From the NCBI GenBank assembly GCA_902795215.1, contig CADBKG010000008.1, positions 8,749-72,748 of the forward strand: a stretch of DNA of 64,000 bases, read 5' to 3'. A program made the position numbers and the translations under genes. The notes beneath the pieces are model-generated. The model did not search any database, had not been told where the DNA came from, and was given only the letters and a program-made list of their open reading frames with translations. The stretch is from an uncultured Erysipelotrichaceae bacterium (GTDB lineage: Bacteria; Bacillota_I; Bacilli_A; RF39; UBA660). Below are positions 1-64,000 of this stretch, piece after piece; position 1 is the first letter of the stretch; every line of letters starts with the position of its first letter.

Positions 1-2
1 TT

Positions 3-740
3 GTAATAATCATATTTATTAATTTTGAAGATGTATTTAAAAAGATTATTCCTAAAAATAAACAAAATGAAAAATACGAGGATTCACCATTAGATTATAC
101 TTGCATTATAAATCTTCCAAAAGAAGAAGAGTTTTTAAGAGCAGAAATACTTGAAAAAACTAAAGCTTTTAATTCTATTAGAGCAGGGAAAAACAAAAAT
201 TTGGAAATTAAGTTAAATAAAAAAGTAGTAGAAGAAAAAGAAATGAAAGCTGCTGAAAAAAAGAAAGTTTTAAAAGAAATTCTTGAATATATTTCTAAAT
301 CTACGAAAAAACCAAAGATAACAAAAAAAGGTGCAATTAAGCTTAAATACCTATATAAACTTACAAATACAATCATATTAACTCCTGCCTATACAGAAGA
401 AGTTATTGATAATCCAACATTTGAAGAACTATATAATTATAGTTTTGATGAAATAGGATTTACAAAAAAAATAAGAGATAAATTATATGAACTACCAGTT
501 TATAATTACATATTGATTTTAACTTATGCTATTATTTACGATAATATTTATTACTTTGATGCTGTTTATAAGATGCTTAAATATAGAATAAAATTGGATG
601 TTAAAGGAGATTTTATAAAAGATAAGCATAAGTGTGATAAGTGTTTAAAACTTATTGAACAAATTATTGATGCATCTGGCAAAAAAGACACTTTTGAGTT
701 AGAAAAAGTAATTGATTTAATAAAATTGCAAAAAATTTAA
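3..740 (+). CDS. hypothetical protein, 5' end outside the window
   Basis: Frame 3 is open from base 3 to TAA 738-740. The ORF-track start at 201 is only the first start-like codon, so the gene probably begins upstream of the window. Lys/Glu-rich, with no motif I recognise. Confidence 0.5.
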   Translation, partial: VIIIFINFEDVFKKIIPKNKQNEKYEDSPLDYTCIINLPKEEEFLRAEILEKTKAFNSIRAGKNKNLEIKLNKKVVEEKEMKAAEKKKVLKEILEYISKSTKKPKITKKGAIKLKYLYKLTNTIILTPAYTEEVIDNPTFEELYNYSFDEIGFTKKIRDKLYELPVYNYILILTYAIIYDNIYYFDAVYKMLKYRIKLDVKGDFIKDKHKCDKCLKLIEQIIDASGKKDTFELEKVIDLIKLQKI

Positions 741-754
741 TGGAGGTGAAGAGT

Positions 755-3700
755 ATGAAAAAAAATAGAAAAATAGTATTATCTATTTCTTCTTTCATAC
801 TCTTTTTATGTGCTTTATTTTTAGCATATAAATTTTTATTACCTTCATCTTATAGTAGAATTACTGTAGGGACTCCCAAATGGAATGGAGAAATTGGATA
901 TGAATTCGGTGGAGGGAATGGAACAAAAGAAAATCCATACGTTATTTCAAACGGAGAAACATTTTCATTCTTTTTAAAAGCATTAAATGATAATCCTGAG
1001 TTATATTCTGATAAAAATTATATATTATCAAGCGATATAGATTTAAATAACAAGGAAATCTCTATAGCTTCTTTTAATGGTGTATTAGATGGTAATGGAC
1101 ATACTATAGGAAATATATATTTAACTAATTCTATTTTTAATAAATTAGATAACGCTAGTATTGTTAATTTAAACTTAGAAAACATTTCTATAAACACAAA
1201 TGATAATAAACCCAGTGTGCTTGCAAGAGAGATTAATAATACTACTATTAGTAGAGTTACTATTATAAAAGCAAATGTAGAAGTTGATAATAGTAATAGC
1301 AAGTCAGGAATACTTGCATCTAATATTACAAATTCTAATATAAATAGAATATATATAAATGGTAATATTGAAACAAATAGTGATTATGGTATGATTTCAA
1401 GTGATGAATCAAATAATACTTTAGATCATATTATTTTAAATGGAAAAATCAATAATGAACAAACAAACAAATTCTTTAATAATTCAAGTAGTGAAAATAA
1501 GAATAGTTATGTTTTAAACGAAGAAAACATTGAAAGTATAATAAATGAACTAAACGAAGATGAAAAAGAAATAATATGGCAAAATTATAATGGGCATTTA
1601 GTATATGAAACTAAAGATTTAGAAGCTATTAAAATTAAAAAAGCTGCGATTCCTAAACGTGTTAGAGGTGCAGCTATTGTAGAACATAATAGTGGAGTAG
1701 AAGGCACTAATGTATATGTTAATGACTTAATCGCTGATTATAATTATTATCAAGGACAAAACTATGTGTATTCACCATCTATTACTGCAACTCCAACAAT
1801 GGAAAACAAAAACATTTATGATGAAACTAATCTAGTGAAAACAGAAGTTGTATATGATGGTGTTACTGGTGGAAAAACTGGAACAATTTCTTTAACAGAA
1901 AATCAAAACAAAATATATTATTACAAATACTATGAAGTAAATGATAATGGTACTAGCGGTGATAATAGTGATGATTATATTTTAATAGAATTATTGGATA
2001 GTCCATTTACGAATAGACCAACAAACTTGGCTTTCCACGGATGGAAAACAGATTATTCTGGTGCATTTGTTTATCTAGATACAGAAGTATATGTAAGATA
2101 TGCTAAAATACCCGTTACATACGATGGGGATAATCCAGAAGATATAAGTATTACATTTAATGCTATATGGGAAGAAGCAACCACTTATACTCTTAATGGA
2201 CGTTCATGGACACAAGCAAATAATAATATTAAAGCGAAGGGTATGGAAGCACTTGAAATAAGGCAGATAGTAAATGGTAATTTGACATTACCTAGTGGTT
2301 ATTTTACATATGCTGGGTATGCAACATTTTATACTAGATTTACGGGTTATGACGTAAATGGTACTTATAGAAGTAATTATAGATGTACAAGTATACTTGG
2401 ATGTGCATATTATAATTCTGCTCAAGGAACAACTTATAATCCTAGTACAACATACTATAAATTAAATGGTCAAGCTGTTGAAGTAACAGAAGCTACTCTT
2501 CTTGCAGATGGTGTATTAAAATATATTCCAAAAGATCAATACACTGATATGACAGGATATTTTATTCAAAAAACTGCTGCAAATGGCACAAGTTTGCAAG
2601 GTTATTATAATTCTTCTGGAACTGCTCTAACCGGAACATGTTCATCAAGTGGTGGATGCTCTAACTATTATATGATTCAAGCTGATGATAATGGTGAACC
2701 AGATATTAATGTAACTTACTATTACATGGTAACAAGAGATACAAATATTCTTGTTATGAATGGAACAATGGATAATTCTTGGACAGATTCTATGACTAAA
2801 CCATTTACTTTAACAAGCGTTCATAATGGCACAGATTATAGAAATTCCAATAATGCCTCATGGGATATAGACTATGCTTATGGTTATGGCGTATATACAT
2901 ATGTTAAAGCGTTCAACGATTTAAATCTTGAAAATCTTAGTATTTCTTCCGGAGAAAATTTATCAAACGATGGTATATCAACAGATACTAATACTACTGA
3001 TTTTTTCTATGGTAATTATAATAATATAAAAATTGGTAGAGGTTTAACAGGAACAACCGGGGATGGTACAAGTTTCATTGGATTTTTAGGCGGTAATAAC
3101 TCATTTGATGATGTTGGTTCAAGTTCTTCTCCTAAAAGATATCGTATGATAATTGAAAGTGGTGTTTATAGAATTGGTGGAGCAACCAACGGTGTTAAAA
3201 GTACAGCACATACTCACTATATAGAAGAAACTACTATACTTGGTTCAGATATAGATAGAGTTAAAAACACTAATAATAAATTAATTATAGGTAATGTTTA
3301 TTCACCTAATTGGAGTGGAACAACTCATTCTAAAGATGATATTACACCTGCATATACAACAATTTATAAAAGTGGAAGCTTTGGTACTAAAAAATATGAT
3401 CATGCCACTGGTGCATATATTGGTGGAAGAGGATATGGTACTATTTATGGCCCTGTGGTCGCAACTGTAGAAGGTGGTTCTTTTTATAACATAGTAGGAG
3501 GACCAGTCCAGCCTAGTACGGATGAACAAAAAAACAAAGTGTTTTTAAATATTAAAGGTGGATCTATCGACAATGTTACTATTGGGGCAGGTACTAATGA
3601 ATCTTATGGTAATAGAATATTAAGTATAACTGGTGGAGAAGTTAATTATAGTGTATTTGGTGGTTCTAATGCATATGATCAAACAAGCGGAACATATGGA

Positions 3701-6700
3701 ATACTAAGAGGAAATTCTTATATATATGTTGGTGGAAATGCCACAATTGGAAGCTCAACAAATGTAAACAACAATAATACACTATGGGGCGCTGAAGCCG
3801 GAAGTTTATTTGGAAATGGAGTTGGTAACTCTGCATCATCTTCAATAGGTTCAAATAATAATGCCTATATAGTAATCGCTGATGAAGCACATATTAGAAG
3901 AAATGTGTATGGTGGTGGAAATTACGGTGCCGTTGGTATTGATACCAGTCAGAATTCTAGTGAAGTAAAAATAAAGATTATTGGTGGAACTGTAGATGGA
4001 AGCGTCTATGGTGGTGGAAACCAAAATGGTGGTGGATCTGACACTATACCTTCTAACACATATATTGAAATGCAGGCTGGACTAGTTAAGGGCTCTGTAT
4101 ATGGTGGATCAAATATAAAGGGTATTGTATATGGTGATTCAAACATAGATATTAAAGGTGGAACTATAAATGGTTCAGTATATGGAGGAGGCCAAGGTGG
4201 ATACGATAATGATAATGCACCTGGTACTTATGTCGCTGGAAGCGTACTTATAAACATTGGTGATACAAACTCTAGTACTTCACCTCAGATTAATACATCT
4301 GTATATGGTGGTAGTGCTTATGGTGCAGTTTGTACTCCTATACATGATCCTACTAAAACAAACGAAACTTTAACTTTAAATATAAATAAAGGTACGGTTG
4401 TTAACTCTGTATTTGGTGGAGGCCAAGGTAGTAGCACATATACTCCAATAGTCGCTTGTGATATAGAAGTAAACATCAATGGTGGAAGTCTTGGAAATAT
4501 TTATGGTGCAAATGATGCCTCTGGAATTCCAAGTGGAGCCCTTGAAGTTAATCTAAATGGTGGTACTGGAAGCAATGTATATGGCGGAGGAAACAACGCC
4601 GGTGCAAATATAACAAATGTTAATTTAAATGGTGGAACATTTAGTGACATATATGGTGGTTCAAACCAAAGTGGGGCAGTTAATACAACGCATGTAACTG
4701 TAAATAGTAATACTGCAACTGCTGTTTATGGTGGAAATAATGCCGGTGGTACAGTCACAAATACAAATGTAGTAATAAACGCTGGTTCAATTCCAAACGT
4801 ATTTGGTGGAGGAAACGCTGCGGAAGTAACTAATTCTTCTGTCATTATAAATGGTGGAACCACAACTAATGTTTATGGCGCAGGAAATAGGGCAGGCGCT
4901 AGTGAAACCCATGTAACAGTAAATTCTGGAACAATAACTAACTTATATGGCGGATCAAACCAAAGTGGTAGTGTAAGTGAAAGTAATGTAACGGTTGGTG
5001 CATTAAATGCAGCGAATAACTTAATAAATATTACAAATCTATATGGTGGAAACAACGCCGGTGGAGTTACTTCTGAAACCAATGTTGCTGTTCATTCAGG
5101 AACTATTGTTAATATATTTGGTGGAGGAAACGAAGCTGTAACTCATTACAATAATGTTGATGTAGATGGTGGAAACATTACAAACGCATTATATGGTGGT
5201 GGAAATAATAGTGCCACTTTAATGGATGTCGCTTTGAATGTTAGCAATGTTACTTTAAATAACCTATATGGTGGAGGAAACCTCGGAGATGTTGAAGGGG
5301 ACGTTGTTGTAAATGTACAAAATACAACAGTTAATGCATCTATTTATGGTGGAGGAAACCAAGCAGATGTATTAGGTGATGTAACTTTGAATATCGGTGG
5401 AACAACAAGTACTACAGGAAGTGTATTTGGTGGAGGGAACCACGGTATGATAGGTGCTAGTGGTGGAAGTTCTACTGTTACAGTAAATATAAAAGGTGCA
5501 AGTGTAACGGGTAATGTTTATGGTGGATGTAATACATCTGTTGTAAATGGTAATACCGTAGTTAATATAGGTGCATCTGCTAATACCAGTTTACCTACAG
5601 GAAATATACTAATAAATGGTACTGTGTTTGGTGGTGGTGAAGCCAATGCTTCAGGATCAGAAAACTATGACTTCTCATTTATAAGTGTTACTAGAGGTAT
5701 CGATATAAATATTGATGGAACAAATTATAATTCATTTGCATTAAATGGAAGTATATTTGGTTCAGGTAATGCATCTAGTTCACAAGGTACATCAAATATA
5801 TATATTAAAAATGTTGGAACAAGAACAAATCCAAATGTAAATATCTCTATCCAAAGAGCGGATAAAGTTACAATGGATAATTCTGTTATTGAATTACTTG
5901 GTGCAACAGATAGAACAAATGAATATAGTAATATCAAATATTCATTTAATAGAATAGGTGAGTTAGTAATTAAAAATAACTCAGTATTACTTCTTCAAAA
6001 AAATGCTAACTTACTTAAAAAATTTACAAGTGCTGTTGATGTAAATGGTACTCAAAAACTTGCAGAAGTAACAATAGATGATAATGGTAACTATACAAGA
6101 AATGTTGATAATAGATTATATAATCTAGCTAATAATAACTTGAATGTTATGAACAGTGAAGACTTATCAGACTATGGTATTGTAAAAGGTATGACCTACT
6201 TTGGAATGTATACAAAATATAGTAATGGTTCTTATCAATATGGAATGTATAAAGATGATGTAGGTAACGGAGATAGCATCGATACAGGTGATGTAATTAT
6301 AGGAAGTTCTTATGTCCTTGGTTCACATATGACTAGTCACGACATAACAAAAGATGGATATTATACAAATTATGCAAATGACGATTATACAAGTGTTCAA
6401 ACCAAATATATAGATCCAACTCCAGAGGATGCTGATTATTATATGTGGCTTATCGGAGCAGGGGCCACTAACTATGATATAGAGTTAACAGCATCTAAAT
6501 ATTCATCTCTTGGTACAAAGGAATTATCAATGCTTGATTTTTCAAAGGGAAATACTATTTTCCATGTATCAGGATTTAACAGTGAAGGTTTATCACCAAA
6601 TATCCAGCTTGTAGATTCAAGTGAAGTACCAAATATTACTAAAGATAAAAATCTTGCCAATAGTAAAATTGGTCTTGCAATGAAATCTGAAACAAGTGAA

Positions 6701-8410
6701 TGGACTAGTTATAATACAACATCATTTACTAGTGAAGATAATGGTTCTTTATATGGTGATACTGAGTATCAAATGGATAATCAAAACCAAGCACCTTCAC
6801 TTATGTTCTATTTATACCATGCTAAAAATATATCACTTGATGAAGATTTAGGAACGGTAGTTGTTTCACTTCAAGCAATGGAACCAAAAAATGAAATAGA
6901 ATATGAAGTAAAACTAATTACAATAACTATAACAATAACAGCGGTTAGTTATACTGATGGAAATGCATACGATGCAAGTATTACTTATGGTAGAAAGTAC
7001 GAAATGCCAAGTACTACTAGTGTAAATATTACAAACAAATCACAATTCACAACATATTTTGGATTATATGGTGAAGCAGAAAGCTTTGAAGCAATGTATG
7101 GGACAGGTGGAACGTACAAGCACGTCCTTACTTCAACTATGGCATTCCCAGAGGGAACTAAAATAACAATGATTGATATAGGCGTTAATGATAAAAATCC
7201 AGAAGAATATTATTATATAGTATCAAATTCAGATTATACTCAAGCAAGCTCAGAAGTACAAACTTCTGGAGAAACATCTATACCTTTATCAAAATTTATA
7301 AAAATGAATAGTCCAGATACGAATAATACATATAGTGATGCTAAGTCTAATCAAGTATATTATGATGATGAAAACAATTATGCATACGAAGAATTCTTAT
7401 TTATTATAGATTTAGAAAACGCTAATATGACTACAACAGAACTTAACAAAAGTATTTCTATGGAACTAAGAAATAATGAAAATAGAACAATAGTTTCTGT
7501 ACTTGGTATTAGACAAGAACAAATGATTTATAATCTATATAATGAACAAAGCAACATAGCACTTGGTGAAACAGTTACTATGCCAAGTGAGTATATCTAT
7601 AATGGACTTAATACAGAAGTAAATTATGAAACAGCAGTTAATTATAGTGAAAATGAAGGTAGACAAACTATTATTGATACAAATTATGAAACAAGTAGTA
7701 TGGGTCTAAATATAAGTTTCTACGATTCAAGTAATACTTTAATATCTTCATCATTACTAGAAGATACAACTATAGAAATAAATGGAACAACATATCATTC
7801 AGATAGTCATGGTGTATTTAGGATAAAACTTGCAGGTAAAGTATCAAATCTATCTAAGAAAATTAACATGCATATAGGTAATACTCTTCCAAAAGGTACT
7901 TACAAAATAGAATATAAATTATTCGCATCAGAAGATGGTCTTTATAGTGATGGTTCTAGAGATACGATAGTTACTAAAAATGTAACATTACTTGGCGCAG
8001 AAAATGCTATTAAAGTAGAAACTGAAAAAGAAGACCAAATAAAAGAAAAAGAAGATACATCTAGAAAAGCATCATATATAATTACTTATGAATCAGAACT
8101 ACAAGAACCTAATATAAGAGTATCTATTAGTAAAAGAAATACTAATGACAAAGATACAACAAATTATACTGAAATAGATCCAAATGAATTATTTACTACA
8201 ACATTTGTTAATCCAGCCGTTAATTCTTTAACGCCAGGAAGTACTCATGAAAAAATGGTTACAACATCTCCAACAGCATCTATTAATGTAAGTTATAACA
8301 TAAAAGATAACGTAGATACAGGAACATATAAGGTTACATTTAGACTCTATAATAAGAACAATTTAATAGATGAAGTAGATAAGTATTTAATTATAAAAAC
8401 CGAGCCATAA
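755..8410 (+). CDS. giant cell-surface beta-helix repeat protein (putative adhesin), N-terminally anchored
   Basis: The ORF runs 740-8410. The better start is ATG 755 (GGAGGTG at 742-748, 6-nt spacer), giving MKKNRKIVLSISSFILFLCALFLAYKF, a basic N-terminus plus a hydrophobic anchor or signal. The central third consists of dozens of degenerate ~20-25 aa units built on (V/I)(Y/F)GGGN...NGG(T/S)(I/V), as in parallel beta-helix or Pmp-like adhesins. No LPXTG or C-terminal anchor was seen. Confidence 0.8.
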   Translation: MKKNRKIVLSISSFILFLCALFLAYKFLLPSSYSRITVGTPKWNGEIGYEFGGGNGTKENPYVISNGETFSFFLKALNDNPELYSDKNYILSSDIDLNNKEISIASFNGVLDGNGHTIGNIYLTNSIFNKLDNASIVNLNLENISINTNDNKPSVLAREINNTTISRVTIIKANVEVDNSNSKSGILASNITNSNINRIYINGNIETNSDYGMISSDESNNTLDHIILNGKINNEQTNKFFNNSSSENKNSYVLNEENIESIINELNEDEKEIIWQNYNGHLVYETKDLEAIKIKKAAIPKRVRGAAIVEHNSGVEGTNVYVNDLIADYNYYQGQNYVYSPSITATPTMENKNIYDETNLVKTEVVYDGVTGGKTGTISLTENQNKIYYYKYYEVNDNGTSGDNSDDYILIELLDSPFTNRPTNLAFHGWKTDYSGAFVYLDTEVYVRYAKIPVTYDGDNPEDISITFNAIWEEATTYTLNGRSWTQANNNIKAKGMEALEIRQIVNGNLTLPSGYFTYAGYATFYTRFTGYDVNGTYRSNYRCTSILGCAYYNSAQGTTYNPSTTYYKLNGQAVEVTEATLLADGVLKYIPKDQYTDMTGYFIQKTAANGTSLQGYYNSSGTALTGTCSSSGGCSNYYMIQADDNGEPDINVTYYYMVTRDTNILVMNGTMDNSWTDSMTKPFTLTSVHNGTDYRNSNNASWDIDYAYGYGVYTYVKAFNDLNLENLSISSGENLSNDGISTDTNTTDFFYGNYNNIKIGRGLTGTTGDGTSFIGFLGGNNSFDDVGSSSSPKRYRMIIESGVYRIGGATNGVKSTAHTHYIEETTILGSDIDRVKNTNNKLIIGNVYSPNWSGTTHSKDDITPAYTTIYKSGSFGTKKYDHATGAYIGGRGYGTIYGPVVATVEGGSFYNIVGGPVQPSTDEQKNKVFLNIKGGSIDNVTIGAGTNESYGNRILSITGGEVNYSVFGGSNAYDQTSGTYGILRGNSYIYVGGNATIGSSTNVNNNNTLWGAEAGSLFGNGVGNSASSSIGSNNNAYIVIADEAHIRRNVYGGGNYGAVGIDTSQNSSEVKIKIIGGTVDGSVYGGGNQNGGGSDTIPSNTYIEMQAGLVKGSVYGGSNIKGIVYGDSNIDIKGGTINGSVYGGGQGGYDNDNAPGTYVAGSVLINIGDTNSSTSPQINTSVYGGSAYGAVCTPIHDPTKTNETLTLNINKGTVVNSVFGGGQGSSTYTPIVACDIEVNINGGSLGNIYGANDASGIPSGALEVNLNGGTGSNVYGGGNNAGANITNVNLNGGTFSDIYGGSNQSGAVNTTHVTVNSNTATAVYGGNNAGGTVTNTNVVINAGSIPNVFGGGNAAEVTNSSVIINGGTTTNVYGAGNRAGASETHVTVNSGTITNLYGGSNQSGSVSESNVTVGALNAANNLINITNLYGGNNAGGVTSETNVAVHSGTIVNIFGGGNEAVTHYNNVDVDGGNITNALYGGGNNSATLMDVALNVSNVTLNNLYGGGNLGDVEGDVVVNVQNTTVNASIYGGGNQADVLGDVTLNIGGTTSTTGSVFGGGNHGMIGASGGSSTVTVNIKGASVTGNVYGGCNTSVVNGNTVVNIGASANTSLPTGNILINGTVFGGGEANASGSENYDFSFISVTRGIDINIDGTNYNSFALNGSIFGSGNASSSQGTSNIYIKNVGTRTNPNVNISIQRADKVTMDNSVIELLGATDRTNEYSNIKYSFNRIGELVIKNNSVLLLQKNANLLKKFTSAVDVNGTQKLAEVTIDDNGNYTRNVDNRLYNLANNNLNVMNSEDLSDYGIVKGMTYFGMYTKYSNGSYQYGMYKDDVGNGDSIDTGDVIIGSSYVLGSHMTSHDITKDGYYTNYANDDYTSVQTKYIDPTPEDADYYMWLIGAGATNYDIELTASKYSSLGTKELSMLDFSKGNTIFHVSGFNSEGLSPNIQLVDSSEVPNITKDKNLANSKIGLAMKSETSEWTSYNTTSFTSEDNGSLYGDTEYQMDNQNQAPSLMFYLYHAKNISLDEDLGTVVVSLQAMEPKNEIEYEVKLITITITITAVSYTDGNAYDASITYGRKYEMPSTTSVNITNKSQFTTYFGLYGEAESFEAMYGTGGTYKHVLTSTMAFPEGTKITMIDIGVNDKNPEEYYYIVSNSDYTQASSEVQTSGETSIPLSKFIKMNSPDTNNTYSDAKSNQVYYDDENNYAYEEFLFIIDLENANMTTTELNKSISMELRNNENRTIVSVLGIRQEQMIYNLYNEQSNIALGETVTMPSEYIYNGLNTEVNYETAVNYSENEGRQTIIDTNYETSSMGLNISFYDSSNTLISSSLLEDTTIEINGTTYHSDSHGVFRIKLAGKVSNLSKKINMHIGNTLPKGTYKIEYKLFASEDGLYSDGSRDTIVTKNVTLLGAENAIKVETEKEDQIKEKEDTSRKASYIITYESELQEPNIRVSISKRNTNDKDTTNYTEIDPNELFTTTFVNPAVNSLTPGSTHEKMVTTSPTASINVSYNIKDNVDTGTYKVTFRLYNKNNLIDEVDKYLIIKTEP
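3470..5790 (+). repeat. intragenic degenerate tandem repeats encoding YGGGN-type beta-helix coils (approximate bounds)
   Basis: tatggtggtggaaa / tttggtggaggaaa (YGGGN/FGGGN) recurs every ~60-75 nt. Protein examples are NVYGGGNYGA, SVYGGGNQNG, NLYGGSNQSG and NIFGGGNEAV. Confidence 0.8.
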
Positions 8411-8468
8411 AATACTAGTATGATTAATTTATTTGTGATATACTTAATTATAGTAAAGAGAGGTAAGC

Positions 8469-9041
8469 ATGAAAACAGTTGGTAAAATTTTAATTGGTAT
8501 ACTTGAAGCAATAATTGTATTATATGCAATATTTGTAATAGTACTAATGCTTTCATATAATGAATTTGGTTATACAGAAGTAGGAGACCATACATTTGTA
8601 TCTATAAATGACCAAAACATAACAGAATTATCGGATTTTAAAGAAGGTGACTTAATCAGCATTAAATCAAAGACTTATAATGAAATTAATGCTGGAGATG
8701 AAGTATATTATTATGCCACTTTAAATGATGAATATATTATTGTAAAAGATAAATTACTAGAAAAAGATGGTAATAATAGAGAAGCAGTTTATAACTTTGA
8801 ACACAATGACAGTATGGTTACATATGATAGAATAATTGGTACATTTGAAAAGAATTACGAAGGTAAAGGAAAGATATATGATATACTTTTATCAACTGTT
8901 GGATTCTTATTACTTGTAATCTTACCAGTATTAGTAATATTCATATATCAAGTTTATAAATTCGTATTACTTGTTAAAGAAGATAAAGAGTTAACTAAAC
9001 AAGAAGCTTCTCCAATAAAACTAAAACCAAGAGAAAAATAG
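8469..9041 (+). CDS. SipW-like pseudo-peptidase membrane protein (catalytic residues absent)
   Basis: RBS agagagg precedes ATG 8469. The protein has N- and C-terminal TM helices. It aligns by eye with the SipW at 61418 (FGYTEVGDHTF vs FGLYTIISGSMEP; EKDGNN vs TKGDNN; RIIGTF vs NFVGKV), but SGSMEP Ser and THRV His are replaced. A paralog lies at 56325-56903. Confidence 0.55.
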   Translation: MKTVGKILIGILEAIIVLYAIFVIVLMLSYNEFGYTEVGDHTFVSINDQNITELSDFKEGDLISIKSKTYNEINAGDEVYYYATLNDEYIIVKDKLLEKDGNNREAVYNFEHNDSMVTYDRIIGTFEKNYEGKGKIYDILLSTVGFLLLVILPVLVIFIYQVYKFVLLVKEDKELTKQEASPIKLKPREK

Positions 9042-9066
9042 AAGATTTCAATCTTCTATTTTTATT
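9039..9066 (+). terminator. intrinsic terminator
   Basis: The hairpin tAGAAGATTtcaAATCTTCTa overlaps stop TAG 9039-9041 and is followed by a T-run. Confidence 0.75.
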
Positions 9067-9245
9067 TACTTTTTAATAAATAATTATTATAATTATAATA
9101 GGAATATTATAACTAAAGATAGAAGACTTATTATGAAAAAATGCTTTTATATATTATTTTAAATAGGTTATTATCTTATTACTAATTCTATTAGAATATA
9201 AATGATAATTTTCGGTTTTAGTCATATTGATATTAATCATCATGC

Positions 9246-9275
9246 AAAAAGCACTCAATCATCAATATTGAGTGC
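9246..9275 (-). terminator. intrinsic terminator for the minus-strand thioredoxin-like gene
   Basis: On the minus strand, GCACTCAAT-attgatg-ATTGAGTGC is followed by TTTTTG (plus-strand stems at 9251-9258 and 9268-9275). Confidence 0.6.
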
Positions 9276-9394
9276 AACCCAAATCGAAAGTGGCACTCAA
9301 CCGGAAAATCAAGTGCTTCCTTTTTTGTAATTTAATAATATCATAAAAATAATAAATTGTCTATATTAGTATATTTTAAAACTTTGATAGTATG

Positions 9395-9907
9395 CTAGTT
9401 ATAAACATATTCAACTATGCTTTTTGTATAATCATAATTTTTATATCCTCTGATGCAGTTTATAGTATCGTAGTTTTTTATAAATAAAGTTAGAGGAGTT
9501 CCAAAAGAGTAGTTTAAGTGCTCATCTAAGTGAGAGTCTGTACACTCGGCAGGTATGATTATTTCACTATTTCTAAGTAAGTTTAAGTCTTCGCTTGATA
9601 GTTTTTTAGTATCAACATATAGTATTTTAACTTCATAGTTTTTAGCGATTTCTTTTAGTACGGGTTTATAACTTTCACAAAACTCACAACCTGATTTACC
9701 GATTACTAAAAAGTTAATTTCATCTAAAGAAAGATAATTTTCTAAACTTGCATAATCTGATATTTCAATTATTTCACCTAGATTTTTCTCAGCTATATTA
9801 GATTCTACCTTGGTATTATTAGATGGTTTTTCATACTTAGTAAATGAATACCCAATTCTAGCAAGTATTAAACAAATAATAATTATAATAAAAACCTTTT
9901 TATTCAT
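9395..9907 (-). CDS. membrane-anchored thioredoxin-fold thiol:disulfide oxidoreductase
   Basis: It has an N-terminal hydrophobic anchor (FIIIIICLILARIGY) and the CxxC motif GKSGCEFCESYKPVL in a thioredoxin-like context. Confidence 0.65.
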   Translation of the reverse strand: MNKKVFIIIIICLILARIGYSFTKYEKPSNNTKVESNIAEKNLGEIIEISDYASLENYLSLDEINFLVIGKSGCEFCESYKPVLKEIAKNYEVKILYVDTKKLSSEDLNLLRNSEIIIPAECTDSHLDEHLNYSFGTPLTLFIKNYDTINCIRGYKNYDYTKSIVEYVYN

Positions 9908-9994
9908 TTTACATCACTATTATATAATATCATTTTTTTTATAAAAATACTACTTACTTTTTTGCTTTTTCCTTTTGTTTATTTTATAATAAAT

Positions 9995-12364
9995 ATGGTG
10001 TTAATTATGGATGTAAATATATTTAATAAAAAAGTAGTAATATTAAAAGATAAAGCTAAAAAAAGTTTTGTTAAAATGCTTAGTAATAGTGATAACTTAA
10101 TAAATGTTAAAATTATTACTTTGTCAGAGTTAAAAAAGAAAATATATTTTGATTATGAAAAAGATGCTATTGTTTATATTTCTAATAAATATAATGTAAT
10201 AACAGAAGTGGCTAAAGTTTATTTAGAAAGTTTATATAATAACCTAGATGCAGAAGGTGAAAAGATAGAGTTTTTGAAAACCTTAAAAAAAGATTTAGAT
10301 GATCAAAACTTATTAATATATGATAATATGTTTAAAAACTTTTTAAAGGGTAAAGATATAGTTTTATTTGATTTAAAATATGAAGATGCATTTTATGAAA
10401 ATATATTTAAAGAGTTAGAAAAAACTTCTAATATAATTAGGGTTGATATAGAAGGGGAAACATCCATAAAAGAAATATATCCTGCTTCTAATAAAGAAGA
10501 AGAAATTAGTTTTGTCGCTGAAGAAATTGCAAAAAAAATAATAAACGGAGTAGATATTAACAATATTAAACTTGCAAATGTAAGTGATGAATATAAATAT
10601 ACAATTAAAAAGATATTTAAGATGTTTAATATACCTGTAAACTTAAATGAAAAAGTATCTCTTAAAGGAACTAAATTACTTAAAACATTTAAAGAAAATT
10701 TTGATAAAGGTACAACTCTTGCTTTAGAAGAAACAAATAAGCTTGTTAAAAATAGTCAAGATGAAAAAATGTATAAAAAGATGATAGATGTTATAAATGA
10801 ATATGCAATTATCGATGAAGAGTATGATATAAAAGGGTATTTATTTGAAGATTTAGAAAATGCAAGTGTTAGTAAAAAGAAACTTAAAAATGCTGTAAAT
10901 ATTATAGATTTTGAAGATGATATTCTTAAAGATGATTATATTTATTTAATCAATTATAATCTAGGTTCAATTCCAAAAATAAAGATGGATGAAGATTATT
11001 TAAATGACAAGTTAAAAGAAACACTTGGACTTAGTCCATCTTATGAAATAAATAAAAGAGCAGTGTTAAATGTTCAAGAAAGAATTAGTAAAGTTAAAAA
11101 CTTGGTTGTCACATATTCCAAAAAAGATTTGACAAAAGAACTTTACATATCTCAAAGTTATAAAGGTGAGTTATTTACGGAAAAAACAATTGAAACTACG
11201 TACAAATATTCTGATTCATATAATAAAATCCTTTTGTTAAAAGCGCTTGATGAAAAGAAAAAGTATGGTACTGAAAGTGATGAATACAAGTTTTTAAGTA
11301 ATCATTACTCACTTGACTATTTAAGTTATGATAATAGTTTTAAAGGTGTAAATAAGTATTTGTTTAAAAACTATATAAAAGAAGGTCTTAATCTTTCTTA
11401 TACAAGTATTGATGAATACTATAAATGTAAATTTAGATATTACCTAGATAGAATACTAAAAATAGATAAAAATGAAGATACTTTTGCAACTATTATTGGT
11501 AATGTTTTTCATAAGATGTTAGAACTTTCTTATCAAGATGATTTTGATTTAGAAAAAGAATATAAAAAAGAAATAGATAATACGGATTATGAATTTAATA
11601 ATATGGAAAAGTTCTTTTTAGAAATATTATATGATGAAATAAATTTAATAATCGATACCATTAAAGAGCAAGACAAGCTTACTAGTTTAACTAGACGTGA
11701 ATTTGAAAAAAGAATTGCTATAAAAATAAAAGATGATCCAATTGTTTATTTTAAAGGATTTATAGATAAAGTAGTGTATGATGAGATAGATGGAAAAAAA
11801 GTATGTGTTATAGTTGATTATAAAACTGGTAATCCAGCATTAAATATTAATAATACTCCGTATGGAATTGGTATGCAGCTTCCTGTTTATATATATCTTT
11901 TGAAAGAAGATCATCCTGATAGCGAGATTGGTGGATTTTATTTACAAAAGATATTAAATGCAGAAGTTGAAATAGAGAAAAAACGTGAAAGTCTTAAATT
12001 ACAAGGTTACTCAAATAGTGATATAAAGATTTTAAGCTTAGTCGATAGCAGTTATAATTCTAGTAAATTAATTAAAGGAATGAAAACAACTGATAAAGGG
12101 TTTTATGCATACTCTAAAGTTCTTTCAAATGAAGAAATAGATAAACTATCGGATATAGTTAAAGAAAAAGTAATAGAGGCTGCAGAGGATATTATAAATG
12201 CAAACTTTGAAATAAATCCTAAATCTATAGATGGAACTTTAGTTGGATGTGAATACTGCAAGTTTAAAGATATATGTTTTAGAAAAAATGAAGATATAGT
12301 TAATCTTGAGAAAAAGGATTACAAAGAATTTTTAGGAGGTGACAAGAGTGAAGTGGACGCCTGA
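9995..12364 (+). CDS. addB: ATP-dependent helicase/nuclease subunit B (AddB/RexB), short form
   Basis: It lies immediately upstream of, and overlaps, addA. The C-terminus carries the AddB Fe-S cysteine pattern: YYKCKFRYY, then GCEYCKFKDIC (CxxCx5C). A RecB-type nuclease motif is present (DYKTG). The start is uncertain (ATG 9995 or 10007; the track start 9962 is TTG). I saw no Walker A motif. Confidence 0.8.
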   Translation: MVLIMDVNIFNKKVVILKDKAKKSFVKMLSNSDNLINVKIITLSELKKKIYFDYEKDAIVYISNKYNVITEVAKVYLESLYNNLDAEGEKIEFLKTLKKDLDDQNLLIYDNMFKNFLKGKDIVLFDLKYEDAFYENIFKELEKTSNIIRVDIEGETSIKEIYPASNKEEEISFVAEEIAKKIINGVDINNIKLANVSDEYKYTIKKIFKMFNIPVNLNEKVSLKGTKLLKTFKENFDKGTTLALEETNKLVKNSQDEKMYKKMIDVINEYAIIDEEYDIKGYLFEDLENASVSKKKLKNAVNIIDFEDDILKDDYIYLINYNLGSIPKIKMDEDYLNDKLKETLGLSPSYEINKRAVLNVQERISKVKNLVVTYSKKDLTKELYISQSYKGELFTEKTIETTYKYSDSYNKILLLKALDEKKKYGTESDEYKFLSNHYSLDYLSYDNSFKGVNKYLFKNYIKEGLNLSYTSIDEYYKCKFRYYLDRILKIDKNEDTFATIIGNVFHKMLELSYQDDFDLEKEYKKEIDNTDYEFNNMEKFFLEILYDEINLIIDTIKEQDKLTSLTRREFEKRIAIKIKDDPIVYFKGFIDKVVYDEIDGKKVCVIVDYKTGNPALNINNTPYGIGMQLPVYIYLLKEDHPDSEIGGFYLQKILNAEVEIEKKRESLKLQGYSNSDIKILSLVDSSYNSSKLIKGMKTTDKGFYAYSKVLSNEEIDKLSDIVKEKVIEAAEDIINANFEINPKSIDGTLVGCEYCKFKDICFRKNEDIVNLEKKDYKEFLGGDKSEVDA

Positions 12365-15300
12365 ACAACAAGATGCCATATTTAAAAGTGGAACAAATAT
12401 AATAGTTAGTGCAGGGGCAGGATCTGGTAAAACTGCTGTGCTTTCTGAAAGAGTGCTTGAAAAGATTAAAAGTGGAATTCATATAAATGAACTTTTAATT
12501 TTAACCTTTACTCGCGCTGCCGCGGATGAAATGAAATATAGAATCAGAAAAAAACTAGCAAGTGATGAGACTTATAAAGAAGAACTTGATAAAATAGATT
12601 CATCTTATATAACTACATTTGATTCCTTCGCATTATCGGTGTTAAAAAAGTATCATTATATGCTTAACTTGCCTAAAAATATAAAAGTAAGTGATGAGTC
12701 ACTTGTTAGACTTAAAAAAGAAGAAATGTTTAATGAAATATTTGAAGAATTATATAAAGAAAAGGATATAGACTTTTTAAATTTTATTAAAAGATATTCT
12801 GTTAAAAATGATTCAAATATAAGAAAAACTATTATTTCTATTAGTAATAAAACAGATGGTTTTATTGAAAAAGAAGAGTATTTTAGATATATAAAAGAGG
12901 CATTTTATAGCGAAGATAATATTAATTCTCTTGTAATTAAATACGAAAATTTAGTTAAAGAAAAACAAGAAGAGTTAAAAGATGCAATCGATAATTTAAA
13001 TTACTATTTTGATGGAGATTATGTAAATAAAATTAATGATATACTTATTAATTTTTATACGTCTGAGTACAATACGTTATCTAAATTATCAAAAGTTAGA
13101 CTTCCAAATGCTCCAAAAGGGGCAAGCGAAGAAGAAAAAAGCGAAAAAGCTAAAGTAAAAACAGCTTTAGATGATCTTTTATCATACTGCAGTTTTGAAA
13201 GTCTAGATGCTATAAAAAAAGATATATTATCTACAAAAGAAGATGCATTTGTAATAATTAAAATACTCGATATATTCTATAGTAGATTTAAAGCTTACAA
13301 ATTAGAAAACAAAATATTTACATTTAATGATATAGCATATTATGCAATCGAAATATTAAAATCTAATGAATCAGCAAGATTAGAACTTAAAAATTCTTTT
13401 AAAGAAATAATGATTGATGAATATCAAGATACTAACGATGTTCAAGAAACATTTATGTCGCTTATATCTAATGATAATATTTACATGGTTGGTGATATTA
13501 AACAGTCTATTTATCGCTTTAGAGGGTCTAACCCTAGTATATTTAAAGATAAGTATGAAAATTATTCTAAATTAGATGGTGGAATAAAAATAGATTTGAT
13601 TAAAAACTTCCGTTCAAGAAGTGAAGTGCTAGATAATATAAATAGTGTATTTAAACTTATAATGGATTCTAAACTTGGTGGGGCAGATTATCAAAAGAAT
13701 TCATTAATGGTATATGGAAATAAATCATATGAAGAAAAAATGGATGATTTTAATTATAACTTAAGAGTTCTTGAGTATGATAAAGAAGATAAAACATTTG
13801 AAAACTTTGAAAAAGAAATATTTATAATCGCAAAAGATATAAAAGATAAAGTAGATAACCATATTAAAGTTTTGGATAAAGAAACAGGGAATTTAAGAGA
13901 TATAAACTATGGTGATTTTGTTATTATTTTAGATAGAAGCAAATATTTTGATGATTATAAGAAAATATTTGAATATTTAAAAATACCTATGACTATATTA
14001 AAAGATGGTAACATAGGTAAAAGTGATGATATTTATTTAATTAAAAATATGATAGACTTGATACTTAGAATTAATGCTGAAGATTTTAATGAAGATTTTA
14101 AACATGATATTTTAAGTATAGGAAGAAGTTATTTATATGAATATAGTGATGATATTTTATTTGATGCAATTATAAATAAAAATTATAAAGAATTACCATT
14201 ATATAAAGATTTTGAAGAGATAGAAGATATAAATTCTAAAAGCCCAAAAGATCTATTTGAAGAAATACTTGATATAACTAATTTATATGAAAAAATATAT
14301 AAAACAGGTGATTACTCTAATGTTGATATCAGACTTGAAAATATAGGTAATATTGCATCTAGTTTAAATGATATTGGTATGGGACTAGAAGAATTTAGAG
14401 ACTATTTAGAAGAGATTTTATCTAGTGATATGGAAATAAAATATACAGAGTTTAGTGAAGATGTAAAAAGCGTTAAAATTATGACAATTCATAAATCTAA
14501 AGGTCTTGAATTTCCAATATGCTACTTTGCAGATTTAGATCATGGATTTAATAAAAGTGATTTAAATGAAAAATTTATTGTAACAAATGAATTTGGGTTA
14601 GTAGTTCCAAGTGAAAATGAAACAAGCGTATTAAAAACTTTATATAAAGAGTCATATTTAAATGATGAAATAAGTGAAAAAATAAGATTATTTTATGTAG
14701 GTTTAACGAGAGCGAAAGAACAAATGATTATAGTTTTACCTTATAAAGATACTCATAAAGAATCTAAAGATAAAGATGGAGTTATAAAACTTAGTGTAAG
14801 GAAAAAATATAGTAAACTATCTGACTTTGTATATAGTATAAAAGATTATTTAAATGGTTTTTTTGAAAAAATAGATTTAGAAAGAATACCTTTAACTAAA
14901 AATTATCTGTTTATAAAAAAGGAAACTACGAGTGTTAAAAACGAAATAACACCTTTAAAGGTATTTGACATAAATATAGATAATACTGAGGTAGAAGAGG
15001 GTAAATTCTCTAAAGAAACAACTAAATTAATAGATAAAAAAGCAAAAGAGAACATGAATTTTGGAACAAAAGTTCATGAAGCATTAGAACTTGTTGATTT
15101 TAAAAAGAGAAATACAGATATTATTGAAGATAAGTTCATTAGAGAAAAAGTAGAAAACTTCTTATCAAACTTGAAGCTTGATAATATAGATAATGCAAAT
15201 ATTTATCATGAATTTGAATTTATTTATGAAGATAAAACGAGAGAAATGACGGGTATAATCGATTTAATGATAGAATATGAAGATCATATAGATATAATTG

Positions 15301-15440
15301 ATTATAAACTTAAAAATGTAGATGATGAGAACTATATTAATCAGCTTAATGGATATAGAGATTATATTAAAAATAAAAAAGATAAAAGAGTTGATATATA
15401 TTTATATTCAATACTTAATAATGAGTTTAAAAACCTATAA
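12348..15440 (+). CDS. addA: ATP-dependent helicase/nuclease subunit A (AddA), UvrD/Rep-type
   Basis: AGGAGG at 12334-12339 favours GTG 12348 (MKWTPEQQDAIF). Motifs include Walker A GAGSGKT, DEYQDTN, IHKSKGLEF, and the C-terminal RecB-family nuclease motif GIIDLM...DIIDYK. Confidence 0.9.
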   Translation: MKWTPEQQDAIFKSGTNIIVSAGAGSGKTAVLSERVLEKIKSGIHINELLILTFTRAAADEMKYRIRKKLASDETYKEELDKIDSSYITTFDSFALSVLKKYHYMLNLPKNIKVSDESLVRLKKEEMFNEIFEELYKEKDIDFLNFIKRYSVKNDSNIRKTIISISNKTDGFIEKEEYFRYIKEAFYSEDNINSLVIKYENLVKEKQEELKDAIDNLNYYFDGDYVNKINDILINFYTSEYNTLSKLSKVRLPNAPKGASEEEKSEKAKVKTALDDLLSYCSFESLDAIKKDILSTKEDAFVIIKILDIFYSRFKAYKLENKIFTFNDIAYYAIEILKSNESARLELKNSFKEIMIDEYQDTNDVQETFMSLISNDNIYMVGDIKQSIYRFRGSNPSIFKDKYENYSKLDGGIKIDLIKNFRSRSEVLDNINSVFKLIMDSKLGGADYQKNSLMVYGNKSYEEKMDDFNYNLRVLEYDKEDKTFENFEKEIFIIAKDIKDKVDNHIKVLDKETGNLRDINYGDFVIILDRSKYFDDYKKIFEYLKIPMTILKDGNIGKSDDIYLIKNMIDLILRINAEDFNEDFKHDILSIGRSYLYEYSDDILFDAIINKNYKELPLYKDFEEIEDINSKSPKDLFEEILDITNLYEKIYKTGDYSNVDIRLENIGNIASSLNDIGMGLEEFRDYLEEILSSDMEIKYTEFSEDVKSVKIMTIHKSKGLEFPICYFADLDHGFNKSDLNEKFIVTNEFGLVVPSENETSVLKTLYKESYLNDEISEKIRLFYVGLTRAKEQMIIVLPYKDTHKESKDKDGVIKLSVRKKYSKLSDFVYSIKDYLNGFFEKIDLERIPLTKNYLFIKKETTSVKNEITPLKVFDINIDNTEVEEGKFSKETTKLIDKKAKENMNFGTKVHEALELVDFKKRNTDIIEDKFIREKVENFLSNLKLDNIDNANIYHEFEFIYEDKTREMTGIIDLMIEYEDHIDIIDYKLKNVDDENYINQLNGYRDYIKNKKDKRVDIYLYSILNNEFKNL

Positions 15441-15447
15441 TAAAGAC

Positions 15448-15475
15448 TTAACGAAATTGTTAAGTTTTTTGTTTA
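15448..15475 (+). terminator. intrinsic terminator after addA
   Basis: ACTTAAC-gaaatt-GTTAAGT is followed by tttttt. Confidence 0.6.
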
Positions 15476-15522
15476 CAAATCAACTACTTTGTGGTAGTAT
15501 AATTAACACTTTCGGAGGGGTT

Positions 15523-17016
15523 ATGGAAAGAGAAGAAATGTTAAACACTATTATAAATAGCACATATTATAAAGAGAATCCTAATTTGAGAATATATATT
15601 GATGATGTAAAAAGTTACAAAGAAGAATCTAATGAAAAGATTAAGGATTTAGCTATTAAGGCTCAAAGAGGGGATAAAACGGAATTAGAAAAAATTTTTA
15701 GTCATTATCAAATGGCAGTTCTTCAATATGCTTTTGAAAACGTAAACGAAGATGTAGATATTATGGATTTAATTCAAGCTGGGAATGAAGGAATATATAA
15801 AGCAGTAGAATTTTATAAGTACAATTTAAAAAGTTGTTTTAGTACTATTGTTATTAATTATATAAAACGTGAAATAAAGAAAGAAACTTATAATCAACAA
15901 TTTATTCAAAAACATGGATTTGAAATTCCTGATGGTTATCAAGCTGCTTCAGAAGCTTATAATAAAGCTAAAAAAATACTTGGATATGAACCCAGTAAAG
16001 AAGAAGTATTATCTTTAACAAATGCTAACAAATTGAGTACTAATAAGTATTATTCTTTACCAATTATCGATATAGAATTAGATAAAGGTTTTTCTAAGGA
16101 ACAATACGAAGAACTAAAAGAATTATCATGTTTACTACAAGAATTTAAAGAACCCGATAGTGATATTGACAAAAAGATGATTATAAATGCCCTTTTAGAT
16201 CGCTTAAGAAAAAGAAGAAGACAAATTGTTGAAATGTACTTTGGATTAAATGGAGAAGAACCAAAAAAAATACAAGAAATAGCTGATTATTATGGCGTAA
16301 GTAAACAAAATATATCAGCAGCAATAAATGAATCACTTAAAAAAATGAAAAAAATAATGATAGAAACAAATGGTAATATAAATTTAATAAAAGAAAATCC
16401 AAAGAAAGAAAAACATAAAAATAAATATATTCCGCAGGATGAAGGGAAAAGTTTTTATCAAATATTTGAACAATACGATGTAGAAACGAATGATATAATC
16501 AAGGTTTTATCTACTTTAGAAAAAAAATATATGAAGATTTTAGAAAAAAAATTTGGAAAAGACTTAAATGGAGAAGCATCAAACAGATTAACAAAAGAAG
16601 AAGATAATACGTTTTATAATGTTATTCTTACGATTATACTATTTAGAGCTTGTACTATTAAAGAACAGCGATTGGAACAAGAAAAACAGGAATACTTAAA
16701 GTATATGAATATAATAAATGATGAAAAATTAGAATTAGCATATTTTTTATCAAGTGAAGACTTTAAAAATCAAATCAAATATTTAGATGTTGCAAAAGTG
16801 TTTATTACAAAACTAAAATTTGGAGCAATTAATGGGGAAGAATATAGTGAAGAAAATATTGCTTACTTTTTAAAATTTAGTAAATCATATATTTATGAAT
16901 GCATTAAAGAAATAGTCACATTATGCAATAATTTAAACAATAATAAATTTAGAAATTATCTAGCATACTATGAAAATGAAAAAGAAATAGCAAAAGAAAA
17001 GGGAATAAAATTATGA
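15523..17016 (+). CDS. divergent sigma-70 family protein with ~220-aa C-terminal extension
   Basis: GGAGGGG at 15514-15520 supports ATG 15523 (MEREEML). Region 2 is DLIQAGNEGIYKAVEFYKY. A region-3-like segment is KAKKILGYEPSKEEVLSL. The region 4 HTH is RRRQIVEMYFGLNGEEPKKIQEIADYYGVSKQNISAAINESLKKMKK. An extension follows containing a second region-4-like segment (KLKFGAINGEEYSEENIAYFLKFSKSYIYECIKE). Confidence 0.75.
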   Translation: MEREEMLNTIINSTYYKENPNLRIYIDDVKSYKEESNEKIKDLAIKAQRGDKTELEKIFSHYQMAVLQYAFENVNEDVDIMDLIQAGNEGIYKAVEFYKYNLKSCFSTIVINYIKREIKKETYNQQFIQKHGFEIPDGYQAASEAYNKAKKILGYEPSKEEVLSLTNANKLSTNKYYSLPIIDIELDKGFSKEQYEELKELSCLLQEFKEPDSDIDKKMIINALLDRLRKRRRQIVEMYFGLNGEEPKKIQEIADYYGVSKQNISAAINESLKKMKKIMIETNGNINLIKENPKKEKHKNKYIPQDEGKSFYQIFEQYDVETNDIIKVLSTLEKKYMKILEKKFGKDLNGEASNRLTKEEDNTFYNVILTIILFRACTIKEQRLEQEKQEYLKYMNIINDEKLELAYFLSSEDFKNQIKYLDVAKVFITKLKFGAINGEEYSEENIAYFLKFSKSYIYECIKEIVTLCNNLNNNKFRNYLAYYENEKEIAKEKGIKL

Positions 17017-18380
17017 TAGAAAAAGTAGTAAAAGTATATGCTGATATGGGATATAATCCTAAAGAAGAAACAACGAAATACTGGTATAAAGTAGTTAATA
17101 TACTAAAAATATATGAATCAGCAGGTTGTGAAATAAATTATGCTTTAATAGCACATATTATTAGTATAGTAAAACATAAAGAAAAGTACCAAAGTCAAAT
17201 ATCTATGTTTTTAAAAGAGGCATTAGATGGAAATTCAATTGCTCAAAAAATAGTAATAGAATATTATGAAGATAAAGTAATAAAAGTTGCAAGTAATTAT
17301 ATTAATAAAGGATATGATTTTGATGAGCTTGTAAATGAAGGAATACTTAAAATATATGATTCTTTAACGAAAAAACCATCAAGTTTATTTTTCAACAATA
17401 TTATTCAAAGATTACATATATTCTATATGCGTATTGTAAAAGATAAAGAAACAATTAGTTATGAAAGGACTTATCAAAATTTAGATTCTCATGAAAAAAA
17501 GAAATATATAGATAATTCTATAATGGAATATAATATAACTGAAGAAGATATTTTAAGTCGAATTAGTGCAGAAAATATCAAAGATTATTTAAAAGATTTA
17601 CCTGATGAAAAACATCAAAGAATTATTGAGAAGCGCTTTGGATTATTAACTGGAGAAGAAATGACTCTTGAGGCAATAGGCAAAGAAGAAAACTTGACAA
17701 AAGAAAGAGTAAGAATAATTGTTGATAATTGCTTAGTTATCTTAAAAAACAAAATTATTTATAATGAACGTATGGCTGAAGTAAATTCTCAGATAAAAGA
17801 TAGTAAAGTAAAAACTTTAGAAAATTATGTTTTTGAACGTAGATTTAACTCATTTTTTGATAAATTGGGATATGATTTATTTACAGTATCTTTTATGTTA
17901 AGACAAATAGATAATGAAACTAAAGAAAGATTAATCATTGAAATAGGGAACTATGATAGTTCTAGTAATAAAGAAAAGCAAATAATCTCAAAATATCCAG
18001 AAGTACTTGAAAAACTTGATGATATAAAGAAACAAATGCAATTTAATAGTAAGAAAGCAAGTTTAAAAAAAGCAGAAAAGGAAGAAAGAATAAAAGAACT
18101 TAAAGACTTTATACTTTTTTATGATTTTGATGAAGTTAATGATATAACTTTTGATATGAAATTATTGGTTACTAAATTATATTTAGGTATACTAAAAGAA
18201 GACGAAAAATATAGTATTGCAAAGATTTCAAGATTTTTAAAAATAAGTAAAGAAGAAGTCCAACAATATATTTATGATGTTATACAATATTGTAATACTA
18301 TTAATGATGGCATATTTGATGTTTGTCTTTCATATTATGAAGATAAATTTAAAAAAACAAAAAGCAAAAGTTTTAATTGA
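17013..18380 (+). CDS. second divergent sigma-70-like protein, paralogous C-terminal extension
   Basis: ATGA overlap with the upstream gene. Region 2-like LVNEGILKIYDSL. Region 4 is HQRIIEKRFGLLTGEEMTLEAIGKEENLTKERVRIIVDNCL. The C-terminal module (KLYLGILKEDEKYSIAKISRFLKISKEEVQQYIYDVIQYCN...LSYYEDK) parallels that of 15523-17016. Confidence 0.65.
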   Translation: MIEKVVKVYADMGYNPKEETTKYWYKVVNILKIYESAGCEINYALIAHIISIVKHKEKYQSQISMFLKEALDGNSIAQKIVIEYYEDKVIKVASNYINKGYDFDELVNEGILKIYDSLTKKPSSLFFNNIIQRLHIFYMRIVKDKETISYERTYQNLDSHEKKKYIDNSIMEYNITEEDILSRISAENIKDYLKDLPDEKHQRIIEKRFGLLTGEEMTLEAIGKEENLTKERVRIIVDNCLVILKNKIIYNERMAEVNSQIKDSKVKTLENYVFERRFNSFFDKLGYDLFTVSFMLRQIDNETKERLIIEIGNYDSSSNKEKQIISKYPEVLEKLDDIKKQMQFNSKKASLKKAEKEERIKELKDFILFYDFDEVNDITFDMKLLVTKLYLGILKEDEKYSIAKISRFLKISKEEVQQYIYDVIQYCNTINDGIFDVCLSYYEDKFKKTKSKSFN

Positions 18381-18405
18381 CAAAACAGGGCGATAAGCCT
18401 ATAAT
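18377..18405 (+). promoter_or_regulatory. sigma-A type promoter for the ileS leader
   Basis: TTGACA (18377-18382), a 17-nt spacer, then TATAAT (18400-18405). Both hexamers match the consensus. Confidence 0.75.
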
Positions 18406-18630
18406 TATATGCATAAAGCAGTTGAGGAAGACGTCAAAATTCTAGAGTTTAAAGAGAGCTTGCGGTTGGTGAAAGCAAGTAAACAAGAAATTTTGTAAAT
18501 CACTTCTGATGCGATTTGGGGATAAGCCAAATACGTTTTACTCGCGTTAAGAGATTAAGCGCATGATAACTCATGAACTAAGGTGGTACCACGGGATTAT
18601 TCTCGCCCTTAGACTCATGAGTTTTTTTAT
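18406..18630 (+). promoter_or_regulatory. T-box riboswitch leader (Ile)
   Basis: The conserved T-box AAGGTGGTACCACGGG lies at 18580-18595. The AGAGA and GGTTGGTGAAAGC stem I motifs are present. A candidate AUC specifier sits in gtaaATCActt. The terminator helix AACTCATGAaCTAAGG...CCTTAGacTCATGAGTT plus a U-run (18568-18628) overlaps the T-box. Confidence 0.9.
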
Positions 18631-18642
18631 TTAGAAGGGAAG

Positions 18643-21600
18643 ATGGATATGAAAAAGTTTGAATCACTAGATAAAAGTGAAACAAGTAAGGTTGAAAAAA
18701 AGATATTAAAAAAATGGAAAAAAGAAAATATCTTAAACAAGACTATTCAAAATAGGGAAGGTAATGAAACTTGGGTTTTTTATGATGGACCAATATACGC
18801 TAATGCAAAACCAGGAATTCATCATGTATTTGCTAAGACTATAAAAGATGCTTTTTGTAAGTATAAAACTATGCAAGGATATAAAGTTTTAAGAAAAATA
18901 GGACTTGATACACATGGTTTACCAATTGAAGTAAACGTTGAGAAGAAACTTGGTTTCAAAACAAAAGCTGATATTGAAAAATTTGGTGTTGAGAACTTCT
19001 GTATCGAGTGTAACAAAAATACAGCGCTTAATATTGATGAAGTAAATAAAGTTACAGATATGATGGGGCAATTTATTGATTGCGATAAACCATATGTTAC
19101 ATGTTCTAATGAATTTATAGAAACTGAATGGTGGTTACTTAAAGAAATCGCTAAAAAAGATCTATTATATTATGGTAATAAAGTACTATGGTATTGTCCT
19201 AGATGTGGTACAGAATTATCTGCAAGTGAGGTATCACAAGGATATCAAGAAGATCCTGTTAATTCTATAATTCTACCATTTAAGAAAAGTGATGAAGACG
19301 TATATTTCTTAGTATGGACTACAACTCCTTGGACATTAATTGCTAATCTTGCAATATGTGTTAATCCTAATTATACATACTTAAAAGTTGAGTCTAAGGG
19401 ATATAAATTTATTATTTGTGAAACTTTACTTGAAAAAGTACTAGGTGAAGACGTAAAAGTTCTTGAGACATATAAAGGTACAGATTTAATCGGTATGAAA
19501 TATGATCAACTTATGCCATTTATCGATGTTCCTGGTAAGGCATTTGAAGTTATTGCAGATGAATACGTAACAGATTCTGATGGTACTGGTCTTGTTCATA
19601 TTGCGCCTGCTTATGGTGAAGATGATAATAGAGTTTGTAAAAAATTTGGTATTGATCCAATTAATCCAGTTGGACCAGATGGATGTTACACTGAAGGTCC
19701 ATGGGAAGGAAGACTTGTTACAGATCCAGAACTTGAAGTTGAAATTATTAAGTGGCTTAAAGAAAATGATAAACTATTTAAGAAAATTAGATTAACTCAC
19801 GATTATCCTCACTGCTGGAGATGTAAGAGTGCTTTAATTAGTTATCCTAAACCAGCATGGTATATCGAAACAACAAAATATAAAAAAGAGATTATAGAAG
19901 CTAATAAAAAAGTTAAATGGTACCCATCTTACATAGGTGAAAAAAGATTTGGAAATTGGCTTGAAAACATGATCGATTGGGGAATCTCTAGAAGTAGATA
20001 TTGGGGATGTCCAATGCCAATTTGGACTTGTGAATGTGGTCATCGTGAAGTTATTGGTTCACTTGATGAATTACAAGAAAAGATTATGGAAGATATTGAT
20101 GTTAGAAAAATAGAATTGCATAGACCATATGTTGATGATTTACATATTAAATGTGAAAAATGTGGAAAAACTATGGACAGAGTAAAAGATGTAATGGATG
20201 TATGGTTTGATTCAGGTGCAATGCCATATGGTCAATATCATTACCCATTTGAAAATAAACAATTATTTGAATCACAATTCCCTGCAGATTTTATTGCAGA
20301 AGGTGTTGATCAAACAAGAGGATGGTTTAATTCATTAATTTGTATATCTACTATTGTAAGTGGAACATCATCTTATAAAAGTGTTGTTGTTAATGATATG
20401 ATGTTAGATGCAGAAGGTAAAAAGATGAGCAAATCATCTGGTAATATTGTTGACCCAGTTGCAATAATGGAAAAATATGGCGCAGATAATATTAGATGGT
20501 ATATGCTTTATGCATCTCCAGTTTGGACACCATTAAAATTTTCTGAAGAAGGTGTTAAAGAAGTACATTCTAAGTTCTTTAATCCATTTAAAAACACATA
20601 TTCATTCTTTGAAACTTATGCTAATATAGATAAGATTGATATTGATAAATGCAAGATTCCTTATGAAAACCGCGAAGAAATAGATAAATGGTTATTATCT
20701 AAATATAATAAGCTTGTAAAAGATGTAACATATGAATATGAACACTTTGACTTAAATAATGTTACAAGATTAATAACTCAATTTGTTTCTGAAGATTTAT
20801 CAAACTGGTATATTAGAAGAAATAGAAATAGATTTTGGGCAAGTGAAATGACTGATTCTAAAAAATCTGTTTATATAACAACTTATGAAGTACTTGAAGG
20901 TTTATGTAAATTATGTGCGCCTATCGCTTCATATACAACAGAAGAAATATTTACAAAACTAACAAGAAAAGAATCTGTTCATTTAGAAGATTTCCCTAAA
21001 GTTGATGAAAAACTAATCAACAAAGAAATCGAAACAAGAATGGATTTAGTAAGAGATTTAATTTCAACTGGTAGATATGTTAGAGAAGAAGCTAAGATTA
21101 AAGTTAGACAACCTCTTTCAGAATGTATTATAAATGGAGCTTATAAGAAAATTCTTGGTGACTTAACTGAATTAATTAAAGAAGAATTAAATGTTAAAAA
21201 AGTTACATATGTAGAAGATTTATCTAAATACATGCATTTTAATATTAAACCTAACTTTAAAGTAGTAGGTCCTACTCTTGGAAGTAATATAAAAGCATTC
21301 CAAGGAGCACTTATGGATTTAAATGAAGAAGATAAGAAGATGCTTCTAAAAGAAGAAACTATTACAATTGACTTCAATGGCGAAAGATTAGATGTTACAC
21401 CTGATATGGTTGATGTTAGAATAGAAGCTAAAGAAGGATTCAATGTTGGAATGGAAAACAATAAGTTCGTTATTCTTAATACAGACATCGATAGAGATTT
21501 ACTACTAGAAGGACTAGCTAGAGAATTTGTTTCTAAAGTTCAAAATATGCGTAAAACTAGTGGCCTTGAAATCGAAAATAGAATCGAATTATATTATGAT

Positions 21601-21750
21601 GGTGACAAAGAAATTTTAGAATCACTATCTAAATATTCTGATTATGTAAAAGAAGAAACACTTGCAACTGTATATGAAAATAAAGATTCAGGTGAAGAAA
21701 TCGACGTAAATGGTCATAAAGTTAAAGTTCAAATTAAAAAGGTAGATTAG
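18643..21750 (+). CDS. ileS: isoleucine--tRNA ligase, type 2 (long, Thermus/eukaryote-like form)
   Basis: HIGH-region PGIHHV, KMSKS, ~1035 aa. The N-terminal region aligns with my recollection of Thermus-type IleRS (DTHGLPIE, CPRCGT.LS..EV..GY). It is preceded by an Ile T-box. Confidence 0.95.
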   Translation: MDMKKFESLDKSETSKVEKKILKKWKKENILNKTIQNREGNETWVFYDGPIYANAKPGIHHVFAKTIKDAFCKYKTMQGYKVLRKIGLDTHGLPIEVNVEKKLGFKTKADIEKFGVENFCIECNKNTALNIDEVNKVTDMMGQFIDCDKPYVTCSNEFIETEWWLLKEIAKKDLLYYGNKVLWYCPRCGTELSASEVSQGYQEDPVNSIILPFKKSDEDVYFLVWTTTPWTLIANLAICVNPNYTYLKVESKGYKFIICETLLEKVLGEDVKVLETYKGTDLIGMKYDQLMPFIDVPGKAFEVIADEYVTDSDGTGLVHIAPAYGEDDNRVCKKFGIDPINPVGPDGCYTEGPWEGRLVTDPELEVEIIKWLKENDKLFKKIRLTHDYPHCWRCKSALISYPKPAWYIETTKYKKEIIEANKKVKWYPSYIGEKRFGNWLENMIDWGISRSRYWGCPMPIWTCECGHREVIGSLDELQEKIMEDIDVRKIELHRPYVDDLHIKCEKCGKTMDRVKDVMDVWFDSGAMPYGQYHYPFENKQLFESQFPADFIAEGVDQTRGWFNSLICISTIVSGTSSYKSVVVNDMMLDAEGKKMSKSSGNIVDPVAIMEKYGADNIRWYMLYASPVWTPLKFSEEGVKEVHSKFFNPFKNTYSFFETYANIDKIDIDKCKIPYENREEIDKWLLSKYNKLVKDVTYEYEHFDLNNVTRLITQFVSEDLSNWYIRRNRNRFWASEMTDSKKSVYITTYEVLEGLCKLCAPIASYTTEEIFTKLTRKESVHLEDFPKVDEKLINKEIETRMDLVRDLISTGRYVREEAKIKVRQPLSECIINGAYKKILGDLTELIKEELNVKKVTYVEDLSKYMHFNIKPNFKVVGPTLGSNIKAFQGALMDLNEEDKKMLLKEETITIDFNGERLDVTPDMVDVRIEAKEGFNVGMENNKFVILNTDIDRDLLLEGLAREFVSKVQNMRKTSGLEIENRIELYYDGDKEILESLSKYSDYVKEETLATVYENKDSGEEIDVNGHKVKVQIKKVD

Positions 21751-21761
21751 TCTACCTTTTT
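21739..21761 (+). terminator. intrinsic terminator after ileS
   Basis: GGTAGA-ttag-TCTACC plus T7, overlapping stop TAG 21748-21750. Confidence 0.75.
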
Positions 21762-21788
21762 TTGATATACTTAAAATAGGTGAGAAGT

Positions 21789-22628
21789 ATGAAAAATATA
21801 AAAGAAAAAATAGTATATTTATCATTAATAACATTGCTATTATCATTTGCATTTATCTTTATAAAAATAGATATACTTTCATATAAAAGTTATAACTTTT
21901 TAGGAATATTACTTACTTTTATAGGTTATATTATGGTCATATATGGAATTAAAAAAGGACAAAAAGAAATATATAATATGGGACTTGTTTTATACTTTGC
22001 ATCATTTATACTTGTGTTTTTTGAAATTGCAAACAAGCATAGTAAATTTACTCAGTTTAAAGAATATCAAGATACTAGAATAATTTTCTGCACAGGATTT
22101 TATATATTAATAACTTCTCTTATAATATTTATTCCAAGTATATTTATTAAAAACAAAAATGAAGATAAAAAAGAAGTAAAAGCTAAAACAAAAAAACAAA
22201 AGAAAATCAAAAAAGAAACTATAAAAGAAGAAAAGAACTATATCGCTGGATATTATGTATATGGTATTAAAAATAAACAAGGATTATTTGATAGTCTATG
22301 TGCCATAAAAAAAGAAGAAGATAATATTATTCTATATATTAAAGATATTGAAAAGAAGATTCCTATATCTAAGATTACTGATATTGACATTAAGAATGAT
22401 ATTATAGAAAAATCTAGATTAAAAGAAATATCTGAAGAAGATAATAAAACTATATTTAAAAAGTTACATTTAAAAACTCCTTTTTATAATTTAATAGAAT
22501 TTAAAAACAAAAAATCAAATTACACTAGTATATACGAATATACATTAACTTATAAAACAGGTAAGACAGAAAATAAAATAATGATTAAAACTATAGAAGA
22601 TCCAAAAAGCTTTATAAGTATAGATTAA
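21789..22628 (+). CDS. hypothetical multi-pass membrane protein with Lys-rich linker and C-terminal soluble domain
   Basis: AGGTGAG precedes ATG 21789. There are about four hydrophobic segments in the N-terminal half, then KKEVKAKTKKQKKIKKE, then a soluble domain. Confidence 0.6.
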   Translation: MKNIKEKIVYLSLITLLLSFAFIFIKIDILSYKSYNFLGILLTFIGYIMVIYGIKKGQKEIYNMGLVLYFASFILVFFEIANKHSKFTQFKEYQDTRIIFCTGFYILITSLIIFIPSIFIKNKNEDKKEVKAKTKKQKKIKKETIKEEKNYIAGYYVYGIKNKQGLFDSLCAIKKEEDNIILYIKDIEKKIPISKITDIDIKNDIIEKSRLKEISEEDNKTIFKKLHLKTPFYNLIEFKNKKSNYTSIYEYTLTYKTGKTENKIMIKTIEDPKSFISID

Positions 22629-22651
22629 CAAAGTTTTGTAAATCATATGAC

Positions 22652-22680
22652 TTGACATCATCTTTATACTGGAGTATATT
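22652..22680 (+). promoter_or_regulatory. sigma-A type promoter of the type III TA operon
   Basis: TTGACA (22652-22657), a 17-nt spacer, then TATATT (22675-22680), about 30 nt upstream of the first RNA repeat. Confidence 0.7.
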
Positions 22681-22707
22681 AAAAACACATAACTTATTTA
22701 TGTAATT

Positions 22708-22817
22708 AAAAAAGCTGGTGATTCCGACCATAACAGGAACCTAAAAAAGCGGCGATTCCGGCCATGACAGGAAACTAAAAAAGCGGCGATTCCGGCCACG
22801 ACAGGAAACCAAAAAAG
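22708..22817 (+). ncRNA. toxI: ToxI-like type III antitoxin RNA: 3.2 tandem 34-35 nt repeats
   Basis: Repeat 1 is AAAAAAGCTGGTGATTCCGACCATAACAGGAACCT (22708-22742). Repeat 2 is AAAAAAGCGGCGATTCCGGCCATGACAGGAAACT (22743-22776). Repeat 3 is AAAAAAGCGGCGATTCCGGCCACGACAGGAAACC (22777-22810), followed by a partial AAAAAAG. The repeats are head-to-tail with no spacers, GC-rich in an AT-rich genome and non-coding. They lie between a promoter and a terminator directly upstream of a ToxN-family gene. Confidence 0.85.
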
Positions 22818-22819
22818 AA

Positions 22820-22847
22820 ATTAGAGAGCTCACTCTAATTTTTATTT
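22820..22847 (+). terminator. intrinsic terminator between antitoxin RNA and toxin gene
   Basis: ATTAGAG-agctca-CTCTAAT is followed by ttttattt. In known type III TA loci a terminator at this position sets the RNA:toxin ratio. Confidence 0.75.
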
Positions 22848-22862
22848 CTCTATGGGGGGACA

Positions 22863-23369
22863 ATGGAAGAGTTAAAATTAGTAAAAATAGATATTGATTA
22901 TTGTAATTATTTACGAAAGTTTGATAAAAAAATAGTCTATAATTCTGAAAACAAGAAAAATAGACCGTTTTTGGGTATTTTATTTAATATAGACTATATA
23001 ATGTATTTTGCTCCGCTATCAAGTCCAAAAGAAAAACATTTTAAAATGCACGATAATATTGATTTTCTTAAAATCGATGGTGGTAAGCTTGGGGTAGTGA
23101 ATTTAAACTTAATGATTCCAGTGGAATATGATAATATTGAGATAATAAATTTGTCTAACAAATATGCTAATAAAAAATATATAAATCTTTTAAACAAACA
23201 AAGTTATTGGATTAATAGACATAAAAACAGGCTGTTTTCAAAAGCATATAAATTATATAAAGATTATTATAATGATAAACTTAACTTTCTAATTAAGGAA
23301 AGATGCTGTAACTATCCACTATTAGAAGAAAAGTGTTTTGAATATAATAATGGATTTTTAAAGTGTTGA
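22863..23369 (+). CDS. toxN: ToxN/AbiQ-family type III toxin endoribonuclease
   Basis: GGGGGGA RBS, 168 aa. Blocks match ToxN as I recall it: YCNYLRKFDKKI (ToxN YIEYLKEFDDKV), PFLGILFNIDYIMYFAPLSSPK (AFIGIVLEIQGHKYLAPLTSPK), GVVNLNLMIPV (GLINLKFMIPI), CCNYPLLEEKC (CNFSLLEEKY). Confidence 0.9.
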   Translation: MEELKLVKIDIDYCNYLRKFDKKIVYNSENKKNRPFLGILFNIDYIMYFAPLSSPKEKHFKMHDNIDFLKIDGGKLGVVNLNLMIPVEYDNIEIINLSNKYANKKYINLLNKQSYWINRHKNRLFSKAYKLYKDYYNDKLNFLIKERCCNYPLLEEKCFEYNNGFLKC

Positions 23370-23394
23370 AATAATAATTAATTTGTGTTAAGAT
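23366..23394 (+). promoter_or_regulatory. promoter for the thrS leader
   Basis: TTGAAA (23366-23371), a 17-nt spacer, then TGtTAAGAT, an extended -10 (23386-23394). Confidence 0.6.
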
Positions 23395-23600
23395 ACATTT
23401 GTAAATCGAAAGAAAGACACGGCTTTAATAGGAGTAATCAAGAGAGTGAGTGGTTGGTGCAAACTCATTTACAAATAATAAAGTTACTACTTTCTAGAGG
23501 GTCTAATAAACCACGTATGACTAGCGTTATTTAGTCTAAGAGTTAAATTAAGGATGGTACCGTGCATATGCACTCCTTTGGTGCTATCTTTTTTTATTTA
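23395..23600 (+). promoter_or_regulatory. T-box riboswitch leader (Thr)
   Basis: The T-box AAGGATGGTACCGTGC lies at 23550-23565. AGAGAG and GGTTGGTGCAAAC stem I motifs are present. Candidate ACU specifiers sit in agttACTACTttc. The terminator GATGGTACC...GGTGCTATC plus T8 overlaps the T-box. Confidence 0.85.
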
Positions 23601-23615
23601 GAAAGAAGGAAAAAT

Positions 23616-25379
23616 ATGGTAAATTTTAAAGAAAATGAAGAGTTAAACAAATTAAATCACAGTTGTGCTCATCTACTTGCGCAAGCTGTAAAACATCTAT
23701 ACCCAGAGGCTAAATTTTGGGTAGGTCCTGTTGTAGATGAGGGATTTTATTATGATATCGATTTAGGGGATAAGGTTATAACAGAAGAAGATATTCCTAA
23801 AATCGAAAAAGAAATGAAAAAATGTGCAAAAGATAATAAACTAATTAAAAGACATGAAATATCTAAAGAAGAAGCGCTTGAAATGTTTAAAGATGATCCT
23901 TATAAAATGGATTTAATATCTAGAATGGATGAAGATACAACTGTTATATCTTGTTATTCTCAAGGGGACTTTACAGACCTATGTCGTGGTCCACATGTTG
24001 AGTCTACAAAACTTCTTAAGAATTTTAAATTAACTAAATTCTCTGGTGCATATTGGAAAGGTGATAAAAATAATAAAATGCTTCAAAGAATATATGGAGT
24101 ATGTTTTCCAACACCTGAAGAGTTAGAAGAACATTTAAAAGAACTTGAAGAGGCTAAAGAAAGAGACCATAGAAAACTAGGTAAAGAAATGGGTATTTAT
24201 ATGATATCTGATTTAATAGGAAAAGGAATGCCACTTTATTTACCTAATGGTTATACTTTATGGAGAACTCTTCAAAACTATATTACTGATAAAGAAATAA
24301 AATATGGTTATCAGCATGTTCATACACCTGATGTAGGTACAAAGCAATTATATGAAACATCTGGACATTGGGATCATTACAAAGAAAATATGTTCCCTGC
24401 AATGGAAGTTGACGGTGAAACATATGTTTTAAGACCAATGAATTGTCCACATCATATGGTAATTTTTGGTAGTGATATTCATTCTTATCGTGATTTACCA
24501 CTTAGAATTGCTGAAGTTGCCAATGACTTTAGATACGAAGCCGCAGGTGCATGTAAAGGTCTTGAAAGAGTTAGAGCAATGACCCAAAATGATTCACATA
24601 TATTCTGCAGGCCTGATCAAGTTGAAGAAGAGTTTAAAAGTGTAGTAAACTTAATAATGGAAGTATATAGTGATTTTAAGGTAGATGTTAGTAAATTCGA
24701 ATTTAGATTATCACTAAGAGATAAAAACTCTAAAACAAATAAATATTATGATGATGATGAAATGTGGGATAAAGCTGAAAATGCATTAAGAAATGTTTTA
24801 AAAGAGATGAAGCTTGATTTCTTTGAAGCTAAAGATGAAGCTGCATTTTATGGCCCAAAACTAGATGTCCTTGTTAAACCTGCAGTTGGTCCTGCAGTAA
24901 CAATTCCAACAGTACAGCTTGATTTCTTACTTCCTAAGAATTTTGAATTATCATATATAGATGAAAATGGAGAAAAGAAAACACCAGTTGTTATCCATAG
25001 AGCAATACTTGGATCAATAGATAGATTTATGGCATTCCTTTTAGAAGAAACAAAAGGTAACTTACCATTATGGCTTGCACCTAAACAAATAAATATTATT
25101 CCTGTTAATAACGAATATCATTTAGATTATGCTAAAGATGTTTATAATAAATTACTTGAATTAGGATATAGAGTCGAGCTTGATGATAGAAATGAAAAGT
25201 TATCTTATAAGATGAGAGAATCTCAAATCAAAAAAATACCTTTAACTTTAATACTTGGCGATAAAGAAAAAGATGCGAAAGAAATAAGTTATAGAAAATA
25301 TTCTAGTAAAGAAACCACTACATTAAAATATGATGAATTTATTGATTATTTAAATAAAAGAATAGAAAGTAAAGATTAA
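23616..25379 (+). CDS. thrS: threonine--tRNA ligase (lacks N-terminal TGS domain)
   Basis: The true start is ATG 23616 (MVNFKENEEL) after gaaagaagga; the track's upstream extension lies inside the T-box terminator. Motifs include HSCAHLLAQA, FTDLCRGPH, RPMNCPHH and class II motifs, plus a C-terminal anticodon-binding domain. The protein begins about 13 aa before the HSxAH motif, so no TGS domain is present. Confidence 0.95.
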   Translation: MVNFKENEELNKLNHSCAHLLAQAVKHLYPEAKFWVGPVVDEGFYYDIDLGDKVITEEDIPKIEKEMKKCAKDNKLIKRHEISKEEALEMFKDDPYKMDLISRMDEDTTVISCYSQGDFTDLCRGPHVESTKLLKNFKLTKFSGAYWKGDKNNKMLQRIYGVCFPTPEELEEHLKELEEAKERDHRKLGKEMGIYMISDLIGKGMPLYLPNGYTLWRTLQNYITDKEIKYGYQHVHTPDVGTKQLYETSGHWDHYKENMFPAMEVDGETYVLRPMNCPHHMVIFGSDIHSYRDLPLRIAEVANDFRYEAAGACKGLERVRAMTQNDSHIFCRPDQVEEEFKSVVNLIMEVYSDFKVDVSKFEFRLSLRDKNSKTNKYYDDDEMWDKAENALRNVLKEMKLDFFEAKDEAAFYGPKLDVLVKPAVGPAVTIPTVQLDFLLPKNFELSYIDENGEKKTPVVIHRAILGSIDRFMAFLLEETKGNLPLWLAPKQINIIPVNNEYHLDYAKDVYNKLLELGYRVELDDRNEKLSYKMRESQIKKIPLTLILGDKEKDAKEISYRKYSSKETTTLKYDEFIDYLNKRIESKD

Positions 25380-25380
25380 T

Positions 25381-25785
25381 ATGGATATAAGTGTTACAGA
25401 GTTAAATACTAAAAAAAGAGTTGATTTTGAAGGAAGTCCTGATTTAAAAGAGTACTTTACAAGTGATGTAAAAGATATTAAAAACTTAAAAGTAAGCGGG
25501 ACTATAATTGATAACGATACCGATGATTATGAAATTAAATTAAGCATTAAAGGTACACTTGTTTTAAAAAGTGTCATAAATGGTAGTGATGTTTTAGAAG
25601 ATTTTGATATCGATTATGAAGATTTTATTGAAAATTTGGTTGAAAAATACAAAAATAGTTCAAATTCGCTTGATATTTTACCAATTATATGGGAAAATAT
25701 ATTGCTGGAGATTCCCATACGTGCAGTCAACGAGGGAGATACATATGAAACTTCAAGCGGAGATGGCTGGGAAATAGTGGATTAA
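25381..25785 (+). CDS. YceD/DUF177 family protein (rpmF-associated)
   Basis: It occupies the conserved position directly upstream of rpmF. The C-terminal ILPIIWENILLEIPIRAV resembles the DUF177 signature. It is shorter than typical family members and lacks the C-terminal Cys motif. Confidence 0.6.
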   Translation: MDISVTELNTKKRVDFEGSPDLKEYFTSDVKDIKNLKVSGTIIDNDTDDYEIKLSIKGTLVLKSVINGSDVLEDFDIDYEDFIENLVEKYKNSSNSLDILPIIWENILLEIPIRAVNEGDTYETSSGDGWEIVD

Positions 25786-25806
25786 GAGTAAGAGAGGAGA
25801 GATATT

Positions 25807-26007
25807 ATGGCAGTTCCTTTTAGAAGAACAAGTAAAACTAAAAAAAGAATGCGTCGTACTCATTTAAAAAAAGAGGTTCCAGGAATGATTTCATGTCCTA
25901 ACTGTGGTGAACCAATTAAACCTCATAGAGTATGTACAAAATGTGGATATTATAAAAATAAAGAAGTTATTGTAACAAAAGATAACGCTCAAGAAGAGGA
26001 AGAATAA
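25807..26007 (+). CDS. rpmF: 50S ribosomal protein L32 (zinc-ribbon form)
   Basis: [19 protein letters not shown] plus CPNCG...CTKCG. The RBS is GAGAGGAGAG. Confidence 0.95.
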
Positions 26008-26076
26008 TCCTCTTTTATTATGCTTGTAAAAGTAAAGAATATAGTATAAAATAATATATGTGAAAGGAGAATTCAA

Positions 26077-27225
26077 ATGGATAGTTATCCAGTCGCTGAT
26101 AAAAAAAGTCAAACTCTTATGCAGCTTGCGCATTACTTCATAACAGTAGAAAACTATACTCCAATTGTAGTTAAAGGGGCAGAAAACGAATTATGGCTTG
26201 AAAATTTGGATGCTCCTTATAGAATAATTAGACTTAATCTAAATTATATACATAATAATGAACAATTAAAATTTGATTTATTTAAAATAAAGGGAATTGT
26301 AAAACAAGTAAAAAGAAAAACACTTAGTTTTCATGTTGATACATTAAATATACTTTTAAATGCTGGCTATAATGTTGATTTAAATAAAGAGGAAGACAAA
26401 CAAATAGAATCTATAATTATCGATACAGAAAAAGGTGTTGAAAACTCTGAAGTTATTAACAATATGTATCCTAAATTAAAATCTAATTTATTAAGTACTG
26501 ACGATGATATATCATTCTTTATAAATGTTACTGATGGAATAAATAGAAAGACGGCGAAAGAAAATATGAAATACGAAAAGATGTTTTCAAATAAAAAACC
26601 AACTGCAACTTATACTTTAATGGGAATAAATATACTCGTTTATATTATTTGCTTACTTGCAGCTGTAGCATTTAATAAAGATTTTTATTCAGTACTTGCT
26701 TTAAATGGGTCGCTTGTTAAAAGTGGAGAAATATATAGAATTATAACTGCAGCTTTCTTACATCAAAATTTATTTCATATATTTACAAATATGTATTCAC
26801 TTTATATAATTGGACCACAAGCCGAAAAATTCTTAGGAAAAACAAAATATGTAATAGTATATTTAATAAGTGCAATAACAGGATCACTACTTTCATGTGT
26901 AATTAATAGTGGATGGTCACTTGGTGCAAGTGGTGCAATATTTGGTGTAATGGGAATATTATTATACTTTGGATATCATTATAGATTATATTTAAAGGAT
27001 GCACTTCTTAGTCAAATAGTACCGGTAATTGCATTAAATTTAGCAATAGGATTTATGGTACCAAGAATAGATATGGCAGCCCATGTTGGAGGCCTTGTAG
27101 GTGGTTTATTTGGTGCGATGGCTTTAGGTGCAGAAGAAAGTGAAAATAAATCTGATAAAATCAATGGAACAATATGCCTTGCAATATTAGTTGTAGCATT
27201 ATGCTATTTGATATTTTTTAGATAA
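26077..27225 (+). CDS. rhomboid family intramembrane serine protease with N-terminal cytoplasmic domain
   Basis: HQNLFHIFTNM (HxxxxHxxxN), GASGAIFGVMG (catalytic GxSG), AAHVGGLVGG (catalytic His). It has six or more TM segments in the C-terminal half. Confidence 0.9.
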   Translation: MDSYPVADKKSQTLMQLAHYFITVENYTPIVVKGAENELWLENLDAPYRIIRLNLNYIHNNEQLKFDLFKIKGIVKQVKRKTLSFHVDTLNILLNAGYNVDLNKEEDKQIESIIIDTEKGVENSEVINNMYPKLKSNLLSTDDDISFFINVTDGINRKTAKENMKYEKMFSNKKPTATYTLMGINILVYIICLLAAVAFNKDFYSVLALNGSLVKSGEIYRIITAAFLHQNLFHIFTNMYSLYIIGPQAEKFLGKTKYVIVYLISAITGSLLSCVINSGWSLGASGAIFGVMGILLYFGYHYRLYLKDALLSQIVPVIALNLAIGFMVPRIDMAAHVGGLVGGLFGAMALGAEESENKSDKINGTICLAILVVALCYLIFFR

Positions 27226-27274
27226 AAAACTTGCAAATATAATAAAAAAATGATATATTATATTTGCGTTTCAT

Positions 27275-27351
27275 GGCGGTGTAGCTCAGTTGGCTAGAGC
27301 GACTGGTTCATACCCAGTAGGTCGGGAGTTCAATTCTCTCCGCCGCTACCA
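27275..27351 (+). tRNA. tRNA-Met (CAU), elongator type
   Basis: I folded a 77-nt cloverleaf by hand. Acceptor GGCGGTG/CGCCGCT; D arm GCTC-AGTTGGCTA-GAGC; anticodon stem ACTGG/CCAGT with loop TTCATAC; T arm GGGAG-TTCAATT-CTCTC; encoded CCA. It is near-identical in its stems to Bacillus elongator tRNA-Met. It lacks the initiator features (no 3 G:C pairs in the anticodon stem). Confidence 0.9.
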
Positions 27352-27359
27352 ATGAATAT

Positions 27360-27387
27360 AAATCTAACAGTATAGTTAGATTTTTTT
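27360..27387 (+). terminator. intrinsic terminator after tRNA-Met
   Basis: AAATCTAAC-agtata-GTTAGATTT plus a T-run. Confidence 0.8.
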
Positions 27388-27528
27388 GTTGCAAATATAT
27401 ATGGTTTTCAGGGTTTCTGTGAAAGAGTGTTGATAAAGAATAAAGATGCTTTTGATATATGTTTCTAAATATTAATGATTTTAAGTTTAATATGTAGTAT
27501 AATAATGGACTAAAAAGGAGGATTGTAA

Positions 27529-28332
27529 ATGGAAAACAAAACACAAAATTATATAGCATATTTTGATGAAACAGGTGATGATGGAAATAATACAAATTCT
27601 TCTGACACTTTTTTATTAACAAGTATGTATATGCCCATGAATAGTTGGCAAAAAAATTATGAAATAATGACGGATTTAAAAAAGAATTTAAAAGATAAAT
27701 ATGGTTTTTATATAAAAGAAGAAATGCATACTAAACATTTTTTATGTGATAAAGACCCATATAGAAAATATAACTGGACTAAAGAACAAAAGCAAAAAAT
27801 ATTAGTAGAATTTACTTTAGCTATTAGCAAACTAGATGCTAAACTTATAAATGTTATGATAGATAAAAGAAAAATTAAAAAACCTAATTATAAAGTATTA
27901 GAAAATGCACTAACATATAATATTCAAAGAATAGAAAATGATAGTAATGGTAAATGGAACTATATAATTATTACTGATAAGGGTAGAATATCTCCTATGA
28001 GAAAAACTGCAAGGTCTATAAGAGCATACAATCCTATTCATTCTAAGTTTTCAACGGAAGTAACTAATCAACCAATTAAAAATTTAATAGAAGATATTCT
28101 TGAAAAAGATTCTAAAGAATCACATTTTATACAAGTTTGTGATTTTGTTTCTTATTTTACTCATTTATATCAAAAATGTTGTGTTGAAAAACAACCCTTT
28201 CCAAATAGAGTAGCAAACTGTATTGATGATAATTTTATAAGTAGAGTGCTTCAAACTTTAAAAAGTAAAGATAAATTAAATTTAAATGCAAATAAAAAGG
28301 ATACCTTTGGAATAGTTAAGTATCCTAGATAA
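27529..28332 (+). CDS. DUF3800 domain protein
   Basis: AAGGAGG RBS. The N-terminal YIAYFDETGDDG (DE(S/T)G motif) and C-terminal HFIQVCDFVSYF (Q-x-x-D motif) are characteristic of DUF3800. Confidence 0.75.
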   Translation: MENKTQNYIAYFDETGDDGNNTNSSDTFLLTSMYMPMNSWQKNYEIMTDLKKNLKDKYGFYIKEEMHTKHFLCDKDPYRKYNWTKEQKQKILVEFTLAISKLDAKLINVMIDKRKIKKPNYKVLENALTYNIQRIENDSNGKWNYIIITDKGRISPMRKTARSIRAYNPIHSKFSTEVTNQPIKNLIEDILEKDSKESHFIQVCDFVSYFTHLYQKCCVEKQPFPNRVANCIDDNFISRVLQTLKSKDKLNLNANKKDTFGIVKYPR

Positions 28333-28485
28333 AAAAAGGCACTACCCTACGTGCATTCGCACATCGAGTAGTTCAATATAATTATATGATAAAAATTATG
28401 TATTGTCAAATGTATTTTCAATGCTCATTATTTATTGTAATTTTAATAAAAATACTCTATAATCTAATATAGAGTAGGTGAGTGT

Positions 28486-30069
28486 ATGAATAATGAAGCA
28501 ACGGATAAATTAAGTGCTAAAATAAATGAAGAATTTGCGAAAATAAGCGCAGAAGCTGGGCTTGATTTAACAAAAGAAATGGAAGAAATATTAAAAAGTG
28601 GCACTGAAAATATTATACCTGCTATAAAGGCTTTATTTATAAAAAAATATTTTGAATCAATTATGACTGATGAAGTCCCTGAAGAAATAAGTTTTATATG
28701 GCAAGAAAAAGTTAAAAATAATAATATGGAAACACTATCTTATAAAGAACTTGCAGACTTAATGGATTCTACTAAAAAGGATGCAATACTATATAGATAT
28801 ATAAAAGATAATGTAACTTTAATACTTAAAATGTTTAATATTACAGATAGTGATAAACTAGTAGATGAATTAACAGCAAAAACACTTAATACCAATGGAA
28901 CTCTTGAATCTTTAAAAGAAGTTGTAAATAACGAAATAAATGTTTATATAAGTAATACTTTAAATCAAAAAACGGATGAAGTTTTAACATTTTTAACAAG
29001 CTTAAATACAACAAAAGGTTCTGAAATTAATAATCAATATAAAAATGAAGGATTAAGCTTAGGTACTATTTATGATTATATAAGTAGTATGAATGTATCA
29101 GAAGAAGAAAAGAGAAAAATATTCAATGAAAAAATGGATAAAGTAATTAAACCATATATTATTAATTCGATAGGAGAAGAATTTGCAAGAAATCAAATTA
29201 CTACTAAATATAAAGATGTACTTGGACATGTTGAAACAAGTGATGGATTAAGCTTTTTAAATTATGATACTGTCACTAAAATGAAAGGCGCTAATGACAA
29301 ATCAAACGAAGTAATAATTCCAGAAAGCGAAACAAGATTTTTTGCAACTATAGATGCAAAAGCAAACCTATATGAGAATAATAGATTTAATCCTCAAATG
29401 TTTAATTTTGATGGAATGAATGAATTTTATGAATATACAAGGAAAAATGACCCTGATTTTAAATTTGAGACAATACTTTGGCATCAGTTTATTCCTGAAA
29501 ATCTAATAAAAGAAGCTAATAGCTTAGAAACAAAACAAGCACAAATTTTAATATATAATTTTATAGATTTTTATATTCGTAAATTAAATGAATATTTTAG
29601 TAAAAACAATATTCCTTTAGATCTAAAAATGACAGATGTACTTAAAAGTTTAGACGCTTCTTTGGAATCAAATCTATATGAAAGTCAGCAAGTTCAATTT
29701 AATGATTGGAAAAAATTATGTTCTGGAATAACAGATAATTTAGAAGAAATAATTGACAATGGAGAAAAAGCTAAAGAATCTAGTGAATTTGAAAAATTTG
29801 AAAATACACCAGAGGAAGGCGAAGTAACCATGGAAGAAGAAAAAGAATCTAGTGAAGTATTTGAATTTACAGAGGAAGATAAAGATAAAGTTTCACAAAT
29901 AGATTTAAGCGTAAGTCAAAAAACAAAAGTACCTGTTAAAAAATTAAAACCTAAAAATGGAATTATTAATGATAGAGCAGCTTCTGCTTCAACAGTTTTA
30001 ATATATGTTTTAGTAGTAGTTCTTATTTCTGTTCTTACATTTATAATAAGCTATAATCTAATAAAATAA
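28486..30069 (+). CDS. hypothetical tail-anchored protein (acidic, C-terminal TM)
   Basis: 527-aa ORF with RBS gtaggtgag. The only hydrophobic segment is the extreme C-terminus (ASTVLIYVLVVVLISVLTFIISY). Confidence 0.6.
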   Translation: MNNEATDKLSAKINEEFAKISAEAGLDLTKEMEEILKSGTENIIPAIKALFIKKYFESIMTDEVPEEISFIWQEKVKNNNMETLSYKELADLMDSTKKDAILYRYIKDNVTLILKMFNITDSDKLVDELTAKTLNTNGTLESLKEVVNNEINVYISNTLNQKTDEVLTFLTSLNTTKGSEINNQYKNEGLSLGTIYDYISSMNVSEEEKRKIFNEKMDKVIKPYIINSIGEEFARNQITTKYKDVLGHVETSDGLSFLNYDTVTKMKGANDKSNEVIIPESETRFFATIDAKANLYENNRFNPQMFNFDGMNEFYEYTRKNDPDFKFETILWHQFIPENLIKEANSLETKQAQILIYNFIDFYIRKLNEYFSKNNIPLDLKMTDVLKSLDASLESNLYESQQVQFNDWKKLCSGITDNLEEIIDNGEKAKESSEFEKFENTPEEGEVTMEEEKESSEVFEFTEEDKDKVSQIDLSVSQKTKVPVKKLKPKNGIINDRAASASTVLIYVLVVVLISVLTFIISYNLIK

Positions 30070-30139
30070 AGTAACTAATATTAGTTGCTTTTTTTTAATA
30101 AATTGTATATTATAATTATAGAAAGTGTAGGAGGATTAT

Positions 30140-30448
30140 ATGAAAATAGTTAGTATTGAAAATATAGGACAAGAATATGAGGTACTTGGACTTGTTAAAG
30201 GAGAAATAGTTCAATCAAAACATTTTGGTAGAGATTTTATGGCAGGTATGAAAACTCTTGTTGGTGGTGAAATAAAAGGATATACAGAAATGATTAGAGA
30301 AGCAAGACAAATTGCAACAAGAAGAATGGTAGATGAAGCTGAAAAAATGGGCGCAGATGCAATAATAGGTGTTAAATTTGGTTCATCAACTGTTATGCAA
30401 GGTGCCGCTGAAGTAATCGCTTATGGGACTGCTGTAAAATTAAAATAA
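30140..30448 (+). CDS. YbjQ/UPF0145 family protein
   Basis: ~100 aa. GRDFMAGMKTLVGGEIKGYTEM...ADAIIGVKF...AYGTAVK matches the YbjQ family pattern. The RBS is AGGAGGA. Confidence 0.85.
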   Translation: MKIVSIENIGQEYEVLGLVKGEIVQSKHFGRDFMAGMKTLVGGEIKGYTEMIREARQIATRRMVDEAEKMGADAIIGVKFGSSTVMQGAAEVIAYGTAVKLK

Positions 30449-30465
30449 AATAAGAAGGAAGTAAT

Positions 30466-30843
30466 ATGGAAAATGTAAAATTTTATAAATGTCCAATATG
30501 CGGAAACATAGTTGGACTAATAGATGGTGATGGTAAAAGATTATCTTGCTGTGGAAAACCTATGGAAGAACTAACAGCAAATACTGTTGATGCCGCCACT
30601 GAAAAACATGTACCAGTATACGAAGTAAATGGCGATGAAATGATTGTTAGGGTAGGAGAAGTTTCTCATCCTATGGAAGAAAATCACTATATAATGTGGA
30701 TAGCACTAGTAGAAGAAACTAAAACAACTAGAGTATCTTTAAAACCAGGGGATGTTCCAGAAGTTAAATTTCCTTATGTAAAAGGCGCAAGCATATACGC
30801 GTATTGTAATTTACATGGATTATGGAAAAGCGAGGTTAAATAA
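30466..30843 (+). CDS. dfx: desulfoferrodoxin (2Fe superoxide reductase)
   Basis: N-terminal desulforedoxin-type CPICGN...CCG. The centre II ligands are EKHVPV, HPMEENHYI and CNLHGLW. Confidence 0.9.
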   Translation: MENVKFYKCPICGNIVGLIDGDGKRLSCCGKPMEELTANTVDAATEKHVPVYEVNGDEMIVRVGEVSHPMEENHYIMWIALVEETKTTRVSLKPGDVPEVKFPYVKGASIYAYCNLHGLWKSEVK

Positions 30844-31502
30844 TGGAACAAAAATTCAAAAGCAGTATTACACTTAATTTAATAAAATTAATAATATGGA
30901 TAATTGTTTCTTGTTTGCTTTGGGTAATTATTTTTTCAATAGTAAGCCCTGAAGAAGCTGAAAAGATGGTTGAACCATTCCCACATGCTGTATTTGTTTG
31001 TGGTGTTGCAACAGCCCTCCTTGTTATGTTTATAATAAATTATAATGCTGCGAATAAAGAAAGACAAAATATTAAAGCTGAATTTAGTAATATAAAAGTA
31101 TTAAATAAAAGAAGCACAATATTACTTGAAAAAGCTAATAAAGTTGCAGATAAATATATGACACATGAAAGAACTACTCAAGTAGGTGTTGCAAAAGAAA
31201 GAAAAAGTCCAAAAGTTCCATTTACCAAAAAAATTAGAAGTGCATCTCAATTTGAAAATGCAATTGAAAGTTATCCTGATTTAAAAGCAAATGAAAGCAT
31301 TATGGAATTACTTAGACAAATAAGAGAAAGTGAAAATGCTATTTCTAATGCAAAGATAGCATATAATGATTATGTTGCAAAATATAATACAATGATTCAT
31401 AATTTCCCATTTTCTCTTATTAGAAAACTATTAAAATTTGAAGATGAAACATTCTATCAGGAAGAAGAAGATATTATTTCTGATGAAGAACTTGGAATTT
31501 AA
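30843..31502 (+). CDS. LemA family membrane protein
   Basis: TAATG overlap with dfx. It has N-terminal TM helices and the LemA-type C-terminal segment AKIAYNDYVAKYNTMIHNFPFSLI. Confidence 0.75.
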   Translation: MEQKFKSSITLNLIKLIIWIIVSCLLWVIIFSIVSPEEAEKMVEPFPHAVFVCGVATALLVMFIINYNAANKERQNIKAEFSNIKVLNKRSTILLEKANKVADKYMTHERTTQVGVAKERKSPKVPFTKKIRSASQFENAIESYPDLKANESIMELLRQIRESENAISNAKIAYNDYVAKYNTMIHNFPFSLIRKLLKFEDETFYQEEEDIISDEELGI

Positions 31503-31504
31503 AA

Positions 31505-32355
31505 ATGGAATATAAGGATATAGTCAGTTTTTTTGAAAACGATTTAAAAATAAAATTATTAATGCTTGATATGGGGAAGCATCATTTAATTATGGTGAAA
31601 GGTTTTATAACAAATTAATTGAAATAGAAGACATATTAAAAGATATTTCTAAAAAAATAGATTTAGATTTTGATATTGAGTCTTTTTTTGGAAAAATAAA
31701 AGATGCTTTTTCAGTTTGTAATTATGATATATATAAAATAAGAGATTTATATTCTAAAAGTATATCTAGTATGAGTGAAAAATTAATTAAAAAAGTAAAA
31801 GATGAATTCATTGGATATATGCTTCATAGAGATGTAGAGGGTGTTTTAGAACAAATCAATACAGTTAATGAATTATTACATGTATATCATAATTATATAG
31901 TTAATATAGAATCCTTTTATATTGGTTTACCTAATATAAAACAGGATGGTAAGATTCTATATAAAGGTGAAGAAATGCCTATCGCTGATGATATTTACGA
32001 GGCATTTATAGATGATCCAATGGTTAATCACGCTATGATTATATCTATGCCAAAAATAAATAAAGCAATAGCCATGATAAGAGGTAGAGGGCACTCAACA
32101 ACCCTAGAAGCAACTGTTGCTGATGGCATTGTAAGAGTTAATTATTTCGTACCGAAAAACGAAAATACAGAAATGGTTAATAATCTTCCTGGGGTTAGAG
32201 CATTAACGGATGATAATACATTTAATAACGGCACTAATGGTTATTTTGAAGTAAATGAAGATGAATTCAGGGAATACATGACTGATTTTGTCCAAATGAT
32301 ACCTTCCGGGGAAGATAATGTATATAATAGAAGAATATATAATAAAAATGCATAA
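31505..32355 (+). pseudogene. hypothetical protein split by a 1-nt frameshift (or assembly error)
   Basis: ATG 31505 opens a 37-codon ORF that stops at 31616-31618. The frame of the 31771-32355 ORF is already open from 31570 with no start codon until 31771. One extra base in a short run (for example G4 at 31573-31576) would fuse them into a ~283-aa protein. Confidence 0.55.
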
Positions 32356-32446
32356 TTAATATGCATTTTTTTGTTTACACTTTTTTAATAAAAAAAGCTT
32401 TATAACAACTTTTTTATGTTATAATTAAAATACTAGGAGTGGTAAT

Positions 32447-33283
32447 ATGGAAAAAGATCATAAAAAAATGTTAATAGGAATAATCGTATTTTTAATTTTA
32501 GCAGTAATAGCTCTTGCAGGGTATATTGTACTTGATAAGAAAATGAAACCAAAACAATTAGAACTTAATAGTGAGAGCATAGAAAGCAAAGAAGAATTAT
32601 CGGATAAAGATATAAATGATTTGTTAGATAGCTTAATAACAAATGATGGAAGAGCTAGTATTTATTTTGGTAAAAAAATTAGCAGTGAAGAATCATCAAA
32701 AGAATTGATATCATTTAATATCTATAGTTATATAATTGAAAATAATATAGACCTTCCAACAGGAAATGAACCTGTTAAAATTAGTAAAGAGCTAATTAAC
32801 AAGTTTATTAATGAAAAATACAATACAACTATAAAATATGATTTATCATCACCAGATTCAAGTGCAGTTATAGATGAGGTGGGGTGTGTAAGTTTATATA
32901 ATTACGACACTAATAATTGGGCTGTTAGCCAAATTCAAACAGGGTGTTCTGACATGAGTAAAAATCATATATTAGTTAAATATGAAGAGGATGGGGATAT
33001 TTTATACATTTATTCTAAATATGTAAGCTGTTTTGCAGAAAGCGGAACAACTTGTCAGTCTGATTTATCTTCTAATACAAATTTATTTACTTGTTCAGTT
33101 ATGGAAGAAGCAAGTGAAAATTGCCCAAGTGAATTAAATGGTTCTAATTACAAAAAAGAAATTGCTGAATATAGTAAATATGCTTTAAATAATATGAACG
33201 ATAAACTAACAACATATAAACATACATTTAAAAAAGTTGATGGTAAATACTACTGGCAATCCTCAGAATTACAAACAAATTAA
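32447..33283 (+). CDS. hypothetical N-terminally anchored exported protein (Cys-containing)
   Basis: RBS taggagtgg. It has the signal-anchor LIGIIVFLILAVIALAGYIVL and no recognised domain. Confidence 0.6.
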   Translation: MEKDHKKMLIGIIVFLILAVIALAGYIVLDKKMKPKQLELNSESIESKEELSDKDINDLLDSLITNDGRASIYFGKKISSEESSKELISFNIYSYIIENNIDLPTGNEPVKISKELINKFINEKYNTTIKYDLSSPDSSAVIDEVGCVSLYNYDTNNWAVSQIQTGCSDMSKNHILVKYEEDGDILYIYSKYVSCFAESGTTCQSDLSSNTNLFTCSVMEEASENCPSELNGSNYKKEIAEYSKYALNNMNDKLTTYKHTFKKVDGKYYWQSSELQTN

Positions 33284-33310
33284 TATCTACGTAATGTAGA
33301 TATTTTTTTT
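33283..33310 (+). terminator. intrinsic terminator
   Basis: ATATCTAC-gtaat-GTAGATAT plus T8. Confidence 0.8.
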
Positions 33311-33398
33311 ATGCAGAAAGTTACTTTTAGTATGCAATAAAATATTTTTGGTACGTCAAAAAGTTAAATATTCAAATAATAAGCACTTTTAAAAAAAA

Positions 33399-33440
33399 TT
33401 AAGAAAAATGAAATCTATCTTGAATAATAATAGAAGGGGT
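33399..33440 (+). promoter_or_regulatory. promoter-like element, copy A of a duplicated ~40-nt sequence
   Basis: TTAAGAAAAATGAAATCTATCTTG (24 nt) is identical to 37216-37239. Both copies continue with an ATAATAA..TAGA.GG tail. Confidence 0.5.
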
Positions 33441-33487
33441 TGGAAGAAAAGACTCAAAAATTTAAAATTAGAAAGGAGGTGAAAATA

Positions 33488-34138
33488 GTGACCAAAAAAG
33501 AAAAGGTAAAAAAGAAAGTAATCCAACTTAATTTAAATAATTATGAAAAAAGAGATAAAGAGATAGAAGAGATAGTTCCTAAAGATAGTGTAAACAAAAA
33601 GTATTTGCAAAACTTTGTAATTTATGAATATTTTTTACCAGCGATAAAAGAATTATGCTATGATGAAGCTGACGAGAGAACAAAGAAAATAATTAGTTGG
33701 AGTGTGATACTGTTGGAAAAAGACATTAATAAAATAGAAAGCGAGGTAATGAAAGTGTTAACAAAGGAAGATGTGCCAGGATTTATAGAAAAGATGAGAA
33801 AGTTATGCGAAGAAGAAAAAGCAGAAGAATTTTGGGAGAATTATCATGCTAATGTAGATAATATAAATCACATTATAAAAACAGAAAGACAGCTTGGGAA
33901 AAAGGAAGGAATAGTAGTTGGAGAGAAAAAAGGAATCAAGAAAGGAATAAAAGAAGGCGAAGAAATAAAAACATATGAAATAGTAAGAAATATGCTAAAT
34001 GGTAAATTGCCTATAGAAAAGATTATGCTATATTCAGGACTAACAGAAAAACAGATATTAAATATCAAAAATAATCTAATAAACGAGGAATTAGTAACTA
34101 GTGTTGAAAAAGAAAAAAATGTAATTATTCCATTATAA
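33488..34138 (+). CDS. Rpn/YhgA-like (PD-(D/E)XK transposase-like) family C-terminal fragment protein
   Basis: AGGAGGTG at 33475-33482 favours GTG 33488. The C-terminal GKKEGIVVGEKKGIKKGIKEGEEIKTYEIVRNMLNGKLPIEKIMLYSGLTEKQILNI is the characteristic tail of that family. I could not recognise the N-terminal nuclease domain. Confidence 0.5.
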   Translation: MTKKEKVKKKVIQLNLNNYEKRDKEIEEIVPKDSVNKKYLQNFVIYEYFLPAIKELCYDEADERTKKIISWSVILLEKDINKIESEVMKVLTKEDVPGFIEKMRKLCEEEKAEEFWENYHANVDNINHIIKTERQLGKKEGIVVGEKKGIKKGIKEGEEIKTYEIVRNMLNGKLPIEKIMLYSGLTEKQILNIKNNLINEELVTSVEKEKNVIIPL

Positions 34139-34217
34139 TTAGTTTACACCTTAATTTACGATTTTATTGAAGAGCGTTTTTTTGCGTGTTATAATTTAAT
34201 TATCATAGGAGTAGTAC

Positions 34218-35477
34218 ATGAGAAAAAGAAGAAAGAGATTTAAACTTAAAAAGAAAGTAAAGAGATTTTTGTGGTTTCTTCTTCTTTTGTGTGTAGGTAT
34301 TATAATATTTAATTCTTGTGACAAAAATAAAGACAAAGAACTAACGGATGATGAAAAAATAAATGTGCTTCTAGAAAAGAAAACTTATTTAAATAAAATA
34401 GATAATGAAAGTAATAAAGATATAAAAGAAGAATGGAAAAATGCTATTACAAATTATTTAGATTTATACTTTAAATCCATGATTAATCTTGAAACAAGAG
34501 ATGTTACAAAGGTATTTGATGATCCTAAAGGAGAAGAAGCATATCTTGCCAAGAATGCTGTTGATTTACTAGTTAAGCATCATAAAATGCAGTTTAATGA
34601 TATGAGATTAATAAAAGCAAACTACGATTTGTTATTTAGTGATGTTGAAGAAACTGCTGATGGAGTAAAAATAGAAGTAAAGGTTAATGAAAATGTAACT
34701 TTTAAATATATTCCTGATGTTAAATCTAAAGCTATAGATGTTGAAAACACATTTGTTATAAACAATGAAGGTAAAATAAAATCACTTAGAGTAGTACAAG
34801 GATATTATGTGATGTTTACTAATGAAATGGATGTAATATCTAAAAGTGAAATTGATAATCTAAAAAAAGAGTATATCAGTTTAATGAAAGAGGAATTAGA
34901 AGATTTAAAACTAGATAAAGAAGATGCTTTTAATGAAAAGTATGAAACTGATATAACTTGTGATGGAAAATATGATAGAAAAAAAGCAGTTGCGTATAAT
35001 TATAAATACTTAGAAAAACGTAATCCTGAGTATACAGCATATGATGAGATAGGGGGAAATTGTCAAAACTTAGTATCTCAAAGTTTACATGCTGGAGGAT
35101 TACCTATGGACAACGAGGGGTATCATCAATGGAAATATTATGGGCCTGATTTAGATACAACGGATACCAAAAACGGAAGAAGTGCACCTTGGACAGGGAC
35201 AGCGAACTTCTATGATTATGTGGTTGGTAACACGGGCGCTGGAATATGCGCAGACTCTAATATAAATATATTTTACGCAGAACCTGGTGATGTTGGACAC
35301 GTTGGATATAACGGATATACCCATGCAGTTCTCGTTGTTAAAAAAGTAAAGGATAAAAACGGGAAAGTAACGGATCTCTTAGTAAACTCTAATACTACAT
35401 CTCTAAAAGATTATCCGTTCTTAGCGTATCCATATCAAAATAAAAGAATTATTAAAATACTTGGATATAATAATTAA
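34218..35477 (+). CDS. membrane-anchored putative amidase-domain protein (Amidase_6-like)
   Basis: Basic N-terminus plus a TM helix. The C-terminal GGNCQNLVSQSLHAGGLPM...WTGTANFYDYV...GDVGHVGYNGYTHAVLV fits the putative amidase domain family. Confidence 0.7.
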   Translation: MRKRRKRFKLKKKVKRFLWFLLLLCVGIIIFNSCDKNKDKELTDDEKINVLLEKKTYLNKIDNESNKDIKEEWKNAITNYLDLYFKSMINLETRDVTKVFDDPKGEEAYLAKNAVDLLVKHHKMQFNDMRLIKANYDLLFSDVEETADGVKIEVKVNENVTFKYIPDVKSKAIDVENTFVINNEGKIKSLRVVQGYYVMFTNEMDVISKSEIDNLKKEYISLMKEELEDLKLDKEDAFNEKYETDITCDGKYDRKKAVAYNYKYLEKRNPEYTAYDEIGGNCQNLVSQSLHAGGLPMDNEGYHQWKYYGPDLDTTDTKNGRSAPWTGTANFYDYVVGNTGAGICADSNINIFYAEPGDVGHVGYNGYTHAVLVVKKVKDKNGKVTDLLVNSNTTSLKDYPFLAYPYQNKRIIKILGYNN

Positions 35478-35517
35478 ACAAAAGCAATTTATTTGTTATA
35501 ATACTTATGGAGGAATT

Positions 35518-36396
35518 ATGATTTTAAACGTAAGTGGAAGAACAGATATAATTGCTTTTTATATGGATTGGTTTAAAAACAGACTTGAGAGTGGGTTTGT
35601 AGATGTTAGAAATCCATTTAATAAAAGCTTAGTAAGTAGAATATATCTTGAAAATGTAGATGCTTATATGTTTTGTACAAAGAATCCTAGTAGGTTTTTA
35701 GAAATAATAGATTTGATTAAAAAACCCTTTATTTTGCATGTTACACTTACTCCTTATAAAAAAGATATTGAACCAAATGTTATAGATAAAAAAGTTCTTA
35801 TTGAAGAAATAAAAAAGATTTCTAGTGTAATTGGTAGTGATAATCTATATATAAGATATGATCCAATATTTTTGAGTGAAAAATATGATGTTAATTATCA
35901 TTTAAAAGCATTTGATAAATTATGTAATTTACTTGATGGATATGTTCATAACTACATTATTTCTTTTATAGATGATTATAAAAACGTAAGAAAAAATATG
36001 AACATTTTAAAATATAGAGATTTTACAGAAGAGGATTACAAACAAATAGGAATTGGATTTAGTGAAAGTGCTAGAAAACACGATGCCAGTGTTCAAACGT
36101 GCTTTGAAGAAAGAAACTTAGTCGAATATGGTTTTAAAAAAGGTGAATGTTTATCTATAGAAATGGCATATAAATTAACAGGGAAAGTATATAAAAAGTG
36201 GAAGGCTAGAAACTGTGCATGCGCTGAAATGGTGGATATAGGAGTATATAATACATGCACACATTTTTGTAAATATTGTTATGCAAATTTTGATGAAAAA
36301 AACATTAAGGAAAACATAAAAAAGCATAATAAAAATAGCTCTTTACTTATTGGTGAACTAAATGACGATGATATAATTAAAGAAAGATATAAATAA
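35518..36396 (+). CDS. DUF1848 domain protein
   Basis: The start is ATG 35518 after GGAGG. MILNVSGRTDIIAFYMDWFKNRLESGFVDVRNPFN matches the DUF1848 N-terminus. A C-terminal Cys cluster is present (CACAEMVDIGVYNTCTHFCKYCYA). Confidence 0.75.
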   Translation: MILNVSGRTDIIAFYMDWFKNRLESGFVDVRNPFNKSLVSRIYLENVDAYMFCTKNPSRFLEIIDLIKKPFILHVTLTPYKKDIEPNVIDKKVLIEEIKKISSVIGSDNLYIRYDPIFLSEKYDVNYHLKAFDKLCNLLDGYVHNYIISFIDDYKNVRKNMNILKYRDFTEEDYKQIGIGFSESARKHDASVQTCFEERNLVEYGFKKGECLSIEMAYKLTGKVYKKWKARNCACAEMVDIGVYNTCTHFCKYCYANFDEKNIKENIKKHNKNSSLLIGELNDDDIIKERYK

Positions 36397-36446
36397 CTTG
36401 ATTTTTGTTATTCTTTATTTTAATATATTAAAGGAAGTATGAGGTT

Positions 36447-37202
36447 ATGATGAAAATATTAAAATATATTGGATTTGCTCTTATTGGAGTAAGTATTGGA
36501 TGCATGTGTTTATTTGTATATGATAAATCTAGTGAGTCTAAAGAAGATTTATCATATATGCCTGATTATATGGTATTAAAAGATTTAGATACAATAAATG
36601 ATTCTAGTTATACTATTAGCTTAAGTGCTAAATATGAACCTAATGTAATAAGTTCTAATAGTAATGTAACATATAATAATTATTATACTTACAATACATA
36701 TAATGAATATACTAGCGATAAAGACTTATCCCAAGGAGATAAAACCGTCATAAATTATTTAAGTGAAAAGGTAGATGGAATAAAAACAGGGGTTAACACC
36801 ACTTCTTTAAAAGATGGTGCAAAAAATGCTTTTACTAGTACTGTAGACTTTTTATTCTATGGAGGAACTATTAAAGGGTATACATTTAAAGACTTAACAA
36901 GCAAAGGAAAACTTGCGGTTATAAAGCTTGCTATAAAACTAGAAGATAAGATTGATCAGTATTTTCCTGGATTAATTGATAACTTAAGTGAAAAATATCA
37001 AAATGCTAAAGCTAAAATTATACAGCTTTATGAGGAGAAGACCAACGAATTTTGCATGCAATATCCTGATAATTGTGGATACGCTATAGAAGATTATAAT
37101 CAAATGAAAGCATCTTTTGGTAATGCATTTAGTATATTTAAGAATGCTGGGAAGAGTATTGCTTCAAAAACAAGTGAGTGGTATCAAAGAAATTTTAAAT
37201 AA
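36447..37202 (+). CDS. hypothetical N-terminally anchored protein
   Basis: RBS aaggaag; signal-anchor IGFALIGVSIGCMCLFVY; no recognised domain. Confidence 0.55.
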   Translation: MMKILKYIGFALIGVSIGCMCLFVYDKSSESKEDLSYMPDYMVLKDLDTINDSSYTISLSAKYEPNVISSNSNVTYNNYYTYNTYNEYTSDKDLSQGDKTVINYLSEKVDGIKTGVNTTSLKDGAKNAFTSTVDFLFYGGTIKGYTFKDLTSKGKLAVIKLAIKLEDKIDQYFPGLIDNLSEKYQNAKAKIIQLYEEKTNEFCMQYPDNCGYAIEDYNQMKASFGNAFSIFKNAGKSIASKTSEWYQRNFK

Positions 37203-37215
37203 ATTTTAAGAAATT

Positions 37216-37258
37216 TTAAGAAAAATGAAATCTATCTTGTATAATAATAATAGAGGGT
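37216..37258 (+). promoter_or_regulatory. promoter-like element, copy B of the duplicated ~40-nt sequence
   Basis: TTAAGAAAAATGAAATCTATCTTG, then TATAAT (37240-37245). It is preceded by tandem aaattttaag x2 (37201-37220). Confidence 0.5.
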
Positions 37259-37301
37259 GTTTTTTAATAAGGTGTATCACAACAAAAAGAAAGGAGAATA
37301 T

Positions 37302-39686
37302 ATGTTAGAGATTAAAAACATATCAAAGACTTATAAAACAGGGGATTTTGTACAAAAAGCGCTTGATAATATAAGCATAAATTTTCGTGAAAATGAATTT
37401 GCAAGTATACTTGGTCCTTCTGGTTCAGGAAAAACAACACTATTAAATATAATAGGTGGCCTTGATCATTATGATGAAGGAGATCTCATTATTAATGAAG
37501 TAAGCACTAAAAAATATAAATCTAAAAATTGGGATTCTTATAGAAATCATAGAGTAGGTTTTGTTTTTCAAAATTATAATTTGATAACACATCAAAGTAT
37601 TCTTAAAAATGTAGAAATTGCCTTAACTTTATCTGGTGTTAGTAAAAAGACAAGAAAGAAAAAAGCTGCTGAAATACTTACAAGAGTTGGTCTTAAAGAC
37701 CATATGCATAAAAGGCCAAATGAATTATCTGGTGGTCAAATGCAAAGAGTATCTATTGCAAGAGCGCTTGTTAATAATCCAGATATAATACTTGCTGATG
37801 AGCCAACAGGAGCACTTGATTCAAAAACTAGTGTTCAAATTATGGAATTGCTTAAAGAAATTGCTAAAGATAAGTTAGTTATTATGGTTACTCACAATCC
37901 TGAACTTGCAAATACTTATTCAAATAGAATAATAAATTTAAGCGATGGAAAAATAGTTGGTGATTCTAATCCATATGATGGCAAAGAGAATACTATTGAA
38001 ACAGAAGAAATAAAAAAAGTTAAAAATAAAAAAACAAGCATGAAACTTAGTACATCACTAGGATTATCTTTAAATAATTTAATGACCAAAAAAGGAAGAA
38101 CAATGCTTACTGCATTCGCAGGTTCTATTGGAATTATAGGAATTGCCCTTATTTTATCATTATCAACGGGTGTTCAAAACTATATAGATGACGCAGAAAG
38201 GACAACTTTTGCATCTTACCCAATAACAATATCAAAAGAAGATTATGATATGTCTGGTCTACTTGAAGGTGGTTTTAATACAAAAGATTCAAAATGTGAT
38301 AACGAAAAATTATGTACTTATGATGATGTTTCTACTCAGCTTAGTATGACAAGTACAACTATAGAAAACAACTTAAAGGATTTTAAAAAAGCGTTAGAAA
38401 ATAACTTTGAAAATATAAATAATGAAGTAACAAATATAGAATATAATTATGAGATACCAATTGAAATATATGATAATGATGCTAGAAAAGTTAATCCTTT
38501 TGAATATTCAACTGAGTTTTCTTATAGTAAAGTAGAAGAATTAATAAATAATAAAGATATACTTGATACTAGGTATGACATTATTAAAGGTAATATGCCT
38601 ACTTCATATGATGAAGTAGTATTAATAGTAGATGAAAATAATCAAATGTCTTCTACTATGATGTATATGCTTGGGCTTGATAGTTCTGAAAATTTAAAAA
38701 AGCATATGGAAACATTGAAAAAAGATAAAAACGCTAAACTAGAATCAAAGAATTATACATATGATGATATATTAAATAAGGAATTTAAAGTTATTCCTAG
38801 TAGTAAATACTATCAAAAAGAAAATGGTATATATATAAATAAATCTTATGATAAAGAATATATTAAATCACTATTTAATGATGCTATAACTATTAAAATA
38901 GTTGGAATAATTAAACCATCAAAGGATTCGAATGCTTATAGTGATAAAATAGGGTATACACACGATTTAACTACAAGACTGCTAGAAGTTAATAATAATA
39001 GTGAAGTAGTGCTTGCACAGGAACAAAATAAAGATATAAATGTGTTAACCAATCAAGAGTTTGATAATGTATTAACGACATATAAACAAAATATTAAAGA
39101 TTTTGGTGCAAGTGATATTGAAGAGCCAACAAGTATTTCTATTTATCCAAAAAGCTATGAAAGCAAAGATAAGATAACAAAAATTATCGATAAATATAAT
39201 GAAAAAGCAACTAAAGAGAATAAAATTGAATATACCGACTTTGTAAGTATTATTACTAGTAATATTAATTCAATAATAAATGTTATTACTTATGTCTTAA
39301 TTGCTTTTGTTGCAATAAGCTTAGTAGTATCTAGTATAATGATTGCAATAATTACTTATATAAGTGTACTTGAAAGAACTAAAGAAATTGGTATATTGCG
39401 CGCAGTTGGTGCAAGTAAAAAAGATATAAGGAGATTATTTACAGCAGAAACAATAATCGAAGGTTTCCTTGCTGGGGCACTTGGAGTTTTAGTTACTAAT
39501 TTACTATGTATTCCAATTAATAAGGTTATAGCAACACTTACAAAAGTAGATGTAAAAGCACAGCTTGATATTAAATATGCTATAATATTAATAACAATAA
39601 GTGTTATTTTAACGGTAATCGCAGGACTTATTCCATCTAGAGTAGCAAGTAAAAAAGATCCTGTTGAATCACTTAGAAGTGAATAG
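37302..39686 (+). CDS. fused ABC transporter ATP-binding/permease protein (MacB/FtsX type)
   Basis: The start is ATG 37302 after AAGGAG. Motifs are Walker A GPSGSGKTT, signature LSGGQMQRVSIARAL and Walker B ILADEPTGALD. A large extracytoplasmic domain follows, then a C-terminal FtsX-type permease (ERTKEIGILRAVGASKKDI). Confidence 0.9.
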   Translation: MLEIKNISKTYKTGDFVQKALDNISINFRENEFASILGPSGSGKTTLLNIIGGLDHYDEGDLIINEVSTKKYKSKNWDSYRNHRVGFVFQNYNLITHQSILKNVEIALTLSGVSKKTRKKKAAEILTRVGLKDHMHKRPNELSGGQMQRVSIARALVNNPDIILADEPTGALDSKTSVQIMELLKEIAKDKLVIMVTHNPELANTYSNRIINLSDGKIVGDSNPYDGKENTIETEEIKKVKNKKTSMKLSTSLGLSLNNLMTKKGRTMLTAFAGSIGIIGIALILSLSTGVQNYIDDAERTTFASYPITISKEDYDMSGLLEGGFNTKDSKCDNEKLCTYDDVSTQLSMTSTTIENNLKDFKKALENNFENINNEVTNIEYNYEIPIEIYDNDARKVNPFEYSTEFSYSKVEELINNKDILDTRYDIIKGNMPTSYDEVVLIVDENNQMSSTMMYMLGLDSSENLKKHMETLKKDKNAKLESKNYTYDDILNKEFKVIPSSKYYQKENGIYINKSYDKEYIKSLFNDAITIKIVGIIKPSKDSNAYSDKIGYTHDLTTRLLEVNNNSEVVLAQEQNKDINVLTNQEFDNVLTTYKQNIKDFGASDIEEPTSISIYPKSYESKDKITKIIDKYNEKATKENKIEYTDFVSIITSNINSIINVITYVLIAFVAISLVVSSIMIAIITYISVLERTKEIGILRAVGASKKDIRRLFTAETIIEGFLAGALGVLVTNLLCIPINKVIATLTKVDVKAQLDIKYAIILITISVILTVIAGLIPSRVASKKDPVESLRSE

Positions 39687-39732
39687 TAGTAGAAATACTG
39701 CTATTTTTTTGATAAAATTAATTTGATGTAAA

Positions 39733-40209
39733 ATGGAAGAAGAAAACGCTAAGAAAATAAAAATATCTAAAAAAACTAAAATATTAATTATAAGTATATT
39801 AATAATAATTGGTCTTATAACATTTTTTGTAGTTCATGAATTTTCGTTTGAAACAAATATGTTTATAAATTGGAATGTGGTCGTGCCAAGAAATAATAAA
39901 CAAGAATTTAAAACAGATTATACAAGCGAAAAAGAAATAATCAATTATACAGTTATAAGTTATGATGATTTAACTAAGATAGACTCTAAAATTACATGGT
40001 CAACTAAACAAATATTTACACATAACTATGATAATTATAATGAGGTTATGAATGATGTTTATAATAAAATAACAGTAGATGATAAATATAAAATAGAATA
40101 TGATAAATGTTTATATAATTATAAAAAGAAGGATAATAGTGAATTATTTATGTATTTAAATAGAGAAAAAAAGATGGTTTATTTTATTGAAATATTAGAG
40201 CTTGACTAG
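39733..40209 (+). CDS. hypothetical N-terminally anchored protein
   Basis: 158-aa ORF with a single TM (ILIISILIIIGLITFFVV). Confidence 0.5.
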   Translation: MEEENAKKIKISKKTKILIISILIIIGLITFFVVHEFSFETNMFINWNVVVPRNNKQEFKTDYTSEKEIINYTVISYDDLTKIDSKITWSTKQIFTHNYDNYNEVMNDVYNKITVDDKYKIEYDKCLYNYKKKDNSELFMYLNREKKMVYFIEILELD

Positions 40210-40252
40210 TAGGTAACAAATGTATATAATATCTACTTGCATGGAGGTTAAT

Positions 40253-40570
40253 ATGAATTGTTGCATGGTAGAAATTGCGTTTGATGATATGGAAATTGTA
40301 AAAAAAGTATTAAGTGAGCTTCTTAATAAAAAGCTAATTGCTGGAGGCCAAGTCGTTAATTCTTATTCAAAGTGGAATTGGCATGGTGAGATGGAAATGA
40401 GCGAGGAATATTTATTATTTATAAAAACCAAAAAAGATTTATTAGATGAAATTAAAAACGTTGTAGAAAAATATCACAACTATGAATGTTTTGAATTTGC
40501 AGTCTTTGATTTAAGCAGCCCAAATAAAGATTATTTAGATTGGATAGAAAGTGAAACAAAAACCAGATAA
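40253..40570 (+). CDS. cutA: CutA1 divalent-cation tolerance family protein
   Basis: The start is ATG 40253 after GGAGG. KLIAGGQVVNSYSKWNWHGEMEMSEEYLLFIKT...YHNYECFEF follows the CutA pattern. Confidence 0.7.
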   Translation: MNCCMVEIAFDDMEIVKKVLSELLNKKLIAGGQVVNSYSKWNWHGEMEMSEEYLLFIKTKKDLLDEIKNVVEKYHNYECFEFAVFDLSSPNKDYLDWIESETKTR

Positions 40571-40632
40571 AATTTGTTTCACTTTTTTTAATCTTATGCT
40601 ATAATTTAAGTTGATGATAGGAGTTGGCTTTT

Positions 40633-41955
40633 ATGAGAAAAAGATTTTTTGCATTAGCAGTAATTTTATCTATATTTAGTTTTATTAGTGTTTATGCAGA
40701 TTGTGGAGAACTTAAAAATGTTGGGGTTAGTCCTGGAAAAATAACTAGTATAGAAGGAAGATATTACTATGTAACTGTTCCTAATGGAACTAAAAGTATA
40801 AATATAAGTGCAGACCTTATAAATAAAGGCGAATCATTTGTAAATGGTAAAGGCCCTGGAAAATATACAGTTCCAGCGAATATTGAAATAAGTATTGAAT
40901 GTTCAGATAAAGGACATAGATATTATTATTTTAAAGTAACTGAAGCAGCCAAACCAAAGGAAAATACAAAAACTAATGAAACTACCAAGCCAGCGGAATC
41001 AAAAGCTGAAGAAAGTAAACAAGAGTCAAAAGAAGAATCAAAAGAGAGCACACCACCGCCAACACCTTACCTTAAGGGGCTTGAAATAAAAGGGTATACT
41101 ATTGATTTTAAAAAAGATGTTACTAAATATGAAATAATAGAAGAAAAAAATGTAAAAAAACTTGAAATAACAGCGACTAGTGAAAACGAAGCTGATAAAG
41201 TAACTGTTTCAAGTAATGCTGAAAACATTAAAACAGGTACTAATAATATAACAGTTACAGTTACAAATGCAGAAGGCGGTAAAAACGTTTATACTATTAA
41301 ATTTGTAAAATCTTATAAAGAATCAAGTGATGCAACTTTAAAAAGTTTAAGAGTTAAAGGTTACGATATCGATTTTGATAAAGATACCTACAGTTATACA
41401 TTAAATTATAAGGGAGACTCAAAACTTGATATTACAACTGCAGCAAGTGATAGTAAATCAAAAGTAGAAGTAACTGGTAATGAAAATTTAAAAAATGGTA
41501 GTGTAGTTAATATAGAAGTAACTGCAGAAGATGGAACAAAAAAATCTTATAGATTAGTTCTTCAAAAAACATTTGATTTCAAAAGATATGCTGGTTATAT
41601 AATAGCAGGGGCAGTAATATTATTCTTATTATTCCTAATTATATTGTTTAGACCTAAAAAGAAAAAGAAGGCAAAAGCTACTGCAGAAGATACTTCTAAA
41701 AAGGAAACTGAAACAGTTACAAAAGGTAAAAACAAGAAGAATAAAAAAATAGAAGCACAGCCAAAACAGGACGTAGAATTCGAAATTAAAAATGAACAAA
41801 CAGAAACAACTCAAAAACCAAAGAAAGAATATGATGAAGTAAAACCTAATGAAAATGAGGTAAATATAGATGAACACTTACAAATAGTTAATCCTACAGA
41901 TGTAGATGAAAGTGCAAATGAAGATTCATCTAAAACAGAAGTATTTAAGTTTTAA
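40633..41955 (+). CDS. surface protein with two cadherin-like beta-sandwich domains and C-terminal TM plus Lys-rich tail
   Basis: Signal peptide MRKRFFALAVILSIFSFISVYA. There are two copies of the (L)KGLEIKGYTIDFKKDVTKYEI / LKSLRVKGYDIDFDKDTYSYTL motif. TM helix YIIAGAVILFLLFLIILF is followed by KKKKKAK. Confidence 0.7.
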   Translation: MRKRFFALAVILSIFSFISVYADCGELKNVGVSPGKITSIEGRYYYVTVPNGTKSINISADLINKGESFVNGKGPGKYTVPANIEISIECSDKGHRYYYFKVTEAAKPKENTKTNETTKPAESKAEESKQESKEESKESTPPPTPYLKGLEIKGYTIDFKKDVTKYEIIEEKNVKKLEITATSENEADKVTVSSNAENIKTGTNNITVTVTNAEGGKNVYTIKFVKSYKESSDATLKSLRVKGYDIDFDKDTYSYTLNYKGDSKLDITTAASDSKSKVEVTGNENLKNGSVVNIEVTAEDGTKKSYRLVLQKTFDFKRYAGYIIAGAVILFLLFLIILFRPKKKKKAKATAEDTSKKETETVTKGKNKKNKKIEAQPKQDVEFEIKNEQTETTQKPKKEYDEVKPNENEVNIDEHLQIVNPTDVDESANEDSSKTEVFKF

Positions 41956-41981
41956 AAAAAGGACTATTTTTAGTCCTTTTT
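41954..41981. terminator. bidirectional intrinsic terminator between convergent genes
   Basis: A7-GGACTA-tttt-TAGTCC-T5. It contains the stop codon of the minus-strand gene. Confidence 0.8.
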
Positions 41982-42323
41982 GATTGCTTTAAAAGCAGAA
42001 GAATTATACGCTCTAAGAAGAGGGCCAGCGCCTAGTTTAACTCCTCCAAAATATCTAACCACTGCAATTAAATGATGATCTAAGTTTTCACTAAGTAATG
42101 CATTATACAATGGAGTTCCTGCAGTACCATTTGGTTCTTTATCATCAGTTTTTTTAGCAAAGCCTTTATATATATAGGCGTAAGGTATATGTCTTGCTTT
42201 TTTATTTTCTTTCCATAAATTATCAATTATAATTTCTGCTTCTTCTTTAGAATCTAATTCGTAAAAGTGTGCAATAAATTTAGATTTTTTAACTTCAAGT
42301 GTATATGTGTTTATAAGTTTCAT
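41970..42323 (-). CDS. YigZ/IMPACT (UPF0029) family protein, N-terminal domain only
   Basis: KKSKFIAHFYEL, EPNGTAGTPL and VVRYFGGVKLGAGPLLRAY match the family. It is 117 aa versus about 200 aa for full-length YigZ. Confidence 0.8.
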   Translation of the reverse strand: MKLINTYTLEVKKSKFIAHFYELDSKEEAEIIIDNLWKENKKARHIPYAYIYKGFAKKTDDKEPNGTAGTPLYNALLSENLDHHLIAVVRYFGGVKLGAGPLLRAYNSSAFKAIKKD

Positions 42324-42387
42324 AAAATCACCAATCTAATTATACAATATTTTTTAAGTTTGTGGTAGAATATGAATGTGATGCGAT

Positions 42388-44151
42388 ATGTTTAAAAATG
42401 AACTTGCCTTAGTGCCTCATATGCCTGGCAGCTATCAAATGTATAATAAAGATAATATAATTATCTATGTAGGAAAAGCGAAAGATTTAAAAAATAGACT
42501 TTCGTCTTATTTTCATGGAAAACATACTGGAAAAACAAAAAAGATGGTCAGTGAAATAGCATACTTTAAATATATTGTAACAAATACTGAAAAAGAAGCA
42601 TTTATTTTAGAGATAAACTTAATTAAAAAATATGATCCAAAATATAATATACTTTTAAAAGATGACAAAAGTTATCCATATATAGAATACATTAAAAGTC
42701 CTTATCCAAAACTTAAAATAGTTAGATATTTAAATATTAAAAAGAAAGCAGGAAGAAAATTATTTGGACCTTATCCAAATCAATATGCCGCAAGAAAAAT
42801 AGTTAATTTATTAAATAGATTATATCCACTTAAAAAGTGCGAAGGAAATCCAAAAGAATTATGTTTATATTATCATATAAACGAATGCCTTGGTTATTGC
42901 GTGAAAAAAATACCACAAGAACAAATTGATACAATGGAAAAAGATATCTTATCATTTTTAAATGGTAATTATGACATTATAAAAAATAAAGCCTTAGAAA
43001 AGATTCAAATGCATAGTGATGCATTAAACTATGAATCAGCGCTAGATTTAAAAAGAGAACTTGATTATGTAGAATCAGTTCTTGCTAAACAAAAAGTGGA
43101 ACTTACAGATTTAGAAGATAGGGATGTAATAAACTTTGCAGAAGAGAATGGTTATATAAGTATAAATATATTCTTTATAAGACATGGTAAATTACTTGGT
43201 AATAAAAACAAAATATTTCCTATTATGGAAAACTATTTAGAAGAGATTGAAAACTATATTGCGTTATTCTATCAAAAAAATGAGACTCCAAAAGAAATTA
43301 TTGTTAATGAAAATTTAGATAAAGATGTCTTATCAGAGGCATTAAATACAAATGTAGTACATGCAATAAGAGGAGAGAAGAAGAGACTTTTAGAGCTTGT
43401 TAAAACAAATGCTTCAATCTCACTTAAAAATGAATTTGAACTTATTAAAAGAGATGAAAAAAGAACTGTAGACGCTAATGAAGCTTTAAGAAAATTACTC
43501 GGATTAAAAGTACTATATAGAATAGATGTATTTGATAACTCAAACCTTTTTGGAGAATATACAGTATCAGGTATGGTTGTGTTTAAAGATGGCAAACCAT
43601 CTAAAAGTGATTATCGTAAGTTTAAAATATCTATTGATAAAAATGATGACTATAATAGTATGAAAGAAGTATTATATAGAAGATATTATAGAATGCTTAT
43701 GGAAAAAACAGAAAGACCAGATTTAATACTACTCGATGGTGGCGAAAATCAAATAAGGGCAGCAAGAGAAATAATAGAGTCATTAAATTTAAACATTAAA
43801 ATAGCAGGTCTTGTTAAAAATAATAAACATGAAACAAATGAACTAATGGATAGTGATATGAATGTAATAAGTATAGATAAGACTTCTGATTTATTCCATT
43901 TCTTAACGAGAATGCAAGATGAAGTACATAGATTTACAATTACTTATCATAGAGATATAAGAAGCAAAGGAAGTATATCAAGTGTACTTGAAAACATAGA
44001 AGGTCTTGGTGAAAAAAGAAGAAAAGCACTTATTAAAAAATATGGAAGTGTTAAAAAAATAAAAGAAGCAAGTGTAGAAGATTTAAGCACACTTATTCCT
44101 GAAAAAGTTGCATTAAACCTTCATGATTATTTAAATTCAATGGAAAAGTAA
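42388..44151 (+). CDS. uvrC: excinuclease ABC subunit C
   Basis: GIY-YIG module (PGSYQMYNKDNIIIYVGKAKDLKNRLSSYF...YIVTNTEKEAFILEINLIKKYDPKYN), an endonuclease V-like domain, and a C-terminal HhH (IEGLGEKRRKALIKKYGSV). Confidence 0.95.
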   Translation: MFKNELALVPHMPGSYQMYNKDNIIIYVGKAKDLKNRLSSYFHGKHTGKTKKMVSEIAYFKYIVTNTEKEAFILEINLIKKYDPKYNILLKDDKSYPYIEYIKSPYPKLKIVRYLNIKKKAGRKLFGPYPNQYAARKIVNLLNRLYPLKKCEGNPKELCLYYHINECLGYCVKKIPQEQIDTMEKDILSFLNGNYDIIKNKALEKIQMHSDALNYESALDLKRELDYVESVLAKQKVELTDLEDRDVINFAEENGYISINIFFIRHGKLLGNKNKIFPIMENYLEEIENYIALFYQKNETPKEIIVNENLDKDVLSEALNTNVVHAIRGEKKRLLELVKTNASISLKNEFELIKRDEKRTVDANEALRKLLGLKVLYRIDVFDNSNLFGEYTVSGMVVFKDGKPSKSDYRKFKISIDKNDDYNSMKEVLYRRYYRMLMEKTERPDLILLDGGENQIRAAREIIESLNLNIKIAGLVKNNKHETNELMDSDMNVISIDKTSDLFHFLTRMQDEVHRFTITYHRDIRSKGSISSVLENIEGLGEKRRKALIKKYGSVKKIKEASVEDLSTLIPEKVALNLHDYLNSMEK

Positions 44152-44176
44152 GCATACTCTTATGCTTCTTTTTTTG
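44151..44176 (+). terminator. intrinsic terminator after uvrC
   Basis: AAGCATA-ctct-TATGCTT plus a T-run. Confidence 0.75.
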
Positions 44177-44248
44177 TAAATAAGATTTAAAAATAATTGC
44201 TTTAAAAAAAAACATAAGTTATACTTTTAATAGAGAGTAGGAAAGTAT

Positions 44249-45469
44249 ATGAAAAGAAATATTTTAATGATAAGTTTGTTTATATTTATTTTTCCTTTAA
44301 TGGTTAATGCTGAAACAATTGAATATAACATTTGTAAAAATGGATGTGAATATAGTGATTTTATATCAGTGGGAAGAAATATATATGAGACATCTAATTT
44401 AAGTGATAAAGATATCGTAATTAAAATAACCGACAGTGAAACTTATGAATGGCCTGAATATGAAGTTGACTTTGGACAAAGCAATAATAGAATAAAATCT
44501 ATATCTATTGATGGAGGTAATTGCAATATTTCTTATTATAATAATCCTACTATTTCTTTTTTTGCAGATGAAGTTAATATTAAAAATGTAAGATTTTCAG
44601 ATGTTGTAAACTTTTTGATGCATGATAGTAAGAGAGTTAAGATAACTAGTTCTCAAATAAGAGGAATAGCTTTTGAATATTTGAATGATGATGGAACATT
44701 TAATGATGAAGAGATTAATATATCTGATGTTTTTGAAATAGATAATAGTTCTTATAATCATTTAAAAATGCTTGGTTTTGCGGGAAAAATAAAAATACAA
44801 GATATGGATTTTACGGATCAAGTAGTTATGCCTATGGGAGGAACAATAAATATATATAATAGCAATGTCAAAAAAGTTCTTAATTTTCCTGCATATGCAA
44901 AGGTAGATACTAATATATATAATACAAAAATAGATGGTTTAAAATATACACGTGTTGTTTCTGAAGATGATGAAGCTTACTTAGACTTCATGAACTTTTT
45001 TGATACTTATGATCCATCAGTTTTAAAATATGATATATATGAAGCTAATGGAGATGCATTTAGATTATCTTCTTCTTACGTGTCAAATACTATGGTATAT
45101 TACGATAGTGATGTAAGCTCAAAACCATCTAATGAATTAAATCTAACAGATTATTTAGATTATTATACAGACGATAAAGAAATAAATAGTTTTGTAGAGA
45201 CTAGTAGTGTAGCAAGTATTAAAGGCACAAAACTAAAAGCGTTGAAACCTGGAAATACAAAAGTACAAGTTACAACTGATGATGGTCACATTGTCTATAA
45301 TATAAATTTAACCGTAGAAAAAGAAACAATTCCTGAAAAAATTGATAAGATGACAATAAAAGTGCCTATTACTGGAAGCAAACTAAAGCTTTGGGTACTA
45401 ATTGTTGGAGGAATACTTCTTGGTATTGTTGGTACATGCTTATGTATGCTTATAAAGAGGAAAAAATAA
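44249..45469 (+). CDS. secreted protein with Big_2-like Ig domain and C-terminal TM anchor
   Basis: Signal peptide ILMISLFIFIFPLMVNA. A Big_2-like segment is present (ASIKGTKLKALKPGNTKVQVTTDDGHIVYNINLTV). The C-terminal TM is LWVLIVGGILLGIVGTCLCMLI followed by KRKK. Confidence 0.6.
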   Translation: MKRNILMISLFIFIFPLMVNAETIEYNICKNGCEYSDFISVGRNIYETSNLSDKDIVIKITDSETYEWPEYEVDFGQSNNRIKSISIDGGNCNISYYNNPTISFFADEVNIKNVRFSDVVNFLMHDSKRVKITSSQIRGIAFEYLNDDGTFNDEEINISDVFEIDNSSYNHLKMLGFAGKIKIQDMDFTDQVVMPMGGTINIYNSNVKKVLNFPAYAKVDTNIYNTKIDGLKYTRVVSEDDEAYLDFMNFFDTYDPSVLKYDIYEANGDAFRLSSSYVSNTMVYYDSDVSSKPSNELNLTDYLDYYTDDKEINSFVETSSVASIKGTKLKALKPGNTKVQVTTDDGHIVYNINLTVEKETIPEKIDKMTIKVPITGSKLKLWVLIVGGILLGIVGTCLCMLIKRKK

Positions 45470-45478
45470 TCCTCTTTT
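45454..45478 (+). terminator. intrinsic terminator
   Basis: AGAGGA-aaaaataa-TCCTCT plus a T-run, overlapping the stop at 45467-45469. Confidence 0.65.
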
Positions 45479-45551
45479 TTATTTAATTTTTTCTTTACAA
45501 AGTCTTTATATTTTGTTATTATGTTAATAGAATAAAAAGGTGTGATTACAT

Positions 45552-47378
45552 ATGAGCAAAGTAAATTTAGAAAATTCTAATTATAATCGTCAAGAAGATA
45601 TTAAAGCATACATTGGTGCAATTGAAGACGCTAATACTAAGTTTGAAAAATGTGCTAAATCTTCAAGTGATGAAGTTAAAAAGTTAGAAACTGCTATAGA
45701 TAAAAAAAGAATTAGCATTGAAAAACTTGAAAGAGTAGAGGAAGAACTAACTAAAAAGCAAGAAGAGTTAGATGCTTTAAAGGCTGCTACTAAGAGTGCT
45801 ATTTCTGATTTAGAAGCTAAGAAAAAAGAAGTTTCATATGAAGATGCAGATGTTCAAAAAATGGAAATTGAGGACATCGATTCTTTAATAAGCGTTAAAA
45901 GAGGTAAGATAGCTAAAATAGATTCAAAGCTAACAGCTTCTAAGGATAAATTCAAAACTAATTCTGGCAATCTTAAAATGCAAAGAAAAGAGCTAGAAAC
46001 ACTTGAAAAGCAAAGGGAAGTTGCAGAAGAATCATTACTTAAAACAAATGATTTAGTATCAATAATTCAAGATGCGAGTGAAGGACTAATAGCTAGTATT
46101 CATGATGTACTTGATAGACATTATGATGCACCTGTTTATGAACCTTATGAAGAAAGTCACACTGATTATAATATAAAAACTCATCATATTGAAATTCCAG
46201 AAGCTAATGTAGCACCAATTGAGAGTGAACCAATCGATGCTCTTAAAGGAGAAGAAATAATACTTCCAACTGATGATGAACCAGTTAGTGTTCCTCCAAT
46301 AAATGAAAATGATATTAGTTTAAGTGGGCTTGAAACAGTGGCACCAATTGAAGAACCTGTAATAGATATTGATATAGATGATGATATAGCTAGTGGTCTT
46401 GCAGAAGCAACTACTGCACCATCAGAAGAACCTAAAAAAGATGTTATAGAACCTGAAGCTGCACCAGTAGAAGAAAAGGAAGAACCTGAACTTATTGAGC
46501 CAACAGTAGAGGAACCTAAAGAAGAAGTTTCAGAACCAGTTGAAGAAACTCCTGAGGTAAGCGAACCTATAGTTGAACCAACACCAGAACCTGCTGTAGT
46601 AGATACTCCTGTTGAAGAAACTATTCCAGCACCACCAGAGACTATAGATTTAAGAACAGATGAAAAACTTCCTGAACCAGAAGTTAATGAACAAGAAACA
46701 ACACCACAAGATGATTCATGGGAGGTGAAGCCTGTAGGCACTGGTATGACTACTGAGCAAAACGAAAATTACTTAAAAGATGTATTTGATAAAGAAGAGA
46801 TAAAATTTGATGATTTCTCTGATGAAGATAAAGAAAAGCTAAATTCTTACTCAGATAGAGTTGTTAAAAACTTAGTAATTCTTAAAAAACATAATATTCC
46901 ATTAAAATATACGATTAATGCCGCTAGTATTTACTATAATATTAGTCCTGAAGATTTAGAAGACTTATTAAATATAATTACTTCTGATGAAGAAGGTAAT
47001 GGTATGGGATATGGAATTGAATATTCATTTAACGTATTAAAAGAATTATCATTTATAGATGTTGATAAACTAATAGATGTTTATAACTCTGAATATATGA
47101 ACATTAATTCTAAAACTGGATTAATTGATTTACTTAAGAAAACTAATCCTAGTTTAGGAGACTTTGAAACTAATAGAAAAGCTAATGAAGCAGTTCTTAC
47201 AAGTCTTGGAATTAATTATGTAAAAGATATTTCTGAGAAATATCCTGAATTTATTAACTTAGATCATCCTTTATTCGAAAATATAATCGGCTTATTCGAT
47301 AAAGATGATTTGATAGAAAAGTTAAATGCAGATATAACTGTTATTCCTCAAATACTTGATTATTGGAAAAATAATTAG
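45552..47378 (+). CDS. hypothetical coiled-coil protein with acidic Pro/Glu-rich linker and helical-repeat C-terminal domain
   Basis: The N-terminal ~200 aa are heptad-like (KKLETAIDKKRISIEKLERVEEELTKKQEELDALKAA). The middle region is EPxxEEP low complexity (~46180-46740). The C-terminal ~200 aa contain ~35-aa helical repeats. Confidence 0.6.
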   Translation: MSKVNLENSNYNRQEDIKAYIGAIEDANTKFEKCAKSSSDEVKKLETAIDKKRISIEKLERVEEELTKKQEELDALKAATKSAISDLEAKKKEVSYEDADVQKMEIEDIDSLISVKRGKIAKIDSKLTASKDKFKTNSGNLKMQRKELETLEKQREVAEESLLKTNDLVSIIQDASEGLIASIHDVLDRHYDAPVYEPYEESHTDYNIKTHHIEIPEANVAPIESEPIDALKGEEIILPTDDEPVSVPPINENDISLSGLETVAPIEEPVIDIDIDDDIASGLAEATTAPSEEPKKDVIEPEAAPVEEKEEPELIEPTVEEPKEEVSEPVEETPEVSEPIVEPTPEPAVVDTPVEETIPAPPETIDLRTDEKLPEPEVNEQETTPQDDSWEVKPVGTGMTTEQNENYLKDVFDKEEIKFDDFSDEDKEKLNSYSDRVVKNLVILKKHNIPLKYTINAASIYYNISPEDLEDLLNIITSDEEGNGMGYGIEYSFNVLKELSFIDVDKLIDVYNSEYMNINSKTGLIDLLKKTNPSLGDFETNRKANEAVLTSLGINYVKDISEKYPEFINLDHPLFENIIGLFDKDDLIEKLNADITVIPQILDYWKNN

Positions 47379-47422
47379 CGATTGCGCTAGTTATTTTTTT
47401 AATGTTATGATATTATTAATAT

Positions 47423-49048
47423 GTGATTAAAATGAAAGAAAGTACAAAAAAATTAAAAACAAAATTTATAATTTTTTCCTTATTTTTAATTTTGATTAGT
47501 TTTTTGTGTTTAGAATATACATTTTATAAAAAAAACTACTTTGTATCTGATGAAAAAATTAAGGTAATTGAGCAAAATGCTTTAAAGTATGCAAATAATC
47601 ATATAGAAAATCCTAAATTTTATAATGAATTAATAAATAAAGGTTATAAATATATATCTGTATATGAAATTGTTAATTCTTCTAATATGGATAAAAGCGA
47701 AATTAATAATACAAATGGTTATGTAAAAATCACTTATGAAGATGGACTTAAAGCAAAGTATATTAAAAGAGTAAAAAATCTATACACTATTTATTATTAT
47801 GCAAATGATTATAAATTAGATAAATACTCCGATGTTGTTGAAAATATAGAGGATGCTTCATTTCCTAATTCGATAAGTGAAGATGTTAGTATAGAGGGTT
47901 GGACTTTTGATAAAAGAGTAAAAGAAGTAGAGTTTTTATCTAACGAAAAATTAACAAAAAATAAAGTTAAAAAGAATGTTGTTTATATGTATGCTATTAC
48001 CAATAGAAAATTAACTCTTACAATAGATAATTCTATGCTTGGTTTAGATGAAGAAAAACTAACTTGTAATTTACATAATAAAGAAAAAAAATGTAGTATA
48101 AATCTACCTCTAATAGATAATACTAATAATAACATAACATATAATACTAAAAAAGATATGACAGGTTATATGTTTTATCAAAATGAAGAATATGACTTAT
48201 ATGATAATGAAGTTATGTATGTAGATAAAACATTAAATAATGTTAGTATTTCTGGAAAAGAAAACTATGTAAAAGATATTGATAAGTATAATTTAATAAT
48301 ATCGATTGATTCCTCTAGTTATATGAAAGATTTAAATTCTTTTGAAAATATAAAAGAAAAAATAAAGAATTTATTTGAAAATTTAGATAGTGAAAATGTT
48401 AATATTGTTATATTAGATAATGAAACAAATAAGTTATTAAAAACACAAAACAAAAAACGAGCTGTATATGAAGTAAGTACTTTAAAAATAAGTAAAACAT
48501 ATAATTATAATACTGCAATTTATAAAATAAATGATTATATTGTTAATAGTGATATAGATAAAAATATAGTTTTAATAATAAGTAATAACAAATCAAATAT
48601 AAATGAAGAGTATGTTACAAAATTAAAAGAGATAAGTAGTGTATATACAATTAGTTTATCAAATGAAACTAGTGAAATATTAGGTAAATCTATAAATAAC
48701 AACTATTTATATGAACCTCTTAAAGATAACATGGATTTAGATAATTTAGCTGGTTTGTTTAATAAGATAAGCGGACATATCAATATGGAAACTAAAGAGG
48801 TTAAGGAAAAGTATAAAACAATTAATATAAATGATAATTTATTAGAACTTAGTTGTGATATTGATAAAGAAGTTATAGTTTATGATAATGATAAAATAAT
48901 AGGTAGTGTAAATGGTTATTTAATGAAAAATGGTAATAGATATATATTTGATATAAAAGAGTATTTGATTAATAATAATATTAGTATTGATGATATAAGT
49001 AATATAAGTATTGAGTATTATAAATATACTGGAACGGAGGTTAAATGA
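47423..49048 (+). CDS. hypothetical N-terminally anchored protein, possible degenerate vWA-like domain
   Basis: The signal-anchor is FIIFSLFLILISFLCL. NLIISIDSSSYM resembles but does not match the vWA MIDAS motif DxSxS. The start is GTG 47423 or ATG 47432. Confidence 0.55.
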   Translation: MIKMKESTKKLKTKFIIFSLFLILISFLCLEYTFYKKNYFVSDEKIKVIEQNALKYANNHIENPKFYNELINKGYKYISVYEIVNSSNMDKSEINNTNGYVKITYEDGLKAKYIKRVKNLYTIYYYANDYKLDKYSDVVENIEDASFPNSISEDVSIEGWTFDKRVKEVEFLSNEKLTKNKVKKNVVYMYAITNRKLTLTIDNSMLGLDEEKLTCNLHNKEKKCSINLPLIDNTNNNITYNTKKDMTGYMFYQNEEYDLYDNEVMYVDKTLNNVSISGKENYVKDIDKYNLIISIDSSSYMKDLNSFENIKEKIKNLFENLDSENVNIVILDNETNKLLKTQNKKRAVYEVSTLKISKTYNYNTAIYKINDYIVNSDIDKNIVLIISNNKSNINEEYVTKLKEISSVYTISLSNETSEILGKSINNNYLYEPLKDNMDLDNLAGLFNKISGHINMETKEVKEKYKTININDNLLELSCDIDKEVIVYDNDKIIGSVNGYLMKNGNRYIFDIKEYLINNNISIDDISNISIEYYKYTGTEVK

Positions 49049-49821
49049 GTAGAAAGAAAAAAATATTGATTGCAATTGGGGTTTTATTATTTTTGTCGCT
49101 TATTATCTTCCTAGTTTTCAAAAAATATAATAAAACTATTACTTTAAAAACAGAAAAATCAGAAGAATATATAGTTTTAAGAGAAACACTTTATGATAGT
49201 GATTATTTTAAAGGTAGTAGATTTAATTATAATGATGAAAAGAAAATATTTACAATAAATGATGAATATACAATTAATATTAAAAATGGTTATTATACTA
49301 TGGATATAGTTGATGAAGATGATATAGAAGAATATTGTAAAATTGTTGATGCTGTAGAAATGAAATTAGGATTTACTAAAGGTGAATCTATAAAAACATG
49401 TGAAATGGTTTTAGAGGGAAAAATAAATGCTAGTGGAATAAATGTTACTAAATATGAAGGACACAAAATTTTAAGTGTTAATAATAGAGAAAAAGCAATA
49501 TTATATATAGAAGATAGTTCAAGAAATCAAGATGAAGATATAAGCTTAGATGAACAAAGTTATACCATAAATATTGATGATTATATATTATCATCGATAA
49601 ATGGTTCATATGATGAGGATTTAAAAATATATAATATATGCGGAAATATCTATGGAGAAGAAGATGGAGACTTTATATTTACAATAGCGGATGAAAACAA
49701 AGAAACATCGAAAGAAACAGAATATAAATATGAAAAAGAAGATAGTTATGTTCCATTTTGTATAGAATTTAAAGACATAAATATTGAACCAAAGTATTAT
49801 AAAGTACACTTAAATGATTAG
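49045..49821 (+). CDS. hypothetical N-terminally anchored protein (translationally coupled)
   Basis: ATGA overlap with the upstream gene. The signal-anchor is ILIAIGVLLFLSLIIFLVF. Confidence 0.55.
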   Translation: MSRKKKILIAIGVLLFLSLIIFLVFKKYNKTITLKTEKSEEYIVLRETLYDSDYFKGSRFNYNDEKKIFTINDEYTINIKNGYYTMDIVDEDDIEEYCKIVDAVEMKLGFTKGESIKTCEMVLEGKINASGINVTKYEGHKILSVNNREKAILYIEDSSRNQDEDISLDEQSYTINIDDYILSSINGSYDEDLKIYNICGNIYGEEDGDFIFTIADENKETSKETEYKYEKEDSYVPFCIEFKDINIEPKYYKVHLND

Positions 49822-49847
49822 TGTGCTTTTTTATATGTTTAATAATC

Positions 49848-49876
49848 TTGAAAATAGAGAATATAAATGATAAAAT
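49848..49876 (+). promoter_or_regulatory. sigma-A type promoter
   Basis: TTGAAA (49848-49853), a 17-nt spacer, then TGaTAAAAT, an extended -10 (49868-49876). Confidence 0.55.
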
Positions 49877-49895
49877 TAACTTAAGAGTGATGTAT

Positions 49896-50015
49896 TATGA
49901 ACAAAGATATTGATAAATTAACTACAACTGAACTTATAGAATTATATAAAAATATTAAAAATCATATTGAAACTCTAGAATCTATGAAAATAGAGGAGAG
50001 TGAAGAAGATGAATG
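49896..50015 (+). CDS. possible 39-aa acidic small protein
   Basis: It reads ATG 49896 ... TGA 50013-50015 (MNKDIDKLTTTELIELYKNIKNHIETLESMKIEESEEDE). The stop overlaps the next gene's start as ATGAATGA. It is too short for the ORF track. Confidence 0.35.
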
Positions 50016-51571
50016 AGTTTGAAAAATACATGGAAGAAGACATTAAACATATTGAGTCAATAGAATTATCGATATCTAAAGGCACTAAAAAAATGAAAGA
50101 GGACTTCCATAATAATAAAGTTGCTGAAAGAAATGAATTTATAGATAATAAAATAAAGGAGTATGAAAATCTTAAAAAAATAGTTAAAGAAAAATTGGAT
50201 GCTATTAAAACACAAATGACTCCTAAAAAAAATGAAATAGATTTTACCGAGTTAAAGAGTAAAATCATTAAAAGTAAAAGTATGCTTAAAACTACAAATG
50301 AATATGCTGACATTGTAGATAAAACAGGTATTAATAAAATTATTAATCTAATTAGTGAAAATAAGGACGTTAATCTAATAAAAATTAATAATTATATAAA
50401 AGAGTTTATTGAAATATTTAATTCATATAATATTAAACTTTCTTTGGATGATTTTAATTACACTTTATATACGCATAGATATATGGAAGAGTTTTTAAAT
50501 AGTGATAAAGACAAATTTGACGAAATTATGGAGAAAACATTTAATGAGATTTTCTTTAGTTGTCCAGATATTGTAAATGAATTAAAATTGATGCTTAAAA
50601 GAATTTATAATAAAAAAGAAAAAGAAATATCAAGTATATTTAATAAAAATATTGTGCAAGGAGACTATAAAGCAGAATATAAATCTAATTTAGATGAGTA
50701 TTATGAAAAATTAAATAGTAATGCATTTTATTTAAGCAATGATTATTTAAATGGAACAAAGAATCCACTTGATTATAAAAAAGAATCAGCGAACTTTAAA
50801 AAAGAATTTGATAAATTTTTAATTAATAAGTCATTTGAAGACTTAACTGATATAGAAAAAGACAAATTTTATGAAGATATATTAGGGTTAGATAAGATTA
50901 TCAAAGAGCTTGAATATTATAAGTTGTTTACGCCTCTTATTAATGAAGTGATTTCTATTTATAAAACTAAAGAATCATTAAAAGATGCATTTAAATCCAA
51001 AAAGAAAGAAATGGATAAACTTGAATCAGTTAGAGAAAAGATAGTTAATAACATTTTATCTAAAAAAGGTTTATTTAAGAAAGATAATACAAATAATGAA
51101 AAATTAATTCTAAAACAGAATGAAGCAGTAAAAAATATTATTAATGATTACGATAGTTATATAGAAGAATATTCTAAAAATGTTATTATTACTAAGCTGT
51201 TTGATACTTCAGAATTACTAGATATAGTAAAATTAATATCTTCAAATTATACACTATATTTATATTTATATAAGAAGTGTGAAATAACTGAAGATATAGA
51301 AGAATTCTTTTCTAAACTTGAAAACTTTGCATATGATCCATACAATTTATTTACAAAAGAAATAAATATACTAAATGAGCTTGATATATGTGAAATAATA
51401 TCAAATAAATATAAGCTAATAAACATTAATTTAAATGTTGATGAACTTAGAGATAATTTAGATTCTATTAAACAATCAATTAAGTATATTTTAGATGTTT
51501 ATTATATTGATAAAGCAAATATTAGTTTTGATAGTTTAAATACTATTAATGAGATATCTGCACTTACTTAA
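50009..51571 (+). CDS. hypothetical cytoplasmic helical protein
   Basis: AGGAGA at 49993-49998 favours ATG 50009 (MNEFEKYMEED). The ~520-aa product has no TM helix and no recognised domain. Confidence 0.55.
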   Translation: MNEFEKYMEEDIKHIESIELSISKGTKKMKEDFHNNKVAERNEFIDNKIKEYENLKKIVKEKLDAIKTQMTPKKNEIDFTELKSKIIKSKSMLKTTNEYADIVDKTGINKIINLISENKDVNLIKINNYIKEFIEIFNSYNIKLSLDDFNYTLYTHRYMEEFLNSDKDKFDEIMEKTFNEIFFSCPDIVNELKLMLKRIYNKKEKEISSIFNKNIVQGDYKAEYKSNLDEYYEKLNSNAFYLSNDYLNGTKNPLDYKKESANFKKEFDKFLINKSFEDLTDIEKDKFYEDILGLDKIIKELEYYKLFTPLINEVISIYKTKESLKDAFKSKKKEMDKLESVREKIVNNILSKKGLFKKDNTNNEKLILKQNEAVKNIINDYDSYIEEYSKNVIITKLFDTSELLDIVKLISSNYTLYLYLYKKCEITEDIEEFFSKLENFAYDPYNLFTKEINILNELDICEIISNKYKLININLNVDELRDNLDSIKQSIKYILDVYYIDKANISFDSLNTINEISALT

Positions 51572-51623
51572 AATGTATAATATTATTTTTATATAATATT
51601 ATTAAGAAAGGAGGTTTTTGTTA

Positions 51624-52286
51624 ATGAAGAAGTACATATGTGAATTTATGGGTACTTTAGTTCTTGTTCTATTTGGATGTGGTACTGCTGTTATTTCTGA
51701 TGGAAATTTAGTTGCAACTGCACTTGCATTTGGACTTTCAATAGTTGCTTGTGCATATGTAATTGGAAATGTTTCAGGATGCCATGTTAACCCAGCTGTT
51801 TCTCTTGCTATGCTAATAGATGGAAGAATGAGTGTTAAAGATTTCGTTTGGTATGTTATTGTACAAGTAGTTGGAGCATTATGTGGTTCTGCAATTCTTT
51901 ACTTTATCTTATCAAATTCAGTAATTAACCCAGTTAACTTAGGTGCTAACGGATACGGAGCATTATCAGGAATAAATGTTTCACTTTTAGGAGCGCTCGT
52001 TACTGAAGTAATTCTTACATTTGTATTTGTATATACAATTTTAGGTGTTACTGATGATGAATCTAAGTCAAGTGTAGCTGGTATAGTTATTGGTTTAACT
52101 CTTGCATTTGTTCATATTTTAGGTATTGGAATTACTGGAACAAGTGTTAACCCTGCAAGAAGTTTAGCTCCTGCATTAATAATTGGTGGAACAGCACTTA
52201 AACAGGTTTGGGTGTTTATAGTAGCGCCATTTATTGGGGCAGCTTTATCAGCAATTGTTTATAAATTCTTAAATAGAGAAGATTAA
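51624..52286 (+). CDS. aqpZ: aquaporin Z-like MIP family channel
   Basis: AAGGAGG RBS with ATG 51624. There are two NPA boxes (HVNPAVS, SVNPARS) and six TM segments in ~220 aa. Confidence 0.9.
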   Translation: MKKYICEFMGTLVLVLFGCGTAVISDGNLVATALAFGLSIVACAYVIGNVSGCHVNPAVSLAMLIDGRMSVKDFVWYVIVQVVGALCGSAILYFILSNSVINPVNLGANGYGALSGINVSLLGALVTEVILTFVFVYTILGVTDDESKSSVAGIVIGLTLAFVHILGIGITGTSVNPARSLAPALIIGGTALKQVWVFIVAPFIGAALSAIVYKFLNRED

Positions 52287-52292
52287 AAAAAT

Positions 52293-52319
52293 GTATATCG
52301 AAAAGATATACTTTTTTTT
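52293..52319 (+). terminator. intrinsic terminator after the aquaporin gene
   Basis: GTATATC-gaaaa-GATATAC plus T8. Confidence 0.8.
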
Positions 52320-52453
52320 ATGAAATAAATTTCAAAAAGAAATTGACTATATATAATGAAAGGTATCTAATTTATATAGTGATAATAAATGGTTTATCTC
52401 TATATAAATATATCAAAAATACTTTAAATAAATTTGTTGTTGTAGGAGAAGGA

Positions 52454-52965
52454 ATGAATAAAAATAAAGGTAGTAAAACTTTAGTTTTAAGTATGATTAA
52501 AACTATACTAGCGGTTTTTATTATTTTTATATGTAGTAATTTATTAAACAATAACAATAAAGAAATAAACACTAATCAAAAATGGAAGAAGTTTATGATA
52601 CATCGCATATAGATATTCATAATACTAAAAATTCTAAAATACGTAATGGTGAAAAATATAATACCGTTAATGCAATATCTAAACCTCATACGATGGGGGA
52701 AGATTATGAAATAGATGACATGAAAATATATACTAAAGATGGATGGTGTTATATTGAATTTACTCTTACAAACATTGGGGATTCAAAATGTAACGATAAT
52801 AATTGTTCTTTACATTTAACGTTTTACAAAGATAAAAAAAGAACTGAATATTTAGATTTTGCAATGATACCAATTCCTAAAATGGGTGTCAATGAGAGTA
52901 AAAAAAATGTTTCCCAGCAAATACAAGATTTTACCATTGCAGCAGAATATAAAATCGATTATTAA
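52454..52965 (+). pseudogene. small anchored beta-sandwich-like protein split by a 1-nt frameshift in an A5 tract
   Basis: AGGAGA RBS plus ATG 52454 gives MNKNKGSKTLVLSMIKTILAVFIIFICSNLL..NTNQK. The 52582-52965 ORF (MEEVYDTS...EFTLTNIGDSK...) has no RBS and starts inside A5 (52578-52582). An A6 tract would fuse the two into one ~170-aa anchored protein. Confidence 0.55.
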
Positions 52966-53070
52966 AAGATTAAAGCATCAAAGTTTGGTGCTTTTTTCTT
53001 ATAAAAAGTATTTTACTTTAAACCTCATTTATAGTATAATTAAAGTAACTAACAAAATGGAGCGGTAGAT

Positions 53071-54312
53071 ATGAGAAAAATTATGGCTAGTATTAATGTT
53101 GATAGTGATAGTATTAAGCTTTTAGTTGGTGAATTTAATGGAAGCCACCTAAATATTTTGAGTGCTTCTAAAGTTAGTTCTAGTACAAGTTTTGATGATA
53201 AAAAATCAAATATTGGAGTTATAGACGCTATTAAAAATGCAGTTAAAGAAGCTAGCGAAACCCTTGGTATAGAGATTAAAAAAGTCATACTTGGAATAGA
53301 TGAAAGGAATCTAAAATTAGTTAAATCAGAGGGAAAAGTAGATATTAAAAGCGAAAGTAAAGTAATTACTGGTGAAGATATAGATAAAGTTTTAAGTGAA
53401 GCATGTGAATCTAAAATTCCAGAAAAATATGCTTTAGTATCTATAATGCCAGCACAATTTACAATTGATAATGATAAAAAAGTTAGAGAGCCTCTAGGTA
53501 GAGAGAGTAGTTCATTAAGCGTAAAAGCAATCCTTGCTTTATCTCCTAAAGAATACGTTAAAAGTTTGCTTGAAATAATTGAAGAAAGTGGATTAAAAGT
53601 AGTTGACGTAGTAATAAATACACTTGGAGATTATGCAACTTTTGAAACTAATAGTACTAGAAAAGATATTGGTGCAATTATTAACCTTGGTTACGATATT
53701 AGTACTATTTCTATATTTAACAAAGGAATACTTACAAATACAAAGTGTTATAATGCAGGGTATAAATCTGTTATAAAAGATATTGGGTATATTTATAAAA
53801 TTGATACTCAAAGCGCTACTGGACTATATAGAGATTTAGCGCTTGCGTCTACAAGACTTGCTAATGTAAATGAGTATAGAAATGTTATTAATGAAGAAGG
53901 CAAGGAAGTTAGAGTTAATCAATATGAGATTAGTGAGATTGCTAGTAGTAGGATTGAAGAGATACTTAATCTAGCGAAAAAACAAATTAATATCTTAACA
54001 AAAAAGGAAATTAGTTATATAATTGTAACAGGAGGGTTGACGGAATTAAAAGATTTTTCTATAATACTAGAGAAAGTAATTGGAAAAAGTGCTTATCTAG
54101 GGGATGTTAAAAATATAGGTGCAAGAGATAATAATTATGCTAGTACACTTGGTATTTTAAAATATTATAAAGATAGACTTGATTTAAGAGGAAAATCTTT
54201 TTCTATGTTTACTACAAGTGAACTTGAAGAAATGAATGATAGGGGAAAACGAGAAAGTGAAAATAAAGAATCGATATTCGGAAAAGTGTTTGGATATTTT
54301 TTCGAGAGTTAG
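53071..54312 (+). CDS. ftsA: cell division protein FtsA
   Basis: Actin-fold protein directly upstream of ftsZ. Segments include SIKLLVGEF, VILGIDERNL, GAIINLGYDISTISIF and IIVTGGLTEL. Confidence 0.85.
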   Translation: MRKIMASINVDSDSIKLLVGEFNGSHLNILSASKVSSSTSFDDKKSNIGVIDAIKNAVKEASETLGIEIKKVILGIDERNLKLVKSEGKVDIKSESKVITGEDIDKVLSEACESKIPEKYALVSIMPAQFTIDNDKKVREPLGRESSSLSVKAILALSPKEYVKSLLEIIEESGLKVVDVVINTLGDYATFETNSTRKDIGAIINLGYDISTISIFNKGILTNTKCYNAGYKSVIKDIGYIYKIDTQSATGLYRDLALASTRLANVNEYRNVINEEGKEVRVNQYEISEIASSRIEEILNLAKKQINILTKKEISYIIVTGGLTELKDFSIILEKVIGKSAYLGDVKNIGARDNNYASTLGILKYYKDRLDLRGKSFSMFTTSELEEMNDRGKRESENKESIFGKVFGYFFES

Positions 54313-54325
54313 GAGATGAAATAGT

Positions 54326-55381
54326 ATGAATCATGCATTAGAAATGGATCAAATAGCAAAAATAAAAGTAATCGGAGTCGGTGGAGGCGGATGTAATGCT
54401 GTTAACCGTATGATTACTTCTGGAGTAAAAGGAGTAGAATTCATTGTTGCTAATACAGATTTACAGGTATTAAATAGAAGTGAAGCACCTGTAAAACTTC
54501 AGATTGGAGCAAGTATTTCTAATGGACTCGGTGCGGGTGATAACCCTGAAGTGGGTAAAGAAGCAGCACTTGAATCTAAAGAAGAAATCGAAGATGCAAT
54601 TAAAGGTGCTGATATGGTGTTTGTTACTTGCGGAATGGGTGGAGGAACTGGAACTGGAGCTGCACCTGTTATTGCAGAAATTGCACAAAACTTAGGGGCT
54701 TTAACAGTTGGTATTGTTACAAAACCTTTTAGATTTGAAGGTAACAAACGTATGAGACAAGCTTTAGGTGGTGTAGAAGAGCTTAGAAAACATGTCGATA
54801 CATTAATAGTTATTCCAAATGACAGATTAAGACAAATAGTTGATAAAAATACTACTATGACAGATGCATTTAAAGAAGTAGATAATGTACTTCATAGAGG
54901 AGTTCAATCAATAAGTGATCTAATCGCTGTTACGGGTCTTGTTAACCTTGACTTTGCTGACGTAAAAGCTGTAATGGAAAAACGTGGTAATGCGCTTATT
55001 GGTATAGGGCTTGGAGTTGGAGATAATAGAGCTATTGAAGCTGCAAAACAGGCTGTATCAAGTCCTCTTCTAGAAACTAGTATTGAAGGTGCAACAGATG
55101 CAATTATTAATATAACTGGTGGAAAGTCCCTTACACTTTTTGAAGCAGAAGATGCCGCAGAAGTTGTAAGAGAAGCTGCTAATACAGATATTAATACAAT
55201 ATTTGGTGCAGTTATTAACGAGAATCTAACGGATGAAGTAATCGTAACAGTTATTGCTACTGGATTTGATGAAGATGCAGTTAAAGATGGTGATTATATT
55301 CCTGAAGAAAAAAGAACCCCAAAGGCTGAAGTAGAGGATGATTTTGATTTACCACCATTTTTAAGAGACAGAGACTATTAA
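54326..55381 (+). CDS. ftsZ: cell division protein FtsZ
   Basis: [13 protein letters not shown], the tubulin signature [16 protein letters not shown], and a C-terminal [10 protein letters not shown] peptide. Confidence 0.97.
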
Positions 55382-55398
55382 GCACATTAGTGCTTTTT
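55380..55398 (+). terminator. intrinsic terminator after ftsZ
   Basis: AAGCAC-atta-GTGCTT plus a T-run, overlapping the stop codon. Confidence 0.65.
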
Positions 55399-55445
55399 CT
55401 TTTGACTAAAAATATTTATTATGATATTCTTATGGTGTGATGTAT

Positions 55446-56243
55446 ATGAAGAAAAAATTATTTAAAGGGATTGGCACTTTTATAATTATAATTATAACTC
55501 TTATTTTGATAAAAAATAATGTAAAACTTACTAAAGCAGAACCTGAATCGATTGAAAGTAAGTCACAAGTTACAACTCTTAATAATAATTCTGACTTAGT
55601 AAAGAAATTATATGATAAATTAAATATGGACCTTATAAATAATGAATGTACGTCTTGTTTAACAAACGAATCATATAATTTTATGTATTATAACTTTGAA
55701 GGAGAAGAATACTCTTATAGTGATGATGCAAAAGTATATTTAACTATTAACTATTTATATAAAAATAAATTAATAAATAATACTACACTTGAAGATAAAA
55801 CAAATTATTTAATTGAAAAGAAAACTATGGAAGATGGGATAATAAAATTATTTGGTAATAGCAAATTAGATAACTTTGACTATTCATTTAATCCTGATGG
55901 ACAATGTGGTATTACTGAATATACTTATACAAAAGAAAATATAGAAATAAATACAAATATTTGTAATCAAAGTTTATCTAAAGCCAAAAGCAAAGAAATA
56001 AAAGCGTTTAAAGATGGAAATTATGTAAAGATGCAGATTAATGCATTTAAGTATGAAATAAATGAAGAAAATGTAATTATCAAAAACTTTAATGATGAAT
56101 TGATTACTAGTATTTCAAAAGAAGAGTTTGAAGCAAGCTTTGATAAGTACTTAGATGTAACCGAAGTAGATAATTTTGAGTTTATATTTAAATTAATTGG
56201 TGATGATTATTATTTACAAAAAATAATAAAAAACAATGTATAA
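55446..56243 (+). CDS. hypothetical N-terminally anchored protein (Cys-containing)
   Basis: MKKKLFKGIGTFIIIIITLILI signal-anchor; no recognised domain. Confidence 0.55.
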   Translation: MKKKLFKGIGTFIIIIITLILIKNNVKLTKAEPESIESKSQVTTLNNNSDLVKKLYDKLNMDLINNECTSCLTNESYNFMYYNFEGEEYSYSDDAKVYLTINYLYKNKLINNTTLEDKTNYLIEKKTMEDGIIKLFGNSKLDNFDYSFNPDGQCGITEYTYTKENIEINTNICNQSLSKAKSKEIKAFKDGNYVKMQINAFKYEINEENVIIKNFNDELITSISKEEFEASFDKYLDVTEVDNFEFIFKLIGDDYYLQKIIKNNV

Positions 56244-56277
56244 AAAGTGTAAATTTGGGTGAAAATTTACACTTTTT
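56244..56277 (+). terminator. strong intrinsic terminator
   Basis: A 13-bp stem, AAAGTGTAAATTT-gggtga-AAATTTACACTTT, plus a T-run. Confidence 0.85.
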
Positions 56278-56324
56278 AATTTGTAAACCTAATATAAATG
56301 TTATATTTTATTTAGGTGGTTACA

Positions 56325-56903
56325 GTGAAACTAGCAAAATATTCAAATGCATTAACAATCTTTTTTCTAGTAGTCGCTTTGTTCGGTGGCTTTATTATGG
56401 TCAATAAAAACGAATATGGTTTTTGTAATGTTGGAAGGGCTACGTATTTTTTAAGCGATAGTAAATTATATAAAATAGTAGAATCAAATCTAGCTAGAGG
56501 AGATAAAGTGTATTATTATGATAAAGATGACTTAGGGTATAAAATAGATAGTGACAAATTAACATATGCCAGTGAAGATGTATTTGTTGTAAAATCTAAA
56601 CCTGATGAAGCTATTGATGGAAGAAGAATGATTGGAAAATTATCTTATAAGAGTACTATTTTGGGAAGTGTTTTAAATATATTTTCATATAAAATAAATT
56701 TTATGATACTAGTAATATTACCTTTAATATTGTTATTAACATATAGGTTTTATAATGTTATTAGTCTTCCAGGGAATAAAGTTCCTGTTAAACTTGGAAA
56801 TATGGCATATGAACTACCTGCACTTAAGAGAAAACAAATTACTAGAAGAAGTGCAAATACAATTGCTTTTAAAAGAGCTCCTATTAAAAAAAGATATTCA
56901 TAA
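56325..56903 (+). CDS. SipW-like pseudo-peptidase membrane protein, paralog of 8469-9041
   Basis: AGGTGG at 56314-56319 favours GTG 56325. It shares NEYGFCNVGRATYF, GDKVYYY, RMIGKL and the C-terminal TM FMILVILPLILLL with the 8469 protein. It has no SGSMEP Ser and no THR(V/I) His. Confidence 0.5.
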   Translation: MKLAKYSNALTIFFLVVALFGGFIMVNKNEYGFCNVGRATYFLSDSKLYKIVESNLARGDKVYYYDKDDLGYKIDSDKLTYASEDVFVVKSKPDEAIDGRRMIGKLSYKSTILGSVLNIFSYKINFMILVILPLILLLTYRFYNVISLPGNKVPVKLGNMAYELPALKRKQITRRSANTIAFKRAPIKKRYS

Positions 56904-56946
56904 TAATATAATTATGATATAATCTAAATAACTAGGAGGCTTTTAT

Positions 56947-57627
56947 ATGGATGTTACAATTTATTATATAATTGGTGCTATATCATTTGCTATTGTTTCA
57001 CTTGCTCAAGGGTATGTAAAAAGAAATTATAATAAATATTCAAAGGTTGATTCTAAAGGAAATATTACAGGAGCAGAGATTGCAAGAAAAATACTAAAAG
57101 CTAATGGACTTGATAAAGTTTATGTTGTTGAAACGCAAGGAGTATTAACTGATCATTATGATCCATCTAGAAAAGTGGTTAGATTATCTAGTTCAAATTA
57201 TAATGACACTAGTATAGCTGCTGTTGCAGTGGCAGCGCATGAGTGTGGTCACGCTCTTCAAGATAAAGATAATTACTTTTTATTAAGACTTAGAGCAGCA
57301 CTTGTACCTATAGTTAATATATCTAATAAAGCTGGTTATATTATAATAATGATAGGTGTATTTGCTAATATATTTAATCTTGTTATACTGGGTATTATGT
57401 TACTTGGTGCAATTTTGCTATTTCATTTAGTAACTTTGCCAGTAGAAATAAATGCTTCTAAAAGGGCTATGGAAAAAATCGAAAAAATGCATTTGCTTAC
57501 TGGTGATGAAGTGGGAAAAGGCAGGAGTATGCTTATTGCTGCAGCGCTTACTTATGTGGCATCTGTTCTATCATCACTACTGGAAATATTTAGATTATTA
57601 CTTGTATATGGAAACAGAGACGAATAA
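56947..57627 (+). CDS. YugP-type membrane zinc metallopeptidase (Zn_peptidase_2)
   Basis: AGGAGG RBS. Motifs include GAEIARKILKANGL, LTDHYDP, HECGHALQD (HExxH) and C-terminal TM helices. Confidence 0.85.
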   Translation: MDVTIYYIIGAISFAIVSLAQGYVKRNYNKYSKVDSKGNITGAEIARKILKANGLDKVYVVETQGVLTDHYDPSRKVVRLSSSNYNDTSIAAVAVAAHECGHALQDKDNYFLLRLRAALVPIVNISNKAGYIIIMIGVFANIFNLVILGIMLLGAILLFHLVTLPVEINASKRAMEKIEKMHLLTGDEVGKGRSMLIAAALTYVASVLSSLLEIFRLLLVYGNRDE

Positions 57628-57707
57628 AGTCTCTTTTGTTTTGCACAAGTATTTCATATATTTTTCACATTTGTGTTATAATCTTTTATAGAGAAAGGGA
57701 GATACTC

Positions 57708-58370
57708 ATGAAAATATTAATAGTAGATGATGAGGAGCTAATTAGAAACGTTATAAAAGAATATGCTGAACTTGAGAAATTTGAAATCGATGAAGCAGGG
57801 GATGGGTATGAAGCAATAGAAAAATGCAAAAATAATAATTATAATCTAGTAATTATGGATATAATGATGCCAAAACTTGACGGTTATCAAGCTGTAAAAG
57901 AAATCAAAAAAGAGAAAAACATGCCTGTAATTATGCTTTCTGCTCGTGGTGAAGAATATGACAAATTACTTGGGTTTGATTTAGGTATAGATGATTACGT
58001 TCAAAAACCATTTAGTCCAAAAGAATTAATAGCGAGAATAAAAGCTATATTAAAAAGATATAATAATGATAGCGAAAAAATGGTTTACGGAAAACTATCT
58101 ATTGATAAAGCCGGTAGAGAAGTTTATGTTAATGATAAACAAGTGGTATTAACTTTAAAAGAATATGAGATGCTTGTATACCTTGTTGATAATAAAAATA
58201 TAGCTGTTTCAAGAGAAAAATTATTAAATTCAATATGGGGTTATGATTTTTACGGAGATGATAGAACAGTAGATACCCATATTAAAACTCTTAGAAGTAA
58301 ACTAGGTGAATGCAAAGATTATATAGTTACACTTAGAGGGGTAGGTTACAAATTTGAGTACAAGAATTAA
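57708..58370 (+). CDS. OmpR/PhoB-family response regulator
   Basis: The start is ATG 57708 after AAGGGAG. The receiver domain has ILIVDDE, MDIMMPKLDG and KPF. The winged-helix output domain has LTLKEYEML...RTVDTHIKTLRSKL...TLRGVGYKF. Confidence 0.92.
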   Translation: MKILIVDDEELIRNVIKEYAELEKFEIDEAGDGYEAIEKCKNNNYNLVIMDIMMPKLDGYQAVKEIKKEKNMPVIMLSARGEEYDKLLGFDLGIDDYVQKPFSPKELIARIKAILKRYNNDSEKMVYGKLSIDKAGREVYVNDKQVVLTLKEYEMLVYLVDNKNIAVSREKLLNSIWGYDFYGDDRTVDTHIKTLRSKLGECKDYIVTLRGVGYKFEYKN

Positions 58371-59733
58371 TACTAACTCCTTTATGAAGAAGACACTTGT
58401 TTTATTAGTTGTTTTTTCTTCGATTATAGCGCTTTTATATATATCGCAAGCAAGACTGCTCAATTGGTATTATGAGAGATATAAAATAAATAGTGTAGAA
58501 GAAATAGCAACTAAAATCAAAAAACAAGGAGAAAATGAAGAATATTTAGAACAAATTAGTGAAAGTTCTGATTTGTGTATAGAAGTATATGATGGAGAAG
58601 AACATGAAATATATAATGAACATGCAAAGGGATGTATGTTTCGTGGTCCAAATAACAAAATAACTAACCTTATGGAAGATATGTATAAAAGCAAAAAAAA
58701 TGAAGAATTTTATACAATTATTAATCCAGAATTTAAATCAAAGTCTTTACTTTATGGAATAAGATTATCAGAAGGTAAATATGTATATATAAATGGGCAA
58801 CTAGAAAGCTTAGATCAGGCTTCAAGACTTATAACAAAACAAAGTAGTTATGTAATAGTTGTAATATTTATTTTATCTATTCTTATTGCAATATTTATAT
58901 CCAATTCAATAACAAAACCAATTAGAGAAATAACTGCTAAAGCAAAGAGAATGGGTGAAGGAGATTTAAAAGTAGAATTTGAGCATAACTCAATAAAAGA
59001 AATAGACGATTTATCAGAAACACTAAACTATGCTAAAGAAGAAATGATAAAAACTGACGATTATAGAAGAGATTTGATGGCAAATGTCGGTCATGATTTA
59101 AAAACGCCTTTAACATTAATTAAGAGTTATGCTGAAATGGTAAGGGATATTTCTTATAAAGATGAAGAAAAAAGAAATAAACACTTAAATGTTATAATTA
59201 ATGAAACCGATAGATTAAATGTGCTTGTTAATGATATTTTGACGTTATCCAAACTAGAAGTATCTGAAAGTCCACTTGAAATAAAGGAATATGATTTATG
59301 TAAACAAATAAATGATATTATTGGAAAGTTTGAGATTTTGGAATTAACGGAGAATTATCATTTTGTTACAAATATGCCCAAAAAAGCTATGGTAAAAGCA
59401 GATGAAAATAAGATTAATCAAGTTATATATAATTTAATCAATAATGCAATCAATTATACAGGTGAAGATTTAACTATAAATATAAACATTAAAGAAGAAA
59501 AAAACGGATATAAAATAGAGATTATTGATAGTGGAAAAGGCATTGATAAAAAAGATATTAAACATGTATGGAATAGATATTATAAAACGGATAAAAAGCA
59601 TAGAAGAAACAAAGTAGGAACAGGGTTAGGTTTATCTATTGTTAAAGAGATACTTAATAAACATGATTTTAAATATGGAGTTAAAAGTGAAATAGGAAAA
59701 GGAACAAATTTCTGGTTTATAGCAAAAAAATAA
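58354..59733 (+). CDS. sensor histidine kinase (2 TM, HAMP, HisKA, HATPase)
   Basis: H-box ANVGHDLKTPLT, N-box NLINNAINYT and G-boxes DSGKGI/GTGLGLSI. The start is uncertain (TTG 58354 overlapping the RR stop, or ATG 58384). Confidence 0.9.
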   Translation: MSTRINTNSFMKKTLVLLVVFSSIIALLYISQARLLNWYYERYKINSVEEIATKIKKQGENEEYLEQISESSDLCIEVYDGEEHEIYNEHAKGCMFRGPNNKITNLMEDMYKSKKNEEFYTIINPEFKSKSLLYGIRLSEGKYVYINGQLESLDQASRLITKQSSYVIVVIFILSILIAIFISNSITKPIREITAKAKRMGEGDLKVEFEHNSIKEIDDLSETLNYAKEEMIKTDDYRRDLMANVGHDLKTPLTLIKSYAEMVRDISYKDEEKRNKHLNVIINETDRLNVLVNDILTLSKLEVSESPLEIKEYDLCKQINDIIGKFEILELTENYHFVTNMPKKAMVKADENKINQVIYNLINNAINYTGEDLTININIKEEKNGYKIEIIDSGKGIDKKDIKHVWNRYYKTDKKHRRNKVGTGLGLSIVKEILNKHDFKYGVKSEIGKGTNFWFIAKK

Positions 59734-59736
59734 AAT

Positions 59737-59758
59737 ATTTCACATAAATTTCACATAA
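59737..59758 (+). promoter_or_regulatory. perfect tandem 11-nt direct repeat (candidate response-regulator box)
   Basis: ATTTCACATAA ATTTCACATAA, with one helical turn of periodicity. It lies between the HK stop and the TasA-like gene promoter. Confidence 0.35.
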
Positions 59759-59810
59759 CTTTAGTATAAGTAAATTGAATATGCAAGCAAGTTATCCTTC
59801 TCTATCTTGT

Positions 59811-59838
59811 AAGCACATTCATTTTTTTGTGCTTTTTT
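59811..59838 (+). terminator. intrinsic terminator after the two-component operon
   Basis: AAGCACA-(10 nt loop)-TGTGCTT plus a T-run. Confidence 0.6.
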
Positions 59839-59849
59839 CATATTTTTTG

Positions 59850-59878
59850 TTGCATTTAAAAATGTTTTTTGTTATCAT
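59850..59878 (+). promoter_or_regulatory. promoter of TasA-like gene 1
   Basis: TTGCAT (59850-59855), a 17-nt spacer, then TATCAT (59873-59878). The same TTGCAT -35 hexamer recurs at 60601. Confidence 0.55.
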
Positions 59879-59901
59879 TATTATAGTAAGGAGGACTTAA
59901 T

Positions 59902-60561
59902 ATGGAAGGAGAAAATCAAAAAAAACAAAAGAATAATAATACTGTTTTAGTAATTATTGCTGTTGCGACATTACTTGTAGCATTAGTAGGTGCAACATTT
60001 GCGTACTTTACTGCGACTGTTAATAACGAATCTGCACAAAGTATCGAAGTTACTACTGCAAGTCCAGCAACTTTGGAGTATAGATCTACAGATACTCTTG
60101 CATTAACAAATGCATCTCCAGGACCTGAAGCAACTAAAACCATGACATTCACTGTTAAAAATCCGCTTACAACAACTGATGGACAAAGTAATACAAAAAG
60201 TTACAAATATGACTTATATTTAACAAGTCTAACAGATGACTTTTCTGATGCTAGTGGTGGTCTAGAACAATTAATGCTTTCTGTTACTCAAACTACAGAT
60301 GGTGATTCTACTTTAAAAATTGGTAATACACCATTAACAATTAATTTAACAAATGGTACACAAGTTTTAGCAGCTACTAGATCAACTGATGCAACAATCC
60401 ATGGAAAAGATGTTGTTATTGAACAAGAAATTGCTCCTGGTGAAACACATACTTATAGTGCAACAATTGAGTTCAGAGATACTGACTCTAACCAAAATAG
60501 CAACCAAAATAAGACATATTCAGGTTATTTTGAAATTGCAAATGCTCAAACAGTTAATTAA
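59902..60561 (+). CDS. SipW-dependent-type signal peptide protein, TasA/camelysin-like matrix protein 1
   Basis: AAGGAGG RBS. The N-terminus ...VLVIIAVATLLVALVGATFAYFTATV carries the (G)(A/G)TFAYF(T/S) motif typical of SipW substrates. The mature part is Thr/Ser/Asn-rich and looks like a beta-protein. Confidence 0.8.
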   Translation: MEGENQKKQKNNNTVLVIIAVATLLVALVGATFAYFTATVNNESAQSIEVTTASPATLEYRSTDTLALTNASPGPEATKTMTFTVKNPLTTTDGQSNTKSYKYDLYLTSLTDDFSDASGGLEQLMLSVTQTTDGDSTLKIGNTPLTINLTNGTQVLAATRSTDATIHGKDVVIEQEIAPGETHTYSATIEFRDTDSNQNSNQNKTYSGYFEIANAQTVN

Positions 60562-60574
60562 TAATATATAAATA

Positions 60575-60598
60575 AAAGAAGAGAAATCTTCTTTTTTT
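60575..60598 (+). terminator. intrinsic terminator
   Basis: AAGAAGA-gaaa-TCTTCTT plus a T-run. Confidence 0.75.
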
Positions 60599-60600
60599 AG

Positions 60601-60629
60601 TTGCATTTTAGTTATGGTTTTGATATACT
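60601..60629 (+). promoter_or_regulatory. promoter of TasA-like gene 2
   Basis: TTGCAT (60601-60606), a 17-nt spacer, then TGaTATACT, an extended -10 (60621-60629). Confidence 0.6.
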
Positions 60630-60654
60630 TTTAATAGAGTAAAGGAGAATAGGC

Positions 60655-61329
60655 ATGGAAGAAAAAGAAGTAAAACAAACTAATGAAGTTAGCGAAGAGG
60701 AAAAAGATAAAAAGAAAAATAGAGCAATATTATTGATAATTGGTATTGCTACTGTATTAATTGCTTTAATAGGTGCAACATTTGCATTCTTTACTGCTCA
60801 AATTAATAATGTTAATGGAGATCAAAGTGTAATGGTAACAACTGCAACAGTTGAAGGTGTTATATATACATCAACTGATCCAATTGTATTAAATCATGCG
60901 ATGCCTGGAGATAGTGATGAAGGTACATTTACTATAGAAAATCCAAATACAACTGCAAGTGCTAAATATACAATTACATTTGTTCCTGATTTTGATAACT
61001 TTGTGCTTACTCCAACAGAACCAGGAGATACTAAAGAAGATATGGCTGGACAATTAATCTTAACAGTTACTGGCCCTGGAATAGTTGGACAATTTAGACA
61101 TGATTTCACTGATGGAGAGAACGCTACACCTCAACCAGTAGCGGAAGATATAGAAATACCTGCCAACGCAATGGGTAGCGCAGGTCACACATATACAGCT
61201 AATATCGAGTTTGTTGAAATAGATAAAAACCAAGATGCTAACAAATCTACTAATGAAAGATCTGTAAGTTTCTTTGGACACTTCGAAGTAACTCAAAAAG
61301 TTACAGCTCAAACAAGTAGTAATCCATAA
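60655..61329 (+). CDS. SipW-dependent-type signal peptide protein, TasA/camelysin-like matrix protein 2
   Basis: AAGGAGA RBS. The N-terminus is ...AILLIIGIATVLIALIGATFAFFTAQI. It is paralogous to 59902-60561 (shared blocks include TTA..., LNHAMPGD/LTNASPGP, FTIENPNT/FTVKNPLT, YTANIEF/YSATIEF). Confidence 0.8.
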   Translation: MEEKEVKQTNEVSEEEKDKKKNRAILLIIGIATVLIALIGATFAFFTAQINNVNGDQSVMVTTATVEGVIYTSTDPIVLNHAMPGDSDEGTFTIENPNTTASAKYTITFVPDFDNFVLTPTEPGDTKEDMAGQLILTVTGPGIVGQFRHDFTDGENATPQPVAEDIEIPANAMGSAGHTYTANIEFVEIDKNQDANKSTNERSVSFFGHFEVTQKVTAQTSSNP

Positions 61330-61356
61330 GATGACAACAATGTCATCTTTTTTTTG
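61328..61356 (+). terminator. intrinsic terminator
   Basis: AAGATGACA-acaa-TGTCATCTT plus T8. Confidence 0.8.
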
Positions 61357-61417
61357 TTTTAGTACATTTTTTTGGCAATATATCTTGTTTTTTTTGCTAT
61401 TTTAATATATACTTATT

Positions 61418-62524
61418 ATGGTGAACACTATGAATAATAAAGGGGCGAGTTCTAGTTTTCTAACAAGTACTAGAATTAAGATAAATCGTATAAAAGATTC
61501 TTATATTTATAGACTCATTTCAAAGGTTCTATCTGTAATTGGAACGCTTGTATTAATATGCCTTATAATTATTGGTTCACTTATGTTTTACTTTAATGCC
61601 AAAGCCAAAGCTGCTGAAAAGCGTGGAATTAGTTATGTTCCTCCATTTGGATTATATACTATTATCAGTGGTAGTATGGAACCTAGTATTCACGTTTACG
61701 ATGTAGTTGTTTCAGTAAATGAAAAAGATTTGAGTAAGATAAAAGTGGGAGATATTATAACGTTTATTTCTACTTGGGATGTAAATTATGGTTTAACCGT
61801 TACACATAGAGTCGCAAGTGTGTCTAAGAATTCTTATGGGGAATACCAATTTACCACTAAGGGTGATAATAACCAAGATCCAGATGGTGCGGTTGTTACA
61901 CAACAAAATTTTGTAGGTAAGGTAGTTGCGAGACTGCCATATTTAGGTAGACTTCAATTCTTCTTAGCAACTAAGATGGGTTGGTTTATGGTAGTATTTA
62001 TTCCAGCACTTGGAGTAATAATTTATGATATGTTTAAAATATTTAAATTAATTGTATTAAAGAGACAAATCGATAATGTTGAAACATACGATGATCTTAA
62101 TACATTGCCAGCATATAATGAAGATGAATCTATTAATCAAACTGTTGAGGAGAGCATAACACCAGAAGAAAACAAGATAGAGGAAAACCATAAACAAAAA
62201 ATTATACCTATAAGACATAATCAAGAACAAGAAGAAATAAAAACAACAGTTAATTCAGACGAAAACATTAATATAATATATTCACCAAGCGTAGAACCTG
62301 CTAAAGAAGAAACTAATAATTCAATTGTAAATGATGTTCCAGAAGAAATTGTGCCAGTTGTTGAAAACAAACCAGTTATTAACAATGAAAATCCACTAGC
62401 AAGTTTAACGCCGGTTTCAACCAATAGTAATGAAAAAGAAACGGATGAAATAGAGTTGCCAGTAATGAATGGTAATGTAATGGCACCTAATGGAAGAAAA
62501 CCACTAGAAAGAAGAAAAAAATAA
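61418..62524 (+). CDS. sipW: signal peptidase I, SipW (archaeal/ER) type, with ~170-aa acidic C-terminal tail
   Basis: The catalytic Ser box is ISGSMEPSI and the His box is LTVTHRV (His instead of the Lys of P-type SPases). TKGDNNQDPD is present. Two TM helices flank the catalytic domain. A long Glu/Asn/Pro-rich tail ends in RKPLERRKK. Confidence 0.9.
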   Translation: MVNTMNNKGASSSFLTSTRIKINRIKDSYIYRLISKVLSVIGTLVLICLIIIGSLMFYFNAKAKAAEKRGISYVPPFGLYTIISGSMEPSIHVYDVVVSVNEKDLSKIKVGDIITFISTWDVNYGLTVTHRVASVSKNSYGEYQFTTKGDNNQDPDGAVVTQQNFVGKVVARLPYLGRLQFFLATKMGWFMVVFIPALGVIIYDMFKIFKLIVLKRQIDNVETYDDLNTLPAYNEDESINQTVEESITPEENKIEENHKQKIIPIRHNQEQEEIKTTVNSDENINIIYSPSVEPAKEETNNSIVNDVPEEIVPVVENKPVINNENPLASLTPVSTNSNEKETDEIELPVMNGNVMAPNGRKPLERRKK

Positions 62525-62546
62525 ATAAGTAAGAAGGTGAAAAGAT

Positions 62547-64000
62547 ATGAGCGAGCTTCCAAATAATAAAAACCTATTAGAAGCTATTGAAGCAGCGGAA
62601 AAAGAGCTTAAGAAACTTGAAAAATCAAAAACAAGATCTAAGAAAAATAAATATAAAAGAGTTTATAAAGCTGTTGATAACGCTTATAATCTTTTAAATC
62701 ATGAAATATATACAAAGGAAGAACTTGATAACCGAGAAGATTTAATATGGAAAGCTTTGAGAGATGACGACGATAAAGGGTTATTCTTATGGGTTACGAG
62801 ATTATTGCTTCTAGCATTGCTTCTTCTTGCTATAGTTGGAGGATATGCTTTTGTAACAAAAGTTCTTCATATAGGTGATGGAAGTATTCCAAATTTGAAT
62901 ATTGATACTGATGGTGATGGTATACCAAATATTAATATTGATTATAAAGGAAATGGAAAATTTGTGTTTAATATTGATACTAATGGTGATGGTATACCAG
63001 ATAAAAACCTTATGAATCAAGATTTAGATGGTGATGGAGTTTGTGATTTAAACTGTGATACAAATAAAGATGGATGGCCAGATATAAATATAGATTATAA
63101 TGGTGATGGAAAAGCTGATTTAAATATTGATACAAATAATGATGGAAAACCAGATATTAATTATGATTTTGATGGAGATGGAAGACCAGATGTTAATGTA
63201 GATACTAACAAAGATGGAAAACCCAATAAAAACTTAAAAAATCAAGATACCAATGGTGATGGTAAATGTGATTTAAATTGTGATACAAATAAAGATGGAA
63301 TTCCAGATGTAAATATCGATATAAATGGAGATAAAAAACCAGATATAAACATTGATACTAATGGTGATTTAAAACCAGATACAAACATCGACGTAAATAG
63401 CGATGGTAAGCCAGATATAAATGTAGATACCAATGGAGACGGAAAACCAGATAAAAATCCAATGAACCAAGATACAAACAAAGATGGCAAATGTGATTTA
63501 AATTGTGATGTTAATAAAGATGGATTCCCTGATACAAATATTGACGTAAATGGTGATGGCATACCTGATATTAATCTTGATAAAGATGGCGATGGTAAAC
63601 CTGATAAAAACATTGATACTAATGGAGATGGAAAACCAAATCAACAAGTCGAATACGGAGGAAACACATATGGTGACATCGGCGGCAAACCAGTTAATCC
63701 TGTAAACTATGATACTGATGGTGATGGTAAATGTAATATCAACTGTGACTATAATTATGATGGTATCCCAGATGTAAACATCGATATAGATGGAGATGGT
63801 AAACCTGATATAAACGTAGATACAAATGGAGATAAGAAACCAGACATTAATATTGATTACGATAAGGATGGAAAGCCAGATATAAATGTTGATACCAATG
63901 GTGATGGAAAGCCCGATAAAAATCCAATGAATCAAGATACCAACGGTGATGGTAAATGTGATTTGAATTGCGATAAAAACAAAGATGGATGGCCTGATAC
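62547..64000 (+). CDS. membrane-anchored thrombospondin-type-3-like Asp-rich (Ca2+-binding type) repeat protein, 3' end outside the window
   Basis: This gene is not in the ORF track because no stop is reached. It starts at ATG 62547 after AAGAAGGTGA. A ~90-aa cytoplasmic N-terminus is followed by the TM helix WVTRLLLLALLLLAIVGGYAFV. After that come uninterrupted D(T/I/V)(N/D)GDGKPD(I/K)N units with periodic NQDTNGDGKCDLNCD(T/K)NKDG(W/I/F)PD. Confidence 0.85.
   Translation, partial: MSELPNNKNLLEAIEAAEKELKKLEKSKTRSKKNKYKRVYKAVDNAYNLLNHEIYTKEELDNREDLIWKALRDDDDKGLFLWVTRLLLLALLLLAIVGGYAFVTKVLHIGDGSIPNLNIDTDGDGIPNINIDYKGNGKFVFNIDTNGDGIPDKNLMNQDLDGDGVCDLNCDTNKDGWPDINIDYNGDGKADLNIDTNNDGKPDINYDFDGDGRPDVNVDTNKDGKPNKNLKNQDTNGDGKCDLNCDTNKDGIPDVNIDINGDKKPDINIDTNGDLKPDTNIDVNSDGKPDINVDTNGDGKPDKNPMNQDTNKDGKCDLNCDVNKDGFPDTNIDVNGDGIPDINLDKDGDGKPDKNIDTNGDGKPNQQVEYGGNTYGDIGGKPVNPVNYDTDGDGKCNINCDYNYDGIPDVNIDIDGDGKPDINVDTNGDKKPDINIDYDKDGKPDINVDTNGDGKPDKNPMNQDTNGDGKCDLNCDKNKDGWPD
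62880..64000 (+). repeat. nested tandem repeats: ~27-30 nt units within ~230-nt super-repeats
   Basis: gatac(t/a/c)aatggtgatgg(t/a)aaacc(a/t)gat recurs throughout. The Cys-pair unit (ggtaaatgtgatttaaattgtgat) recurs near 63040, 63260, 63490, 63730 and 63950. Confidence 0.85.

What the first reader, a model, noticed from the sequence alone, without database searches (positions are those of the whole stretch)
62547..64000. Unannotated open-ended gene: TM-anchored protein made of nested thrombospondin-type-3-like DxDxDG repeats with one CDLNC cysteine pair per super-repeat
The ORF track lists only antisense ORFs here, but the + strand frame from ATG 62547 is open to the window end (>480 codons). 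After an N-in TM anchor, the sequence is an almost pure array of D(T/I/V)(N/D)GDGKPD(I/K)N nonapeptide-like units. These units are organised in ~75-aa super-repeats. Each super-repeat starts with (M/K)NQDTNGDGKCDLNCD(T/K)NKDG(W/I/F)PD, and at least five are visible. The DxDxDG spacing and the N-Q-D...GDxCD context resemble calcium-binding TSP type 3 repeats. The regularly spaced CxxxC pairs suggest disulfide or metal staples. The nearby membrane CxxC thioredoxin-like protein (9395-9907) could plausibly service these. Its position right after the TasA-like/SipW genes suggests a Ca2+-dependent cell-surface scaffold for the fibres. At DNA level the near-identical units are recombination- and slippage-prone, so copy number may vary.
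Basis: partly seen in the sequence, partly recalled or inferred. Interest (0 to 1): 0.6.

Follow-up and report, generated by a model that had tools for sequence, protein, structure and literature searches.

The report
Stalked TasA-like partner of SipW
This is a real 872-residue surface-protein gene of an uncultured low-GC gut bacterium: a distant relative of the biofilm-fibre protein TasA, encoded right after the fibre signal peptidase, with about 580 residues of calcium-loop-type repeats inserted as a spacer that sister species lack.

Summary
The + frame from 62547 is a real gene. It runs 388 codons past the window end, 872 aa in all, and stops just before a tRNA cluster.

Anatomy:
- a 78-aa cytoplasmic helical region;
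- a hydrophobic segment ending in GGYA|FVT;
- 43 units of 12 residues (not 9), D-x-[ND]-x-D-G-x-P-D-x-N-hydrophobic;
- nine units carrying a Cys8/Cys12 pair;
- a K/Q/S-rich linker;
- a 150-aa all-beta end domain.

The repeats fit the general Dx[DN]xDG calcium-loop motif. They fail the Pfam thrombospondin type 3 model (12 bits against a cut-off of 25).

The main result is what the gene is. Its end domain is homologous to proteins with SipW-type signal peptides (hhalign 99.5%). Through them it is related to the two TasA-like genes upstream (93%). Seven congeners keep a 270-280 aa orthologue without repeats directly after sipW, and another has 57 units. The array is therefore an inserted, length-variable spacer.

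The same repeat module flanks membrane anchors in hundreds of Firmicutes surface proteins.

Most likely function: an accessory subunit (initiator, anchor or cross-linker) of SipW-dependent fibres. Whether SipW cleaves it is unresolved.

The thioredoxin link and the DNA slippage idea are not supported.

The parts
62547..64000 (+). The first 484 codons of an 872-codon gene. The gene continues to window-equivalent position 65165 (contig C8:71295-73913).
   Evidence: Orthologues occur in the same genus.
62533..62539 (+). Ribosome-binding site GAAGGTG, 7 nt before the ATG. The gap after the sipW stop (62522-62524) is 22 nt, and no terminator lies between.
62547..62780 (+). Residues 1-78: a charged, helical, cytoplasmic N-terminal region (18 K+R, 17 D+E), conserved in the whole family.
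   Evidence: Alignment A5, 25-46% identity to ten orthologues. No Pfam or NCBIfam family found.
62781..62849 (+). Residues 79-101: a hydrophobic signal/anchor segment ending in G-Y-A, a predicted signal-peptidase site (A101|F102).
   Evidence: In 47 family members, position -3 is small in 45, -2 is Y or F in 47, -1 is small in 45 and +1 is F in 43. hhalign places this segment on the signal peptide of SipW-type proteins. The TIGR04088 model does not hit it.
62850..62903 (+). Residues 102-119 (FVTKVLHIGDGSIPNLNI): a short hydrophobic strand-like segment between the membrane segment and the array. It is positionally equivalent to the TasA donor strand.
   Evidence: Column correspondence. TasA donor strand residues 28-38 are described in PMC9674648. 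The equivalence is an inference.
62904..64000 (+). Array of 12-residue Dx[DN]xDGxPDxN-hydrophobic units. There are 43 in all, spanning residues 120-688. The part beyond residue 484 lies outside the window.
   Evidence: FG-GAP and EF-hand calcium-loop sub-matches only.
63042..63056 (+). First Cys8/Cys12 pair (CDLNC). Further pairs lie at 63267-63281, 63492-63506, 63732-63746 and 63957-63971, and four more lie beyond the window.
   Evidence: In 501 units of eight congeneric proteins, both Cys are present in 230, a single Cys in 2, and neither in 269.
63642..63710 (+). Irregular 23-residue interruption of the array (QQVEYGGNTYGDIGGKPVNPVNY). It is the source of a weak Ntox24 match.
61418..62524 (+). 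sipW: an archaeal/ER-type signal peptidase I with a C-terminal tail of about 150 residues.
   Evidence: TIGR02228 scores 101 bits against a cut-off of 51.85.
59902..61329 (+). Two TasA-like SipW-substrate genes (59902-60561 and 60655-61329).
   Evidence: TIGR04088 scores 19.9 against a cut-off of 19, and Peptidase_M73 gives E 8e-4 over nearly its full length. The two proteins are 34% identical to each other.
61328..61349 (+). Terminator-like hairpin plus T-run after the second TasA-like gene. sipW and the stalk gene probably form their own unit.
   Evidence: L009 1077-1098

Best explanation
The gene encodes an accessory subunit of the SipW-dependent, TasA-like fibre system encoded just upstream.

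Build, which is shown:
- a TasA-superfamily pre-protein with a signal/anchor segment, a short N-terminal strand and a jelly-roll core;
- an added 78-aa cytoplasmic N-terminal region;
- about 580 residues of 12-residue Dx[DN]xDG loops, inserted between the short strand and the core, which form a length-variable spacer.

Inferred:
- Each unit most likely holds one Ca2+, so calcium would stiffen the spacer.
- In nine units a Cys8/Cys12 pair replaces the usual Pro8/hydrophobic-12 contact and acts as an intra-unit staple (a disulfide or a shared metal site).

My lean, at about 55%: SipW cuts after A101 and exposes FVTKVLHI as a TapA-like donor strand. That strand plugs into a TasA-like subunit, while the protein's own core sits at the far end of the spacer. 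The protein would then start, tether or cross-link fibres at a set distance.

The main alternative, at about 35%, is that the N-terminal segment stays uncut as a membrane anchor. The core at the tip of the stalk would then be the cell-bound base that accepts the first fibre subunit.
For: Gene and context:
- The gene is complete and intact.
- It lies 22 nt after sipW with a good RBS and no terminator between.
- The same gene order, tasA-like, sipW, then this gene, occurs in eight congeners: G001 with a stalk and seven without.

End domain:
- With an alignment, AlphaFold2 gives the end domain pLDDT 92-98 as an all-beta sandwich.
- With the signal regions cut off, profile comparison of this family against proteins with SipW-type signals gives 99.5% (E 2e-23). 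Those proteins against the neighbouring TasA-like proteins give 93% (E 3e-7). Reversed-sequence controls score below 1% (full-length versions).
- An exhaustive HMMER search finds the distant relatives at E 1e-5 to 1e-3 for the whole library. Three of them and four of eleven neighbours give sub-threshold Peptidase_M73 hits.

Spacer:
- Orthologues carry 0, 43 or 57 units.
- The same module is found in at least 574 protein clusters. Of the best 120, 43 end in a TasA-like domain and 39 have the array within 80 residues of a C-terminal membrane or LPXTG anchor.

Calcium loop:
- D1, [ND]3, D5 and [DNE]9 are invariant in all 43 units.
- This fits the Dx[DN]xDG motif described in PMC3123361.

Cys pairing is all-or-none: 230 units with both, 2 with one, 269 with neither.

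The cleavage-site motif is conserved in 45 of 47 relatives.
Against: - There is no direct Pfam or NCBIfam hit of the end domain to Peptidase_M73, or of the N-terminus to TIGR04088.
- The direct profile comparison to the neighbours is weak, 14-16%.
- Foldseek against the PDB returns only weak, generic jelly-roll matches (best E 9e-4, TM about 0.2-0.3). TasA itself is not in the top 50, although the TasA-related CanA ranks tenth.
- The repeats fold with low confidence, pLDDT 36-59, and have no relative among solved structures. Calcium binding and rod shape are therefore inferred from the motif alone.
- DsbA-like, DsbB and VKOR genes were not found in this 93%-complete genome, so enzymatic disulfide formation has no known route.
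- A conserved 78-aa cytoplasmic region is unusual for a cleaved signal peptide.
Confidence: 0.6

Rival explanations
1. Uncleaved, membrane-anchored base. The N-terminal segment is a permanent type II anchor and the repeats span the wall. The distal TasA-like core only accepts a donor strand, so fibres are tethered to the membrane.
For: - The cytoplasmic region is long and conserved.
- TIGR04088 is not matched.
- The same repeat module sits next to retained C-terminal anchors in many other surface proteins.
Against: - The small/aromatic/small|Phe site is kept in 45 of 47 relatives. hhalign places it on the cleavage site of SipW substrates.
- The hydrophobic segment is no longer than those of the neighbouring substrates.
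Confidence: 0.3
2. Stand-alone stalked adhesin. The end domain is a lectin-like or ligand-binding jelly-roll displayed on a spacer, and it has no part in fibre assembly.
For: - Foldseek's best matches are MAM, carbohydrate-binding and lectin domains.
- The repeat module is used as a spacer in many adhesin-like proteins.
Against: - The link with sipW and the TasA-like genes is strict across the genus.
- The end domain shows profile homology to SipW-signal proteins over its whole length.
- The Foldseek scores are weak and generic.
Confidence: 0.08
3. True thrombospondin type 3 homologue. A calcium-wire domain of eukaryotic type serves as a Ca2+-dependent scaffold.
For: - It shares the DxDxDG spacing, Asn/Gln-Asp contexts and Cys near the loops.
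- One fragment gives a weak TSP_3 match at E 0.17.
Against: - TSP_3 is far below its cut-off and absent on the whole protein.
- There is no TSP C-terminal domain.
- phmmer finds no solved structure at all for the repeats.
- The unit is a uniform 12-mer, not the 13/23-residue thrombospondin pattern.
- Dx[DN]xDG loops are known to arise repeatedly (PMC3123361).
Confidence: 0.03

Closest known systems
TapA of the Bacillus subtilis tapA-sipW-tasA operon
   Same: Both are minor partners co-expressed with SipW. TapA's N-terminal strand complements TasA and starts the fibre, and it is found near the membrane or wall (PMC9674648, PMC10151520). The gene here is likewise coupled to sipW and carries a short hydrophobic strand after a signal-peptidase-type site.
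   Different: No sequence similarity to TapA was found. The gene lies after sipW, not before it. The end domain is TasA-like rather than a complete V-set Ig fold. It has a 78-aa cytoplasmic extension and a 580-residue repeat spacer that TapA lacks.
TasA / camelysin family (Pfam Peptidase_M73; PDB 5OF1, 5OF2, 8AUR) and the wider TasA superfamily of donor-strand fibres (AbpA, AbpX, CanA)
   Same: Both have a predicted jelly-roll beta-sandwich, a C-terminal motif of the form N-x-x-Q...F-x-x-x-h-x-h-E-A, a SipW-type signal region and a neighbouring signal peptidase I gene (PMC12518558).
   Different: The relationship is seen only through an intermediate family, 99.5% then 93%. No direct Pfam hit was found. 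TasA is not among the top Foldseek matches. No member described in the papers searched carries a repeat array between the N-terminal strand and the core.
Thrombospondin type 3 repeats (Pfam TSP_3; PDB 1UX6)
   Same: Both have tandem Dx[DN]xDG calcium loops with cysteines and no regular secondary structure.
   Different: It fails the family model. The unit is a uniform 12-mer. The Cys pair lies within one unit at positions i and i+4. There is no TSP C-terminal globe. The context is bacterial fibres.
Ser-Asp repeat (R region) stalks of staphylococcal MSCRAMMs (ClfA, ClfB, SdrC, SdrD)
   Same: Both are acidic, length-variable repeat regions placed between the anchor and the functional domain. In the MSCRAMMs this region is thought to carry the domain through the wall (established knowledge). 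The NCBIfam matches fall in that region.
   Different: The matches are compositional only (about 100 bits against cut-offs of 999-2500). Here the unit is a 12-residue calcium-loop motif, not an SD dipeptide.
Integrin/FG-GAP 'calcium blade' and EF-hand loops (Dx[DN]xDG class, PMC3123361)
   Same: The ligand positions 1, 3, 5 and 9 are identical, with Gly at 6. Pfam FG-GAP matches just these 10 residues.
   Different: There is no propeller blade and no helix-loop-helix around the loop. The loops are strung head to tail.

Membership tests
Thrombospondin type 3 repeat (PF02412) | Score at or above the Pfam gathering cut-off (25 bits) | tested here: not met
   No hit on the whole protein. The best fragment gives 12.1 bits, E 0.17.
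Thrombospondin type 3 repeat (PF02412) | Followed by the TSP C-terminal lectin-like domain | tested here: not met
   The end domain has no Pfam hit. Its relatives are SipW-signal proteins.
Dx[DN]xDG calcium-binding loop class | Linear motif D-x-[DN]-x-D-G with a further acidic ligand a few residues on | tested here: met
   All 43 units have D1, [DN]3, D5 and [DNE]9, and 36 of 43 have G6. The motif definition is in PMC3123361.
Dx[DN]xDG calcium-binding loop class | Actual Ca2+ binding | not testable with these tools
   This needs ITC, 45Ca overlay or a structure. The AlphaFold2 confidence for the repeats is low.
TasA / camelysin (Pfam PF12389 Peptidase_M73) | Direct match to the family model | tested here: not met
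   No hit for the end domain. The neighbours and the intermediate relatives reach only 16-21 bits against a cut-off of 22.5.
TasA superfamily (remote) | Profile-profile homology over the whole mature domain | tested here: met
   99.5% (E 2e-23) to the intermediate family, then 93% (E 3e-7) from that family to the neighbouring TasA-like proteins. The merged profile gives 75%. Reversed controls are below 1%.
TasA superfamily (remote) | Jelly-roll beta-sandwich fold resembling solved TasA-type subunits | tested here: inconclusive
   The model is a confident all-beta sandwich. Foldseek gives only generic jelly-roll hits: CanA ranks tenth, and TasA is not in the top 50.
TasA superfamily (remote) | Encoded next to a SipW-type signal peptidase I | tested here: met
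   sipW ends 22 nt upstream. The same order occurs in eight congeners.
SipW-dependent signal peptide (TIGR04088) | Match to the model at or above 19 bits | tested here: not met
   No hit for the N-terminus or for two orthologues at E up to 10. Motif-level conservation of a small-x-small|F site is seen in 45 of 47 relatives.
TapA | Sequence or profile similarity to TapA; donation of the N-terminal strand to TasA | not tested
   No Pfam, NCBIfam or PDB sequence hit named TapA.
FG-GAP repeat (PF01839) | Match over the whole 37-residue blade | tested here: not met
   Scores of 20-25 bits arise from 10-residue matches to the calcium loop only, profile positions 9-18.
MSCRAMM adhesins (NF033845 and related) | Score at the curated cut-off | tested here: not met
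   79-101 bits against cut-offs of 999-2500, confined to the SD-repeat region of the models.
Ntox24 (PF15529) | Score at or above 24 bits on the whole protein | tested here: not met
   27.1 bits on the window fragment but 19.3 on the full protein. The match covers the irregular Asp/Gly stretch at residues 384-426 and is compositional.

The most novel reading that the evidence does not exclude
The protein may be a donor-strand-exchange subunit that has been split in two. SipW would free an 11-17-residue donor strand, and a 580-residue spacer separates that strand from its own acceptor core. The spacer would be loaded with calcium and stapled by cysteine pairs. Such subunits could link fibres, or each other, over long and genetically tunable distances. 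The genus already shows spacers of 0, 43 and 57 units. This would give an elastic, calcium-responsive matrix of a kind not described for any bacterial fibre system. The conserved cytoplasmic leader left in the membrane after cleavage could have a role of its own.
Probability: 0.2. Interest if true: 0.75.

Novelty: new variant of a known kind. Interest (0 to 1): 0.55.

Why it matters
TasA-type fibres are a main protein scaffold of Gram-positive and archaeal biofilms. How they are started and held to the cell is known only for Bacillus subtilis TapA.

This locus shows a different and unannotated solution in uncultured gut Bacilli: a TasA-like partner that always sits after sipW. In some species it has acquired a long calcium-loop spacer.

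The natural series of orthologues with 0, 43 and 57 units gives a ready-made experiment on what the spacer does.

The 12-residue module itself has no Pfam family and no solved structure. Yet it occurs in hundreds of Firmicutes surface proteins, including proteins of Clostridioides difficile. Its fold and calcium response would therefore be of general use for annotating Gram-positive surface proteins.

Tried and rejected
- The word-based homologue search with the end domain found nothing. The exhaustive HMMER search was needed instead.
- The single-sequence AlphaFold2 model of the end domain was poor, pLDDT 49.
- Direct BLASTP of the end domain against the two neighbours was not significant.
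- Direct hhalign of the family against the neighbours gave only 14-16%.
- Profiles A1, A2 and A4 found no solved structure by sequence.
- The repeats found no PDB sequence at all.
- Foldseek did not single out TasA.
- The Ntox24 hit was rejected as compositional.
- The MSCRAMM hits were rejected as low-complexity matches.
- The TIGR04117 Cys-x3 radical-SAM target match on a paralogue was far below its cut-off.
- The first genome-contig scans gave an error and then nothing. The last one found only the G001 contig.
- The thioredoxin-like gene at 9395-9907 was rejected as a specific partner.
- DsbA-like, VKOR and DsbB genes were sought in the genome and not found.
- An assembly artefact was rejected. 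The gene has no exact repeat of 40 bp or more, and a sister species has an orthologous array.
Full report
**Observation**

The + frame from ATG 62547 is open for 484 codons to the window end. The window is contig C8:8749-72748 of a 1.34-Mb, 27% G+C, 93%-complete genome. On the contig the frame continues without interruption to 872 codons. Five tRNA genes behind a consensus promoter follow it. A GAAGGTG ribosome-binding site lies 7 nt before the ATG. The sipW stop is 22 nt upstream, with no terminator between them. A terminator-like hairpin follows the second TasA-like gene. I infer that sipW and this gene are probably one transcription unit.

**Anatomy**

- Residues 1-78 are charged and helical.
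- Residues 79-101 are hydrophobic and end in G-Y-A.
- Residues 102-119 (FVTKVLHIGDGSIPNLNI) are a short strand-like piece.
- Residues 120-688 hold 43 units of 12 residues with a 36-bp DNA period.
- Residues 689-718 are a K/Q/S-rich linker built on a 9-bp repeat.
- Residues 719-872 are a beta domain.

Within the units, D1 and D5 are invariant. Position 3 is always N or D, position 9 is always D, N or E, N11 is present in 41 of 43 units and G6 in 36. Position 8 is Pro in 33 units and Cys in 9. The units are grouped in super-repeats of 75 residues in the first half of the array and 63 in the second half. Each super-repeat has one unit in which positions 8 and 12 are both Cys.

The period is 12 residues, not 9. 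The DNA copies are not near-identical: they are 73-85% identical, and no exact repeat reaches 40 bp. This also makes an assembly artefact or rapid slippage unlikely.

**The repeats**

Pfam gives no thrombospondin type 3 hit on the protein. The best fragment reaches only 12 bits against a cut-off of 25. What does match is the 10-residue calcium loop inside the FG-GAP and EF-hand models. NCBIfam matches are to the Ser-Asp region of MSCRAMM models, far below their cut-offs. phmmer finds no solved structure, and AlphaFold2 gives the repeats low confidence.

The units fit the Dx[DN]xDG calcium-binding motif. That motif is known from at least a dozen unrelated structural contexts and is prone to arise independently (PMC3123361). 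The array therefore probably works like a string of calcium loops, but it is not shown to be a thrombospondin relative.

In 501 units from eight proteins of this genus, Cys8 and Cys12 occur together 230 times, a single Cys occurs twice, and neither occurs 269 times. In the units without Cys these positions are mostly Pro8 with Ile, Leu or Val at 12. The units are not independent, but the all-or-none pattern argues that the two positions touch within one unit. The contact could be a disulfide or a shared metal site. DsbA-like, DsbB and VKOR genes were not found in the genome.

**What the protein is**

An exhaustive HMMER search with the end domain finds only 26 cluster representatives. The close ones are 261-317-aa proteins. 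They have the same N-terminal region, membrane segment and end domain but no repeats. The distant ones (E 1e-5 to 1e-3 for the whole library) begin with SipW-type signal peptides such as GSYAFF.

With the signal regions removed, profile comparison gives these results (full-length versions):

| Comparison | Probability | E-value |
|---|---|---|
| This family against the distant proteins | 99.5% | 2e-23 |
| The distant proteins against the TasA-like neighbours | 93% | 3e-7 |
| Merged profile against the neighbours | 75% | 2.6e-5 |
| Reversed-sequence controls | below 1% | 0.09-0.36 |

The direct comparison of this family with the neighbours is weak. The neighbours themselves pass TIGR04088 and give near-full-length but sub-threshold Peptidase_M73 matches.

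With an alignment of 32 sequences the end domain folds as a confident all-beta sandwich, pLDDT 92-98. Foldseek returns only weak, generic jelly-roll hits. The TasA-related CanA ranks tenth, and TasA itself is not in the top 50. I conclude that the end domain is a remote TasA-superfamily member. My confidence in that is about 0.75.

**Comparative evidence**

In the genus, G001 has a 1094-aa orthologue with 57 units in the same operon. Eight genomes have 270-294-aa orthologues with no repeats. Seven of these have upstream flank on their contig, and in all seven the orthologue sits directly after sipW; TasA-like genes precede sipW wherever the contig reaches far enough upstream. In a tree of the end domains, the repeat-less forms make one clade (support 86/91) and the four stalked forms lie outside it. 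A single gain or a single loss would explain this pattern.

Other congeners carry different stalk proteins of 690-1745 aa. Their end domains differ, and some have a cadherin-like domain. One of them has 111 Cys-pair units. In this genome the gene is the only one with the repeats and the only one with this end domain. At least four more SipW-like genes and three more TasA-like genes exist elsewhere in the genome.

The repeat module is widespread. At least 574 protein clusters match at E 1e-10 or better, nearly all without a Pfam call for the repeats. Of the best 120, 43 end in a TasA-like domain and 39 have the array within 80 residues of a C-terminal membrane or LPXTG anchor. The latter include adhesin-like proteins of Clostridioides difficile, Beduini and Anaerotruncus. 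The module therefore recurs as a spacer next to an anchor or a terminus.

**Mechanism**

In B. subtilis, SipW cleaves TasA and TapA. TasA residues 28-38, directly after the cleavage site, form the donor strand. TapA starts fibres by giving its own N-terminal strand (PMC9674648, PMC10151520).

hhalign places the end of the hydrophobic segment of this family on the cleavage region of the SipW substrates. In 47 family members the aligned positions read (A/T)-Y-S|F-I. Position -3 is small in 45, -1 is small in 45, and +1 is Phe in 43. In this protein the site reads G-Y-A|F-V.

This favours processing by SipW. The repeat array would then lie exactly between the donor-strand-equivalent piece and the core.

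Three points argue against processing:
- The TIGR04088 model does not match.
- The 78-aa cytoplasmic region is conserved.
- Elsewhere the module sits beside retained anchors.

I put processing at about 55% and a retained anchor at about 35%. In both cases the protein is an accessory subunit of the fibres, and the array sets a distance.

**The remaining first-reader ideas**

The thioredoxin-like gene at 9395-9907 lies 53 kb away on the other strand. It has only sub-threshold matches. It is present in all congeners whether or not they have Cys-bearing stalks. No link is supported.

**Literature and earlier notes**

Full-text searches found no paper that describes a TasA-like protein with such a stalk. 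Sources name the close relatives 'hypothetical protein [Bacilli bacterium]'.

Earlier notes of this scan describe similar stalked TasA-like proteins in other genomes. They agree with this reading but are not independent evidence. None concerns this subfamily.

**Limits**

Calcium binding, the redox state of the Cys pairs, SipW cleavage and strand exchange are all untested.

Noticed in passing
window 61418-62524: SipW here is 368 aa. After the catalytic part and a second hydrophobic segment it has a polar, acidic tail of about 150 residues. The tail ends in a basic patch (RKPLERRKK) that recurs at the C-terminus of the orthologues in congeners (…KRKKL, …KKREK, …RRKK).
   Followed up: partly
L009:16676-19558 (contig C8:85675-88557, beyond the window): This is a second fibre-type locus. 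It holds a 202-aa TasA-like protein, a 380-aa polytopic membrane protein with a C-terminal S26 signal-peptidase domain (27 bits), and a 361-aa DUF5305 protein (58 bits).
   Followed up: partly
L009:4973-5491 (just beyond the window): A perfect extended sigma-70 promoter (TTGACA, 18 nt, TG-TATAAT) lies directly after the stalk gene. It precedes a cluster of five tRNA genes (Ser, Met, Asp, Phe, Arg).
   Followed up: no
L033:1327-6564 (genome G006): A 1745-aa paralogue in a congener is made almost wholly of CDxNCDxxGDGx units. 111 of its 115 units carry the Cys pair, giving 232 cysteines. A cadherin-like domain and a TasA-like end domain follow, next to a small S26 peptidase gene.
   Followed up: partly
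P0147, P0045: The same DTDGDGKPDINI module forms the segment just before the C-terminal membrane anchor of large adhesin-like proteins of Clostridioides difficile and Beduini massiliensis. No Pfam domain is recorded for it.
   Followed up: partly
L036 / G001 contig CAYOUK010000046.1: The public record of the sister-species contig is titled 'uncultured Muribaculaceae bacterium'. Close relatives of the gene are labelled 'Bacilli bacterium', and the genome content (SipW, TasA-like genes and FtsEX genes) fits Bacilli. The label looks wrong.
   Followed up: no
genome G000, contigs C1, C3, C7, C13: tblastn finds at least four further SipW-like genes and three further TasA-like genes in this 1.3-Mb genome. 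That is an unusually large share for such a small genome.
   Followed up: partly
residues 759 and 837 of the protein (beyond the window): The end domain has two cysteines that are not conserved in any aligned relative. They may form a lineage-specific pair.
   Followed up: no
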